Of a DNA stretch of 64,000 nt, positions 1-64,000 are shown one piece after another; the first letter of the stretch is position 1; each line of letters begins with the position of its first letter. Under the pieces are notes generated by a model. The model was given only the letters and a program-made list of their open reading frames with translations. It did no database searches and was not told the origin of the DNA. Where the stretch lies: contig NC_068981.1 in assembly GCF_001194135.2 (NCBI RefSeq), positions 63,503,636 through 63,567,635 of the forward strand, written 5' to 3'. Position numbers and translations under genes: made by a program. Source of the DNA: Octopus bimaculoides (Eukaryota).

Positions 1-11865: not shown

Positions 11866-12169
11866 TTAAAACTGATTGCCTGTGTTCAAGTCATAGGCTT
11901 TGTACCAGTAATATTAAAGGAATATCATTATTACCAGCCATATAACTGTATTTTGATGCTGGGACTATAATTTACAAATGTGGCGAATTAATGTTACAGT
12001 AATCTACAATAATTATACTTTTACAATTCTTATTCAAGGTGAGGAAATTAATGCTAACTTTTAAAAAATAAAAAAAAATTATTACATTAAAATATAATTA
12101 ATTAAAGCAAATTTCTGAAATATTTTAATATTTACAATAAATATATCTTCTGCTTTTTATAATTTACTT

Positions 12170-12510
12170 GTTTTAGTAATTGGCGTGCTGTCATGTTGGG
12201 GCACCACCTTGATAGTTTTAGTCGAACGAATCGACCCTAGCACTCTTTTTTAAAGTCTCTATTAATATTTTTCGCCGGACCGCTAAGTTACAAGCATGTA
12301 AACAAGCGAACATTGGTCGCTGAGCGATGGTGGAAGACAAACACACATATGTAGAACGAGCTTCTTCACAATTTTGGTTTATCAAATTCACTTACAAGGT
12401 ATTGCTCGGCCCGTGGCTATGGTAGAAAACTTGCCCAAAGTGCCGCACAGTGGGACTGAACCTAAAACCTTGTGGATTGCAAGGAGTGCTGTTTAACAAT
12501 ACAGCCACAC
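12170..12510 (-). mobile_element. SINE family D (CORE-like, CR1-type tail), diverged full length
   Basis: Aligns to 42368-42741, including acttgcccaaagtgccgcacagtgggactgaacc and the tail catgttggggcaccacc. Confidence 0.8.
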
Positions 12511-12572
12511 ATGTTCCTATATGTTATCAATGGCTATAAAACTGTTTATCTACTAATTAATTATATATGTGT

Positions 12573-12791
12573 TATTTCTTTACTACCCACAAGGGGCTAA
12601 ACGTAGAGGGGACAAACAAGGATTAAGTCGATTATATCGACCCCAGTGCGTAACTGGTACTTATTTAATCGACCCCGAAAGGATGAAAGGCAAAGTGGAC
12701 CTCGGCGGTATTTGAACTCAGAACGTAGCGGCAGACGAAATACCGCTAAGCATTTCGCCCGGCGTGCTAACGTTTCTGCCAGCTCACCGCC
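12573..12791 (-). mobile_element. SINE family A (tail type A1), full length, with target site duplication
   Basis: High similarity to 41913-42144. Flanked by attaattatatatgtgt (12556-12572) and attaattatataggtgt (12794-12810). Confidence 0.92.
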
Positions 12792-12808
12792 GTATTAATT
12801 ATATAGGT

Positions 12809-13118
12809 GTGGAAGCGCAATGACCCAGTGGTTAGGGCAGCGAACTCGTGCCCGGAGGTTCACGATTTCGATTTCCAGACCGGGCGTTGTGTGTGTTTAT
12901 TGAGCGAAAACACTTAAAGCTCCACGAGGCTCCGACAGGGGGTGATGGCGACCTCTGTTGTACTCTTACGCCCCAACTTTCTCTCACTCATTTTTGCTGT
13001 TTCTTGAGTAAAGCTGCAATGGACTGGCGTCCCGTTCAGCTAAGGGGGAACACATACGCCATAGAAACCGGGAAACCGGACCCATGAGCCTGTCTAGGCT
13101 TTAAAAGGGCGCATAAAT
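12809..13118 (+). mobile_element. SINE family B1 (tRNA head, V-domain-like 3' part)
   Basis: A-box tgacccagtgg and B-box ttcgatttcc; aligns with 25661-25950. The segment ctgcaatggactggcgtcccgttcag resembles the V-SINE domain as remembered. Confidence 0.88.
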
Positions 13119-13970
13119 AAAATAAATAAATTATATATGTAACATATCTATCAATTCCACATGAGGCAACGTGACATTTTTAGCGTGATCAAGCAACAAT
13201 CAATTGATTAGGGAAGGCCCTGAATAACAGAAACTTTAGTGTGTCAAACAAGATACTTTAACGTGTATAGCTGCGTATTTTCTTGTTGTGAGTCTTGAGT
13301 TTAAATTCTGTCGGGGCCAGGTAAGCCCCTTTTCTTTCTGGATCGAATAAAATGAGGAGGACAAACAAGACTAAGATTGATCTGATTTGCTATTTCCAAA
13401 TGTCTAATGCTGTGCCTATGTCAGTAAAATCTACTGAACCTGATAGAATACCTTTCATGTTTTGAGCCTAAATACTACCGTGATTGATCTTACTTTTCAT
13501 ACTTTTCATACTTTTGGAGTTTGACTCAGTTGACTTTGTCCTTCCTCATAAAATTTCCAATCTTGTGCGAATGTTAGAAATAAATGTTTGCGTTTTAACT
13601 AAAGATAGTATTGCTTGATTTTAATATAGTACAAGACTAATTTTTGTATGACTTGCATATCTATTATTCTCTCTTTGTTTCTTGAATTAAACAACAAAGC
13701 CCTCACAACCAATATTTTACATTTTTATAAATGTAAGGTAATATTCTATAACATAGTCTTAGATACACTATAGCTAAAATAAATAAATAAATAAATAATA
13801 AAGCGAAGCGATGACCGAGTGTCTACAGCTGAAACGCTTTCCATAATAGACCTCTCTATCAGAACTAGTCAAGGATTAAACAGCAACAAAAATAACACAT
13901 ATAATTCTTCTAAGTAAACGGTAAGCAATATTAGTCAAGAGTCATATATATATATATATATATATATATA

Positions 13971-14132
13971 CGACGGACTTCTTTTAGTTTTCGCCTACCA
14001 AATCCACTCACAAGGCTTTGGTTGGGCCGAGGCTATAGAAAAAGACACTTGTACAAGGTGCAACGCAGTGGGACTGAACTCGGGACTATGTGGTTGGGAA
14101 GCAAACTTCTTACCACATAAACACTCCTGCAC
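13971..14132 (-). mobile_element. SINE family D, 5' half
   Basis: ccaaatccactcacaaggctttgg...gacacttgtacaaggtgcaacgcagtgggactgaac matches the other D copies. Confidence 0.88.
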
Positions 14133-14176
14133 CTATATATATATAAATATATATATATATGTGTGTGTGTATAGTA

Positions 14177-14385
14177 AATCCCAAAATGACGAAGAACAAA
14201 CACAAGAAAAAAGACAACTCTAGAACGTGGTACATGCAAAATAGTAGCAGACGCTCAGGGAAAGAAAGAAAGGTGGTTTTTACGTTTCGAGCAAAGCTCT
14301 TCTTCAGAAACAGGAGACAGAGGAAAGTCCAAGAGAAAAGGAAGACGGGGGGAAAAATCACTAACGATTCACATGTGAGGCCTTT
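14177..14385 (-). repeat. Dispersed repeat family G, second copy with hammerhead
   Basis: Homologous to 2392-2595. Confidence 0.8.
14276..14312 (-). ncRNA. Minimal type I hammerhead motif (second copy)
   Basis: Core, stem II and ACGU stem III identical to 2492-2528. One extra A weakens stem I. Confidence 0.65.
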
Positions 14386-14494
14386 CCATCAAGAACGATG
14401 TATTACTCGAAGTAGCATTGCCCATAAGGCAATCTACCCGATATCCCAATTCACCACCTTTCCTAAAAATATTAAATCGGCAAAAAAAATAACA

Positions 14495-14606
14495 AAAAAA
14501 ACCAGACAGGATGGGTACGGTTGCAAACATACTTCATTATGCTCGGTCCGGGCTGACCCGGGTTAAAATAGCAATTACAACTATGTGGACCGAAGTAATC
14601 AGATTC
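14495..14606 (-). repeat. Dispersed repeat family F
   Basis: Reverse complement aligns to 18240-18350 (aatctgattacttc...cacatagttgtaattgctatttta...accatcctgtct). Confidence 0.75.
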
Positions 14607-15066
14607 TATTCAAATTAAGTAGGAACATTCAACAGTTTCCTTTGTCTATTCTACCACTAGCTTTGGTTTTATAACCCCCAGGACGCATCTAGCCGTTATT
14701 TAGTTGGTTAAACCTCTACTATTCCGACGCCATCTTCATTATAACAATCATCTTGATGATTATTATTGATTTCTTATATTGGCATTGATCCACAAATGAT
14801 AGGTGAGGATATAATTTATAATGTCTTCCATAGGATTTGACTGGTGCATTACTTTATCGATCAAGCATGGATAACATCGTATCCTTGGGATTAGAACTCC
14901 GCACCTCAACGGCTGAAAATAATATCCGAAGTCATTTACTCGGCTGCACCACACACTTTGCTAATCTAATCCAACCCTCTTAATGAATCATAATGGTTAT
15001 AATCATTACCAAGTAATGTGCTGTCACTTAAAAAATAATTACTGTAGTTTTTGGTGGGGAGATATG

Positions 15067-15154
<88 letters not shown>

Positions 15155-15234
15155 CATACATACATATTCAATGTATTCATATATATATAAATGTGTGTGT
15201 ACATATAAATGTTCAATCTATATATATATGTATG

Positions 15235-15290
<56 letters not shown>

Positions 15291-17865
15291 ACAATCAGTA
15301 AGCGTTTTGTGGCTTTTTCAAAAATTTACATTACAGAAATGTCATTTCTGTTTTGCAGTGTTTGTGTGTGAACGTTTATGTGTGCTTAATTAAGTGTACA
15401 TTTGTATGAGTATGTATACGCGTGAATATATGCATATATATGCGAATGCATATGCATGTATGCATATGGGTATGCGTGCACATTTATAATTGAGTGTGTG
15501 TCTATCTGCACGTATATCGCTATATGCGTCCGTTTAAATGATTTTCTGTGTTTTCTTAATATCCCCTTTTATTTCAATGCAATCTATGTGAGCGTGTAAG
15601 TGTATGTGTGTCTATTAATTTTGAACATAATTGCACGTCTGTGTTGTCAGTGTGTGCATATTCCTCTGTGTTTGGGGCTGTGTGTGTGTGTGTGTGCACG
15701 CGTGTGCGTGCGTGCGTGCGTGTGTGTGTATGTGTGTCTAAGAGTAGATATGTACGTTCAGTTTCTTTAGTTAAATACGAGCCAGTTGCTGTATGATGAT
15801 TACTGTTTGACAGTCGGGACTGCTGTTAATGATACAGACCTCTGCAATTGCCAGACAAAGAAGCGCCAGGGTTGCGGAACGAACTGTGATAATCACAGAT
15901 CACCCTCACGTAATGTTGGCAGCAAACGGCACCATAAGTCCATCAAGGACTCATTCTAAACAGTATATTTTATGCAATAATCACCTATTGAGAAGAAGGT
16001 GGTAAGATCAAGAAATTCTTCCTCTGCTAGCGCCACCTGTCTGTCTCAGTTAATACGCCAAGCCGGCTAAACCGGTAGGCAAAACTTCAAACCATCCATC
16101 TATACATCCATACTTCCTTTATCTTGNNNNNNNNNNNNNNNNNNNNNNNNNNNNNNNNNNNNNNNNNNNNNNNNNNNNNNNNNNNNNNNNNNNNNNNNNN
16201 NNNNNNNNNNNNNNNNNNNNNNNNNNNNNNNNNNNNNNNNNNNNNNNNNNNNNNNNNNNNNNNNNNNNNNNNNNNNNNNNNNNNNNNNNNNNNNNNNNNN
16301 NNNNNNNNNNNNNNNNNNNNNNNNNNNNNNNNNNNNNNNNNNNNNNNNNNNNNNNNNNNNNNNNNNNNNNNNNNNNNNNNNNNNNNNNNNNNNNNNNNNN
16401 NNNNNNNNNNNNNNNNNNNNNNNNNNNNNNNNNNNNNNNNNNNNNNNNNNNNNNNNNNNNNNNNNNNNNNNNNNNNNNNNNNNNNNNNNNNNNNNNNNNN
16501 NNNNNNNNNNNNNNNNNNNNNNNNNNNNNNNNNNNNNNNNNNNNNNNNNNNNNNNNNNNNNNNNNNNNNNNNNNNNNNNNNNNNNNNNNNNNNNNNNNNN
16601 NNNNNNNNNNNNNNNNNNNNNNNNNNNNNNNNNNNNNNNNNNNNNNNNNNNNNNNNNNNNNNNNNNNNNNNNNNNNNNNNNNNNNNNNNNNNNNNNNNNN
16701 NNNNNNNNNNNNNNNNNNNNNNNNNNNNNNNNNNCATCCGTGCATTCACCCAGTTAACCACCTTCTCCCCCCTCCTGTCATTCACTGTATGGGACACAAA
16801 CTGATAAATCCTTTTGTTCTCTAGCTTTCGTCTTATAACAACCACTCACTCTTCTTTTTCCTTCCCTCTTCTTCTTTGTCTCCCCAACCACCTTTACCAA
16901 CGCCTCTGCTAACGCCCCGGATCTGGTCGCTTCTGATGAGGTCGACAAAGGTCACACGGCGTGCGTGTTCCTTTATCGGCTATTAGCAATCGCGTGAATG
17001 TTATCTGTCGTTAAGTTGAAGGAATATCTAATGCTAGTAGGATGCTAGTTGCTTATCAATAAACTACCTCCTCAGTGTTAGGTAGGAAAAACTACCTCTG
17101 GCTCCAACAAGTCAGAAAAAGAAGAAAGGAAGAAAGAAGAGAAAGAAAGAAACAAAGGAGGAAGTGAGAAAGCTTACCTGACAGAGGCAATGGCGTGTTT
17201 TCCAGATTGAATCAGAGACATTAAAACAGAGCGGGGACGGAAAATTACATTCTTGGAAAAAATTGAAAGCGTGTTGTAGGATTAATTACTTGTATGTTAT
17301 TATGATCTCTACGTATGCATCTCTGTATGTATGTATGTATGTATGTATGTATGTATGTATGTATGTATGTATGTATGTATCTATCTATCTATCTATGTAT
17401 GTATGTATGTATGTATGTATGTATGTATGTATCTCTCTATCTATGCATGCATGCATGCATGTATGTATGAATGCCTACATACATTTAGGTATGTATGTGT
17501 TTGCATATATGTGCGTACGTATTTATGCATGCATGCATGTATACGTGCATGTTTATCTCTACTCTTGGGAATATGTAGCAGTCTTTTTCTCAAGGTTGTT
17601 TTCTAATAAGCACAAATTTTACCATGGAGATTTTCATTTTCTTAACATTACGTGTCTCCACTTCTGGGTGTGTTTATTGAAGCTGTTTCTTATGAAGGAG
17701 AAAAAAATTGATAAATTTTGTATGTTAGGGGGATTTCTTTAAAAGTTATTCCTGGTATATTACCCAGGTAAATTGTACAACTGTACAGTTTTGGAGTGTC
17801 TTTTATTTTGACTGATCTGAAATCCAAGTTAATACCAACATAAAATTTAGGATATTCTCTTATTC

Positions 17866-18200
17866 TCTGACTTGTTTCAGTCATTTGATTGCGACCATGC
17901 TGGAGCACCGCCTTTAGTCGAATCAAATCAACTCCAGGACTTATTTTTGTAAGCCTAGTACTTATTTTATCGGGCTCTTTTGCCAAACTGCTAAGTTACG
18001 GGGACCTAAACACACCAACATCAGTTGTCAAGCGATGTTGGAGCTACAAACACAAACATATACACACACACATACATACATATATATAGATATATACGAT
18101 GGGTTTCTTTCAGTTTCCGTCTACCAAATCCACTCTCAAGGCTTTGGTCGGCCCGAGGCTATAGTAGAAGACACTTGCCCAAGGTGCCACGCAGTGGGAC
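17866..18200 (-). mobile_element. SINE family D, 5'-truncated
   Basis: Close match to 42368-42741; tail gtttcagtcatttgattgcgaccatgctggagcaccgcc. Confidence 0.92.
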
Positions 18201-18239
18201 AGTTTTAGACTACATCAGTCTAAGAAATAATTTGAATAG

Positions 18240-18350
18240 AATCTGATTACTTCTCTGTCCACATAGTTGTAATTGCTATTTTAAAACCCAGCTCAGCCCT
18301 GACCCAACATGATGAAGTATGATTCCAACCGTAACCATCCTGTCTTTTTT
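18240..18350 (+). repeat. Dispersed repeat family F
   Basis: Inverted homologue of 14495-14606. Weaker relatives lie near 43355-43420 and 51465-51530. Confidence 0.75.
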
Positions 18351-19487
18351 TTTTTTTTGCTGACATAGTATACCTAGGAAAGGTGGCGAATTGGGATGTC
18401 GGGTAGATTGCCTTATGATATTTCATTTTATTACACCGGGATGAAGTTTGTTTTTCAGCTTTTAGGGTTCGATAAGTAAAGTAGCGATCTAACTTAGTAC
18501 TACATTGTCCAATTTGTCCTTCCTTTTCTTAAGACGGTAGGGCGTGATACTTGATATTCTGTTGATTGTTATTTCTAGCAGGCAAAACGATCTTGGCTGC
18601 AAACAGTAACTGTGTCAACAAAACAGTAATACAACTTTACTTTAATGCTGCAGGCTCAAGACGACGGGAAAGCGGCAGAGCAGTAATTTTTGTTATCCCC
18701 GCCCCCCGAAACTTCAGTATGGTCAAAAAATATATCAAGCAACGGGTTTTGAGGTGTGGAGACGTGACACAACATGAATTTTCCGTTAGTGATTTACGCG
18801 TGAGAACTTGGTTGAGTGGCAGAAAATGATGAGTGAATAGATACATAATTTCGAAGAAAGAGTCATTTGACATTTACGGATTTGCAAATAAACGAAAACT
18901 TAATGGTTGAAATGGCTAGACAGCGTCACACCCACCTAACAAAAAAGTGGAGTAAGTTGCATTGTGTTTGGGGTTAAGTGAATAAAGAGGGGAATTTATT
19001 AGGTAGGAGGAAAAATGAGGGTAATTAATTGGACATAAGATCTTGAGGAAGTCTTGTCATTATTTTTTAAACCTTAGTCGATCTTGATGGAGAAAATCCT
19101 TGACAAAAAGCATTCCAGCCATTAGCATCATTCTTTATATTCCAGAAATTATGTTTCAAGGATTACATTATACTAGTAACATTTTGCTTTTAAAATGACA
19201 GTGTGTGATTTGATGGAGACTTAGGGTCTATTTTTGATAGGTTGAGCGATAGGTTCATCGGCTTTTCGTGTGACAGATAGAGGAATATGAAAAAAATATT
19301 TCTTTGTTTTCTTTTCAGATATGCAAATTAGTCAAAATCTTATTGTAGCATTTCACATATACTCTATATCTATTGACAGTCTGCTTCTGTATATTGTGCT
19401 TCATCAGTACAGAACAATAAAGTAATAGACAATCAATTAATTGTTTATATTCATGTAAGATGTTAAAATTTTCATTCAAGGAGAAGG

Positions 19488-19519
<32 letters not shown>

Positions 19520-19641
19520 GGAGAGAGAGGGGGAATTATGGTAAACGAGAGAAAAAATAACAAGGTAGATATAGAGAAATAGAAATAACTTTTGAACTGA
19601 ACTTGTTTGATATTCATTTTATTCATGGCAAAGGTAGTTAA

Positions 19642-19688
<47 letters not shown>

Positions 19689-19783
19689 NNNNNNNNNNNN
19701 NNNNNNNNNNNNNNNNNNNNNNNNNNNNNNNNNNNNNNNNNNNNNNNNNNNNNNNNNNNNNNNNNNNNNNNNNNNNNNNNNNN

Positions 19784-19859
<76 letters not shown>

Positions 19860-20644
19860 ATATATATATATGTATATATATATATACATATATATATAGA
19901 TATATATTAAAAGACATTTCAACCACCATAACAGAAATCAGAAACCGAAGATGGCGACCAACCAGAATCGTTGGAGCGTCGTAAATAATACTTAGCAGTA
20001 TTCGTTCCCGCTCTTTATGAGCTAATGTCAAACCCGACCGAGGTCTACTTTGCCTTTTTATCCCCCATAGTTCGGGAAAACAAAGTACAAGGCAAGTACT
20101 AGTGCCTTTGATACCGACAAGCCTTCCCCTTTCAAAATTCTTCGATTTGTTTCTAAACTAGAAACAATAATTGCAATATCATTATGCAGCTAATTAGCAG
20201 AAAAACAAGACCGTTAGAAAAAAAAAAGAGTATGGGTACGCATGCACACGCACACGCGCGCGCACACCTACACACACACACACACATATATACATATATA
20301 TACTGAGAAAGAGAGAGAGAGAAAGAGAGAGAAAGTGGATTCTCACATCGATTTCGGTGAAAGAGCATCCAACAGTCAACCCTTATACTACTCTCGCAGA
20401 TAATTTGTTTTCAGTGGTAAAGGTTTGTGTAGGACCATCCACAACTTTTCGAAATGTTCATAGAAGAATGTTGATGCTACATTCTCATGCTTTTCTATTA
20501 GAACGCTTCATCTCCTAGGTTAGTAGCATCTCCACGGCCTAGAATCCAGCCAAGTCAGGTAGGCTAAAAGCGCACCTGGGCAACAAGCCAGAAATGTTTA
20601 TGTTCTTGTACATACATACATACATACATACATACATACATACA

Positions 20645-20675
<31 letters not shown>

Positions 20676-20689
20676 GATTTCCCTGTGGC

Positions 20690-20756
20690 AGATATTATTA
20701 TTATCATCATCATCCTTAATATAATTATTATCATCATCATCATCATCATCATCATT

Positions 20757-20839
<83 letters not shown>

Positions 20840-20860
20840 TATTATTAATAATAATAATAT
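20690..20860. repeat. Compound microsatellite (TCA)n-(TTA)n-(ATA)n
   Basis: Directly visible. Confidence 0.9.
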
Positions 20861-20867
20861 TCTTATT

Positions 20868-21024
20868 AAGAATCGTTAGCACACTGGACGAAATGCTTAA
20901 ATTCCGTCGAGGTCGACTTTCATCCTCTCGGGGTCGATAAATTAAGTACCAGTGAAACACTGGAGTTCTTCTAATCGACTTCCTCACCATCCAAATTTCA
21001 GGCCTTGTGCCTAGAGTAGAAAGG

Positions 21025-21098
<74 letters not shown>

Positions 21099-21317
21099 GG
21101 TGGTAAGCTGGTCGAATCGTTAGCACGCTGGGCAAAATGCTTAGCAGTATTTCATCCGTCTTTACTTTCCGAGTTCAAATTCTGCTGAGATCGACTTTGC
21201 CTTTCATCCTTTCGGGGTCGATAAAATAAGTACCAGTTACGTACCGGGATCTATGCGGTCGACTTATCTCCCCCACCAAAGTTTCAGGCCTTATGCTTTT
21301 AGTAGAAAAGATTATTA

Positions 21318-21380
<63 letters not shown>
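20868..21380 (+). mobile_element. Two head-to-tail SINE A copies (tail type A2), each ending in (ATT)n
   Basis: Copy 1 at 20868-21024 has an internal deletion; (ATT)n runs to 21096. Copy 2 at 21097-21310 is followed by (ATT)n to about 21380. Confidence 0.9.
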
Positions 21381-21381
<1 letters not shown>

Positions 21382-23199
21382 CATCATCATCCTCATTATT
21401 TTAATTTTGTTAAATTTTTATTGACCAACCCGCATCAAAAAGACAAAATTAGGGAAAAAAAGAAAAAGAAAAAGAAAAATTCAAGAATNNNNNNNNNNNN
21501 NNNNNNNNNNNNNNNNNNNNNNNNNNNNNNNNNNNNNNNNNNNNNNNNNNNNNNNNNNNNNNNNNNNNNNNNNNNNNNNNNNNNNNNNNNNNNNNNNNNN
21601 NNNNNNNNNNNNNNNNNNNNNNNNNNNNNNNNNNNNNNNNNNNNNNNNNNNNNNNNNNNNNNNNNNNNNNNNNNNNNNNNNNNNNNNNNNNNNNNNNNNN
21701 NNNNNNNNNNNNNNNNNNNNNNNNNNNNNNNNNNNNNNNNNNNNNNNNNNNNNNNNNNNNNNNNNNNNNNNNNNNNNNNNNNNNNNNNNNNNNNNNNNNN
21801 NNNNNNNNNNNNNNNNNNNNNNNNNNNNNNNNNNNNNNNNNNNNNNNAGGAGGAAAAAAAAGAAAAGGAAAAAGAAAAGGGAAAACTATATATATATATG
21901 TGTTCTGCCGTAATTATTATTTTGGAAGTCGACGGCATCTGTGAGCATTCATATTGCAGGTCTCGGTTTCTCTCTCATTTATATTCATTCAAGCGCAATT
22001 TCGCAATGTTACAGCCAGCCTGCTATTTAGCTTCATTTCGTCCATTCATTTTTCCATCACACCTCCTTAAACAGCGGGTTTATAAAATATTGCATTAGAC
22101 CCGTTCTTATCCATCACCTCCTTCCTCCTCCTCCCCGAGGCTCTCTGTTTAACTTTTTATTTATTATTTATTTATTTATTCATTCATTCATTCGTTCGTT
22201 TTATTAATATAAGGTAGTTGTTTAGCCTCCAAATCATCACTGTTTTCGAGCAGATCTATGACCACACATGACCACACCGTTTTCTTCGCTTGAGAGTTAA
22301 TGAACATCATCCAATATGTTCTTTGATTCTTAGACAACAGTGCGACGTTTGGGAAATATTTTTCTGCTATTTGTACCGGTCGTGTGACTACATAGAGGTC
22401 TTCTCCTTGGTAGCTACAGTTATTGGTACTATTGTTGTTGCTGTTAATTTAGTCCGTGTCCGGCTCTGACTAAACAGCCCTATATCTCGTAGGTTGTCGA
22501 CCGAACGACCAGGTATGCCCCACAATCCCATCTTTGCGACTTTATAATGTCTCTGTGTAATCGAGGGATACAGTGCACATTTCGACATGCAAATATGAAT
22601 CGATTATGGTACAGTGTGAGAGTGGCAATCTTGAGGTAGAGTACTCCCGGAATTGCTCAATCTATTTTGCACGATAGCATATTCTGGTGCTGGTTAAAAC
22701 GAGGGCAAGAAAAATGGACTCGGTCACAGAGCAACAGTTGCTGTTTCTCTGCACTTATTGTTGATAATGCGCATCCCAGCAGAGTATTTGGGGCCAGCGA
22801 AGCTATTCATGTGTCAGGTATTTCCGTATTTATGTAACCATAATGCTTGTTTCGGCTGACTAGAAGAGCTAGTGGTTTAGAGTGTTGTAGTAATGTTTGA
22901 GGGGTTAGATGTGATTATTCATGTACTTGGGAGTGACTGTTCAGTTTGCAAAGTGCTGTGCAAGAGGTGTAAGTTGAAATTAAACTGTGCACTTCGTATA
23001 TCCAGGTGTTTTTATTTCGTTATTATTATGTTTTTTTCCCTAATATTGGTGATCTGTGGAAGTTGTCTCTATTTAATATATACATTACACTGTGTAATAC
23101 GGTTTTTGTCCTTGTGTAGCAACTGCTGTTTCTAATTTGCCTCTTGCGAGCAGGTATGAAGAAATGGCTAATATTTCCTTCAAACTTGGCTTTCTTTAC

Positions 23200-23370
23200 A
23201 TTTATTCAAACCCTAAAGAATCCCGCTCAACACATGGCTATGGTGCTCTCCCCACTGCACCTGCTCGTCATCAGAGATGCACATATTGTCAACCACTAAG
23301 GGGCATGTTCAAGTGGTTAAGGTCAAGTAACTGACAAGCAAATCTGAGGTATTGAGCAGAATATCGATAT
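23200..23370 (+). repeat. Dispersed repeat family H fragment
   Basis: tttattcaaaccctaaagaatcccgctcaacacatggctatg matches ttattcaaacctcaaagaattcctcttaacacatggctatg near 49035-49078. Confidence 0.65.
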
Positions 23371-23726
23371 TTCTGCTTTAGCAACTCTGTCTAAAATGTA
23401 ATGAAAATTAGGTCAGTTTCAAAACATTGATGTCCAGGTTATAAAAGCAAAGTTTGAAGGGAATAGTAGTCATTTCCATTGATTTCTAGAGAGAAGCAAA
23501 TAAGAAATAACACTTACTGAGCAAAGACAAAAAAAAAAAAAAATTTTGTTACACAGTTTTATTGGTTCATCTAAATATGACATTTAGTCACTAACAGTAT
23601 ACAACGATTCAAAATGTTCCAGATGTTATATAATAGTCCATCGCATCTATATTTGTCTATAGCGCTAGTTTTTGTCTTTAACAACGGTATATGGGTTTTT
23701 GTGAAATCATATGCGAATGTTATGGT

Positions 23727-24128
23727 TGGCACTCCGTCGGTTACGACGACGAGGGTTCCAGTTGATCCGATCAACGGAACAGCCTGCTCGTGAAATTAAC
23801 GTGCAAGTGGCTGAGCACTCCACAGATACGTGTACCCTTAACGTAGTTCTCGGGGGAGATACAGTGTGACACAGAGTGTGACAAGGCTGGCCCTTTGAAA
23901 TACAGGCACAGAAACAGGAAGAAAGAGTGAGAGAAAGTTGTGGTGAAAGAATACAGCAGGGTTCGCCACCACTCCCTACCGGAGCCTCGTGGAGCTTTAG
24001 GTGTTTTCGCTCAATAAACACTGGGAATCGAAACCGCGATCCTACGACCGCGAGTCCGCTGCCCTAACCACTGGGCCATTGCGCCTCCACAGTCCGCTGC
24101 CCTAACCGCTGGGCCATTGCGCCTCCAC
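23727..24128 (-). mobile_element. SINE family B2 (B1-type head joined to C-type tail) with duplicated 38 bp head
   Basis: 23910-24090 matches B1 copies and 23727-23910 matches the C tail at 61363-61526. 24053-24090 is repeated at 24091-24128 with one mismatch. Confidence 0.92.
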
Positions 24129-24504
24129 GACACAAATGTTAAACTTTTGTTTTAAAGAGCCTTCGAAGCTGCTGTAGACTTCTCGAGATTTTATTCTTTC
24201 TGCTAGATTAAAAAGATCTATTTTGAGTGGCTGGGGTTCTTTCCTTTTTTCTGTATACTTGCTTTCGTACGTTACACTCACACGTTTTGCGCTGTATTTT
24301 CGTATTTTTCAAAAGCAAACCTACACCAGTATTTTCCTTCTCTTTCTCTCATTTTCGTCTCTTTCATTTTCTTTCTCTAATTGGTAAAAAAAAAATCACT
24401 TCATCATTCTCTTCATCCCCAGCATGTCTTCCCTTATATTGTACACAATGATTGTATTTTCAAAACAACAAGATCCTTTCTTTGCTCTTAACTAATTTCA
24501 CTCA

Positions 24505-24620
24505 GAAACTTTGGGTCAAACCGGTGTTATGCAAAAGACATTTATCCAAGATGCCGCACGACGGAATTTGGCTTAGGACCTTGTGATTGCAATGCAAACT
24601 TCCTAACCATTCCATCATGC
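24505..24620 (-). mobile_element. SINE family D 5' part, highly diverged
   Basis: gacatttatccaagatgccgcacgacggaatttgg...cttcctaacc resembles the D head and centre. Confidence 0.55.
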
Positions 24621-24624
24621 TACG

Positions 24625-24708
<84 letters not shown>

Positions 24709-24716
24709 GCACACAC

Positions 24717-24750
<34 letters not shown>

Positions 24751-25290
24751 TTCCAGCACCCAAATCTATTACACTTTAGCTTACTTCTTCATTATTTATG
24801 TTAATCTCCCTGTCTTATCCACATCATCCCGCCCTTCATTGAAAGATAGTTGCTTGCATTCTCTTCCCGACTCTGCAATGCTTCCCACTAAGACAACAGT
24901 CTTAGATGGCAGTTTCTATGGTGATACATACACACTTCGTACTATGCAATTATGCTTACCTGATTGTTTCTTGGAAATCTTTGTGAGTTCGGTTAACAAA
25001 CTGTAGGATTAAGTATGACTCGTATTTCTCTCTTCCACGCATTCTCACCTCTACTCTTATTTCTGAGGTCATCGTCGTCGTCGTCGTTATCATCATCATC
25101 ATCATCATCATCATTATCACTATCACTTTAATCCCTTTCCTCCTAAACATAAACATCTTCACCCGCTCCTCCTCTTCCTGCTTCCCTTTCCTCCTTCCCA
25201 CCTCCTCCCTCCCTCCCCTCTTTCCTCCTCTCTCCTTTCCCCCTCTCTCCTTTCCTTCCACCTCTCTCCTCTCCTTCTTCCTTTGGGTGT

Positions 25291-25530
25291 CTTCTACCAA
25301 AGCATCGGGCCGACCAAAGCCTTGTGAATGGATTTGGTAGACGGAAACTAAAAAAGAAAGAAAAACTTGTATATGTGTGTGCGGTTGGTTGGGCGGGTAG
25401 TGGTGTCTGTGTTTGTCCGGTGTTAGTGTGTTTACACTCCTCTCACTTAGCGATTCGGAATAAAAGACTGACAGAATAAGGACCAAACTGAAAAAAGTAT
25501 TGAGGTCGATTCGTTCGACTAAAATTCCTT
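25291..25530 (+). mobile_element. SINE family D, internal part
   Basis: cgggccgaccaaagccttgtgaatggatttggtagacggaaac...gaggtcgattcgttcgactaaa. Confidence 0.8.
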
Positions 25531-25660
25531 CAACTGAATCGGGTAAAAAGGGTAAAAAAGGTAAAAAGAAAAAAGACACGTCTATAAGACATGCTTTCTC
25601 AAGACCAATACTGCAGATTAGAAGGCTTTCAACAGTATATATATATATATTTTTTTATTT

Positions 25661-25950
25661 ATGTGTCCTTTTAAAGCCTAGCCAGATTCATGGGACCGGT
25701 TTCCCGGTTTCGATGGTGCATGTGTTCCCCCCAGCTGGACGGGACGCCAGTCCATCGCAGCTGTACTCAAGAAACAGGAAGAAGGAGTGAGAGAAAGTTG
25801 GGGCGAAAGAGTACAACAGGGTTCGCCACCACCCCCTGCTAGAGCCTCGTGGAGCTTTAGGTGTTTTCGCTCAATAAATACACACAATGCCCGGTGTGGG
25901 AATCGAAACCGCGATCATCGGACCGCGAGTCCGCTCCCCTAACCACTGGG
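25661..25950 (-). mobile_element. SINE family B1, head runs into a gap
   Basis: Aligns along its length to 12809-13118. Confidence 0.9.
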
Positions 25951-26764
25951 NNNNNNNNNNNNNNNNNNNNNNNNNNNNNNNNNNNNNNNNNNNNNNNNNN
26001 NNNNNNNNNNNNNNNNNNNNNNNNNNNNNNNNNNNNNNNNNNNNNNNNNNNNNNNNNNNNNNNNNNNNNNNNNNNNNNNNNNNNNNNNNNNNNNNNNNNN
26101 NNNNNNNNNNNNNNNNNNNNNNNNNNNNNNNNNNNNNNNNNNNNNNNNNNNNNNNNNNNNNNNNNNNNNNNNNNNNNNNNNNNNNNNNNNNNNNNNNNNN
26201 NNNNNNNNNGAGGCTGCCAGGGAAAATGTTGGACGATCAACACAAAAGAATGAAGAGATACAGCATAGTGAGGACCCGAGGTATGGCATCCACCTCTGAC
26301 ATACGAAAAAGATTGGTGCAAAGTTTTTTCCGACAGCATCTGTACAATTGCACCAGAAGTACTCGGCTGAAGTAAAACTACAATAGATTGAACACAAACA
26401 CTACACAGGCAAGATACAACGAAACAAGGATACACAATACGGCCTTACAGCCCTGTGAAAAGAAACATGTTTCTGCTACGGCAACTAAACTTTATATTCC
26501 CAGACACATATAATCACTTCCCATCAAATATCTAGATAAACATCAAAAAAACCTAAAACACTTCATTAATACCATGCTAAGATGAGTCATTCCAATAAAT
26601 CCAAGTATTCTGTTGGAAAATGAATAGAAATAAGATAAAATTAGCATCGTTAAACTTTACCAGCCATACCAAATATGCTTAGATGTACTTAAGTCCTTCG
26701 CTGCCTATGGCGTGTTCGACGACTGTTCTTCACTCCACTGTTCTTGACTCTGGGCTGTTCTTGA

Positions 26765-26925
<161 letters not shown>

Positions 26926-28845
26926 GCATCGTTACTATCACAGCCAAATTCATCACAAGCTCTACCATTGTAACTAAACCAAAGTTAACCACTTCGTCGT
27001 TCTATTACTGAACACAACCACAGCTATAATATCCATCATCTTCATCATCATCCTCACCAGGATCCTCCTCCTTATCATAAGACCATCGCCATCATCCCCA
27101 ATAACCACGACCGTCCCTAGTACAACCATCTTCCCTGCAATTTCGCTACAATGCCAATAACGAACTCCACCACCACTACCATCGTAACAACGTCCACCAC
27201 TACCACTACCACCACCACCACCACCACTATCACCATCACCATCATCATCATCATCATCATCATCACTACCGAAACAATGATAGCAATAACTTCATCACCA
27301 ATTTCACCACAATAATCATCACCATGGGCACCATCACCGCCGCCACCTTCCTCGCCAACTACAGCACGGCTACAATGCCACGGACCCTACTATCACCACT
27401 ACCACCACCACAACAACAAAAACNNNNNNNNNNNNNNNNNNNNNNNNNNNNNNNNNNNNNNNNNNNNNNNNNNNNNNNNNNNNNNNNNNNNNNNNNNNNN
27501 NNNNNNNNNNNNNNNNNNNNNNNNNNNNNNNNNNNNNNNNNNNNNNNNNNNNNNNNNNNNNNNNNNNNNNNNNNNNNNNNNNNNNNNNNNNNNNNNNNNN
27601 NNNNNNNNNNNNNNNNNNNNNNNNNNNNNNNNNNNNNNNNNNNNNNNNNNNNNNNNNNNNNNNNNNNNNNNNNNNNNNNNNNNNNNNNNNNNNNNNNNNN
27701 NNNNNNNNNNNNNNNNNNNNNNNNNNNNNNNNNNNNNNNNNNNNNNNNNNNNNNNNNNNNNNNNNNNNNNNNNNNNNNNNNNNNNNNNNNNNNNNNNNNN
27801 NCCACCAACAACAACAACACCACTACCACCACTACCATCATCACCACCACCACCACCACAACAACAACACCAAATCAACAATGAGCCTCACCACCACCAC
27901 CATCATAAGCACCTCCCCTCTTTCACCACCATCACCATCATCATCACCAGCATCACAGCAACCACCTCAGGAACACCAACCACCAAAATTACTACTGCAA
28001 ACCTTACCACCACCACCACAACCTTCACTACAACCTTCATTAGCAGCAGCAGCAGCACCACCACTACTATCACCACCACCACCAACAACAACGAAACCAT
28101 CGCCATCGCCGCCACCAATCACCTTTTGTTCCTGTACAGCGTTCATGAAAATGGTGGACCAGCGGAAGAGCGGAGATAGTTGCTGTGTTGCTGTGATGTC
28201 ATCAGATACTGTGGTATAAACAGCAGATGCGGTGGATGAGAGGATTATAGTATTGAAGTGTAATTAATTGTCAGTTAGAAGTGAGAAGCATATAATTACG
28301 TATAAACGTTTGTGTGGGTGTTTTTAGGTGACTCTGCAATTGGCTGTATGTACGTACGCACCTACGTATACGTATGTATGTGTATATTATGAGTTTGTGT
28401 GTGTGTGTGTGCGTGTGTGTGTGTGTATGTGTGTGTATGTATATATGTATGTATATATGTATGTGTGTACGCATAAGTATGTATGTTTGTATGTGTGTAT
28501 TTATGTATGTACATATGTCTGTATGTACGTATGTATGTGTGTATGTATGTATTTTTGCATATTTGTATGTATATTTGTGCGTATGGAAGTGAGTATATGT
28601 GTATGTAGGTTTATTTTTATGTAATATATATGTATATGTATGTATGTATGTATGTATGTATGCATGTATGCGGTTGTATGTATGAATGTTTGTACGTATT
28701 TATGTATGCTTCTATATTTGTATGTTTGTGCATATGTGCGAATCTATCTGTGATTATGCGCGTATGTTCATAAATATCTATATGTATGCATATATGTGTG
28801 CATATGCGATTGCTTGCTTGTATGTATAAATGTATATTTATGTAT

Positions 28846-28879
<34 letters not shown>

Positions 28880-28984
28880 NNNNNNNNNNATATTTATATT
28901 TACATATACTCTTTTATTATTCTTTTATTCTTTCATGCGTTTCAGATATGCGTCTACGGTCATGCTGGAGCACCACCGTAGGTT

Positions 28985-29152
28985 TCCTGACGTGGGTGTG
29001 TAATCAGTCAGTTTGTGCCAGCCACGAGGCCAGACATCCCTGAAAGTTTTGTCCGAATCCATCCAGCAGTTCTTGAGATATTTTGTCCACGGACAAACAA
29101 ACAAACACGACTGAAAACAATACCTCCGCCTTAGCGAAGGCGGAGGTAATAA
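28985..29152 (+). mobile_element. Probable 3' end of a non-autonomous Helentron-type (HINE-like) element
   Basis: (ACAA)n-cacgactgaaaacaa, then a 10 bp perfect hairpin tacctccgcc/ggcggaggta (29121-29148) ending in ataa. Family assignment is from memory. Confidence 0.5.
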
Positions 29153-30049
29153 GTAGAAGAATACAAATATATAAAAAAAAAAAAGTCAAGGGAGGTAACT
29201 GCAATGCAATTCCGTCACACGATCCAGTCAATGGGCGTATATTTTCGACGAATTTCCTAGTGACCGAGAAAAACATCCACGTGCTAGTGATCGCCACGTG
29301 TATGATTAATTTATCTTGTGATAACTTTGTTGGCCACCAGTTATTAAACTTAATTCATCATCGAAACCTATGGAGAGGCTGAATATAATGACTGATGACA
29401 AAGTTCCAATTTACCCATTCATTTAACAAGCATTTTATTTTTCATTTGTAATTTTGTTTCTCGCTACTCCCATTCTATTTGAATAGTAACCACAGAAAAC
29501 ATCTCCGTCTGAATGTACGTTCTCTCCTATTTTTAGCTATTTGAAGTCTCTCTGCTGGGTGGGAGCAGATTTCTAGCAAAGATTCAAAACTCCAATCGTA
29601 TATATATATGCTCCATCGCCGAAATTTTAGACTTTTACTCATTCTCACCGCAAGCCTACTTATTCATTCTACTACTCAGTTAAGCATGTAAATTAAGCAT
29701 AAGATTAACTTTTAATTTTTTGTAATTATCTTCCCTTTTTTGTGAGAGAGAGTCTCTAACGATTATCAGCAGATTTTAGCTTTTCTTCCCTTATATTTAA
29801 GGTCATAGTAATGTCAGTTGTTAGCAGTGTGGGTGTGGTTATGGTTGAAGTGATAGTACTGCTGTTGGTGTTGTGATGGTAGTGGTAGTGGTGATAATGA
29901 TGGTTATGGTTACCGAGTGGAAATTTCAAAGAATTGGAAAAATCTTTTGCACAAGGCTTCATCACATCTACATTCAATTTATCATTCCATTTTCAGCGGC
30001 TTCACCATCGTTACTTTGTACATTAAATCATTATGTATGCAAAATCATT

Positions 30050-30233
30050 AACTCGCCGGACAAAATGCTTAGCTGTATTTCGTCTGTTTTCACATTCTGA
30101 GTCAGATTCCACCAAGGTCGACTTTGCCCTTCACCCAACGGGGTCGACAAAATTAATACCAATTGAGCACTGGGGTCGGTGTGATCGGCCATTCCTTCCC
30201 CAAAATTTCAGGCCTTGTGTCTATAGTAGAAAA
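30050..30233 (+). mobile_element. SINE family A (A2 tail)
   Basis: gccggacaaaatgcttagc...gtcgactttgcc...aaatttcaggccttgtgtctatagtagaaa. Confidence 0.85.
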
Positions 30234-30329
30234 TTACTATGTACATATGAAATTCATTATCTAATGAAGCAAGAATATTGTTTATCAATTTACCGATATT
30301 TTATTTATCATTTTGTTTTTCTTTTACTT

Positions 30330-30650
30330 TTTCAGTGATTAGATTGCAGCCATGCTGGAACACCAACTTGGAGGGTTTAAGTATAACAAATCGATACCAA
30401 TACTTGTTTTTAAGCCTAGTATTTATTCCGTACATTCTTTTACCAAAGTTCTAAGTTATGCAGACGCAAACGAACCAACACCAGTTACGAATCGGTTGAG
30501 GGGACAAACACAGGCGCATAGTCACATACAGACATATCTATACTCGATGGTCTTCCGTTTACCAAATTCACTGAGAAGGTATTGCTTTACCCGTGGCTAT
30601 AATAGCAGAAACTTGCCCAAGGTACCGATCAAAGGGACTGAACCTGACAC
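30330..30650 (-). mobile_element. SINE family D, diverged
   Basis: Tail gcagccatgctggaacacc and centre acttgcccaaggtaccg. A further D-like fragment lies at about 30735-30880. Confidence 0.78.
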
Positions 30651-30948
30651 ACGACGGGTTTTTGCTTATTCTAAAATATTGATTCCTAGCTTTATTTATA
30701 CAAAAGGTCACAAATTTGGACGAAGGGATAAAGTTGTTTAAATCGACCCCGTTCTTAATCCTCTTTTAGTTTTAGGACTGTGACACAAATGGACCGTATC
30801 CGGTGTTTATTTTTTAATCTGGTATTTATTCTATGGCTCTCTTTTATGGAACCACTAAGATACAGAAACGTGAAAAAAAACAAAAAAAAACAAAACAAAA
30901 AAGCAACAACATATACATACATGCATGCCTGCGCACGTACAAAGGTCA

Positions 30949-31541
30949 TTGTTGTTTTCGTCACATTTTACAATTATCTTCAAAAAAATTTTTTAATGTA
31001 TCATATAGATGTAATTTTTGACGCTGAATCCGAATTTGTTACTCATTTATTCTAGAAAAATTTTGTAAAAATGCTACAGATATTCAAAGTTTGATAATTT
31101 TTAGGATTTTCAGCCAATCAGAAAACAGCATGTTAGTTGCCTCTTCCATCATCAGGGGGAGGGGGTGCATCGGCATGTCAAAACATTAAAGTAGGATTTT
31201 ATAAAATGAATTATATTTCTCGTATCACCTCCTCCTTGTGCGCATGCGCAGCATCTTTGGTTACTATGGAAACAGTTCTTCGCTATCAGCTATGCAACAC
31301 ATGGTGCTACTTTGCTTTGGTTACTATGGAAATAGAAATTTTCACCACGGTGATATGTAAGACACTCGCTTCTGATTGGATAAAATACCCAAATTTTGAA
31401 AATTTTAAAGACTAATAACTTTTTAGTCATGGATTTAGGTAAAATCGAATTTTATTCTTATAATTAGTATACACAACTTAATCCATATACCAAATTTGAA
31501 AACAATTGGAGCAAAATTGTAAACAGTGACGAAAACCACAA
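30949..31541. mobile_element. MITE or foldback element of about 590 bp
   Basis: Terminal inverted repeat 30949-30975 vs 31515-31541 matches at 24/27 positions. Inner inverted pair ccaatcagaa (31114) and ttctgattgg (31370-31379). Confidence 0.7.
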
Positions 31542-31753
31542 AGATATATATACACATACATACATAAACACATACACACACACACACGACGGGTTTCTAC
31601 ATACTTTCTGTCTACCATATTCACTCACAAGGCACTGGTCAGCTGGGTGCTATAATAATTTGCCAAATTGAGGTCTTCAATAAGATACCAGAATACCAAT
31701 GCACACACACATATATATATACACACACATACATATATATACATATATATATA

Positions 31754-31784
<31 letters not shown>

Positions 31785-31871
31785 GCGTATATATATATAC
31801 ACACATACATACATACATACATAATACATACACAATAGCTTCCACCTACCATCTACCAGATTCACTCTTAA

Positions 31872-32091
31872 CCCTTTAACGTTTAAACCGGTCATATGCA
31901 ACCCAAATATTCTTCCTGTTTTATGTTCAAACTAGCTAGATCTGGCCTCTTAGACCTACTCTATAATGTCATTCCTAAAATAAAGAATCCCAACATTGGA
32001 ATCTCAAAACTACAAGACAGTACATGAAAAATTCAAAATGATGTGAAAAAATACGTATTGCATTTGACAGGATAATCTGAATGCTAAAGAG
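31872..32091. mobile_element. piggyBac-like non-autonomous element nested in a SINE D copy
   Basis: TTAA-ccctttaacgtttaaa...tctgaatgctaaagag-TTGA. SINE D sequence stops at ttcactc (31867) and resumes at 32096. Confidence 0.6.
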
Positions 32092-32095
32092 TTGA

Positions 32096-32206
32096 GGTAT
32101 TTGCCAGCAAAGGGCTATAATAGAAGACACTTGCCCAGCATACCACACAGTGAGACTGAACCTGAAACCATGTGGTTGTAAAGCGAGCTTCTTATCCACA
32201 CAGCCA
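32096..32206 (-). mobile_element. SINE family D 5' part (continuation of 31835-31867)
   Basis: gctataatagaagacacttgccc...actgaacctgaaaccatgtggttg...cacacagcca. Confidence 0.8.
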
Positions 32207-32552
32207 AGGGCACTTTATTGTTTCCGAATCCAAGAGTACGAAAGATAAAGTTTTGCTTGGGCGCGATTATGAAGGAGAGTATTTAAAGACTGGTGCGCTA
32301 CTGGTTCTGCCAATCCTACTGTAGACATTTATAATAGACTTTGGGACACCAAATTTGGAAGAAAAAATATTATAGAGACACGTATCGACCACATTCCTTC
32401 ATTGACGCTTTATCTTATCAACCCCGGAATTGTCCACTGCTTGATTTGAACTCAGAATGTAAAATGACATAAAAATACTGCAAGGAATTTTTGTCCAGCA
32501 TCTTGTCAATATTGTTAAAGCATTGTCCTACGAAGATGAAAAAAATAATCCT

Positions 32553-32761
32553 TTTTACTGAAGGAACAAGGCCTTGAAATTTTGGTGGAGGGACCTAGAG
32601 GATTACATCGACCCGGTGTCTCACTGGTACTTAATTTATCGACCTCGAAAGGATGAAAGGCAAATTCAACCTCAACGGAATTTGAACTCAGAACGCAGTG
32701 ACGGGCGAAATACTGCTAAGCATTTCGCCCGGCGTGCTAACGATTCTGCCTGCTCACCACC
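32553..32761 (-). mobile_element. SINE family A (A2 tail), full length
   Basis: Aligns to the other A copies. Confidence 0.9.
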
Positions 32762-32867
32762 TAGAAAATGAAAAAATAATGGGTACTATGAAGTTGAAGA
32801 GAGATGGGGAAAGAATTTTAGAAAATATAGCGTGCAACTGAACGAGTTAAATATGGAAAAAATAACT

Positions 32868-33106
32868 ATATATCTTTTATCTTTTACTTGTTTCAGTCAT
32901 GAAACTTCGGCCATGCTGGGGCACCGCCTTGAAGAATTTTTAGTCGAATGAATCAATCCCAATACTTTATTTTTTAAGCTTAGTACTTATCCTATCGATC
33001 ACTTTGCCGAACCTCTAAGTTACGGAAACTTAAACACGCCATTCAAAGTCGTCAAGCAGTGGTGGGGTACAAACATAGACACAAAGACATACACGCATAT
33101 ATATAA
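32868..33106 (-). mobile_element. SINE family D, 3' half, runs into a gap
   Basis: Tail gtttcagtcat...ggccatgctggggcaccgcc. Confidence 0.85.
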
Positions 33107-34515
33107 NNNNNNNNNNNNNNNNNNNNNNNNNNNNNNNNNNNNNNNNNNNNNNNNNNNNNNNNNNNNNNNNNNNNNNNNNNNNNNNNNNNNNNNNNNNNNN
33201 NNNNNNNNNNNNNNNNNNNNNNNNNNNNNNNNNNNNNNNNNNNNNNNNNNNNNNNNNNNNNNNNNNNNNNNNNNNNNNNNNNNNNNNNNNNNNNNNNNNN
33301 NNNNNNNNNNNNNNNNNNNNNNNNNNNNNNNNNNNNNNNNNNNNNNNNNNNNNNNNNNNNNNNNNNNNNNNNNNNNNNNNNNNNNNNNNNNNNNNNNNNN
33401 NNNNNNNNNNNNNNNNNNNNNNNNNNNNNNNNNNNNNNNNNNNNNNNNNNNNNNNNNNNNNNNNNNNNNNNNNNNNNNNNNNNNNNNNNNNNNNNNNNNN
33501 NNNNNNNNNNNNNNNNNNNNNNNNNNNNNNNNNNNNNNNNNNNNNNNNNNNNNNNNNNNNNNNNNNNNNNNNNNNNNNNNNNNNNNNNNNNNNNNNNNNN
33601 NNNNNNNNNNNNNNTATATATATATATATATATATGAGAAAAAATTCTAGCAAACCGAAATATGAACGAGTGAAAATTAATATGAAGTGCAGCAGTGAAA
33701 ATTATATTTCATACTACAGGTAATGGTGAAGAAGGAACCAAAACAGAGAAATTGCAAGAGAACAAGCGAAGAAATTGGCAGCAATAAATTGGTATATCAT
33801 TACTAAAAATTTCTCCCCGCCTTCCACGTACTCCATTCCGTTTGTCTCTATTTCAATTCCCCCCCTCCTCCATCCCCCTCTTCTATCTCCGCTTCTCTTT
33901 TAGACTCTTTTATTCTGTTTAGTTGTCCACAAATGGCTCTTTTCTCCTTCATCAGTTCAACCAGATAAGCGACCACAGCGGTACAAGAAGATGGATACAA
34001 GCTAGTTGAGTTGAGAAGAGCCTAATTGATACGTCTGCTACTGCTCAAGTCTTAAGATTGCCGTTTCCATTGTAGCAATACTTCGCCGCCAAATCGCAGG
34101 AATGAATTCATCAAACGCCGCTACTCTATTATTATCGCGTGGTTAAAGTTGACGAGCGAGATCAGAATAAAATCATGGCGGTCCTCCTTATTCTAGCACA
34201 TTCTTTCCATAATATTCTCCACTCTCGTTTTTCTTTCCCCAATTATTCTTCTTCCCTATTCGCTTTCTTTCTATCTTTCATTCCCTTACTCTTGCTCATT
34301 CTCTTTGTATGTATGAATGTATGGTATATATTGCATGTATGTATGTATATATGTATGTATGTATGCAAGTATGTTAGCATGGATGTATGCGCACACACAC
34401 ACACACACACATACACACAAACTTTGCTTATATTTCTCGCTAAATTTCTACAAGTTCTCGCTCTTCGTAAGATCTATTTTTCATTCTTTGTTATCGTTCT
34501 TTCTTTCTTTCTTTA

Positions 34516-34546
<31 letters not shown>

Positions 34547-34713
34547 TTTCTTTAAAATTTTGATCTATGGCTCTCGCCTTTTCTCATGTTCTTTCAAATA
34601 CACATTATTTTCTCTCTCTTACATCTTTCTCATTTTCATTCTTCTGTCTCAAGTTTTTTCTGTCGGAAAACAAAGATATACCATTTTTATACATACATAC
34701 ATACATACATGCA

Positions 34714-34783
<70 letters not shown>

Positions 34784-34973
34784 CCTATCTATCTATCTAT
34801 CTACCTTATCTTTCTATCCGGATGTCTGTTGAGTTGCATGTATGGATTTATATATGCATACATACATACATGCATATATACATGCATACATATATATATA
34901 TTCATACACATATACATACACGCATAAATATATATACATATATACACACACACATATACACACATATATATAT

Positions 34974-35019
<46 letters not shown>

Positions 35020-35562
35020 CCATATATACATATACACACATATATATATATACATATACACATATGTACATATAAATATACATATATGTGCATATACATA
35101 TGTACATGTATATATAATATATATAATGCGCGCGCGCGTGTGTATGTGTGTGTAACACAATCATTCCTTCGTCTCAGTATATTCTGCCCCATTCACACAT
35201 CACCTCGGAGCCCCATAGCAACATCTCACAGCCCTTATCTCTTTAAAGCTTTCCTTCTTTCCCTTCCGTTCTAAATTGTTCTGCTAATCTTCTGCCCACC
35301 CATTGTCAGTATTGTCATTGTTCTGCCACATTTAAATACTATTTTGTAGAAAACAATAGATTTACAGCAACTCTTTTGCTTCTTTCAGGAAGACTAAAAG
35401 ATAATTTTTTCCAAATAACATTAACATGATTTCCGTTCTTGTTGTTGCAGTTAATTCATGTATATTTAGGCATATACATACATACATACATACATACATC
35501 AAAATGTTCACTCGTATGCATGTATACATATATACACACACAAACACTCAGACACACACGCA

Positions 35563-35601
<39 letters not shown>

Positions 35602-36284
35602 TGATGTGTGTGTGTGTGTGTGTGTGTAAATGTGTGCATATTTGTGTGTGTGATTGGTTGATCTGCAAAAATAAAATTATCATAACGCACAACATGTAAG
35701 CATGCGCAGACTGCAATTACGTAGAAATAGCACTAAATCGTTCGGACAAATGTATACATACACTCATGTACACATACGCATATATAAATATGCGCGTGCG
35801 CGTGCGCGCGCGTGTGTGTGTGTGTGTGTACGAGTAATTGAACAAACGAAAGAACACAGTGAATTGGAATTATATGTAGCTTACAACAATTTGCCTTAGA
35901 CCAACATTACTTAATATTTCGTGAGCTTCGAGCACACTCGTATCATCAGATGCTTGGCGAAATGCAGAGAGTTTCGAAGAAACTTATAACTGAATGTATA
36001 TAGGCGTTCAATAGGCGGTTAAATCTACGTGGCTGTTTTAGATATCATAGCGACATCAATTCTTTTAGTGACAGACCCACGTGGGAAAGCGTACACGATG
36101 TTGGTATAACTTAACATTTTGCAGAGTGTGATATTAATCTCAATGTCATCTATTTTTGATTTGGCGTATTACACGTAGAGCAGACATGATGTTGGCGTCA
36201 ATTAATCATCATTCTGTGGAATGTGGTATTCCAGCGACAACAGTTACTAATTGTGATTTAAAAAAAAAAAAAATTTTTTTTATA

Positions 36285-36890
36285 GTTTCAGCTTAGAGCT
36301 GCGGCCATGCTGATGCACCGCCGTGTTGCTACACTGTTATTACAGGGAGCCTCTTACAATTTGTGGCACTTGGTGAAGAATGGAGTTTGATTTAGCAACC
36401 CTGATTTGCACCTCCTGCCGCGAGGTAGGTTCATCTGGGACTCTCGACAGGAAGAGGTCCAGCTTTGATTTAAAAACCCCTACATCTACTTTGTGCATGT
36501 TCATCAGGCTCTTTGGGAGAATATTAAAAAGCTGTGGTCCCCTGAAACCCAAACTGTTGCAGTAACTGGTCCTGAAGCGCGATGGCATTGCTGGGATCTT
36601 TGGCACTATGCAGTGTCGTCCCGTTCTAGCATTGGTGTAGCTTTCAATGCCAAAATTTGACACAATTCCTTCCAGGATCTTCCAGATGTATATTACTGCA
36701 TACCTCTCCCGCCTTCTCTCCAGGGAGTAGAGTCTTAGCTGTTTCAGCCTTTCCCAGTAGCTGAGCAGTTGCAAAGAGACAATCTTCTTTGTGAATCTTC
36801 TCTGGATTGCTTCAAGGTCTGCTGTTAATTTGACACTGCTGGGTGACCACAGCTGTGAGCAGTAATCCAGGCGGCTGAGGACGGTAATCC
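36285..36890 (-). mobile_element. CR1-type LINE 3' end (ORF2 C-terminus plus 3' UTR), 5'-truncated
   Basis: Frame reads VLSRLDYCSQLWSP...LEAIQRRFTKKI...LSYWERLKQLRLYSLERRRERY...SKLDLFLSRVPDEP with stop at 36340-36342. A short UTR and A-rich tail follow. Confidence 0.92.
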
Positions 36891-37129
36891 ATTTGATAAT
36901 GAGTGGGTTGCATATGAGTTTGCATGAGCAGAATGAGTGAGTAATCTCTGTTCATGTTGTAACCTCTGTGGGCAACAGGGAATAATGTACATTACATTCT
37001 ACGTGGGTCAGTTAGGCCTAGAATGGTATGTATATCTGTTAAGTAGTGTGTAATGGCATGAAAGTTTTTCACACATGTTTAAGAGGTGAGTTTTCTCCCG
37101 GGTCTATCTCCGCAGCGGAAGGGTTTCTC

Positions 37130-38230
37130 ACATCCGATTGAACTTGGACGAGCTGTAACATTATTTATAAAAATTTACTGTCGTTGTTTAAGCCTTCTCT
37201 CACAGGAAACCATCAAGGTGCTTGAAAAACTGGTAGTCGGTAGGAGAAAGGTCTGGGGAATAAACTGGGCGAAGAAGAACTTCGTAGCCAAGTTCTCTCT
37301 ACTTTTGGAGTGTCATTAGTGAAACGTGTGGTCGTGCATTGTCATGACGAATGATTGGCCCTCTTTTGTTGACCAGTCTGGGACGGAAAGTAGCAGTTTT
37401 TCGTTCATTTTGGCAATTTCATGGCAATATGTTACTGTAGTAATGGTTTTTCCGGGTTTAAGAAGTTATAGTGGATGAGGACAGCAGTACACCACTAAAC
37501 AGTGACCATAACCTTCTGTTTGAAAAGCTCGGTTTTAGGGAAGGATTTTCGTGCTTAGTTTTCGTCCAACCACTGCGAAGAACGTTTTTTATTATTGTAC
37601 AGAATCCACTTTTCGTAACAAGTTACAATACGGTCGAGAAATGGATTCTGGTTACGAAGAAGCGACGAACGAATTTCATATCTGCGCATTTTCTGATTTT
37701 CATTCAAATCGTGTGGTGCCCGTCTATCAAGCTTTTATGATTTTCCGATCTCATGCAAATAGTTACAAACAGTTTTGCCAGTACTCGAGTGGTTTTACTT
37801 GGATCTTTCTCAATGTTGGTCTTTAATTGACCGTCATCGATGACAGATGGGCGTCCACAACTCTCACGATCTTCAAGGCTCAGGTCTCCACTGCGAAATC
37901 GTTTAAACAATTTTCGAGCTGACCACTCACTGGTCATTTTCTCACTAAACGTTTCATTGATATCGTGAGCAGTTTCAGCTGCTTTACGTCCTTTTTTGAA
38001 GTTGAATAGCAAAATTGCCCGCATATCGAGCTTTGACAGTTCCATTTCAGATGGTTGTAACAACGGTGAAAAAAATATCAAAGTTTATCTATTGATGCAT
38101 TTGAACAACTCTTTGTCTGTACTATCAGACAATTTTTAAAAAAATGTTTTAAAAATTGCAAAACACTGCAAAAATCCGGTACAATCTGTTCAAGGTTCAA
38201 AATGTTGCTTACCTTTTACTCAACCTGATA
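37130..38230 (-). mobile_element. Mariner (Tc1/mariner) transposon, decayed, one TIR retained
   Basis: RAILLFNFKKGRKAAET...KRFRSGDLSLED...GRP helix-turn-helix region, then IVTCYEKWILY and KVMVTV in a shifted frame. TIR tatcaggttgagtaaaaggtaagc with terminal TA at 38229-38230. Stops and frameshifts present. Confidence 0.92.
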
Positions 38231-38322
38231 GATAACGAATAGATTTTCAAACGCATAACGAAATTCAGACTCCTTAATTAACCAGTGAACGAATTCAACT
38301 TGTTTGAATTCAGAATGGTATG

Positions 38323-38516
<194 letters not shown>

Positions 38517-38517
38517 A

Positions 38518-39225
38518 GCAGCGAGCTGGCAGAATCGTTAGCATGCTGGACGAAATGCTTAACGGTNNNNNNNNNNNNNNNNNNNNNNNNNNNNNNNNNN
38601 NNNNNNNNNNNNNNNNNNNNNNNNNNNNNNNNNNNNNNNNNNNNNNNNNNNNNNNNNNNNNNNNNNNNNNNNNNNNNNNNNNNNNNNNNNNNNNNNNNNN
38701 NNNNNNNNNNNNNNNNNNNNNNNNNNNNNNNNNNNNNNNNNNNNNNNNNNNNNNNNNNNNNNNNNNNNNNNNNNNNNNNNNNNNNNNNNNNNNNNNNNNN
38801 NNNNNNNNNNNNNNNNNNNNNNNNNNNNNNNNNNNNNNNNNNNNNNNNNNNNNNNNNNNNNNNNNNNNNNNNNNNNNNNNNTAAGTACCAGTGAAACAAT
38901 AGGATCGGTGTCAACGACTCATACCTTCCTCCAAAATGGTTGTTCCTGTGCCAAAATTTGATACCATTATTATTATCATTATTAAAAGCGGCAAGCTGGA
39001 AGAATCGTTAGCACGCCGGGTAAAATGCTAAGCGTCATTTGGTCTACCCTTACGTTCTGAGTTCAAATTCCGTCGAGGTCGAAAATGCTTTTCATTCTTT
39101 CGGAGTCGATAATTTAACTACCAGTGAAACACTGGGGTCGATGTAATTGAATAGTCTCCTTCCCCCAAATTTCAGGCCTTGTGCCTTTAGTAGAAAGGAT
39201 TATTATTATTATTATTATTGTTGTT
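38518..39225 (+). mobile_element. Two head-to-tail SINE A copies (first spans a gap)
   Basis: 38518-38975 and 38985-39200, each ending in ATT-rich sequence. Confidence 0.88.
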
Positions 39226-39764
39226 GTTGCTGCTGCTGTTTTTGTTGCTGTTGCCTATACAAAATTTCTTAAGTTTCACTTTTTCAAGTAGTCTGAAGAA
39301 ATATGAACTTCTTATCTGACCCGAGCCAAACCTTTAGGCTGCATGCGAATGCATCATCCAACTGCAATTTGCTGATGTAAGGTGTAATCAGTAGGAGAAG
39401 AAGAGGCTACCTAATCTGATAAAAGTAGAGTGAGTGCAAACACCTTTCTAAAGAGTTAAAGAGGGAGTTCTCGGCTTTCAGTGTGTTGAAGGGTCACGAA
39501 GGGAACAAAGAATCGAGAACACTGCAACGAGTAAGCACAGATTATCAGCTGTACAATGATATATCTCAACTACTTCTGACCAGCGAACACCAGCGAACAC
39601 CAGCACCACCGCCGCCACCACCACCACCACCGCCGCCACCGCCACCATCAAAACCACCACAACCATTCAAAACCACCGCCGCCGCCGACGTCAACATCAC
39701 CACCACCACCACTACCACCACCACCATACATATGCGCACACTCACACATGCATAGATGAAAATT

Positions 39765-39900
39765 CCTCCGTCGGTTTCGACGAGGCCCATTCAGCTGTTC
39801 GATCTACAGAATGTCCGACACGTTAAATTAACGTCCTATTGGCTGAGTATTCCTGAAACACGTGTAATTTTTACATAGTTTCCGAGCCGAATCATCTTGA
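39765..39900 (-). mobile_element. Decayed C/B2-type SINE tail
   Basis: ctccgtcggtttcgacgagg...aaattaacgt...ggctgagtattcc...cacgtgta resembles 23727-23850. Confidence 0.6.
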
Positions 39901-40131
39901 GAGATTATAGCAAGTCTGAAGCTTTTAATTACAGATAGAATCCATCTGACGGGCTTCCACATAGTTTCCAGCAACTCAATTTTGTTCACAAAACATGAGC
40001 TGACCCAAGATTATGGTTAAAGGTACTTACCCAAAGTGCCACGCCGTGAAAATAAACCGAAGACATCCTCACAGCCATGCGATCTTCTAAACCGCTTGAT
40101 TATAACTGCACAACGTACACACACAATACAA

Positions 40132-40163
<32 letters not shown>

Positions 40164-40200
40164 ACACACACGCACATATATATACGCACATACATACACA

Positions 40201-40272
40201 CATGCATAAACATACACACATGCATAAACATACACACATGCATAAACATACACACATGCATAAACATACACA
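40201..40272. repeat. 18 bp minisatellite x4
   Basis: catgcataaacatacaca repeated four times. Confidence 0.9.
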
Positions 40273-40973
40273 CACATTAAAATTTGTTTTCTTCTGTATG
40301 TCGTATTTAAAAAAAAATCAGTGCCTCTATTCAATACATTTCGTACACATACTTTTACAAGAATGGAAGTGACAGTGACTTCGAAGCATCGCCCTACTAG
40401 TCTTTATCGGACTTCGAAATCATTGTTACCATTCACACAAACACACATACACACACATCATTCTATATTTCTCCCACACTTTACTAAATTGTTTTGTGTG
40501 TGTGTCTGTGTGTGTTTGCTTGTGTGCGTGTGTGTGCTTGTGTGCTTCTCTCTCTCTATCTCTCTCTNNNNNNNNNNATATATATATATATATGCGCGCA
40601 CTTATACATACTCACAGCAAAAATCATGCACACTTGCAAACACATTTATTAACGACAATCATCATTAATTTTAATATTATCTTTAATTAACCAATAATAA
40701 CCACTGTGTGACTCACGTACCACTTCCGAACATACGGCACAGCTTTCTCTTGTCTTCCACTCTCTGACCTGAAGTTGCTCAAGAATTGAATATATAACAC
40801 ACAGCCTTTCTTAGTGCAGCCCCCACTAGATCTAGAAATAAAACACCCCGTCTTAATTTCAGTGCCACGCCCTGCTTAGTTTAGTTAGAGAGAAAAAGAA
40901 AGATAGATAGACAGAGAGAAAAGCTAGATGGATAGGTAGGTAGATAGACAGACATATAGATAGAGATAAATAG

Positions 40974-41076
<103 letters not shown>

Positions 41077-41912
41077 GAGAGAGAGAGAGAGAGAGAAAGG
41101 GCGTAGGAGTAAGAAGGGGATACACTGCAGTATGAATATAAAGTTGCAGATAGAAGGCACCACTCAAAAATGTGCGTATGTATGTATGTATTTGTATGTA
41201 TGTATGTAGGTAGGTACGTACGTACGTATGTACGTATGTATGTACGCATGTGTGAGAGTATATATATATATATATATATATATATATNNNNNNNNNNNNN
41301 NNNNNNNNNNNNNNNNNNNNNNNNNNNNNNNNNNNNNNNNNNNNNNNNNNNNNNNNNNNNNNNNNNNNNNNNNNNNNNNNNNNNNNNNNNNNNNNNNNNN
41401 NNNNNNNNNNNNNNNNNNNNNNNNNNNNNNNNNNNNNNNNNNNNNNNNNNNNNNNNNNNNNNNNNNNNNNNNNNNNNNNNNNNNNNNNNNNNNNNNNNNN
41501 NNNNNNNNNNNNNNNNNNNNNNNNNNNNNNNNNNNNNNNNNNNNNNNNNNNNNNNNNNNNNNNNNNNNNNNNNNNNNNNNNNNNNNNNNNNNNNNNNNNN
41601 NNNNNNNNNNNNNNNNNNNNNNNNNNNNNNNNNNNNNNNNNNNNNNNNNNNNNNNNNNNNNNNNNNNNNNNNNNNNNNNNNNNNNNNNNNNNNNNNNNNN
41701 NNNNNNNNNNNNNNNNNNNNNNNNNNNNNNNNNNNNNNNNNNNNNNNNNNNNNNNNNNNNNNNNNNNNNNNNNNNNNNNNNNNNNNNNNNNNNNNNNNNN
41801 NNNNNNNNNNNNNNNNNNNNNNNNNNNNNNNNNNNNNNNNNNNNNNNNNNNNNNNNNNNNNNNNNNNNNNNNNNNNNNNNNNNNNNNNNNNNNNNNNNNN
41901 NNTCTAAATGAA

Positions 41913-42337
41913 AGGCGGCGAGCTGGCAGAAACGTTAGCACGCCGGGCGAAGTGCTTAGCGATACTTTGACTGCCGTTACGTTCTGAGTTCAAATTCCGC
42001 CGAGGTCAACTTTGCCTTTCATCTTTTCGGGGTCGATAAATTAAGTACCAGTTACGCACTGGGGTCGATGTAATCGACTTAATCCCCTTGTCTGACCTTG
42101 TTTGTCCCCTCTATGTTTAGCCCCTTGTGGGCAATAAAGAAATAAGAAACGTTAGCACGCTGGGCGAAATGCTTAGCAGTATTCCATCTGTCTTTACGTT
42201 CTGGGTTAAAATTCCGCTGAGGTCGACTTTGCCTTTCATCCTTTCGGGGTCGATAAATTAAGTACCAGTTGCTTACTGGAGTCGATGTAATCGACTGGCC
42301 CCCTCCCCGAAAGTTTCGGGCCTGCCTAGAGTAGAAA
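41913..42337 (+). mobile_element. Two tandem SINE A copies with different tails (A1 then A2)
   Basis: 41913-42144 ends with ...ccccttgtgggcaataaagaaata; 42145-42337 ends with ...gggcctgcctagagtagaaa. Confidence 0.92.
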
Positions 42338-42367
42338 TGAATAGTTAGCACAAAGGGCAAAACGCTT

Positions 42368-42741
42368 TTATTTGTTTTAGCCATTTGACTGCAGCCATGC
42401 TGGAGCACCACCTTTAGTCGAACAAATCGACCCCAGGACCTATTCTTTGTAAGCTTTGTACTAATTCTATCGGTCTCTTAATACCGAACTGCAAAGTTAC
42501 GGGGACGTAAACTCAGCAGCATCGGTTGTCAAGCGACGGTGGGGGGACGAACACACACACAAGCACACACATATATACGACGGGCTTCTTTTCGTTTCTG
42601 TCTACCAAATGCACTCACAAGGCTGTGATTTGGTCGGCCCGAGGCTATAGTAGAAGACACTTGCCCAAGGTGCCTCGCAGATCGACTGAACCCGGAACCA
42701 TGTGGTTGGTAAGCAAGCTACTTACCACAGAGTCACGCCTG
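42368..42741 (-). mobile_element. SINE family D, full length
   Basis: tRNA-like head, CORE-like ggcaccttgggcaagtgtcttct, central (TG/TA)n and CR1-like tail. Confidence 0.92.
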
Positions 42742-43499
42742 GTCGACTTCGCCTTTCATCCTTTCGGGTCGATAAATTAAATACTAGTAAATTACTAAGG
42801 GCGATGAAATCAACTGGACTCCTCTCCACAACTGTCAGGCCTAGTGTTTATATTAGAAATGATTCATTTCTAAATGGTACAGCACGCTATCAGTTTGTTC
42901 TTATTTATTGAAACTGCTTTGTCAAGCCTTCAAGAACAACCATGTCCCTTTATTTTTAGGGTCGTTGACAGTAGTGAGAAAAGAGAAAAAATTATCTTCC
43001 AGCCGGAGACCTGACCGAATGCTTGTAACAGTGTGAACTTCACTGAAGTCATCTAGAGACTAGGTGATGGTCTTAAACCAGGCTATGAATCATGTCTATC
43101 TACCACCCAGGGGTACGCAATGAGTAGGAATAAATAGCTAAAAGCGCTTCGTTTGGCACTGTACCAATTCTGTGAATCCGCCGCCCTGGACTGGACGAAA
43201 GACAAAGGGAATTTGATGTTAGAGAGGAGTGAGAGCCGCAGCAAACATCGAACAGTATTTTTGCTTTACACACACTCTGAAACATTTGTCTATTCATTGC
43301 CCATCGCTATTGTTCTTGTAGCCATTTGTGCAATTATTTGCCTTTTTGCCCCAGGTCAACCTGATCGAATAGATCTGTGATTAAGGATGGGCTATCCATG
43401 ATTATTCCGTAATTTTTGTTTTTACAAGTCAGGCTCTGTCTGTCTAAGATTACAATAACTTTCAAATTTTGTCATAAGACCAGCAATTTGATGGGGTGG

Positions 43500-43660
43500 G
43501 GGCAAAGTCAGTTACAACGACCCCAGTACTTACTGATATTTTGATTTATCGAAATATGAAAGGCAAAGTTGACCATTGCGAAACTTGAAATGAGAACGTA
43601 ACGAGTCGGAAGAAATACTGTCAGGTATTTTGTTCGGCCCTTCAACGATGGGCCAGCTCA
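43500..43660 (-). mobile_element. SINE family A, highly diverged
   Basis: gaccccagtact...ttatcga...tgaaaggcaaagttgacc...gaacgtaa. Confidence 0.6.
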
Positions 43661-44137
43661 TCGCCATATTTAGGACTCTATTAGAATCGCGAAGTTGTAT
43701 GTTTTGTATCAGCAAAACATATACAACTTCAAGATCCATCGGTAAAAAATTGGGGTGAATTTGAAACTGGAGAAGACAAAAACATTACATCGTGAGAGAG
43801 AGAGCCATTATAATTTGAATATAAACTAATACTGCTTCACTCGCAAATAATTTTTATTCAACTTACCGACTACATGCGACATCAGTCATCTTTAATCACT
43901 GCTTTACTATATCGGTTCCCGGATTGTGGCCGATTTTCGCTTAGCATGCAATGGATACTTTCCTACTGCTGAAGATAAAATACATATTTAGCAATGTCAC
44001 TGCCAGTGTTGGATGAATCTTTGTGTTTTTTAACAGATAACTTCTCGAGAAGACGTTCAACAGTATATCTACTTTAAATGTTATACAAACTAATACAATT
44101 TCGTCGCTAATAAGAAACGTATGTATGTATGTATGTA

Positions 44138-44195
<58 letters not shown>

Positions 44196-44199
<4 letters not shown>

Positions 44200-44400
44200 C
44201 ATGGCCTAGTGGTTAAGGGTGTTGCACTCACGATCTGAGATCGTGGTTTCAATTCCTAGACCTAGTGGTGCGTTGTGTCCTTTAGCAAATCACTTTATCT
44301 CACGTTGTTCTACGATCACTTCGACACCTGACGCGTGGCATACCGTGCACCTGTTCAGGTAATGTCGATGAGATGGAGGGGTGTGCTAACGTACGGCACA
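44196..44400 (+). mobile_element. SINE family E (C-type head and centre, different tail)
   Basis: atggcctagtggttaagg A-box, gtttcaattcc B-box and ttgtgtcctttagcaaatcactttat centre. Tail matches the reverse complement of 52380-52480. Confidence 0.8.
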
Positions 44401-44440
44401 TGTATGTATGTATGTATGTATGTATGTATGTATGTATGTA

Positions 44441-44490
<50 letters not shown>

Positions 44491-45032
44491 NNNNNNNNNN
44501 NNNNNNNNNNNNNNNNNNNNNNNNNNNNNNNNNNNNNNNNNNNNNNNNNNNNNNNNNNNNNNNNNNNNNNNNNNNNNNNNNNNNNNNNNNNNNNNNNNNN
44601 NNNNNNNNNNNNNNNNNNNNNNNNNNNNNNNNNNNNNNNNNNNNNNNNNNNNNNNNNNNNNNNNNNNNNNNNNNNNNNNNNNNNNNNNNNNNNNNNNNNN
44701 NNNNNNNNNNNNNNNNNNNNNNNNNNNNNNNNNNNNNNNNNNNNNNNNNNNNNNNNNNNNNNNNNNNNNNNNNNNNNNNNNNNNNNNNNNNNNNNNNNNN
44801 NNNNNNNNNNNNNNNNNNNNNNNNNNNNNNNNNNNNNNNNNNNNNNNNNNNNNNNNNNNNNNNNNNNNNNNNNNNNNNNNNNNNNNNNNNNNNNNNNNNN
44901 NNNNNNNNNNNNNNNNNNNNNNNNNNNNNNNNNNNNNNNNNNNNNNNNNNNNNNNNNNNNNNNNNNNNNNNNNNNNNNNNNNNNNNNNNGATGATGATGA
45001 TGATGATGATGATATACATATGTATATATAGA

Positions 45033-45075
<43 letters not shown>

Positions 45076-45437
45076 TCACAAGATTATTTATTCTCTGTGA
45101 TAGAATAAATGCTATATCTTAATGATTTATAAACATCTAATTATAATTATCAAAGTGAAATAATTATCCGAAAAGCCATTCCTATTCATTTTCCAAACAT
45201 AAAATACTGTACTAACGACTTTCTATTTCTCATTCTAGTATACATACATACATACATACGTATATATATATATATACACACACACACGCATATATATATG
45301 TATGCATGTATATATGTGTGTGTGCGTGTATGTATGTATATATACATATATAGTCTATATAGTCTATGGACTAAATTTTTACATGCTAGGCCACTGGTAG
45401 TAGAAATTTCTAATATTTCTCATTACCCCTGATATTA

Positions 45438-45480
<43 letters not shown>

Positions 45481-47699
45481 TTGTTGAAGGGATATGATAT
45501 GTGACAGATATATATACTGCGTGAAAACATTCTATCACGTTTTAATGTTATATATCATATTATTGCGCTATATATCGTTTGAGGTGTATTTGATCTTCTA
45601 TAGCTTGTATGTACGTTTATGTGTATATGTACTTCAATCTATGTATTTTGATATATATGAGATTGCGTGTGACGGAATCAATTAAAGATACTTCATTTTT
45701 ATACATTATACACGTATGTATTACATTGTGTTATAGATTTCTATATTACGTTAAAGATTTGTTACGTTATAGGTTATATTTCACTATAGATATGAAAATA
45801 TTGAAATTAATTAATTTCTGAAATTAAATAAAAAAAGCTTTATCTAACCGACATACATCCGTAATTAACCTTTCTTGTTTTTGTTTTCTTTCTGACAATA
45901 AACCCACAAATAGCGATAATATACAAAATACATACTAAAGAAGCTGTCTGCCCTTAAATGTGTATCTATTAGTCACCGCCTCCCTTATTACTCCTCCTCA
46001 AGTTTATTGCTTTATCTTGCTCGTTATCCTTTATTTGGCCTCTGAGATAAATTAAGATAATAAGATAAGTCAAGAAAAATGAGAGTTAAGAAGGAAAAAG
46101 ACGGGATGAAGTTAGCACGCAATGACTAAATTAATAGAGCTTTTCTTCACTTTTTTTATTTTTTTAGGGGTGAAACCTTTTTTAAAGGAAGACTGCTGCT
46201 ACTTCTTAATATATTTTTGTAAATGAAACATCTTGTCGGAGATGAAAGAGCGAAATGGAAAAAGGGAGAAAGGATAAGATAAAATGGAAGTGAAGAAAAG
46301 AGAATAAGATTGTAGGAGAAGGAAGAAAAAGAAGAGGGAAAGACGGTAAGAGTAGAAGATAAAATTGAGGAAGAAAAAAACGATATGAAGTATGGGCAAT
46401 TGAAAGAAAGAAAAGAAGGCGGATTGAGAGAGAGAAGAGAAGGAGTGAAGAAAAGAAAGACTGAGAAAGAAAGAAACAGAGAGGTTGAGTGAATAAATGA
46501 ATGAGAAAAGTATACAATAAAGACACGAAATAACAGGGAATAACAGAGAAATGTAAGTAAAGAAAGCAATATGAATATAACTGGAGAATGAAAGCGAGAA
46601 TATTAGAAAAATTGAGACGACTAAAGCAAATATAAAATAATGGAAAGAAAAAGTAGAAAAAAGGGCAAAAAAAAAAAACTAAGCAAGAACGAAGAATGAA
46701 ATAAATAAATAAAAAAAGAAAATGAAGCTTGGAAGAATGAATAAAAGAGAATGGTGTCCATATCAGTAGGACGGTTCATAATAAAGTTTTATAGAGCAGA
46801 AATTAAGATATTAGCAAAGATTAAAAGTACGTCTTGTATTTAAGACATGATTATTGGTAAGTCAAAACCTCCGAAGCGCCAAACCTGTTATCAGTCGACT
46901 AATTATCTGATGAACTTTAAGTAGCACTTAGTAGCCGTAATTAGTGTATATCAAGCTATGTGTTTGGTTAGATGGTTGTTGATTGGTTTGTTTTGCGATA
47001 GACGATGGGTGGTGATCGTAGTGGTAGTGATGGTGGTAGTGGTGGTGGTGGTGGTAGTGGTAGTGGTGGTGGTGGTAGTCGTAGTGGCAATGGGCGGTGA
47101 CGGTAAATGAGTGGTGGTGGTGGTGGTTGTGGTAGTGGAGGAGGATATCGTGAAGTTGGGTTTTGCTTGATAGCCGAACATTTTTAACCTTGAGAGAAGC
47201 TTCCACGTGGAATATCGACTTGCTAGAAATTGTAGCAAATTCTCCTTCAAATCTCACTCTACTGTCTACACACACACACACACACACACAAACACAGAAA
47301 GGAACACTGTCTAATGAAGTTAGTCCTAGATATTCTGCATCTGAGTAGATGGGACGACCATGTTTGGAAAGCTTTTGCTCATAAGTCCATTCGATCTCTG
47401 CCGACCTGAGATGACAACAGCAATTTATGTTTGCATATTTGTAAACTTTTTTTCTTTTATTAGCTACTGACACTTTGGACTGTGGCCATACTGGAGTAGA
47501 ATATGGAGTCTTGTAGGATATAGTTGATTGCACTGTAACCACACACAGGATGCTTTCCATCGTGCATGTTGTCTAAGAGTACGCTCCTCAATAAGTAAAC
47601 TTAGAGTGGTTGTTGATTTAGTCCTCCATGATCCGGCTAGACAACAGATTGTGCTAAGTTCCACTTCGCCACTGGCCCTCATAAAGGATACAGTCGATT

Positions 47700-47906
47700 A
47701 TAATAATGATTTCAAATTTTGGCACAATGCCATCAATTTCGGGGTAAGAAGTAAGTCGATTACCTCAACTGGTACTTATTTCATCGAGCCTGGAAAAATG
47801 AAAGGTAAAATCGACCTTGGCGGAATTTGTACTCAGAACGTAAGAACGGATGAAATATTGCTAAACATTTTTCCTGGCATACTAACGATTCTGTCAGCTC
47901 ACCGCC
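47700..47906 (-). mobile_element. SINE family A
   Basis: Aligns to the A copies; head ggcggtgagctgacagaatcgttag. Confidence 0.85.
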
Positions 47907-48741
47907 TTCCAGTCAATTAACTAATATTAGTATTTCTTTTATCGGCTGGTCCTTATTTAAGACAGTGAAGTGGTGGGGTCACTAGAACATTGAATTGAAT
48001 GCCGTGTAATTTTGTATTTGAGTTCAAGTTACATCAAGGTCGGTTTTGCCTTTTGTTTTTCATGCTTGATAAAGTACCACTCAGTGGTAGAACTGATAGA
48101 TCGTTTGAACTGAATACTTTGCAGTATTTGCTCCGATTCTTTGTATTGTGGTACAACGCGTGTAGCGACTATGGTGTCAAGCTCACTCGGCCTTAAGGCG
48201 TTGGTTTTCCTTTAGGTAACATCGGAGACGTGGAGAGGGCACACTCACATGGATGGATAACTGCTAGTCTTCCACTGAAATCTGGATGGCTGTTCCTCCT
48301 GCCCACGTGGCTGGAAATCAATACAAGCAATAGCTGGACTTTATTCCTGTGACGGTGAAGCATCCCGCTCAGATCAGGAGGAATATTGTACTCTCGGTCG
48401 CTTATGCGCCACGGAAATCAACAAAAGCTCTGCTCTAATGGACGTGAAGGCTCGTAGCAAACCTAAGATCTAATATGGAGGTAAATTTCACTAAGCAAAA
48501 GAACTGAGAGTTCGAAGTGGAGGACGCTGCTTTTCCCTAAAATATTTCGTAAGTTCGAAACGATACGTGTGCCTTTTCCTTTTTTTTTTTTTTTTGATAG
48601 GAGTATGTGTGGAAATTATTATTAAAGTGAATTACTCGGAGACGCCATCTGCCAGAAAATTATTGTTAAGTTATTGTTAAAGTGTTAAGATATTTAATGT
48701 AGCGAGTCTGATAAGGGTACACTAGGCACTTGCATCACAAC

Positions 48742-49078
48742 CATATGTGCGCGACATGGTGATCTCATATCAAGATAAACAGCGCATAATCTTACAGGTG
48801 AGGCCTAGTTAGAATTTTCTTCAGATTGAGTAGCTCATCCCGCTCAATAGGGGTTGTTTAAGGATGTTGAACGAAACTTCATATGTGCGCGACATGGTGA
48901 TCTCATATCAAGATAAACAGTGCATGACCTCGCAGGTGGGGCCCAGTTAGAATTTTTTTCAGGTCGAGTAGCCCATCCCGCTCAAAAGGTCCCTGAATAA
49001 GGTTTGTTTAAGGATATTGAGCAAAACAAAGGTAAATTATTCAAACCTCAAAGAATTCCTCTTAACACATGGCTATGA
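48742..49078 (+). repeat. Family H repeat with a diverged tandem duplication (period 138 bp)
   Basis: catatgtgcgcgacatggtgatctcatatcaagataaacag starts at both 48742 and 48880. Confidence 0.85.
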
Positions 49079-49083
49079 TTATT

Positions 49084-49792
49084 AAGGGCGGTGAGTTGGT
49101 AGAGTCGTTAGCACGTCGGGCAAAATATTTAGCGGTATTTCGTCTGTTTTCGCGTTCTGAGTTCAAATCTCGCTGAGGTAGACTTTGCTTATCATCTTTT
49201 CGGGGTCGATAAATTAAGTACAGTGAAACACTGGAGTCATGCCTTTAATAGAAAGGATTATTATTATTATTATTCAACAAATTCCACCGAGGTCATCTTT
49301 GCTTTTCATCTTCTGGGTGTCGATAAATTAAGTACCAGTGAAACGCTGGGGTCGATGTAATCGACTTACTTCCTCCTACCAAATTTCAGGCCTTGTGCCT
49401 TCAGTAGAAAGGTTTATCATTATTATTATTTAACAAATTACGCCGAGATCGACTTTGCCTTTCATCCTTTCGGAGTCGATAAATAAATTTCCAGTTGAGT
49501 ATTGGGGTCGATGTGATCGACTGTCCCCACGCCCTACAAGATGCAGGCCTTGTGCCTACAGTAGAAAGGATTATTAGTATTATCCAGTGCGGCGAGCTGG
49601 CAGAATTGTTAGCACGCCAGACAAAATGCTTTGCAGCATTACGTCCATCTTTATACTCTGAGTTCAAATTCATCTGAAGTCGATTTTGCCTTTTATTCTT
49701 TCGGGGTCGATGAAATAATTACTAGTTATGCACTTGGGTCGTAATCAACTTACCCGCCACCAAAATTCTAGCCTTGTGCTTATGGAAGAATA

Positions 49793-49820
<28 letters not shown>
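49084..49820 (+). mobile_element. Array of four head-to-tail SINE A copies
   Basis: About 49084-49258, 49275-49412, 49432-49568 and 49585-49790, each followed by an ATT-rich tail. Confidence 0.9.
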
Positions 49821-49826
<6 letters not shown>

Positions 49827-51087
49827 CAATTTTCTTCTTTATCGCTTCTCTTTCTTTTATACAATTTCTATAATCTTTTGTTTTATTTTTGCTATTTTCT
49901 TCATAATAAAGGCCAGAATCATGTCTACTTAAGATAAAGGCTGAAGTTAGACGACTCCTTTACAGGCAGATGGGATACTTCACAACACTGAACTGGAAAT
50001 AATAATGAACGTATCAGGGCGCAGACACCGAAAGAGTGAGAAAGAGAGAGGAGGAGAGAGTCGGGTGGGGAGAAAGTGAGAGAGAAAGAGAAAATCAAGA
50101 GAGGCATACGTTTATTTTCCACCGTATATGTGTGTACAATATATATGTGTGTATATGTGTGTGAGTGTGTATGTGTGTGTGTGTGTGTCTGTATATATTC
50201 CTCTCTGTCTCTCACAGTGTGTGTGTATGTGTGTATTTTCAGAATACGGTTGTGTAGGAGAAGCAGTATAGATTAAACAATCTGTTGCTACTCGGGTTTG
50301 GTAAGATATTAAGGCAGAGACTAACATGGAAGTTTCGATCCCGTAATGGGCCATGTCACTTTATCTTGTAATTTGTACCAGTAATTTCGGATCACAGACT
50401 TATGGACAATTTTGTCGATGAGGACTACATTAATACTTAGAATTAACTAGTGAGTTTTCCCGTTATCTGTACTATAATCAGCGCTTGTTCTCAGTCTTTC
50501 TGACTGACTACCTACATGAGGCAAATTCTCAACGACCGACATAGTACAACTTCTAGTAAAATTATATGATGCCCCACCACTCACCTGCAACGGTCTTTGC
50601 ATCTCTGAATTTGCATTACCTGTCTCTCTACCTTTCTCTCATCAACTGTGCCATATTTTACTATCCAGATATCGTATTAGCCACTTCGTCCAATCCTTCT
50701 TTCCCAAACTGTAAAGGCTCTAAGAATTCCTTCCAGAATCTTTCTAAGTTCTCGCAGAATATAAATCCGAGGGTCTGCGAAGGTCACCTACACAACTAAG
50801 TCCACACCGTTACGTCCTTTAAAGAAGACATTGAAATACTTTCAAGAAGAGCACCGTAAATTTTCTCCTTTATTAGAGAATAACGTAGTTAAATGCATAT
50901 TCATATATATAGAAAAGATGTTTTAGCTTCCTTTTCGTATTTTTAGTTTGATTTTCAGTTAAATAATAAGCAAAAATAGAAAATATTTGCTCAAAATTAA
51001 ACTAAACATAAGAAAAGGAAGCTAAAACGTCTTTATATATATATGAATTTACATTTAACTACTTTATTCTCTAATATTCTCAAATAT

Positions 51088-51296
51088 AAGGCAGCGAGCT
51101 GACAGAAACGTTAGCACGCCGGGCAAAATGCTTAGCGGTATTTCGTCTGTCTTTATGCTCTGAGTTCAATTTTCGCCGAGGTCGACTTTTCCTTTCATCC
51201 TTTCGGGGTAGATAAATTAAGTACCAGTTGCGTACTGGGGTTGATCTAATCGACTGGTCACATCCCCAATTATGTCGGGTCTTGTGCCTAGAATAG
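51088..51296 (+). mobile_element. SINE family A with a perfect 15 bp target site duplication
   Basis: aatattctcaaatat at 51073-51087 and 51297-51311. Confidence 0.93.
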
Positions 51297-51996
51297 AATA
51301 TTCTCAAATATTAAGCAAAAATAAAAATATTGGTTAAAATTCTTCGGATTATATAGCGATATAGAAAACGATATAAGACTAATGTAGTTCTTTTACTTCC
51401 ACAGCTAATGTTAAAGAGAAAAGACTGTTGCTTCTGGTCATGATGTTGTGCTTTTTATGTTTATCCCCTGGTCAGCTCTAGTCAATTAAACCCATCATGA
51501 AAGCTATCCCAACCGAGACAATCTCGTTTTAATACCAGGCATAGTGTATGTAGTTCAGGACTTTGGATAAATCTGTATGTGGTGCAGAAAGGAGGAATCT
51601 GATGATCTAGTAGTGTTCCTTCGTCTGGGAGAAAACCTCGTTTCACTTAGACGAAAAGCTACTCCTTAAACAATTTATCTTTTTTTCCAACATCAAACAT
51701 ATTTATCCAAATCCATCAACGTTTCTATAGGACTTTTACCAACACAGACTACTACCAATTTCTTGGTAGCAGGATGCGTGCACTTGTTTGGCTTGGTGGC
51801 AGATAATGAGTAAAGAATGCCGCACACACAAACAGTGAGGAGGAGGAGGGGAAATAAATGACAGTTGTTAGAAAGAGAGAGAGAGGGGGGGGATACAGGG
51901 TGGAGGAAATGAAAGCGAAACAGTTCAGGACAGTATAAAAAACAAAGGAATAATTTTATAAAACAAAGCAGCAGGAGTAAAAGGAAGAGAGAGAGA

Positions 51997-52060
51997 GAGA
52001 GATGGTGAGAGGGAGAGATGGTGAGAGGGAGAGATGGTGAGAGGGAGAGATGGTGAGAGG
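51997..52060. repeat. 16 bp minisatellite x4
   Basis: gagagatggtgagagg repeated four times. Confidence 0.9.
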
Positions 52061-52169
52061 GAGAGAGAGTAGGGCGAGAAGGTTATAGGTAGAGGAGAGA
52101 GTGAGTATAGGAGGAGAAGGTGATAGGTAAAGAGGAAGAGAAGAAATTGAAGTCATTTATAAATTACTA

Positions 52170-52295
52170 TTAAAGAAATTTATCGATCTCGTAGTATGAA
52201 AGGCGAAGTTGACCAGAGCGGAATTTTAATTGAGAACGTAACAAGTCGGAACAAATAACACTAGGTATTTTGTCGGACGCTCTAGCGCCGCCTTA
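52170..52295 (-). mobile_element. SINE family A, highly diverged
   Basis: ttatcgatctcg...tgaaaggcgaagttgacc...gcggaatttt...gaacgtaa. Confidence 0.6.
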
Positions 52296-52332
52296 TTTAG
52301 GACTTCGAGAAAGACGGTTCTGCAATTTCTTG

Positions 52333-52581
52333 CCGAACAACCTGCACAAATGATTGGTTTAAAGTGATCAAATGTTTGAGCAGTACATTAGCTCACTCTC
52401 TCCATCAAATCTACAATGCCTGAACAAGTTTCTGGTGTACCAAACACCGGGTGTTGAAGTGATCGCAGAACAACGTGAATTGAAGTCTTTTGCTCAAGAA
52501 TACAACCACCCAGTCCAGGAACTGAAACCACGATCTCGCGATCGTGTCGTGAGTGTAACACCTTAACCACTTAACCACGGC
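52333..52581 (-). mobile_element. SINE family E
   Basis: ggtgttgaagtgatcgcagaacaacgtga is the reverse complement of the 44300-44330 segment; tRNA-like head at 52520-52581. Confidence 0.75.
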
Positions 52582-52768
52582 AAGATTAAAATTAGGAAGG
52601 CAATGAGCTGAAAACTTAAATAGTTATTGTCAAAAATACGCATAATTATTAGTCCTTAAATAATAAACCGTTTCATGTACAACTTATTTACTGTTAATGC
52701 CGTTTGTTCAACACACACACACGTCTTTTCCTGGGTGTATATATGTTTTCGTGTCTGATATTTGAGAA

Positions 52769-53056
52769 TTGGGACAGAACCACCCATACATGTACTTAGA
52801 AATAAAAGAGAAAGTCAAACTAATATTAAAAACCTATCACAATGCCAGTAGTAAGATAACAAGTATACGTGTACCGGTCTTGCCAGTCGTAAATATAATA
52901 AATTGGAAATTAAGTGAACTGAAGAGCTTAGATAAGAATACAAGAAAGCTAATCGCTGCATACCGAACTCCCCATTCTGAAGCTGATGCAGGCAGGAGAT
53001 ACCAACCTACCACGCGAAAAAGTGGAATGGCTTTGATAAAAACAGAGAATTCTTAA
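52769..53056 (+). mobile_element. R4/Dong-like non-LTR retrotransposon RT C-terminal fragment, decayed
   Basis: IINWKLSELKSLDKNTRKLI...HSEADAGRRY...RKSG resembles the W...EL..LD.KTRK...HP.AD..RLY..R..GGRGL block of RLE-type elements. Confidence 0.65.
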
Positions 53057-53479
53057 ATACTAGAAAAATAGACGAAGCCAGCAAATGTGTAAACTGATTA
53101 TGAAGCAGCATAGAAATAATCCCAATACTTTTCTTTATATGCTGAGACAAAATATTTTTTTTTTTACATTGCGGTGGGTGGTAGAGTCTACCACAAAGGT
53201 TCAAGTACTTCACTGGTATTTTATTTTATTGACACCGAAAGCAAGAAAGGCGGAGTTGATTTCGGCAATGGGCTGAAAACAGATGAAGGCAATGGGCTGA
53301 AAACTGAAATAGTAATTTAAAGACATATTTAACACGTTTAAGTGTATTCGGACTTGGTAGGACCTTTTGCTGTTCAGATGTTCTCAAGAAAAAAATTCTC
53401 CTCCTAGACAGGGTTTTAGTACCATTTGAAGGGGAACATTTTTAGTATAATTAAAAAAACATCGAATTTAAGAAGTGCC

Positions 53480-55700
53480 CAAAGAAACATAGCAAGCACC
53501 AAAGAAAACTAAATGAACTGCTCAAGACCTTCAGGAACGCAACTGGAATATTGGTGCCTGCGGACAAAGCTGGTAACCGCTATAATGTTGATATTAACAC
53601 ATACACTAAGCATTTAACTAAGCAATTACATAGCAAATACAAGCACACACCACACAATAAATAGAAAATACAGATAAGAAGGGGCTGGAAATAGTTAAGA
53701 AATCAGGTATACAAGACAAGACTAGACCTTACACCCCTATGACACTTAAAATAAGCCTAAAAGACCATAAGAAAAACTTCCAGGATAACCCATCAGTAAG
53801 ACTTATATGCCCTTCTAAATCGGATATAGGTAAAATTAGCAAGGCAATAATAGATAGGATAATATCTAAATTAAAATGTGTAACCAAACTCAAATTGTGA
53901 ACTAACACCAATGGAATTAGCACATGGTTTAAAAGCCTGGGGAACAAAATCAAGACCAAGTTTGTGCAGCTAGACATATCAAATCAGTCCATAAGCCCGG
54001 TTCTACTAAACAAGGCACTAATATTCGCAAAGACCTCATTAGCAAAGAAATAAATATGATTTTGCCGGCTAGAAGCACTCTAATTGAATACGGAGATAAA
54101 CCCTGGACTCGATCAGACAGGGTAGAATCATTCGGCATAACAATGGGGTCTAGCGACTCGGCGCATGCAACGAATATAATAGGAATATACCTATTATCGC
54201 AAATAGAATCTTGGCTCCCGAACATAGGGAGCGGGTGATTTAATAGAGACGACGCATTATTCACAATACAAAAAAGTAGCAACGTAGAAATAGAAAGCTG
54301 CAAGAAATTTTTTTTTAATTCTTTAAGAACTTTGGATTGGAAATTGAAATAGAAAAACCAAATGAGAACTTAAAATATGCGAACCGAAGATCCAACAATC
54401 CGGGACATATACTGCAAAGCATCCCAAGAAGCGTGTGTAACAGAATACCCAGACTATCCACGGATTAATTCGATATGCACACCGAATATTACAACGTGAT
54501 TAATTCGATATGCACGCCGAATATAACAACTCATCACCAGCTAGGGCGGGATATAAGGATAGAATAGTATACATACAGAATAAGACAGAAAAGAAACGAT
54601 ATCCAGAAAGCATTATAAATATAGAGATAATCATATAAATAACCGCAGAATACCAGAACCTAGAAAAATAGTAAATATGATAGAAACCAAAAGGGAAAGA
54701 AAAAACAACCATAACACAAAAAAGGATAGATATAAAACAACCCACGAAACAGCATTCAAAGGTAGAAAGAAGGGCACCGTTAAATGCCGATAGAAACAAT
54801 AAAACAGTAAAAGGAGCGGAAACAAAATACACTAATAACAAACCCAATAGATATATAAAAAGAAATGGAAAAATATTGTATTTCCCAAGATCTTTCAAAT
54901 ATCACAAAATCATCAACAGGCTTAATGTAAAATTAGCATACGCGACCTTTCACAATCTAGAATACCATATACACGTACAAAGTAAAAGTAAATAAAATAA
55001 AATAAAACTGGTGGGTGAGGAAATACGGAACAACCGTAGATCATAGCACGGTATACGACGATGAAATGGTTGCAAATAGGATTAATAAAACCTCATCAAT
55101 AGCAAAGATGCATCCATACAACACCACACAATTGAGAGTCTAATCTATACATAAAAAAAATGAGTACACGATTACAGGAGGAAGAGGGAAGGGGAGCACC
55201 GGTAGTAACTCCACTGGGAGAACAGAGAAAAATAATATCACATGTAACTATAAACCTAAAGAGGAATGCAGGTTTAACAACTGCATGAATATAGTTTTAA
55301 AATATGAGGTGAAGGCAGATATGCAGAAAAATGTGTACATTGGTGGCACCGGAGACATCATGAAAAATCGTCTGCGTAACCATCTTACATCATTTTCCAA
55401 TACAAACAAAAGGTACTCTACATTATTATCGAACCTCGTCTGGAGACTCAAACAGAATGGTGTAGAGGATACGTCACACTGGTCTATTGTAAGAGATGCT
55501 GCACTATACAACCAAACATCACGGGTAAGCAGCTTATGTCTAGAGGAAACTCTGGCAATTATCAAATCTGGGGAAAACGTGATTAATAGACACTCCGAGG
55601 TGATTGTATCATGTAAACATAATAACAAAACATTGTTTCTGGAATCCCAAAAAATATTTTAAAACAGAGCATCAACCGCCCTTTGCATATTATAGAAAAC
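53480..55700 (+). mobile_element. Penelope-like element, Naiad-type RT plus C-terminal GIY-YIG, decayed
   Basis: ADKAGNRY (53560), LKDHKKNFQDNPSVRLICPSKSDIGKISK, FVQLDI, TMGS (54139) and NRDD (54242). Cys linker CNYKPKEECRFNNC (55243), then VYIGGT...KNRLRNHLTSF...YSTLLSNLVW...LCLEE...CKH, stop at 55662. Multiple frameshifts. Confidence 0.88.
54463..54532. repeat. 35 bp tandem duplication inside the PLE
   Basis: gattaattcgatatgcac(a/g)ccgaatat(t/a)acaac occurs twice. Confidence 0.85.
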
Positions 55701-56704
55701 AAATAAACAAACAAACAAACCAATATTTAGGATGCTATACACTACACCACCGTACCACCAGAAATAATTAAAAGGCTACCCTAAGAAAGTATCATTTATT
55801 AATTCAGACAGTGAACTCCAACAGTTGATGGCTGTAGTGGCTATACCAGCTGACCTACCCATCCTTGACATCTGCAGACTGTATAGCAAAATAAGTCCAA
55901 CATCACCACATACACCTCCCTCCCCCTATAACTACCATTCCTTCTTCTCTTTCTATCGCCTTGCCCTCCTCCCCACCAGGTACACACAGAAATACATTCT
56001 CACTGGTCAAAGGGGATAAACAACCCTCAGTTAAACATCGATTAATGCTATATCACCTGAAGAAATGAATCCAGGAAGATGATCAACTTGATGTCCACAG
56101 ATGCTATGGACTACACTGCAATCATCCCAGGAATACAGACTGTGGTCTTAAGAGACATGTGACTTGTGGAAATGCGCGTAGTGATGCATTAAAATATTCA
56201 TAAATTCCATCCAAGAATTATTGTTATTATTACTATATTTATCCTACATTAAATCAGTATGCTCGATGCAACCTCCCCAAAACTGGTCCTCCAATCAGTA
56301 TCATCAGACTGTGGCTGACATAATGGAACAAGAGCTTTATTTGCATATTCAAAACGTTTCCTGTAAACAAAAGAGATATATATATATATCAGGAGTAAAA
56401 TATTCAAAAGTGAATGTTTATATAGATATTAATATTGCTATTATCGAAGGCAGTATAAATAACTGATAATAACAGCAGCATTAATATAGGTAGTTGCAGG
56501 CCTAAAATAGCATTATGAAGCTATCGAATTAAAATTATATTAATCAGAAGGACACATTAATGTGTCTACCTGCTAGAATGAGAGTTAAAACCACCAAAAA
56601 TTACCACTGAAAATAACAGAATCAACAGTACTCAGGCAATCGGAACGAAAAAAATTCCTCACAAACCTATGTAGCATAAAGCTATATATTTATTGGTGTA
56701 GTAT

Positions 56705-56759
56705 ACACACGGACCGGTTTCTGGTTTGATATAAAGATCTTACCTTCCTCAGCACATAC
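56705..56759 (-). ncRNA. Type I hammerhead ribozyme motif, left arm
   Basis: CUGAGGA-A-GGU...ACC-A-GAA-ACCGGU-C; stem I is GU-rich and weaker. Confidence 0.6.
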
Positions 56760-56849
56760 TAACCGTTAGAAAAATATTTTGGAGCAAAACAGTTCAGGAC
56801 GCTAGCAGATTTCAACGTAGCGTATTGGGAATTTTTTTTCTAATGGTTA

Positions 56850-56904
56850 ATACGTGCTGAAGAAGGTAAGATTTTTATATCAAACCAGAAACCGGTCCGC
56901 GTGT
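56850..56904 (+). ncRNA. Type I hammerhead ribozyme motif, right arm
   Basis: AUACGUG-CUGAAGA-A-GGU aa GAU uuuuau AUC aa ACC-A-GAA-ACCGGU-C-CGCGUGU: 7 bp stem I with 2 GU pairs, palindromic ACCGGU, GUC triplet. Confidence 0.72.
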
Positions 56905-57734
56905 ATACTTATAACAGTAAATATATAGCTTTATGCTATACTGGGATGTGAGGGATATTTTCGATCCGCTTACTCGAGTACTGTTGATTCTGTTATTATT
57001 TTCAGTGTTAGCTTTTGGTGGTTTAAATAAGGATTTTAATTCTTATTTCTAACGGGTATACACATTAGTGTGTCCTTATGATTAATATAATTTTAATTAT
57101 ATATATANNNNNNNNNNNNNNNNNNNNNNNNNNNNNNNNNNNNNNNNNNNNNNNNNNNNNNNNNNNNNNNNNNNNNNNNNNNNNNNNNNNNNNNNNNNNN
57201 NNNNNNNNNNNNNNNNNNNNNNNNNNNNNNNNNNNNNNNNNNNNNNNNNNNNNNNNNNNNNNNNNNNNNNNNNNNNNNNNNNNACAATGCACTATAAAAA
57301 CAACAATGGACTATAATAGCTGGTGTAATTTAATCATCCATATTCTGATAAAATGTTTCGGAATATAAAAATTCCTTCTTCAGATATCCTTAGGGATTAA
57401 TCGAGTCACTGCTACAATCGATTTTCCAACGACTTTTTTCTTTTTTCTTTTTCTTTCCCTTTTTTTCCTTTCCCCGGAAGTGTCTCTGCCCTAGTTTCAC
57501 GAAGCTCCTTCCGGAATTCCTCATAAGAAGTGCGTGAGGTCGGCTATGTCTCAATCTCGTGTGTGCTGGCACATCCGTAGCGCTGCTTCTAAGTTATATA
57601 TTATACGTGCAGCTTCCTCTATTTTCCATTTCTCCTTCCTTTTTGTTTCTTTTCTTTTCTTTTCGCTTCTCCCTTTTTTTAATAAAAAATACATGAGCAT
57701 GTCATAAAAAAAACTTACACGCATCCAGATGTAG

Positions 57735-58260
57735 CTAGAGAATATATTGACTGCCAAGCTCCAGCCTGTTGTTAATTTGGGGCCCTAGTCTGTCTATGAG
57801 AATAGCTTTCTTAATTCTTAAATTACCCAGATTTCTTTCATTGGCCTCAATTGTAAATGTTATGCTTTTGTCGATGTGCCGGCATCTGTCTCGATGTTTT
57901 CTGAAGGAGAAGGCTCTCATGTTCAGATGTTCTTTGATGCGAATGTGCAACGGTCTTGTTGTGCTACCCACATAGAACTTGTTGCATTTGTCACATTGTA
58001 TTCTATACACGACAGTTACCCGTTAGCAGAAGTCTATGTCACGGATAGGACAGTTTTCTAGTGTGCATTGATTGCTGTCCCTTGCCCGTTTCCTTGCGAG
58101 ATGTCTTCTCAGAGAGGGGCCGGAGTGGGCCAGTTGTATGTCTAGTCCTTCTCTTCTTATGTAACCAATTCATTTATGGCCACATCACACTCTGCACTGT
58201 ATCGATATCTAACAACATGACCAAGCATCGACGTTGCACTGAATACTATCGAATTTCCAC
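57735..58260 (-). mobile_element. Penelope-like element 3' fragment (Cys-rich linker plus GIY-YIG endonuclease)
   Basis: CTLENCPIRDIDFC*RVTVVYRIQCDKCNKFYVGSTTRPLHIRIKEH...IKKAILI...PQINNR; one in-frame stop. Confidence 0.88.
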
Positions 58261-58374
58261 TAGTTAGGCTACCCGTGCACCCAGTAGCTCATAAAAGGAA
58301 GTGTTAAATGTTATATAAATATAACTACGGCTGCCAGGAAGTAAAATGATATAGGTAAAATAAAAATAAAATTG

Positions 58375-58446
<72 letters not shown>

Positions 58447-58876
58447 GACAGGAAGAACAATTCAAGAACAATTCTGAGAGATAAGGCAGATGGCTTTATT
58501 AAATGTAACAGCAGCACTTATGTTAAGTCTTTAACTTGAAGAAAACCGCTTACAATATAGCAGAGATGTGCAACATTTAACTTGAATGCTAAACAAAAAT
58601 TTTAAATAATAATAATAGAGGAAAAAAAAAAAGAACATGAGAATAAAGGATAGAGCTGGCAAATTTGAGTTGGGCTGCTTATGATAGTGTTGACAGTGGT
58701 GGTGAAGATATAAATGCGAGAGAAGATCGTGTGTGTGTGTGTGTGTGTATGTGTGTGCGTGCGTGTGTGCGTGCGTGCGTGTGTGTGTGTTTATTTATAA
58801 TTTTTACAGGAAACTTGATGACAGCACTCTTGAATTATTTATTTTACGTATCCGTACTAGCGTGCATACCTCTTTG

Positions 58877-58955
<79 letters not shown>

Positions 58956-59026
58956 GTCTGTCTGTCTGCGTTTATATGCATTCACGTACGTACGTACGTG
59001 CGTGCGTATGTGCATACATACATACC

Positions 59027-59057
<31 letters not shown>

Positions 59058-59098
59058 GTATGTGTGCGTGTGCGTATATATGTATGTGTGTGTATATG

Positions 59099-59134
<36 letters not shown>

Positions 59135-60067
59135 CGTGTATATGTATATATATATATATATATGCATGCATATACATACATATATATGTGCGTACGCGCG
59201 CGTGTGTATGTATGTATATATACACAAAAACATGTATGGTGTGTATCTCTTTATAGATTTTGATTTATGCACGTATGTATGTATGTGTTTGTGTGTGTAT
59301 AGATATATGTATGTATCTATCTATCCCTCAATATATTTCTATTTATAAAATGTTATAATATAATGAATTACTCACAGGAAGGAGGCCACACCCGCGACCT
59401 TTTATATGATGCCCAACCAAATACTTGAGAGACTAAAAGAAGAAAACAACCAGTCCCTCTTTGTGGTTGTAGGAGGCAGATCCTCACGGCGTCCTGTTAT
59501 TTTCGGACCAGAGACCTGCTCGAAGGATTGAAACAAAAAGAATTTTGCTAAAGAGGGAGCTGCAAAACTGGTCAATAGATTAATAGTACCTCGTGAGAAG
59601 ATAGAGTTGAAAAGGCTTCTGCACAGTGTTCCGCCCGTGTTCGTCTACTTTAATGCAATTGGATTAACTGGAGGTTATGTTAGAAACCAGTTATTGCAGG
59701 AAGGTACTTAACACACGCTTTGGTCGTACTCGAAGTAAGAAGGCTGTGTAACGAAGTTCTTATCTATATAGCGTCGTCGACCATATATCAATGTGAGAGA
59801 TGAGCGTGACCTATATTGTATCAAATTAACAGTTAGAGATTTGAAGCCTCGAATCATGTCCTAAATATGGAAGTGACTTAAAATCGAACTATAAAAACCA
59901 CTGTGTAATTATGCACCAAGTGCATCATAACAGGAGCACACTGTAGAGATAAATGCAGGATTTATGTAAAGGAGTCAAATCCTTCGTTAGTTCACAGTAT
60001 AGGGTTTATATATAATCCCTTAATGATTTTCATGAGCAGAGAGCAAAGTATATTTCCTACAAAGATG

Positions 60068-60116
<49 letters not shown>

Positions 60117-61009
60117 NNNNNNNNNNNNNNNNNNNNNNNNNNNNNNNNNNNNNNNNNNNNNNNNNNNNNNNNNNNNNNNNNNNNNNNNNNNNNNNNNNNN
60201 NNNNNNNNNNNNNNNNNNNNNNNNNNNNNNNNNNNNNNNNNNNNNNNNNNNNNNNNNNNNNNNNNNNNNNNNNNNNNNNNNNNNNNNNNNNNNNNNNNNN
60301 NNNNNNNNNNNNNNNNNNNNNNNNNNNNNNNNNNNNNNNNNNNNNNNNNNNNNNNNNNNNNNNNNNNNNNNNNNNNNNNNNNNNNNNNNNNNNNNNNNNN
60401 NNNNNNNNNNNNNNNNNNNNNNNNNNNNNNNNNNNNNNNNNNNNNNNNNNNNNNNNNNNNNNNNNNNNNNNNNNNNNNNNNNNNNNNNNNNNNNNNNNNN
60501 NNNNNNNNNNNNNNNNNNNNNNNNNNNNNNNNNNNNNNNNNNNNNNNNNNNNNNNNNNNNNNNNNNNNNNNNNNNNNNNNNNNNNNNNNNNNNNNNNNNN
60601 NNNNNNNNNNNNNNNNNNNNNNNNNNNNNNNNNNNNNNNNNNNNNNNNNNNNNNNNNNNNNNNNNNNNNNNNNNNNNNNNNNNNNNNNNNNNNNNNNNNN
60701 NNNNNNNNNNNNNNNNNNNNNNNNNNNNNNNNNNNNNNNNNNNNNNNNNNNNNNNNNNNNNNNNNNNNNNNNNNNNNNNNNNNNNNNNNNNNNNNNNNNN
60801 NNNNNNNNNNNNNNNNNNNNNNNNNNNNNNNNNNNNNNNNNNNNNNNNNNNNNNNNNNNNNNNNNNNNNNNNNNNNNNNNNNNNNNNNNNNNNNNNNNNN
60901 NNNNNNNNNNNNNNNNNNNNNNNNNNNNNNNNNNNNNNNNNNNNNNNNNNNNNNNNNATTCAGAGGCTTTTGAGATTAGATGTAGCCCACCACGATATAA
61001 AATTATAAT

Positions 61010-61128
61010 TGTTTAGGAGAAAGGAGGAGGAGGAGAAGAAGAAGAAGAAGAAGAAGAAGAATGAGGAGGAGGAGGAGGAGGAGAAGGAGAAGGAGAAGAA
61101 GAAGAAGAAGAAGAAGAAGAAGAAGAAG

Positions 61129-61158
<30 letters not shown>
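61010..61158. repeat. (GAG)n/(AAG)n purine microsatellite
   Basis: Directly visible. Confidence 0.95.
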
Positions 61159-61159
<1 letters not shown>

Positions 61160-61216
61160 GTTCAACGTTGAGACCATTTAGCATCTTGATTAAGTCCTGC
61201 ATACTCCTCCATATGT

Positions 61217-61526
61217 GAAGGCGCGTGGCTTAGTAGTTAGCGTATTCTGTTCATGATCGTAAGGTCTAGAGTTCAGTTCTCGGCGACGCGTTGTGTCCTT
61301 GAGCAAGAGTCTTTATTTCCCGTTGCTCAAGTCCATTCAGCTGGCAAAAATGATTAGTAACTGTGTTTCAAGGGGCCAGCCTTGTCATACTCTGTGTCAC
61401 GTTGAATCTCCCTGAGAACTACGTTAAGGACATACGTGTCTGTGGAGTGCTCAGCCACATGCACAAGCAGGCTGTTCCGTTGATCGGATCAACTGGAACC
61501 TGCGTCATCGTAACCGACGGAGGGCC
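61217..61526 (+). mobile_element. SINE family C, near full length
   Basis: Head gaaggcgcgtggcttagtagttag, centre ttgtgtccttgagcaagagtctttatttc, and a tail ending taaccgacggag. Confidence 0.9.
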
Positions 61527-62617
61527 GGTCTCTCCTCCATATTTAAGCTGGGCTCTGTAAATCATGGTGTTTTGGATAGTGATGTTCAGACAGACGTTTA
61601 TAGAATGGAATCATGCAGTAAAGAAATCAAGGGCAGATAAGTGAATGTATCTTGTAATTGCAATTTATCCTCTATTTCAGAATTTGTGATTTTGGTCTTT
61701 CGCTATTCTGACGTTCAGGTTTGGGGTTCGGTGGGTTTCAATCTTTCAGAGTTTCTGTATTTGAAATTATGCCAATCGGAATTGTGTGTGAATCCTTAGT
61801 TATATGCAATACAATTATGATTCCCTTCCCACTGTTAACTGGAATATTTGTTGCACGCGAATCTCTAGACCTAATCACCCACATGTCGTAATGGTGATCA
61901 GAAAAATACCTACAAACACCAGCACCCAGACAAGCTACAGCAGCACTACCACTACCTCCAGTACCACCACCTACACTAGCATTACTGACTTCTACAAGCC
62001 AACACTACAAAGACCCACCACTCAGCACCCGTCGAGGGCAAGATGAAGTGCATTGATTAAATGAGAAAGTAAACCTGCATTGCGTACTCAGTTTGCTTTG
62101 AGCTTCCAATCACATTAAGGTATTCGAGCTTTAAGTACATATGCGCTGTTAGAAAAGAAACGGAAGTTTTCGCAAATGAAAATTAGATACAAAAAAGGAA
62201 ACAAAAAGCCCCNNNNNNNNNNNNNNNNNNNNNNNNNNNNNNNNNNNNNNNNNNNNNNNNNNNNNNNNNNNNNNNNNNNNNNNNNNNNNNNNNNNNNNNN
62301 NNNNNNNNNNNNNNNNNNNNNNNNNNNNNNNNNNNNNNNNNNNNNNNNNNNNNNNNNNNNNNNNNNNNNNNNNNNNNNNNNNNNNNNNNNNNNNNNNNNN
62401 NNNNNNNNNNNNNNNNNNNNNNNNNNNNNNNNNNNNNNNNNNNNNNNNNNNNNNNNNNNNNNNNNNNNNNNNNNNNNNNNNNNNNNNNNNNNNNNNNNNN
62501 NNNNNNNNNNNNNNNNNNNNNNNNNNNNNNNNNNNNNNNNNNNNNNNNNNNNNNNNNNNNNNNNNNNNNNNNNNNNNNNNNNNNNNNNNNNNNNNNNNNN
62601 NNNNNNNNNNNNNNNNN

Positions 62618-62649
<32 letters not shown>

Positions 62650-62810
62650 TGCGTGTTTATATACATATATTCACATATGCATATGTATATATATGCATCA
62701 TGTATGTATAAACGAACGCATGCGAATGAGTGTATTACATGTATCTGTTCATGTACGTCTGGAGGCCTGTATGTTTGTATATCTGTCTGTCTGACTGTTT
62801 TTCTGTTCAT

Positions 62811-62894
<84 letters not shown>

Positions 62895-64000: not shown

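What the first reader, a model, noticed from the sequence alone, without database searches (positions are those of the whole stretch)
36285..36322. SINE D tail is shared with the CR1 LINE 3' UTR, with a compensatorily changed stem-loop
Seen: directly after the CR1 ORF2 stop the UTR reads GGCGGTGCATCAGCATGGCCG-CAGCT-cta-AGCTG-AAAC. SINE D tails (17874-17912, 32890-32928, 42374-42412) give the composite GGCGGTGCTCCAGCATGGCCG-CAGTC-aaat-GACTG-AAAC. The stem differs at two pairs, both compensated. Established: many SINEs borrow the 3' end of a partner LINE, and CR1/L2 reverse transcriptases recognise a 3' stem-loop. Inference: this CR1 family mobilised SINE D, and the hairpin is the recognition signal.
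Basis: partly seen in the sequence, partly recalled or inferred. Interest (0 to 1): 0.75.

Follow-up and report, generated by a model that had tools for sequence, protein, structure and literature searches.

The report
Octopus SINE borrows CR1 LINE tail
An abundant short octopus retrotransposon ends in the same about 40-base, two-hairpin tail as a group of octopus CR1 LINEs, which is the usual sign that those LINEs copy it; this is a clean new example of a well-known arrangement, not a new kind of thing.

Summary
On the minus strand, 17 nt after the stop codon of a 5'-truncated CR1-like ORF2, window 36322-36285 reads GGCGGTGCATCAGCATGGCCG-CAGCT-cta-AGCTG-AAAC. SINE D copies end in GGCGGTGCTCCAGCATGGCC(G/A)-CAGTC-aaat-GACTG-AAAC.

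The tail is not a stray SINE fragment. All six CR1 3' ends of this group that I could reach carry it: the window, O. vulgaris, O. bimaculoides and three octopod contigs found in metagenome assemblies.

The tail forms two hairpins. HP1 is GGY.GUGC-NNCA-GCAU.RCC and HP2 is CAGNN-loop-NNCUG. AAAC and a short tandem repeat follow, an 8-nt unit in most lineages.

Across seven lineage-level sequences 98.8% of cells pair. Three pairs change on both sides, and no shuffle or shifted register comes close. Each sequence also folds this way on its own.

The claim that this particular CR1 family mobilised SINE D is only partly supported. Of the four CR1 families, the window's family is the least like SINE D, in the HP1 loop, the HP2 stem and its A-rich end. 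A relative such as L001 fits better.

SINE/CR1 tail sharing with compensated stems is already published for bivalves and vertebrates. I found no paper describing the octopus pair. This is a new member of a known kind.

The parts
36343..36909 (-). C-terminal coding part of a 5'-truncated CR1-like ORF2 (about 189 codons)
   Evidence: Translation is 65-69% identical to P0001-P0003 and 45-52% identical to hundreds of ORF2 fragments, many with a precomputed RVT_1 domain upstream. A second copy of the same family in O. vulgaris (L130 5215-5800) is 87% identical at the nucleotide level.
36340..36342 (-). ORF2 stop codon TAA (a second TAA follows at 36339-36337)
36323..36339 (-). 17-nt spacer of the 3' UTR, not shared with SINE D
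   Evidence: The spacer is 1, 27 and 46 nt long in L001-L003.
36303..36322 (-). Hairpin 1 of the tail: GGC.GUGC-AUCA-GCAU.GCC (7 pairs, one G-G mismatch, tetraloop NNCA)
   Evidence: Found in the minimum-free-energy fold of each sequence and by RNAalifold. Pair 3:18 occurs as C-G, U-A and U-G among lineages.
36289..36301 (-).
   Evidence: Pairs 25:33 (C-G, U-A, A-U) and 26:32 (C-G, U-A) covary among lineages.
36285..36288 (-). Conserved AAAC after hairpin 2
   Evidence: Identical in all 7 lineage-level sequences.
36274..36284 (-). A-rich 3' terminus of this CR1 family (TATAAAAAAAA); the element ends here and the T14 run beyond it is flank
   Evidence: Similarity to the O. vulgaris copy runs to about 36274 and then stops.
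42362..42739 (-). Full-length SINE D1 copy: head with A and B boxes, CORE-like CCTTGGGCAAGT, internal (TA/TG)n, body, tail 42412-42374
17852..18208 (-). SINE D1 copy, 5'-truncated; tail 17912-17874, then (AGAGAATA)-type repeats
32868..33105 (-). SINE D2 copy (about 10-nt insert before the tail; the 5' part runs into an assembly gap); tail 32928-32890
30316..30626 (-). Old SINE D2 copy; tail 30367-30329
12166..12456 (-). Old SINE D2 copy; tail 12208-12170
28917..29170 (-). Element X: unrelated body, same CR1-type tail (28977-28939) and (AATAAAAG)n repeats

Best explanation
SINE D is a non-autonomous octopus retroposon. Its head carries A and B boxes of the RNA polymerase III promoter type, and its body contains a CORE-like motif. 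Its last about 40 nt plus terminal repeat are the 3' module of a group of octopod CR1-like LINEs.

The module is two adjacent RNA hairpins: HP1 (GGY.GUGC-NNCA-GCAU.RCC) and HP2 (CAGNN-loop of 3-5 nt-NNCUG). AAAC follows, then a short tandem repeat, an 8-nt unit in most lineages.

The likely mechanism is that the CR1 ORF2 protein binds this module on its own transcript. It then starts target-primed reverse transcription at or in the repeat. SINE D RNA presents the same module and is copied in trans.

Selection keeps the stems paired. It leaves the distal two pairs of HP2, one pair of HP1 and the loops free to change, which explains the compensated differences.

Shown here: the shared module, its presence in every CR1 3' end of the group that I sampled, the structure, and the covariation. 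Inferred: binding by the RT, priming on the repeat, and which CR1 family did the work. That family was probably one with UCCA in HP1 and an (RTAAAAGA)n end, like L001, rather than the family in the window.
For: Chance is excluded for the shared 24-mer: 5 matches against 0 in shuffles.

The tail is present in 6 of 6 CR1 3' ends: window 36322, L130 5752 (O. vulgaris, same family, 87% nucleotide identity), L131 20824 (O. bimaculoides, decayed), and L001-L003. These LINE tails are preceded by ORF2 and a spacer, never by SINE body sequence.

L003 carries an octopus repeat in its flank.

The D1 and D2 consensus tails both keep the stem CAGUC/GACUG.

On 7 lineage-level sequences, 98.8% of cells pair and 3 pairs change on both sides. 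None of 500 shuffles reaches the observed covariation score or the observed percentage paired. Shifted registers give 20-45% paired.

RNAalifold predicts the same structure independently. Six of the seven sequences fold to it alone with z = -3.1 to -4.4 and ensemble frequency 0.79-0.98. The single-copy element X keeps the two-hairpin layout but only 4 HP2 pairs, at z = -1.25.

8-nt terminal repeats follow the tail in SINE D, X, L001, L002 and L003.

Ages are compatible. D1 copies are 3-14% from their consensus, and the two copies of the window's CR1 family are 13% apart.

Literature: the same logic is published for bivalve SINEs and CR1-14_CGi (PMC4824008) and for passerine SINEs with a CR1 hairpin plus 8-bp microsatellite (PMC5729268). 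CR1 and SINEs are both among the recently active repeats in O. vulgaris (PMC13282606).
Against: No sampled CR1 tail has the SINE's own HP2 stem (CAGUC/GACUG), so the actual partner family has not been seen.

The sample is small: about 107 kb of Octopus DNA plus three short contigs, giving 7 lineages, two of them single decayed copies.

The structure was derived from the same sequences it was tested on.

Assignment to the CR1 clade rests on the ORF2 C-terminus and the style of the 3' end, not on an RT phylogeny.

ARAGORN and Rfam do not recognise the SINE head as a tRNA.

No experiment on CR1 RNA recognition is cited or done here. The direct evidence I know of is for L2-clade elements.
Confidence: 0.75

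Rival explanations
1. The CR1 family present in the window (stem CAGCU/AGCUG, A-rich end) is itself the family that mobilised SINE D.
For: It carries the full two-hairpin module. Its two copies are about as diverged as D1 copies. If only pairing matters in the distal stem, its RT could accept the SINE.
Against: It is the least similar of four CR1 families to SINE D. Its HP1 loop is AUCA, not UCCA. Two HP2 pairs differ instead of one. The HP2 loop has 3 nt, not 4. Its terminus is TAKA(G)A8, not (RTAAAAGA)n.
Confidence: 0.15
2. The tail next to the ORF2 stop is just a fragment of a SINE D copy that happened to insert beside a truncated LINE.
For: SINE D is dense here, roughly 13 copies in 107 kb, so chance adjacency is conceivable for one locus.
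Against: Five other CR1 3' ends from different loci, species and families have the tail in the same place. Each has its own stem and loop variant, none has the SINE body upstream, and the independent O. vulgaris copy is colinear through spacer, tail and A-run.
Confidence: 0.02
3. The transfer went the other way: a CR1 lineage captured its 3' end from a SINE.
For: Template switching between SINE and LINE RNAs is known, and direction cannot be read from two sequences.
Against: The module occurs in CR1 families only 62-67% identical to the window's in protein. The same layout (HP1 with CCCA loop, HP2, AAAGC, microsatellite) is seen in CR1s at about 50% identity from other marine samples. This indicates the module is older than SINE D.
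Confidence: 0.05
4. The hairpins are conserved for a reason other than RT recognition, such as transcript 3'-end formation or stability, and SINE D is mobilised through something else.
For: Nothing here measures binding. Conservation alone does not identify the ligand.
Against: The module is the only part shared between the LINE, two SINE subfamilies and element X. It sits at the extreme 3' end, where target-primed reverse transcription begins. This matches the stringent-type LINE model.
Confidence: 0.08

Closest known systems
Bivalve BivaV-SINE2 / BivaCORE-SINE1 with CR1-14_CGi of Crassostrea gigas (Nishihara et al. 2016, PMC4824008; also Vhc_1 SINEs, PMC4758252)
   Same: Mollusc SINEs whose 3' tails match a CR1-clade LINE. 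The authors used conserved stem-loops and compensatory changes to argue dependence on the CR1 RT.
   Different: Different class (cephalopod), different SINE and LINE families, and I saw no sequence relationship. Here the tail is resolved into two hairpins plus an 8-nt repeat and is seen in several CR1 families.
Amniote CR1 3' end and CR1-mobilised SINEs (TguSINE1, PittSINE, tortoise Pol III/SINE; PMC5729268, PMC3747384)
   Same: A hairpin proposed as the RT binding site, followed by an 8-bp microsatellite at the very end. tRNA-type SINEs copy that tail.
   Different: The repeat unit here is (RTAAAAGA)n and relatives, not AUUCURUG. There are two hairpins, not one. The window's own CR1 family ends in an A-rich run.
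Eel UnaL2 / UnaSINE1 (L2 clade; Kajikawa and Okada 2002, listed in PMC3747384)
   Same: Stringent-type model: a shared 3' stem-loop plus terminal repeats is needed for mobilisation in trans. This is the experimental basis for the mechanism proposed here (from my knowledge of the literature).
   Different: Different clade and sequence. Rfam finds no match of any curated family, including that one, in the octopus tail.
Octopus CORE-SINEs OR1/OR2 (Ohshima and Okada 1994; cited in PMC4824008, PMC4758252, PMC5804259)
   Same: Octopus tRNA-type SINEs with a CORE domain. SINE D has a CORE-like CCTTGGGCAAGT after its B box, and octopus SINEs are classed as tRNA-Core or tRNA-Deu (PMC8967140).
   Different: I could not obtain the OR1/OR2 sequences, so identity is untested. 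No LINE partner for an octopus SINE appears in the 2013 table of SINE/LINE pairs (PMC3747384).

Membership tests
SINE/LINE pair of the stringent type (SINE with a LINE-derived tail) | The 3' end of the SINE is homologous to the 3' end of the LINE's UTR | tested here: met
   The 24-mer from the SINE consensus matches the LINE with 2 mismatches, with 0 matches expected by chance. The whole 38-40-nt module aligns.
SINE/LINE pair of the stringent type (SINE with a LINE-derived tail) | The tail is a regular part of the LINE family, not a neighbouring insertion | tested here: met
   6 of 6 CR1 3' ends from three Octopus loci and three octopod contigs carry it after ORF2.
SINE/LINE pair of the stringent type (SINE with a LINE-derived tail) | Conserved secondary structure in the shared tail, supported by compensatory changes | tested here: met
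   98.8% of cells paired, 3 pairs changed on both sides, no shuffle or shifted register comes close. RNAalifold and single-sequence folds agree. The sample is small (7 lineages).
SINE/LINE pair of the stringent type (SINE with a LINE-derived tail) | The same terminal short tandem repeat in SINE and partner LINE | tested here: inconclusive
   SINE D and L001 both end in (RTAAAAGA)n. The window's CR1 family ends in TAKA(G)A8 instead.
SINE/LINE pair of the stringent type (SINE with a LINE-derived tail) | The LINE machinery mobilises the SINE in trans, dependent on the tail | not testable with these tools
   Needs a retrotransposition assay.
SINE (tRNA-related, pol III transcribed) | Internal A and B boxes or a tRNA-derived head | tested here: inconclusive
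   The head consensus has TGGCTGTGTGG (A-box-like) and GGTTCAGTCCC (B-box-like) at tRNA-like spacing. ARAGORN and Rfam call no tRNA.
CORE-SINE superfamily | The conserved ~60-bp CORE domain downstream of the head | not tested
   Only a 12-nt CCTTGGGCAAGT motif that I recall from the MIR core. No reference CORE sequence was available to align.
CR1 clade of non-LTR retrotransposons | RT and endonuclease phylogeny places the ORF2 in CR1, not L2, Rex1 or others | not tested
   Only the C-terminal about 190 aa survive here. Homologs carry RVT_1. The C-terminal motifs and the hairpin plus 8-nt repeat are CR1-like by my knowledge of the family. Best described as 'CR1-like (CR1/L2 group)'.
Rfam UnaL2 LINE 3' element or any curated RNA family | Match to the covariance model | tested here: not met
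   No relevant hit at E up to 10 in the LINE tail or in a full SINE D copy.

The most novel reading that the evidence does not exclude
The large SINE expansion that sets octopus genomes apart may have been driven, for this major SINE family, by CR1-type LINEs. The signal would be a two-hairpin-plus-microsatellite module that is ancient in protostome CR1s: the same layout appears in CR1s only about 50% identical in protein. RTE elements have drawn most attention in the octopus brain so far. The module would tolerate any Watson-Crick pair at three defined positions, which gives a ready-made specificity code to test.
Probability: 0.45. Interest if true: 0.45.

Novelty: new member of a known kind. 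Interest (0 to 1): 0.3.

Why it matters
SINEs make up about 11-12% of the O. vulgaris genome and roughly 40% of octopus repeat content (PMC13282606, PMC8967140). Most octopus SINE families are still listed as unclassified, and I found no published LINE partner for any of them.

Tying one abundant family to a CR1 tail group has three uses. It tells annotators how to classify the family (tRNA-type head, CR1 tail). It predicts which LINE families must have been active when the SINEs expanded. It also gives a compact, naturally varied RNA module (two hairpins, three covarying pairs, an 8-nt repeat) for testing how CR1 reverse transcriptases choose their templates. As far as I know, that question has been addressed experimentally only for L2-clade elements.

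The principle itself is textbook, so the value lies in annotation and in providing a test system, not in a new concept.

Tried and rejected
1. I scanned the metagenome collection with GGYGGTGCNCCAGCATGRYC. All 120 loci were GC-rich bacterial chance matches with no hairpin or AAAC.

2. I ran a specific gapped pattern on genome contigs and viral contigs. Both gave 0 hits.

3. A second protein search with a profile of the four closest ORF2 fragments found no further close relatives.

4. More distant CR1 relatives (L124-L127, L132) have unrelated 3' UTRs. The exact tail is therefore confined to the closest group.

5. Rfam gave no meaningful hit on the LINE tail or on a whole SINE D copy. ARAGORN found no tRNA in the window or in the SINE head consensus.

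6. A full-text search for five tail and body strings found no paper. The SINEBase supplements and the 2015 octopus genome paper were not available.

7. I considered and rejected three readings: an adjacent SINE fragment, a chance match, and a single-hairpin model. The 'GGCGG...GGCC' block is itself a hairpin with a covarying pair.

Full report
WHAT IS THERE. All the elements lie on the minus strand. Window 36909-36343 encodes the last about 189 codons of a non-LTR retrotransposon ORF2. The stop is TAA at 36342-36340 and a 17-nt spacer follows. Then 36322-36285 reads GGCGGTGCATCAGCATGGCCG CAGCT cta AGCTG AAAC, followed by TATA8 (36284-36274) and unrelated flank. Everything else is exact, including the three SINE coordinates, which a covariance-model search returns unchanged.

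The ORF fragment has hundreds of homologs at 45-52% identity, many with a precomputed RVT_1 domain upstream, and three at 65-69%. I call it CR1-like. The CR1-versus-L2 question was not tested by phylogeny. A Mos1-type mariner remnant abuts its truncated 5' end.

ORGANISM. The mariner ORF is 87% identical to an Octopus vulgaris protein and 68% identical to an O. bimaculoides protein. The window is therefore Octopus DNA. Looking up those two proteins gave 20 kb of O. vulgaris (L130) and 23 kb of O. bimaculoides (L131) for comparison.

SINE D. Copies in the window align over about 375 nt. From 5' to 3' they contain:
- a head with A-box-like TGGCTGTGTGG and B-box-like GGTTCAGTCCC;
- a CORE-like CCTTGGGCAAGT;
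- an internal (TA/TG)n tract;
- a body;
- the tail.

ARAGORN and Rfam do not call the head a tRNA. There are two subfamilies. D1 joins ...CGACTAAA directly to the tail. D2 has an extra roughly 10 nt (..CTTCAA) and a CCCA loop. D1 copies are 3-14% from their consensus and D2 copies 13-25%.

IS IT CHANCE OR A NEIGHBOURING SINE FRAGMENT? The SINE-derived 24-mer matches the LINE tail with 2 mismatches, with no match in 100 shuffles. They do not.
- The three closest ORF2 homologs sit on short contigs from metagenome assemblies (L001-L003). Each has the tail 1, 27 or 46 nt after its stop. L003's flank carries a repeat also found twice in the window, so these contigs are octopod DNA.
- O. vulgaris L130 5215-5800 is an independent copy of the window's family. 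It is 87% identical, and the similarity runs through spacer, tail and A-run.
- O. bimaculoides L131 holds an old, decayed CR1 3' end with the same stem type (CAGCT tttg AGCAG).

That makes six of six. None has SINE body sequence upstream.

STRUCTURE. The conserved block before it is itself a hairpin. The model is (((.((((....)))).))).(((((.....)))))....:
- HP1 = GGY.GUGC-NNCA-GCAU.RCC;
- HP2 = CAGNN-(3-5 nt)-NNCUG;
- then AAAC.

Six of the seven lineage sequences fold to exactly this structure on their own. Their z-scores are -3.1 to -4.4 and their ensemble frequencies 0.79-0.98. The single-copy element X keeps the two-hairpin layout but only 4 HP2 pairs (z = -1.25). RNAalifold predicts the same structure.

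I counted pairs on seven lineage-level sequences: four CR1 families, the D1 and D2 consensi, and element X. 98.8% of cells pair and three pairs change on both sides:
- pair 3:18 occurs as C-G, U-A and U-G;
- pair 25:33 occurs as C-G, U-A and A-U;
- pair 26:32 occurs as C-G and U-A.

None of 500 shuffles reaches the observed values, and shifted registers give 20-45% paired. On all 20 individual copies the picture is the same but noisier (89.6% paired), as expected for dead copies.

Three caveats apply. There are only seven lineages. Two of them are single copies. The structure was derived from the same sequences it was tested on.

The commonest LINE stem is CAGCC/GGCUG. The window's family and SINE D each differ from it by one compensated pair, so they differ from each other by two.

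TERMINAL REPEAT. After AAAC, SINE D ends in AAGT(AAAAGART)1-3. Element X and L001 end in (AATAAAAG)n and (ATAAAAGA)n. L002 ends in (ATTAAAAC)2 and L003 in (AATTAAAG)-type repeats. All of these are 8-nt units. A hairpin followed by an 8-bp microsatellite is the signature described for amniote CR1s and the SINEs they mobilise (PMC5729268). The window's CR1 family is the exception, because it ends in TAKA(G)A8.

WHICH LINE MOBILISED THE SINE? By my hand count of the aligned tails, the window's family is about 75% identical to the D1 tail, while L001 and L003 are about 85%. It also differs in the HP1 loop (AUCA against UCCA) and in the terminus. No sampled LINE has the SINE's exact HP2 stem.

A CR1 of this tail group is therefore the best candidate, probably a family like L001. 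The specific claim for the window's family is not supported. Ages are compatible, since the two copies of the window's CR1 family are 13% apart and D1 copies are 3-14% from consensus. With so few copies this says little.

MECHANISM. The explanation is by analogy with stringent-type LINEs. From my knowledge of the literature, the experiments are on L2-clade UnaL2. For CR1 the role is proposed, as cited in PMC5729268. In this model the ORF2 protein binds the two-hairpin module and primes reverse transcription at the repeat. SINE D, D2 and element X present the same module and are copied in trans.

The invariant parts are candidate sequence-specific contacts: the inner HP1 stem, the CA of its loop, the CAG/CUG base of HP2, and AAAC. 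The three covarying pairs need only to pair. None of this binding was tested here.

DEPTH. CR1s at about 50% protein identity from other marine samples keep the same layout. L128 and L129 have an HP1 with a CCCA tetraloop, a second hairpin, AAAGC, and 6-7-nt repeats. L133 has a hairpin, AAAAC, and (ATTAAGG)n. Others (L124-L127) have different UTRs. This favours the direction LINE to SINE.

WHAT IS KNOWN. Tail sharing with stem-loops and compensatory changes is published for bivalve SINEs and CR1-14_CGi (PMC4824008, PMC4758252) and for many vertebrate pairs (PMC3747384). That 2013 table lists no octopus pair. Octopus SINEs are described as tRNA-Core, tRNA-Deu or mostly unclassified (PMC8967140, PMC13282606). 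Work on active octopus LINEs has centred on an RTE element (PMC9115989). No paper in the library contains the tail strings. I could not check Repbase.

VERDICT. This is a real, well-supported instance of a known arrangement.

Noticed in passing
window 28917-29170 (-): Element X has a body unrelated to SINE D, starting with the 24-nt palindrome CCTCCGCCTTCGCTAAGGCGGAGG. It ends in the same CR1-type tail and (AATAAAAG)n repeats. Its HP2 carries an A-U pair where the others have C-G or U-A. There is only one copy in about 107 kb of Octopus DNA.
   Followed up: partly
window 37100-38081 (-): A Mos1-type mariner remnant (HTH_48) lies directly upstream of the truncated CR1. Its ORF is 87% identical to an O. 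vulgaris protein annotated 'SETMAR-like', so that annotated gene is probably a transposon remnant.
   Followed up: partly
window 32600-32760 (-), 42150-42330 (+), 42746-42840 (-): A second abundant SINE family (..GGTCGATAAATTAAGTACCAG..) has a different 3' end. One copy lies immediately 5' of the full-length SINE D copy at 42739.
   Followed up: no
L128 1810-1920, L129 1601-1675, L133 862-935: CR1 relatives at about 50% protein identity from marine metagenomes keep the layout of hairpin(s), then AAAC or AAAGC, then a 6-7-nt microsatellite. L128 and L129 even keep a first hairpin with a CCCA tetraloop.
   Followed up: partly
L001, L002, L003 (ENA metagenome assemblies): These 'metagenome' contigs are octopod nuclear DNA. 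L003 671-707 is 92-95% identical to a repeat at window 12573-12609 and 42108-42144. This is host or prey DNA in metagenome assemblies.
   Followed up: partly
L130 8962-9000 (-) and 9062-9118 (+): Two CR1-type tails lie in inverted orientation about 60 nt apart in O. vulgaris. Their origin is unexplained.
   Followed up: no
whole window: 6675 N (about 10%) in many assembly gaps, usually next to (TA)n, (TG)n or (TATG)n microsatellites. No host-gene ORF is evident; the window is almost entirely repeats.
   Followed up: no
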